Made by a program: the position numbers and the translations under genes
Shown: positions 1-13,835 of the stretch, piece by piece
Layout of the letters: every line of letters begins with the position of its first letter
How positions within the stretch are numbered: the first letter of the stretch is position 1
DNA from: Candidatus Thorarchaeota archaeon
GTDB lineage: Archaea; Asgardarchaeota; Thorarchaeia; Thorarchaeales; Thorarchaeaceae
Direction: 5' to 3'
Assembly: GCA_046482545.1 (NCBI GenBank)
Contig: JAWOEX010000025.1
Span: forward strand, 1-13,835
DNA length: 13,835 bases
The notes under the pieces: generated by a model
What the model was told of the DNA's origin: nothing
Seen by the model: only the letters and a program-made list of their open reading frames with translations
Database searches by the model: none

Positions 1-1067
1 GCTCCAGCTAAGGAGATTGAAACCCAATTCGATTCCAGTTGAAGGATGGTATGACTATCTTGGTTGCAAAAGATAAGCTCCAGCTAAGGAGATTGAAACT
101 CCTTTGGTGTATTAGACTCTCTTTGTTGCTTTTCTCTGGTTGCAAAAGATAAGCTCCAGCTAAGGAGATTGAAACGAATCTCAAGAAGGAACTATTGGAC
201 AATACAGACTATCAGGTTGCAAAAGATAAGCTCCAGCTAAGGAGATTGAAACTAGTTTCAGAAATGACTTCACCTATTGCCATAGGGATCGGTTGCAAAA
301 GATAAGCTCCAGCTAAGGAGATTGAAACAGCCACGCTTCCCCTCTGTTAGGGTTGTCCGTAGCCGTTGCAAAAGATAAGCTCCATCTAAGGAGATTGAAA
401 CAAGGAACATCGTGGCCCGCATCTAGTGCCTGCTTTACGTTGCAAAAGATAAGCTCCAGCTAAGGAGATTGAAACATGAAACTAGTGTGGTGAAGTGTCC
501 GGACTGCGAAAGGTTGCAAAAGATAAGCTCCAGCTAAGGAGATTGAAACCATAGCTCCAGTTAGTCTTTTCATCCACGGCTATGATAGTTGCAAAAGATA
601 AGCTCCAGCTAAGGAGATTGAAACATCATTTTCATCGTCAATTTCTGCAGAAATTCCAAATATAAAGTTGCAAAAGATAAGCTCCAGCTAAGGAGATTGA
701 AACAGCTAGCATCTGGTGCTATCATATTCCAGGTTGGAATATCACGTTGCAAAAGATAAGCTCCAGCTAAGGAGATTGAAACCGCCTGATTTTAGTTTCT
801 TAGGGATCATTTTGTGTTCGTTGCAAAAGATAAGCTCCAGCTAAGGAGATTGAAACTTCTACTCCCTCTCTATTCCCCCCTCGTATAACAATATAGTGTT
901 GCAAAAGATAAGCTCCAGCTAAGGAGATTGAAACTGGGAAGGTCGTCCTTGTTCTCATCAGCATACACCAATGCGTTGCAAAAGATAAGCTCCAGCTAAG
1001 GAGATTGAAACGTCAGCTTGATCAGCTTAGTCACTTGTAGGGCAACGTTGTTGCAAAAGAGAGGCTC
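1..1067 (+). CRISPR. CRISPR array, 37-bp repeat GTTGCAAAAGATAAGCTCCAGCTAAGGAGATTGAAAC, 14 spacers of 36-42 bp; left end truncated by the window
   Basis: There is a partial repeat at 1-23 and full repeats starting at 63, 139, 216, 292, 365 (one G>T variant), 439, 513, 588, 667, 746, 820, 898 and 975. A degenerate terminal repeat GTTGCAAAAGAGAGGCTC lies at 1050-1067. The 3' ATTGAAAC end and small CTCC/GGAG stem are typical of Cas6-processed class 1 (type I/III) repeats. The degenerate copy on the right puts the trailer there and the leader upstream of the window. Confidence 0.99.
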
Positions 1068-1155
1068 GCCATTCTAATTCATCTAATCTTGGTATCATTA
1101 GGTGCTATATACAGATATTACTTATTTTCCGTGCAGGTGATGATAATATAGGGTT

Positions 1156-3432
1156 GTGTCAGCCATGACCAGCTTAAAGCAGGAAGAAAGTAGGATCATC
1201 ATTGGCATATTGATTGTAATTGGGTTTGCATATGTTTTCTTCATCAGCGATCCACCGTGGCAGACACATGGCTCAGCCCTAGCCTATCATTCGCTTCTGG
1301 GATTCTTATCGGTCGTTGTAATCGGATCCGTGATGAACCGTTTCATAATGGATCCTTCTCCCGCTCATAGAGTGTTTCTTGCTGCTACAGGATATCTTGC
1401 GGTTGTTCATCTTGGAGCCGCGTTGGTTCACATGTTTCCATATGCCGGACCAATAGCACATACTGAACCCAAAGGAGTGTTCATGGGTATCGTAGAGATA
1501 GGTATTCTTGCGGTAATGCTACTAGTAGCTGCATATCTCAATAGTCAAAGACCGAAAGAAGGGTCGTTTTGGAACAAGAGATTCACACCTATGGGACTAC
1601 TTGCCATTTCATTGATTGTATATGGTTTGAGCGCCCTTATTTCAGAGCTACCAGCCCCATCCCCATTCCTGATTGGGGGCGGATTTGTTATCGGGTTCAT
1701 CACTCTTGCAGCATTTGTCATCTCGTGTTTCTTTGTCTTCAAGCGTCCGGAAGGAATTTCCTCTCATGACAAGAAGCGATTGATTGTTTCCTATTGTCTA
1801 TTCATTCTATCAACAGTAGTGCTTCTACTGATTCTGCCCTCTCCGAACAGTCTGTGGCTACTGAAGTTAGCTTTTCAACTGGGTGCACTCATCTTCATGA
1901 TTTTTGCTACAGGATATCCATTTCTGTTGGACGTTGGACTTGAAGAGAAAGTGGCATACGCCTTCATAGCTGTTCTCACGTCTCTAGCAGTATTACCTTT
2001 CATTCTTACTCAAATCATTGAATATTGGTTGCCTCTTGTTTCCTATCAGAATCAGTCCCTTGGCATAATACTGCATCTATCGGCTGCAGTTCTTTCCGGA
2101 GTTATTGGCTACGTACTCACCGAAAGGGTCAAGGATAGAACGCCATGGTATGATGGGCCAGCTATATTCGCGCTATTCTCATGGATGATAATTGAGTCAG
2201 TCATCGTCTGTGTTCGCCTCTTGAACCCGAATGGAATTGCTGTAGAATCTCTGATGCCGTACCTGTGTGGCGGAATCATTGCTTCTGTGGCAATGATAAT
2301 AGGTATACGTCGCACACTCCAATCCCAACACGACAGGATACCTCAACAATATTCACCAATCCGAAATATCTCATACATCGTTGTTGCACTTCTTGTCATG
2401 TTGATTGAGAGTATGTTGATTTTCATACCATCATTACGTACTCAAGTGCAACAGTCACCTCTTACGTCGACCTTGTTGCTCATTACTGCCTATGCCTTTG
2501 TTTTTGGCGTGACCACCTTTGCCATGTTGCGGGCTGCACAATCAGGAGGGATGTATTCCGTTGAGATGGTAGGAGTCGGATCCCTCTCACTATGGGCTGT
2601 TTCTCAGATACTGCGGGTGAACTTCTCAGTATGGACCGCAGGATGGTGGGCTGCAGAGGTTCTACTGTTTATCATCTTCCTGTTTGTTTGTCCACTCATT
2701 GCTGGTTTGTATATAGAAAAGTACCATCTGGAGACGCACCTCAAGACTGCTTCAAGAATCTACACGAACCTGATGGTTGACAAAATGAACCAGCATCATA
2801 GAGTGGCTCTGGATTCACTCAGTGGAATGTTCAAGCATGTTGCCCTCGAAGAGAAGGAAATGGAGAAGATCTCTAGGGCGTTAACGGCGGTTTCACTTGC
2901 AAATGAGATGGTCGATAGATTTGAAAACATCCTCAAAGGAAAAGCAATAGATGTTGAGAGAATTGAAAAAATCGATTTGCATGATGCATTGCAGGCCGCT
3001 TTTGAACGAATCTGTCAAATTCAGTCTCAGGTTACGGAGCTTGAAACGATTGAATGTCCAGGGCATTGTGAAGTGTGGGGAGATTCCATGGTGGTTGATC
3101 TCTTTTACAACCTGCTCAAGGGCCTCCTAACGAGAATACACGCGGATGCTGTTTCGGTAAGTATCGAGAGATGCGACGATCACATGTGGTGCACTTCAAT
3201 TCACATCTCTACGGATTCTGAAGTTCAGGAGGTTATGACTAATCTTCTCAGCCGGTATCTGTCTCAGGTTAGCGACAGCAATGTTGAGTTTCTCCTACTG
3301 AAAGAATATATCCGGCTGCTCAGAGGAGAGATAACTGTTGGTAATTCTCATCAAAGCGGAGCACAGGATGTCATCACAGTAACAGTGAAACTTCCAGCAG
3401 CCGAGCCTCACCATCTTAACACCAATTCCTGA
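1156..3432 (+). CDS. Polytopic membrane sensor protein (MASE3-like N-terminus) with degenerate C-terminal histidine-kinase/HATPase-like domain
   Basis: 758-aa ORF (alternative ATG start at 1165). The first ~520 aa are successive hydrophobic helices, and HSLLGFLSVVV...GYLAVVHL...VHMFPYAG resembles MASE3-type sensors. The soluble tail has kinase-like layout (IDLHDALQAA; VWGDSMVVDLFYNLL; IRLLRGEITV) but no recognisable H-box or G1/G2 glycine boxes. Family call is from motif recognition only. Confidence 0.7.
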   Translation: MSAMTSLKQEESRIIIGILIVIGFAYVFFISDPPWQTHGSALAYHSLLGFLSVVVIGSVMNRFIMDPSPAHRVFLAATGYLAVVHLGAALVHMFPYAGPIAHTEPKGVFMGIVEIGILAVMLLVAAYLNSQRPKEGSFWNKRFTPMGLLAISLIVYGLSALISELPAPSPFLIGGGFVIGFITLAAFVISCFFVFKRPEGISSHDKKRLIVSYCLFILSTVVLLLILPSPNSLWLLKLAFQLGALIFMIFATGYPFLLDVGLEEKVAYAFIAVLTSLAVLPFILTQIIEYWLPLVSYQNQSLGIILHLSAAVLSGVIGYVLTERVKDRTPWYDGPAIFALFSWMIIESVIVCVRLLNPNGIAVESLMPYLCGGIIASVAMIIGIRRTLQSQHDRIPQQYSPIRNISYIVVALLVMLIESMLIFIPSLRTQVQQSPLTSTLLLITAYAFVFGVTTFAMLRAAQSGGMYSVEMVGVGSLSLWAVSQILRVNFSVWTAGWWAAEVLLFIIFLFVCPLIAGLYIEKYHLETHLKTASRIYTNLMVDKMNQHHRVALDSLSGMFKHVALEEKEMEKISRALTAVSLANEMVDRFENILKGKAIDVERIEKIDLHDALQAAFERICQIQSQVTELETIECPGHCEVWGDSMVVDLFYNLLKGLLTRIHADAVSVSIERCDDHMWCTSIHISTDSEVQEVMTNLLSRYLSQVSDSNVEFLLLKEYIRLLRGEITVGNSHQSGAQDVITVTVKLPAAEPHHLNTNS

Positions 3433-3450
3433 GAAAAAAAGGAATTGGTG
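3420..3450. terminator. 11-bp stem-loop overlapping the stop of the 758-aa gene; A-tract reads as oligo-T on the - strand
   Basis: Perfect inverted repeat CACCAATTCCT (3420-3430) / AGGAATTGGTG (3440-3450) around GAGAAAAAA, between convergent units. Confidence 0.5.
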
Positions 3451-3497
3451 GGATTATTTCAGTTATTCATCAATGACCAAAGCAACGGACCAGCTAG

Positions 3498-3774
3498 TTA
3501 GCGTCTGGTGTTCTCAGCAATAGCACCATCGTACCATGAGCTTGAACCAACCAGCGTTCTTTTGCGGTACAGGTCGTAGGAATCCGGGCTGAAATCGTTA
3601 CGGCTCCACGTGATATGGTGGTCAGTAGTATCCACTTCGTATTAGATGTCAGAGGGATCGTCACTATCTGATGGTGCTGTATGTAACATAGCCACCATAA
3701 CAGAATCGGTAGAGCTCCGACCGTTAACACCCTCGACCATGTTGGTCTGATTCCAGAGCTCGCCCTAACGCCCG
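3498..3774 (-). pseudogene. Decayed fragment of an Ig-like-repeat surface protein (same family as 13024-13740)
   Basis: A - strand frame not in the ORF track reads GELWNQTNMVEGVNGRSSTDSVMVAMLHTAPSDSDDPSDI*YEVDTTDHHITWSRNDFSPDSYDLYRKRTLVGSSWYDGAIAE. This parallels the WNLTLAVTD..., DAPDNLQYEEGTAEHLVNWT...PDSYVFY...SGAWDG repeat of the last gene. In-frame stops lie at 3642-3644 and 3765-3767. Confidence 0.75.
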
Positions 3775-4749
3775 TTAACTGCTAGAATCATCTTCCGGTG
3801 CGTCAGGTTCTTCGCATTCAGAAATCTCATCAGACAGCCAAGAACAGCAGTCATTGTTTGTTCTATAGAAATCCTCCCAGGTGAGCCATCCCAGTCTGGG
3901 TAACACCTTCTCCCAATTCTGATTCTTCCTGTGAGATAGTTCAAGAGGCATGGAGTTTGGATTCTGCTTGTAATCTAGGAACTTGTATCCGTATAATCTG
4001 CGCGTGGGATTGTTCTTGAACATCTCAGGTGTCAACAAGAGAATCAGCGATCTCTCTGGAATTCTCTCGCATAGCGGTTCGCAGAGATCGTCGTTTTCTT
4101 CCAGCATGACATCGATTGCCCTAGCTAGCTCGTTTCGAGTGGCATCGTAGGGAGTCTGATAGCTGATATCAGACAGAACCTTCGCTTCCACTATCACCGA
4201 AAAACCGTTGCCGGGATTTATGAGCAGGGCGTCGACGTGTGTGGGTTCCTCCAGACTCTTCTTTCCATCAGCACTGCTGAATACGTAGGGAATCAAATGC
4301 CGATTATGCAGGTTTTGACTAAGCCACGCCGTATAGGAGTCTGGTGGGGGAAGGCTGACCTCAAAGTATAGCTCCAGATTTCCTGCTAGGCACTCCGACC
4401 AAGAGTCCAAGCCAGACACAGGAGGAATATCACCAAATGCCTTGATGAAGAGATGTTCTAACATCTGCTGGCGTTTTTCGTCATAATACATTGTCATCAT
4501 GCATGATGCAAGCCAGATACGTTCATCCCTCTCTACCTGACAGGGGTGTCGCATTTCTGACACAGGTTTCCCTTCCCTGTCCGGGTTGTTGGCAAGGTAC
4601 TCATGGTACCTCTCGACACTATTCCTATAGTAGTCCAGATTCTGTTTAGTCTCAACGCATTCACCTTTATCCTTGACCTTGGCGAAATGATTCAGTAGCT
4701 CGCCCTCGGTGAAAGGCAAATACGTACACTCCAAGACTTCGTCATTCAT
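3775..4749 (-). CDS. Hypothetical protein with PD-(D/E)XK nuclease-like motif
   Basis: 324-aa ORF with ATG start. The motif EEPTHVDALL-x9-IVEAKVLSD...RNELAR fits the restriction-endonuclease-like D...EAK signature. Confidence 0.7.
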   Translation of the reverse strand: MNDEVLECTYLPFTEGELLNHFAKVKDKGECVETKQNLDYYRNSVERYHEYLANNPDREGKPVSEMRHPCQVERDERIWLASCMMTMYYDEKRQQMLEHLFIKAFGDIPPVSGLDSWSECLAGNLELYFEVSLPPPDSYTAWLSQNLHNRHLIPYVFSSADGKKSLEEPTHVDALLINPGNGFSVIVEAKVLSDISYQTPYDATRNELARAIDVMLEENDDLCEPLCERIPERSLILLLTPEMFKNNPTRRLYGYKFLDYKQNPNSMPLELSHRKNQNWEKVLPRLGWLTWEDFYRTNNDCCSWLSDEISECEEPDAPEDDSSS

Positions 4750-5119
4750 AGCAACAACACGTCATTCGCGTAAGAACTATGAGGTAAAATACTTTATCTA
4801 TACCCACTATTTAGTGTCAACCACCTAATTTGCTACCTCAAGATACCTGCATATGCTGATGTGGCACTCCTTCCCGCTGCACGTACTAGACTTGTGGGTT
4901 TCAACTAAAAGGATTCCATCATATGACAATACTGCACAGGGCGTTCAAGATTATCACAACTCGTCGAAAATATCAATGCATCCTCAAGCAGATAGCAAAA
5001 TTTCTTACGCAGTCACTTGCTCAAGTCGCCCTAAGTAGACACTACCTTAACCACAACCATGCAATACCCCCTGTCTGATTGCATGTCCTCTGCGGCCTCA
5101 ACTAGGAACTCGAACAGAA

Positions 5120-6394
5120 TTAGACGAATAGCATACTGAGGAGAAGGAAGTACACTGTAGCTATCAACAGGTGAAGCAACCCGACGGGGATTACAGTCTT
5201 ATTGAACTCATTCCAAGTAAGCGGTTTCCCCTTCTCCTCAGCGCTCGTCACGGCGACCATGTTTGGCGAGTCACCGAACGGGACGCAGTAGCCTCCGATG
5301 TTAGTACCTGCAACAAGGGATATGGGTAGCACTGGATTCACACCACCTAGCTCCTTCGCGACCGGAGCAGTGAGTATACCTACGGCTTTCTTGTCTAACG
5401 GCGATAGGAGGGCACCGGGGAGCCACAACATGACCGCGATAGCTAGGAAGAGGTTTGTCTGAGCGATCCCTAGGAGTGCGTCTGAGAGGAGACCTATAAC
5501 TCCCGTGACAATCATCGTCTGGATGATACCCATGATTCCGACAAGGAAGAACACACTTTCCCATGAGAGGCGTTTCAAGAGGTCATGAGATTCGTCCTTG
5601 GAGGTCACGAGTAGTACGCCCGCTATTAACAGAGACACAAGGGGAGCATCTTGGGGCAGCAGTATCAGGCCCAACACGAGGGCCACGAGTCCACCGCATG
5701 AGATTAAGAAACCACTCTTTGACCTAATCATTGTCTCGGGATCTATACCGAGCAAGACCGCCAGATTCCTCTGTCTGGTAGTCATGATGGCATCTCCAAA
5801 CTTTCTGAGCATGTACCAAAGCGTGACTCCGAACAGGATGACCGAGAGAGGAAACATTGTCACAAAAAGAAGTCCAATATCCATCTCGGCGAAATATACA
5901 ATCACGAGATTGGGGACAGAGCCAATGGGTAGTGCAAAGGAGCTCACGCCTGCAGTCACAGCCTCGGTCATAAGATAGGGCCTGAAATCTACATCCAGTG
6001 AGTTGCACACTTCCACAGTAAAAGTGCTTACGATCATCATGGTAGGCATGGGACTGAAGAAGAGCGATATGATGAAAGTCAACATCATGAAATAGTAGAA
6101 GATCTTCCTCGCGTCGCCCTGCGCCGTGGTCGCTATGACCACAGCTGACCACTGAAACAGACCCGATGAAGACACGACCGCAACTATAATCATCATAGCA
6201 GTTAGAAACAGGATGATATCCCAAGCCATTGTCTTTACAATTGTTGTGAACGAGTGTCCCTCAACAAGGTAGGCTGCGGCTGCAGCCACGGCGAACGCAA
6301 GGAGTGCAGCAGCAGTATCGTTGGCATGCTCAGTAGTGATGCTGATGAGCATGACCACGAATAACACAATTATGAAGTAACCAACAGGCTCCAT
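5120..6394 (-). CDS. ArsB/NhaD/SLC13-like ion transporter (IT superfamily) permease
   Basis: 424-aa highly hydrophobic ORF with WDIILFLTAMMIIV and LSWESVFFLVG segments and two re-entrant motifs, LPIGSVPNL and VPFGDSPNMV, characteristic of the family. Substrate cannot be assigned. Confidence 0.88.
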   Translation of the reverse strand: MEPVGYFIIVLFVVMLISITTEHANDTAAALLAFAVAAAAAYLVEGHSFTTIVKTMAWDIILFLTAMMIIVAVVSSSGLFQWSAVVIATTAQGDARKIFYYFMMLTFIISLFFSPMPTMMIVSTFTVEVCNSLDVDFRPYLMTEAVTAGVSSFALPIGSVPNLVIVYFAEMDIGLLFVTMFPLSVILFGVTLWYMLRKFGDAIMTTRQRNLAVLLGIDPETMIRSKSGFLISCGGLVALVLGLILLPQDAPLVSLLIAGVLLVTSKDESHDLLKRLSWESVFFLVGIMGIIQTMIVTGVIGLLSDALLGIAQTNLFLAIAVMLWLPGALLSPLDKKAVGILTAPVAKELGGVNPVLPISLVAGTNIGGYCVPFGDSPNMVAVTSAEEKGKPLTWNEFNKTVIPVGLLHLLIATVYFLLLSMLFV

Positions 6395-6534
6395 AGTTCA
6401 CGCCAGCTAAGTCGGGACTTTGTCTATGTACTTGGCCGTACATACCATCTTATGAGCTCTTTGCCGTCTAACAGATGGCCACAGCCCCCCTTTCTGCGTA
6501 GACAGGCATCGCATCGGACCACTGAAAAAGACAC

Positions 6535-7308
6535 TCTCTCGAGTTACCATGCGGTGTGCTTGTCACCTCTAACTACCCGTTTCACTCCTGTACGATTAGC
6601 TGTCAGGAGGAGATATTGTGAGCTGTAGTATCTCAGTTCTCCGTGACGAGCGGAGATGGTAAGGGGGATAGTATCCTTAATGCTTTTGTTCTCCTAAACT
6701 GCGTCTGCCACCTTCACACACTGAACCAAATTTGTACACCGTCAAGTGCATCCAGAGAGTTAGAAATCTTACAGAATCCTAAATAAATCGGCACATAGGA
6801 GTGTACAATATCTGTAAGATTTCCTGTATGCCTTCTTATGACCAAGGGCGAGGGGAGTTTATTAGGCCTAGTAAGAAATCTGAGTCTAGTAGGACTAGGG
6901 CGATGGGCCACCCCCGAACGGGGGAAGGGTTCAGCCCCGAAGGCTGTGAGGAAGACTCGTTCTTCTAAACAGAAGTCCTCACTCTCCAAAAAGGGGTCCT
7001 CATCAGACCCCGGAGAGTCCGCGGCTGTTCGCTGTGTCCAATTGGACCTGTCTGGTTTCGGTGACGAGACTGGGCAGAGCGATAATAACCCCGCCGTGGC
7101 AAAAGCTGTGGAAGACCTCGCTGCCCCCGGATGTGATGTATCGGGTCAGGGCAGGAGACAGAAGCCGAGACCGAAAGAGGGACCGTGTCCTGATGATGGC
7201 GGTCAATGTCCTTGCTTGGCCGGGGGTAGCGCCTTGGTATGGCGGCGACGCTGGGCAAGGAAAGGGTGGAACACAGGAGTTTCCTAAGTTGGGTTCACTC
7301 ACTCAACT
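6535..7308 (+). ncRNA. Candidate large structured non-coding RNA of unknown family (boundaries approximate; best-supported core 6841-7238)
   Basis: The intergenic region has no credible protein and is densely tiled with helices found by hand. Examples: ACCAAGG 6841-6847/CCTTGGT 7232-7238, a 12-bp helix 7119-7130/7220-7231, and a 13-bp helix 7048-7060/7065-7077 capped by a GUGA (GNRA) loop. Many pairs are G-U only on the + strand. No covariation or expression data are available. Confidence 0.65.
6763..6823. repeat. Perfect 13-bp inverted repeat with 35-bp spacer
   Basis: GAAATCTTACAGA (6763-6775) / TCTGTAAGATTTC (6811-6823), with inner TCCTA 6777-6781/TAGGA 6796-6800. Confidence 0.85.
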
Positions 7309-7371
7309 GTAAGAAACATGTTATCCAGACCTGATTCGCTGTTTAGGAACAGTATAGCTTTAAGAACCAAA

Positions 7372-7463
7372 TTAGGATTCGTCATATTCCACCAGGCACG
7401 ACCGTTTCGTCTTGTAGGGCCACTTCGACTGGAAATTCCGTGGCTGGAAATCAAACCATCTAT
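7372..7463 (-). pseudogene. Diverged 3'-end remnant of a homologue of the 9139-9624 gene
   Basis: Reads IDGL[frameshift]FQPRNFQSKWPYKTKRSCLVEYDES*, versus VEGLNLQPRDFTPKWPYKTKWSRLLEYDES* in the intact gene. By hand count, 62 of the last 78 nt are identical, with many third-position changes. Offset is 1767 bp. Confidence 0.9.
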
Positions 7464-9049
7464 CGATTTTTGATGTAGTTCCATCTTGCTAGAACAACAA
7501 CTAGGGCCACAGCACTAATCACAAGTATGACCGTCGATAGATATATCCAGTTGGGGCTAGGAGTTACGTCAGTTGTGCTAGCTCCAAGAACAAACGGGTG
7601 ATGATCAATGCTGCCCCTGCTTCCGTGTGGTCCTCGTACTGAATAGGTCCCAGAACCATCATAGTCTCCCCAGTAATTTCCGTGCGTGCCATTATCCCAT
7701 CTGTTCGAATCACCACTATCATAGGCGTTTGCTTCGTCATTGTCCCCAATTCGATTGAGATAGAGCAGATTGTTCGAAGTATCTGAATTCAGAAATATGC
7801 CATAGTGTGAGTTATTTGTAACAAGATTGTTGACAAGCATACAATGACTTGAGCGAATCTGGAAACCATCCCAGTTGGTGGTTGCAGCATTGTTGCTTAG
7901 CGTGGAATTGTTAGAATAGACCACATAGAAACCCCAAAGGTTAGAGGATGCGAAGTTATTTTTCAGGCTAGAACAGAATGACCCATATATGTAGAATCCA
8001 GGATAGTCGTTGCCAATAGCAGTATTGTTAGTCAGCAAGCAAAAACTAGAATCAACAATCTCGAACCCATTGGTTGAGTAGCTAGCGGTGTTGTGCTTAA
8101 GTGTGCAGTTGGGAGAATTCAGAACGTGGAATCCGTACCAAGAGCTACCGGACGCCGTGTTATTTTCCAGCGTACAATTTGTAGAATACACAACCTGTAT
8201 GCCTATGCCTACATCGACAAAGACTCCGTCCATAATTGTCACATGAGAAGAATTAACAAGAAGCACCTGACCGTACTGGCTACAGTCAATATAGGAACCT
8301 ATCACATTCTTGAAGTAACCGAGTGGCTTTCCATTAATTGTGTTATCGGAAAAATCGTGGAGCCAATGAGAAACACCCGATCCAGAAATGAAAAGCCCCC
8401 CAGCCATGAAATTGTTGTCCTTCACCGTGCAGTTGGCTGAATTGATAAGGGTCAAAGCATCATCGAAACCACCGGTTGCGGTGTTGCTTGTTATTGAGCA
8501 GTTCGATGACTCATGTAGGCTGAAGCCATTGGCTGAGTTACCGGTTGCGAGGCTATTGGTTATCGTGCAGCTGGATGAGTTACTTACGGAGAACCCAATA
8601 GCGGTGTTGTTCCTAATTAGGCAATGCGATGAGTGCCGAAGTCTAATTCCCCCGCTGTGCGAATCGACAGAAGAACTCGTGATAGAACCATATGTCACAT
8701 TCTCAAAATAGATTCCAGGCTTCCACGTAGAATCATCAGACGATATTTTGCAGTTCCTGATTTCGAAATAAACCGTGGTGTCGGTAATATTGATGCATGT
8801 TGAGTTATTGGTGATACTCAAACCGTCGATAATGTACGGATTATCAACACTCCCGTTGCCAGGCCATCCATCTGATGGGAAATCGGCATTGCTGGTGATG
8901 AGAATAGGATCATGTTTAGTGTAGGATGGCAAGGCGCTCTTACCATCTGCAGCATCTGTTGAATCTGCGACTGTATTTGCATGATCTGTGGCCAAAGCAA
9001 CAAGCAGGAGAACTCCAAAAATACACAAAAATGCGAATCTTGTTCTCAA
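7460..9049 (-). CDS. Membrane-anchored right-handed parallel beta-helix (NosD/PbH1-like) surface protein
   Basis: Hydrophobic signal-like N-terminus, a HDPILITSNADF...GWPGNGSVDNPYII motif, many S-x-NCTL-x-NNTA repeats, a GNYWGDY...IDHHPF cap, and a C-terminal TM with basic tail. Likely start is TTG at 9049, 6 nt after GGAGG (9056-9060). The ORF track extends it to 9091. Confidence 0.9.
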   Translation of the reverse strand: MRTRFAFLCIFGVLLLVALATDHANTVADSTDAADGKSALPSYTKHDPILITSNADFPSDGWPGNGSVDNPYIIDGLSITNNSTCINITDTTVYFEIRNCKISSDDSTWKPGIYFENVTYGSITSSSVDSHSGGIRLRHSSHCLIRNNTAIGFSVSNSSSCTITNSLATGNSANGFSLHESSNCSITSNTATGGFDDALTLINSANCTVKDNNFMAGGLFISGSGVSHWLHDFSDNTINGKPLGYFKNVIGSYIDCSQYGQVLLVNSSHVTIMDGVFVDVGIGIQVVYSTNCTLENNTASGSSWYGFHVLNSPNCTLKHNTASYSTNGFEIVDSSFCLLTNNTAIGNDYPGFYIYGSFCSSLKNNFASSNLWGFYVVYSNNSTLSNNAATTNWDGFQIRSSHCMLVNNLVTNNSHYGIFLNSDTSNNLLYLNRIGDNDEANAYDSGDSNRWDNGTHGNYWGDYDGSGTYSVRGPHGSRGSIDHHPFVLGASTTDVTPSPNWIYLSTVILVISAVALVVVLARWNYIKNR

Positions 9050-9138
9050 CTGAACCCTCCCATGTATGAAGCATTGCCTGTAATATAGCAACTTGAAAAA
9101 TAAGGATTGTGAGTGGTGGGCTGATGTTAACTTACCGA

Positions 9139-9624
9139 TTAGGATTCATCGTATTCCAGAAGGCGCGACCACTTCGTCTTGTAGGGCCACTTTGGCGTGA
9201 AGTCTCGTGGTTGGAGATTCAACCCTTCAACCTCAGATATCTTTCGGCGCAGTGTGTAGGACTTCGCACCCTCCCAGCGGAAGTAGTCATCGAGATCAGC
9301 CGAGAACTCGCCTTGGTACCGCATGCACTTGCCGATACAGAACACCTTTTCCCCCTGAATCTCAAGTTCCCCGCCGCACCACTTGCATCGGGCCTCAAAC
9401 CCGTGCGAATAAATCGTTCCGTCTCGCAGTTCAACAAACAGCACTGTATCATGGAACCGACACACTCCCCACTCGCGGTCTGGAGCGAGTTTCTTGAGCC
9501 AGATGGTTCCGCGGGGCAACCAGCGGCCCACTTCCTCGGAGAAGATGGACGCGTCCTCCTTGAGCTCGCCATCTTCGTCAAAATCACTCAGTTGAGTTTG
9601 CAGTATGTGACCTCGGTTCTTCAT
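9139..9624 (-). CDS. Hypothetical protein with Zn-ribbon (CKWC...CIGKC)
   Basis: 161-aa ATG ORF directly downstream of pfkA on the same strand. Largely synonymous divergence from its remnant copy at 7372-7463 supports this frame as the coding one. Confidence 0.8.
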   Translation of the reverse strand: MKNRGHILQTQLSDFDEDGELKEDASIFSEEVGRWLPRGTIWLKKLAPDREWGVCRFHDTVLFVELRDGTIYSHGFEARCKWCGGELEIQGEKVFCIGKCMRYQGEFSADLDDYFRWEGAKSYTLRRKISEVEGLNLQPRDFTPKWPYKTKWSRLLEYDES

Positions 9625-9720
9625 CGTCTGCCGCAGCTATATCTGCACACAGATAGATAAACTACCACCAATCCTCTTCGGACTCGGGAGCTCGTTCTAC
9701 ATGCAATCCGACGTGGCGGA

Positions 9721-10686
9721 TTAACTGGCAAGCTCGCTCATGTGTTCAAGCATCCACTCAGGAATCCCCTTCTTGTTCGACCACGTCTCCTCGAAGGGCG
9801 TCTCGACGATTTCGCCATCGATTTCGCCAAGCATCACGCCGCTTCGCTTCTCGAGCACGCATTTCACTGCGTGTGCGCCTAACCTGCTTGAGAGCAAACG
9901 ATCCTTTCTTGTGGGGTTCCCACCGCGTTGGATATACCCCAACACAGAAACCCTGCACTTCTCGTCAATTAGCTTCGAGAGTTTCCGTCCGACTTCAGTT
10001 GCGTCTCCCGCCTCGTCACCTTCCGCAACCACGACTATCGCGCTTGTTTTCCCTTGCTTGCGTCCCCGGATAATTTTGTCTGCGATTTGCTTCAAGTCAG
10101 TCTTGGTCTCCGGGATGGCCAGCGCGAGTGCTCCTGATGCAATCCCGACATGTGCCGCTATGTGCCCTGAATGACGCCCCATAACCTCGACAAGGAATAC
10201 TCTTGCGTAAGAATCCGCGGTGTCTCGAATCTTGTCTATAGCCTCAAGCGCATTGTTCACCGCAGTATCAAAGCCGATGCTGTAGTCGGTGCCGTACACA
10301 TCGTTGTCGATTGTCCCTGGGAGTCCGATTAATATCCCGTCCCAGTGTTCTCCAAGATAGGCTAGACCACGCATGGTGCCATCTCCACCGATTGCGATGA
10401 ACGCATCAATGCTCAGCTCACGCAATGTGTTTGCAGCCTCGGTAACACCCTCTTTCGTCTTGAACTCCTTGGAGCGGCCTGTGGTGAGCATAGTGCCACC
10501 TCGATGAATGATATGAGCAACACTTCTGGCATCAAGCTGCATGAAGTCCTTATCGATAAGACCCTGCAGGCCGCCCAGAAAGCCTACGACCTCAAGACCT
10601 CTTGCGCAGCCAACACGGACAACTGCACGGATAGCAGCGTTCATACCCGGTGCATCACCGCCGCTTGTGAGAATACCGACTCTCAT
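9721..10686 (-). CDS. pfkA: ATP-dependent 6-phosphofructokinase (PfkA family)
   Basis: True start is MRVGILTSGGDAPGMNAAIR at ATG 10686 (321 aa). It has the motifs GGTMLTTGRS, IGGDGT, LPGTIDND, VEVMGRHSG and LGYIQRGG. Gly in GGDG and PGTIDND indicates ATP rather than PPi specificity. Confidence 0.97.
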   Translation of the reverse strand: MRVGILTSGGDAPGMNAAIRAVVRVGCARGLEVVGFLGGLQGLIDKDFMQLDARSVAHIIHRGGTMLTTGRSKEFKTKEGVTEAANTLRELSIDAFIAIGGDGTMRGLAYLGEHWDGILIGLPGTIDNDVYGTDYSIGFDTAVNNALEAIDKIRDTADSYARVFLVEVMGRHSGHIAAHVGIASGALALAIPETKTDLKQIADKIIRGRKQGKTSAIVVVAEGDEAGDATEVGRKLSKLIDEKCRVSVLGYIQRGGNPTRKDRLLSSRLGAHAVKCVLEKRSGVMLGEIDGEIVETPFEETWSNKKGIPEWMLEHMSELAS

Positions 10687-10984
10687 AGTATCTTCATAAT
10701 AGCAGGGGGGCAAATAAAGGGCACGACCACATGGGTAGCATTGCAAGGACAGATGAAGCTCTGCACAAGCCACGCACTCAAAAAAATCTAGAATAATCAA
10801 ACTTGAATTCCGTCGTGAAACTATAGATAGTAGGTGTTGGGGGTGGACCCAACGAATAGACATCCCTAGAATGAAGAAGGCTAAATTATCTCCGCTGTCC
10901 CGGGAATCATTGATAAGGGTACAATGCATGAAATGCTAGCGTAGGAGACTCGTTCCTATCAGAATTCGTAAGAGATGAAAAAAA

Positions 10985-11110
10985 GTGCAAGACCTAGAAT
11001 TGCCTCTATTATTTGGTTCGATAATGTCAATCGTGATAGCTGCGGTTGTAATCATAATCATTATCCTCATATGCCGTTACATGCGCCAACCCGCACCCCC
11101 CTCAGAATAA
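10985..11110 (+). CDS. Putative small single-pass membrane protein (41 aa)
   Basis: A GTG-start ORF below the track cutoff: (V/M)QDLELPLLFGSIMSIVIAAVVIIIIILICRYMRQPAPPSE*. It has one strong hydrophobic helix followed by basic residues. Confidence 0.55.
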   Translation: MQDLELPLLFGSIMSIVIAAVVIIIIILICRYMRQPAPPSE

Positions 11111-11240
11111 GAAGCTCCTGGCCCGTAGTGCCTTTCAACGGCAGTACCTGAAATCAGAAGAGTCCGAAGGTGGGATTCCGCCCGAGGGGTTTATTTTGTA
11201 AGGACCAATCAGTCCGCAAGATGCTTTCGAGGGCGGTGAC

Positions 11241-11771
11241 ATGGAAGAAACTGTTATCAAATACGAAAAGGTAGACGGAACTACACATCAACTGATTTAC
11301 CCTCCGAATGTTAGAAACATCATACTTAGTTATAGACACATTCGTTACATAGATTTGTCAGCACTATCCTCTTGTACGCAGCTGGAGAGACTGAATCTTG
11401 ATCATAACAAGCTGGAAACAGTCGATATATCGTCACTCAAATCCTGCAAAAACCTGAAGGGTCTTAATCTCTGGTCCAACGAGCTGATGGAAATTGACCT
11501 AACGCCACTTGCTTCATGCAAAAAGCTGGAGTATCTAATCCTTAGAAAGAACTGGCTCGAGTCATTGGATCTAGGTCCGCTTGCTGCCTCTGGTCAGCTG
11601 AATACACTGCTTCTTTCACTAAACGTTCTTGAAAAAATAGATCTCGCACCGCTTGCATCCTGTACACAACTAGAGCATCTAAGGCTGTACAAAAACAACA
11701 TCAATGAACTAGATCTTACGCCATTGGCTTCTTGTACCAATCTCTCGGATTTGCACACCTCCTGCAAATAG
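11241..11771 (+). CDS. Leucine-rich repeat protein (about six 24-aa LRRs), probably C-terminally truncated
   Basis: Repeats of L-x-x-IDL-x-PL-x-SC-x-x-L-x-x-L-x-L-x-x-N, with a GGTGA SD-like motif before the ATG. A decayed extra repeat follows the stop. Confidence 0.92.
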   Translation: MEETVIKYEKVDGTTHQLIYPPNVRNIILSYRHIRYIDLSALSSCTQLERLNLDHNKLETVDISSLKSCKNLKGLNLWSNELMEIDLTPLASCKKLEYLILRKNWLESLDLGPLAASGQLNTLLLSLNVLEKIDLAPLASCTQLEHLRLYKNNINELDLTPLASCTNLSDLHTSCK

Positions 11772-11991
11772 CCCCAGATTAAGGATTGCCATTGCACTTC
11801 TTGCCTTAACGTTTCACACTTTCAGCAGAAAGTCAGCGAGTGATTATTGGATTCAAAAATGGATTATAGAGATTGCTATTTTTCCTATGTGGGCCAGTAG
11901 CATTTCTCAAGCCTTGGCTTGGACTCGGACATTGAAGCCACACAATAACCTCATATCCTTTTACGGGGAGGAAATGCGAGAGGAGAATAGC

Positions 11992-12877
11992 ATGTCAGAA
12001 AGACTCGGCCAGTTGGACATTGTGTTTGCAGTCGACAACACAGGGTCCATGGGGCCTTATCGACAACGCAAAGCAGAAGATACTGGAAATCATCCGAACG
12101 ATACAGAGAAAAGAGCTATGCCATCGGCTGCGAATAGGCCTCGTGAGCTATAGAGACCATCCCCCACAGGAAAACACCTACGTAATGAAGAAGTACGAGC
12201 TCACAAGCGACACGCAGAAGATAGAGAAAAATATCATGGCCATGAACGCAGATGGTGGCGGGGACGGCCCAGAGGCAGTAGCTGACGCGTTAGAGATAGC
12301 CAACCGGATGGAATTCCTACTCGACTCAGCTAAGATAGTCGTGTTGATTGGAGATGCACCGCCGCACGGCGTAGAACCAAACGACACCTGGTCAGACGGC
12401 TGCCCAGAAGGGATTGACTGGGAAAAAGAAGTGCAGAAAGCCTTCGACAAAGGGATTGTTGTCCACACGGTAGGCTGTTTCCCAGAAATTAGCAGCTACC
12501 AGAATGCAATCGAAACATTCGAGAAAATCGCTGAAGGGACAAAGGGCCGGTTTATTCCGCTCAAAGAAGCCGCATTGTTGGTCAAGGTCATTACTGGAAT
12601 AGCAGTTGAAGAGATCGACAAGCTCGCTATCCAGAAATCCATACTGGAAGACCTAGGGGTTTCCATGGAAGAGCTGGAGGAAGAAGATCTAACCGAGGAG
12701 AAAATTGCAGACCTGGTTGCTTCAGTCCGCTCAAAAGGGATGACAAGGCGGGCAATGCGAGCTGATGCCCCATCGGGATTAGCATACGAAGAAGAAGTAA
12801 AAGTAGAGTCTGAAGCAGTCGACGAAGAAGATGTTCGAGAGGCAGTCAGACAGCTCCGCAAGAAAGCAAAGAAGTAA
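11992..12877 (+). pseudogene. VWA-domain protein (MIDAS DNTGSM) split by a frameshift near 12059; real pseudogene or sequence error
   Basis: ATG 11992, preceded by GAGGAG, gives MSERLGQLDIVFAVDNTGSMGPY. It continues in the +1 frame as IDNAKQKI...RIGLVSYRDH...GGGDGPEAV...LIGDAPPHG, standard VWA motifs, followed by an acidic helical tail. Confidence 0.85.
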
Positions 12878-12971
12878 CACCATTTTGAGTGCAGCGAAGT
12901 TACCCATGTCTTCGCCTCTCTGGCTTACGGAGATTGCTAATAGCTCAGAAACAGACGAACATAACGACTAG

Positions 12972-13005
12972 AAAAAAGAGCAAGAGAGCCAATTGCATGG
13001 CTCTC
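12972..13005 (-). terminator. Stem-loop plus oligo-T terminator candidate for the 13024-13740 gene
   Basis: GAGAGCCA (12984-12991) / TGGCTCTC (12998-13005), followed on the - strand by TTGCTCTTTTTT. Confidence 0.55.
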
Positions 13006-13023
13006 GCTTGTGTTCTAAGTGAG

Positions 13024-13740
13024 TTACTTCTTCTTCATCCAGATGATGATGACAATTATCACGGCTACTCCTATTGCAGCCGCAATCAGGATGATAGTCA
13101 TGTCCATTCCATCTGGAGGGGGTGTCGTTGTTGTAGTCGTTTCAGAGGTTGTAGTTGTGGTCGTAGTAGTTGTCGTGGTCGTTGTTGTAACGGGTTCAGT
13201 GACCGTCAAGTATACCGTAGAAGTGGCCAGATTGTCCGATGTATCGGTAACTGCAAGAGTCAAATTCCAAACACCGACACTCAATCCTCCGGCATCGACT
13301 GAGATCTCTGAGCCATCCCAAGCACCGCTGTCTTCAATTGTACCGTTGATATAGAAAACATAGGAGTCTGGGAAGTCCTCGGTGAACGTCCAGTTGACTA
13401 AATGTTCTGCTGTTCCTTCTTCGTATTGCAGGTTATCGGGTGCATCAACGAAGGCAGGATAGGTGGTGTCCACAACTGTTACCATGACTGTATCTGATAC
13501 TGAATAACCCACGGTATCGTAGACAGTCAGTTCAAATGCGAGTAGCTCAAGGCTATCCTCTTCAAGATCATAGATGATCTGCCCGCCATCCCAGTCTCCA
13601 CTCTCTACTATGACTGAATCACGCTTAATCTCGTATGAATAAGGCCTGTCACTTGTTGGTGTCCACGTAATTGATTCGCCAGTGTCAAACGCCTCTATGC
13701 TCATATCACTTGGGCTGTCGATTGTGGGACGCATTATGAA
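13024..13740 (-). CDS. C-terminal part of an Ig-like-repeat cell-surface protein with Thr-rich linker and C-terminal TM anchor (5'-truncated)
   Basis: Two ~90-aa repeats (PTIDSPSD...ITW...PYSY...SGDWDG and PAFVDAPD...VNW...PDSY...SGAWDG), then a poly-Thr linker, TM helix and KKK tail. There is no signal peptide, and the 5' end runs into the terminal fold-back. Confidence 0.88.
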   Translation of the reverse strand, partial: FIMRPTIDSPSDMSIEAFDTGESITWTPTSDRPYSYEIKRDSVIVESGDWDGGQIIYDLEEDSLELLAFELTVYDTVGYSVSDTVMVTVVDTTYPAFVDAPDNLQYEEGTAEHLVNWTFTEDFPDSYVFYINGTIEDSGAWDGSEISVDAGGLSVGVWNLTLAVTDTSDNLATSTVYLTVTEPVTTTTTTTTTTTTTTSETTTTTTPPPDGMDMTIILIAAAIGVAVIIVIIIWMKKK

Positions 13741-13835
13741 TGCAATTTCATAATGCGTCCCACAATCGACAGCCCAAGTGATATGAGCATAGAGGCGTTT
13801 GACACTGGCGAATCAATTACGTGGACACCAACAAG
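13652..13835. repeat. Perfect 89-bp inverted repeat (fold-back) running to the window end
   Basis: 13747-13835 is the exact reverse complement of 13652-13740, with loop TGCAAT (13741-13746). Confidence 0.97.

Follow-up and report, generated by a model that had tools for sequence, protein, structure and literature searches.

Casposons carry a Cas1-fold integrase, a family B DNA polymerase and terminal inverted repeats (TIRs), and their insertion leaves a target-derived duplication. The omega-RNAs characterised so far run about 150–250 nt, far below the ~400 nt of the RNA treated here. aCas1 was reportedly described by Makarova et al. in 2020. The aCas1-associated TnpB loci of Asgard archaea were named Cas1H-Asgard-1 and -2 by Altae-Tran et al. 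2023 (PMC10691335); the accessible part of that report describes a rearranged RuvC domain for their TnpB, publishes a GTTCACTCA motif downstream of tnpB, and proposes that the guide is the hypervariable stretch preceding this motif. The Halobacterium sotRNAs, which belong with the omega-RNAs, have no classical BRE-TATA promoter (PMC4615843). IS200/IS605 derivatives use the Y1 TnpA, a one-sided TAM and no duplication, and the cutting of alleles followed by restoration of the element has been demonstrated for IS605 elements, with PATEs proposed to behave likewise (Meers et al., PMC10055086). IS607, in turn, encodes TnpA-S and has an invariant GG core (Chen et al. 2018, PMC6188088).

The window, meaning the whole stretch of DNA that was analysed, comprises 13,835 nt of contig JAWOEX010000025.1 from Candidatus Thorarchaeota archaeon (GCA_046482545.1; genome G000 in what follows, its contigs being numbered with C). 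We think, with a probability of roughly 0.75, that positions 6751–7329 are a gene-less mini-transposon reduced to its ends and an RNA, and that this RNA is a self-transcribed TnpB omega-RNA scaffold acting in trans. The element is present in many copies with exact ends, larger parents have the same ends, the fold is conserved while the reading frame decays, and insertion into TC-NN-GA is precise. The locus resembles the aCas1-TnpB loci of PMC10691335 in its Asgard host, in a Cas1-like giant protein encoded beside tnpB, in its flanking repeats, and in a conserved region downstream of tnpB that bears GTTCACTCA, here at 7293–7301. The accessible part of that report makes no mention of protein-less mini-copies, of a covarying 400-nt fold, of a promoter or of TC-NN-GA ends, so that, measured against this part, three things are new: the fold backed by covariation, the inheritance of the core and the apparent promoter of mini-copies.

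When the genome was searched, only about 6750–7330 of the region recurred, with about 106 whole or partial matches, about 40 of them near full length. Together they amount to 35 kb, or about 1.2% of this genome, and they interrupt genes. The element and its surroundings are as follows.

6751–7329, + strand: non-autonomous mini-transposon (MITE/PATE-like, aCas1-TnpB derivative) of 579 bp, both terminal hexamers included, encoding no protein; defined by its copies, its sharp ends and the same ends in the parents.
6751–6756, + strand: left junction hexamer TC-CA-GA (consensus TC-NN-GA); NN identity and empty sites.
7324–7329, + strand: right junction hexamer TC-CA-GA; sharp ends, NN identity and in silico removal.
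6757–6825, + strand: left end with inverted and tandem motifs TCTTACAG (6767–6774) and CTGTAAGA (6812–6819), shared with the far end of the parents.
7280–7323, + strand: right end, a hairpin with CTGTAAGA (7307–7314), terminating in GTTA; kept in nearly all copies.
6631–6753, − strand: left flank, a gene-end fragment cut at the insertion point and outside the RNA; 89% paralogue of C31:14393–14514.
7330–7457, − strand: right flank, duplicating the 3' end of ORF 9139–9624 (161 aa); rearrangement scar, 79% identity over 7371–7457.

The motifs TCTTACAG and CTGTAAGA of the left end are presumed to be transposase-binding sites; the terminal inverted motifs of the element are imperfect and subterminal. 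In 25 of 35 copies the left and right dinucleotides NN agree (shuffling gives a mean of 4.9 and at most 14), orthologous empty sites carry a single hexamer, and a search for a longer target duplication found that identity stops at the hexamer (p 0.27). When the element was removed in silico, 4 of 28 reconstructed sites fell in long ORFs, which were thereby restored (3 antisense, 1 sense). Of the 37 family genomes, 25 contain the RNA or element, and all 24 other Asgard genomes searched lack it; named sequence-pattern matches are nearly all from Thorarchaeota, and viral contigs gave no match. One pattern match (L189) comes from a contig of 2.5 kb that bears the label Woesearchaeota and may be mis-binned. 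In five mini-copies of other Thorarchaeota (L142, L161, L165, L211, L220) TGTCAGA replaces TGTAAGA at both ends, so the ends covary, and several of these copies keep the TC-NN-GA junction.

The two flanks of the window copy derive from different loci. Since no contig spans the element, the cause may be recombination between copies or a mis-join through the repeat; the empty site of this locus was not found in 4 relatives. The preliminary description had remarked on a rearrangement scar beside the region, and 7371–7457 is indeed 79% identical to 9138–9224. The window copy is moreover a mosaic, given that its core resembles one parent (6892–7325 shares 96% identity with the C20 parent's 3' end, the core 96–97%) and its 5' 150 nt resemble other mini-copies (97%). 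Among the copies in general, internal deletions of the core exist and many copies are 5'-truncated. The truncated copies gave rise to the idea of a SINE-like retroelement, which was rejected: there is no RVT_1 match and no A-tail, and both DNA ends are shared with the 8-kb parents. At C20:181314–182446 two mini-copies stand head to head with one shared hexamer, and similar nested or inverted arrangements occur at C9:359467–359777 and C41:25041–25601.

The parents are 8.2–8.3 kb long, and their contents are limited to a giant gene, an ORF of 205–224 aa and TnpB. Two complete ones, C28:133383–141695 and C20:228516–236755, share both ends with the mini-copies and have matching hexamers; in the C20 parent, TnpB is encoded at 228653–230332. 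The mini-element is an internal-deletion derivative of aCas1-TnpB parents and has lost both genes. In G000, six TnpB/Cas12f-like genes have 3' tails homologous to its core. In the parent TnpB the aspartates of RuvC-I (GIDLG) and RuvC-III (NAD) are intact; G stands in place of the RuvC-II glutamate, and an E has been relocated to PE-WTS, which is the rearrangement reported in PMC10691335. Like the PATEs or omega-RNA-only derivatives of IS200/IS605 described in PMC10055086, the mini-copies are protein-less, keep both ends and the putative omega-RNA, and would rely on enzymes in trans. They differ from them in that the parents have no Y1 TnpA (the single Y1 gene of the genome, at C24:6134, is unlinked to the parents) and in the symmetric TC-NN-GA hexamer at both junctions. 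Three intermediate deletion derivatives in G000 (C28:70480–72275, C33:19203–20649 and C20:190506–190987) keep the left end and a remnant of the C-terminus of the giant. A parent subgroup lacking the usual right end abuts a tRNA gene (L048, at C23:124089–124302 of G000, tRNA-Gly; also L008, L009 and L011), and the parent L134 of G001 abuts an apparent 3' remnant of tRNA-Ala.

The giant gene encodes 1400–1960 aa, stands head to head with tnpB and adjoins it in 4 parent loci of G000. Its protein has no match in Pfam, NCBIfam, PDB sequences or Atlas; the named homologues come from Thorarchaeota and one MAG labelled Lokiarchaeota. The predicted structure contains the helical domain of Cas1 in residues 8–240 (Z 12.9, rmsd 3.6 over 178 residues), and the best 12 fold matches of this domain are all Cas1 or casposase, 6opm included. 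After the Cas1 domain comes a predicted Cas4/RecB-like nuclease (Z about 7); the model also shows a RecA-like fold, with Z about 10–11. E92, H174, D184 and R187 are invariant, which we take to resemble the catalytic pattern of Cas1. Judging from these models, the giant would be a Cas1-fold protein, with the helical domain only, and a putative enzyme.

Mobilisation in trans over a two-base crossover core is, on balance, our preferred reading, with the giant Cas1-fold protein as the most likely agent. At least 11 different core dinucleotides occur (AA, CA, TG, AG and others). In trees of the 125 nt next to each end, the core dinucleotide follows the lineage of the element (30 changes against 40.6 when shuffled for the left end, 29 against 35.7 for the right), and each of the two ends beats all 5000 shuffles; the whole-element tree of 29 copies gave no such signal (p 0.71). 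The empty sites fit both a 6-bp duplication and a 2-bp core. An inherited core fits a two-base exchange of the IS607 kind better than a plain target duplication, and a serine recombinase better than the known chemistry of Cas1. A serine recombinase that escaped assembly is the less probable but still sizeable alternative. No match to a serine or tyrosine recombinase (PF00239, PF07508, PF00589) was found in G000, nor an IS607 TnpA-S in three genomes of the genus (G000–G002) or in the ORFs of the parents, bearing in mind that MAGs may miss repeats; for this reason the giant is the sole candidate in the parents. The possibility that DNA carried by the element guides the choice of NN was also considered and rejected, as none of the element's columns predicts the dinucleotide.

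The element is similar to IS607 (PMC6188088) in the phased short motifs inside its ends, in its unconserved terminal bases and in what fits a 2-bp core exchange; unlike in IS607, its core varies inside TC..GA, and no TnpA-S turned up in the genus. With casposons it shares a Cas1-fold enzyme, here the presumed integrase on the strength of a predicted structure, and the location of some parents at tRNA genes. It differs from them in having TnpB as a partner and no family B polymerase (no Pfam or NCBIfam match to a DNA polymerase in the ORFs of the parents), in a giant whose Cas1 part is only the helical domain, fused to nuclease and RecA-like domains, and in a core that appears to be inherited instead of being a plain target duplication. 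A second aCas1 group (L136–L139, in G005, G010, G021 and G022) has an IS607 TnpA beside the giant, a 700–745-aa TnpB with the canonical RuvC-II glutamate, a left end of another kind and nothing that matches this RNA, so that two TnpB types are seen among aCas1 loci. IS607 TnpA was tried as the transposase and dropped, since the related aCas1 elements that have it carry another TnpB and lack this RNA.

Within the element, the following features belong to the RNA.

6888–7301, + strand: conserved structured RNA of ~400 nt with about 20 helices, putative scaffold of a TnpB omega-RNA; covariation, folding z and enrichment in metatranscriptome X6.
6859–7155, + strand: remnant of the tnpB 3' tail (parent residues 448–547), frameshifted and no gene; tblastn 89%.
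6858–6865, + strand: TATA-like box TTTATTAG; a pyrimidine-purine start follows 30 nt downstream, at 6888.
7264–7301, + strand: GGGTGGAAC (7264–7272), complementary to the GTTCACTCA motif (7293–7301); duplex predicted in 28 motif-keeping copies.

The preliminary description had proposed a structured + strand RNA of ~0.8 kb, at 6535–7308 and of no recognisable family. Such an RNA is present, with a length of ~400 nt (about 6888–7300) and a fold signal limited to 6860–7290, and it has a family, being the tnpB-overlapping right-end RNA of aCas1-TnpB transposons. Against shuffled sequences the full 6535–7308 folds with a z of −3.4 on the + strand and −1.65 on the − strand, the segment 6860–7290 with −4.2 and −1.2, and 6535–6749 alone with −1.4. 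The + orientation, deduced earlier from G-U pairs, is borne out by 1073 G-U against 309 A-C in the consensus helices and by the alifold energy (−174.7 on + against −147.4 on −). The helices then named are all present as complementary strings. The 3' hairpin 7287–7294/7301–7308 is also firmly predicted (pair probability 0.96), and the nested arrangement holds for the core of ~400 nt, which has phylogeny-aware covariation. No support was found for the two outer stems, which join unique flank to element and reach maximum pair probabilities of 0.004 (6682–6695/7263–7280) and 0.16 (6701–6710/7240–7251), or for the helix 6841–6847/7232–7238 thought to close the core (probability 0.018; paired in just 15–67% across 72 copies), as 7233–7240 pairs locally with 7219–7226 and not with 6841–6847. 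The supposed 5' junction domain (6535–6668) has a z of −2.1, is unique and has no homologue in 4 relatives. The flanks are host sequence outside the repeat, and hence this domain and the outer stems are host DNA.

Covariation was assessed on 72 copies by a tree-aware count of compensatory double changes (Bonferroni E < 0.05, with a rough Poisson null), adopted because naive mutual information is swamped by phylogeny. Seventeen pairs covary significantly, 15 of them in the predicted fold, and compensatory change is in excess in most helices between 6891 and 7261; RNAalifold on 31 copies found two-sided change in 49 of 88 pairs (in alignment A4 the row L051 contributes gaps only). Homologues thus keep base pairs and not the frame: the tnpB tail has frameshifts or stops in all 39 mini-copies inspected, and rates by codon position are flat there (0.27, 0.21, 0.25), with no third-position excess. 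Between intact parents this excess is 0.475 in the tnpB core versus 0.156 in the tail.

The RNA runs sense to tnpB, overlapping its 3' end, and adjoins the right end, as do TnpB omega-RNAs (reRNAs) and the archaeal sotRNAs (PMC4615843), with which it also shares a possible 3' pseudoknot, here with a GUUCAC motif. In contrast to them it is roughly twice as long as usual and matches no Rfam model; as expected earlier, 6535–7330 gave no covariance-model match at E up to 5. That the RNA is the omega-RNA scaffold of the rearranged-RuvC TnpB of the parents we consider likely. Conserved GUGAUGA/CUGAUGA-like internal loops at 7134–7140 and 7192–7199 look by eye like kink-turns (L7Ae). A hammerhead suspected by eye near 7175–7200 was discarded, one helix being absent and the motif unconserved.

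A TATA box 30 nt before a pyrimidine-purine start is the usual archaeal geometry. The step at 6888 is conserved, and 31 of 43 mini-copies have a TTTATTA-type box whose start precedes that of the GGACTAGG core by exactly 34 nt, at a site where the parents have tnpB codons. In other genera, where the sequence upstream in the mini-copies is unrelated, TATA-like boxes also occur, at about −33 to −36 (with a strict pattern, at −35 or −36 in 22 of 38). This fixed box sets the mini-copies apart from the Halobacterium sotRNAs. From their sequence, the mini-copies appear to have a promoter of their own, which they would need since there is no tnpB mRNA from which to process the RNA; transcription from it, starting near 6888, seems to us likely. 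In metatranscriptome X6 the depth is 352–1850 over 6833–7255, 0–3 over the flanks and 0 at the left end, compared with DNA runs in which the element has 200–500, the flanks 10–14 and the left end is covered. The resulting enrichment of about 100–600-fold comes from contigs, is strandless and is summed over copies, and the reads may stem from parents or other copies. In the second RNA run, X3, enrichment does not exceed copy number; runs with small word shares were left out as evidence. In four RNA and DNA runs no circle junction, empty-site joint or element-skipping joint was found, contigs being prone to drop rare forms.

At the 3' boundary, the GTTCACTCA motif sits in the loop of the 3' hairpin, after a hypervariable stretch that pairs with the right end in the window copy. 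Its modelled pairing with GGGTGGAAC would be a possible pseudoknot closing the scaffold. Just 22 of 72 right ends in G000 keep the motif, and the other 50 have lost GTTCACTC. Candidates for the guide are the flank past 7329, the sequence following GTTCAC and the hypervariable stretch; a genomic target for the flank of the window copy was searched for and none was found. By analogy with the IS605 and PATE work, the following course seems to us somewhat more probable than its absence. The mini-copy itself would transcribe the RNA from the TATA box near 6888, TnpB made by five or six parent loci would load it in trans, and a guide would be taken from its 3' end, most likely host flank past the right end. 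TnpB would then cut empty, excised or sister alleles, and repair would restore the element, which would be retained or spread by such cutting.

The RNA of the mini-copies might instead be a passenger of DNA ends that alone matter, its fold inherited from the parents by repeated deletion or recombination and now decaying. Such decay is visible: on terminal mini branches pairing survives 50% of stem changes and double changes make up only 9%, versus 69% and 25% on parent branches, from which we conclude that many mini-copies are decaying. Internal core deletions, the loss of GTTCACTCA from most copies, and the mosaic window copy, parent-like in its core and mini-like in its 5' part, agree with it too. 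What makes this reading unlikely is that on internal all-mini branches 76% of stem changes keep pairing versus 29% under neutrality, at a halved stem rate, that unrelated mini lineages have TATA boxes at fixed spacing, that about 40 copies retain the full core despite the existence of shorter forms, and that the RNA is enriched in X6. At the other extreme, a 0.8-kb ncRNA, ribozyme or ORF-less intron of its own, the main idea of the preliminary description, would account for the size, the genuine fold and the want of an Rfam family. It is largely refuted and very improbable: its outer helices are unsupported and its sequence derives from tnpB. Within 6535–7330 the likeness drawn to OLE, ROOL, GOLLD and introns found no Rfam match to these RNAs or to group I/II introns. 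An intron is further opposed by 24 of 28 reconstructed sites lying outside long ORFs (only one of the others being sense), by the absence of element-skipping joints in RNA or DNA runs, and by a genome with no reverse transcriptase. The last point also bears on the guess of a non-autonomous RNA-based mobile element; non-autonomous and mobile it is, as a derivative of a DNA transposon and not of an RNA-based one. RNase P and SRP RNA, rightly excluded before, have no match in the window, and divergent forms of them were set aside, the genuine genes sitting elsewhere, on contigs C34 and C28.

A different role for the same RNA would be to serve the giant Cas1-fold protein, or a giant-TnpB complex, as scaffold or targeting RNA in transposition, beyond guiding cleavage by TnpB. 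The RNA is oversized, with many invariant unpaired stretches, and its presence goes strictly with that of the giant: among the 37 genomes of the family, 24 have both, 1 has just the RNA and 3 have just the giant. Core and promoter persist even in copies that lack the 3' motif of the TnpB type, and no other recombinase was found. We nonetheless regard this role as improbable, slightly more so than the passenger, because the second aCas1 group has the giant with a different TnpB and no such RNA, so that the RNA tracks the TnpB type and not the giant; moreover, no element column predicts the core dinucleotide, and omega-RNAs normally lie where this RNA does, at the 3' end of tnpB and at the right end. 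The wider proposal, that a Cas1-fold enzyme and no serine recombinase moves the elements by a recombinase-like exchange over an inherited two-base core, and that TnpB and the RNA, equipped with a promoter repeatedly in mini-copies, take part in transposition, is likewise improbable; were it true, ancestors of CRISPR adaptation and of Cas12 would be joined in one element.

With the omega-RNA scaffold as the preferred reading, a supposed orphan RNA is replaced by a testable description of the aCas1-TnpB class, which is known from computation alone. About a hundred mini-copies supply exact ends, a target consensus, an apparent natural promoter and a covariation-backed fold for an unusually long putative omega-RNA outside Rfam. 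This opens the questions of whether a Cas1-fold protein can act as a transposase and how an archaeal TnpB with a rearranged RuvC uses a 400-nt RNA. If copies that encode no protein have gained a promoter, this would speak directly for selection on omega-RNA-only elements to borrow TnpB in trans.

Elsewhere, the window begins with a CRISPR array of 14 repeats (1–1070), the sole copies of that repeat in the genome. Its spacers have no convincing match within the genome and none to the element, and no Cas1 (PF01867) was found in G000, where absence from a MAG is not proof. At the contig end a perfect 89-nt inverted repeat (13652–13835) truncates the start of the ORF region 13024–13734; it is probably an assembly artefact and yields spurious miRNA matches. 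The ORFs 1156–3432, 3775–4749 and 9139–9624 (758, 324 and 161 aa) have no Pfam match, and the 324-aa protein shows by eye a PD-(D/E)xK-like motif.
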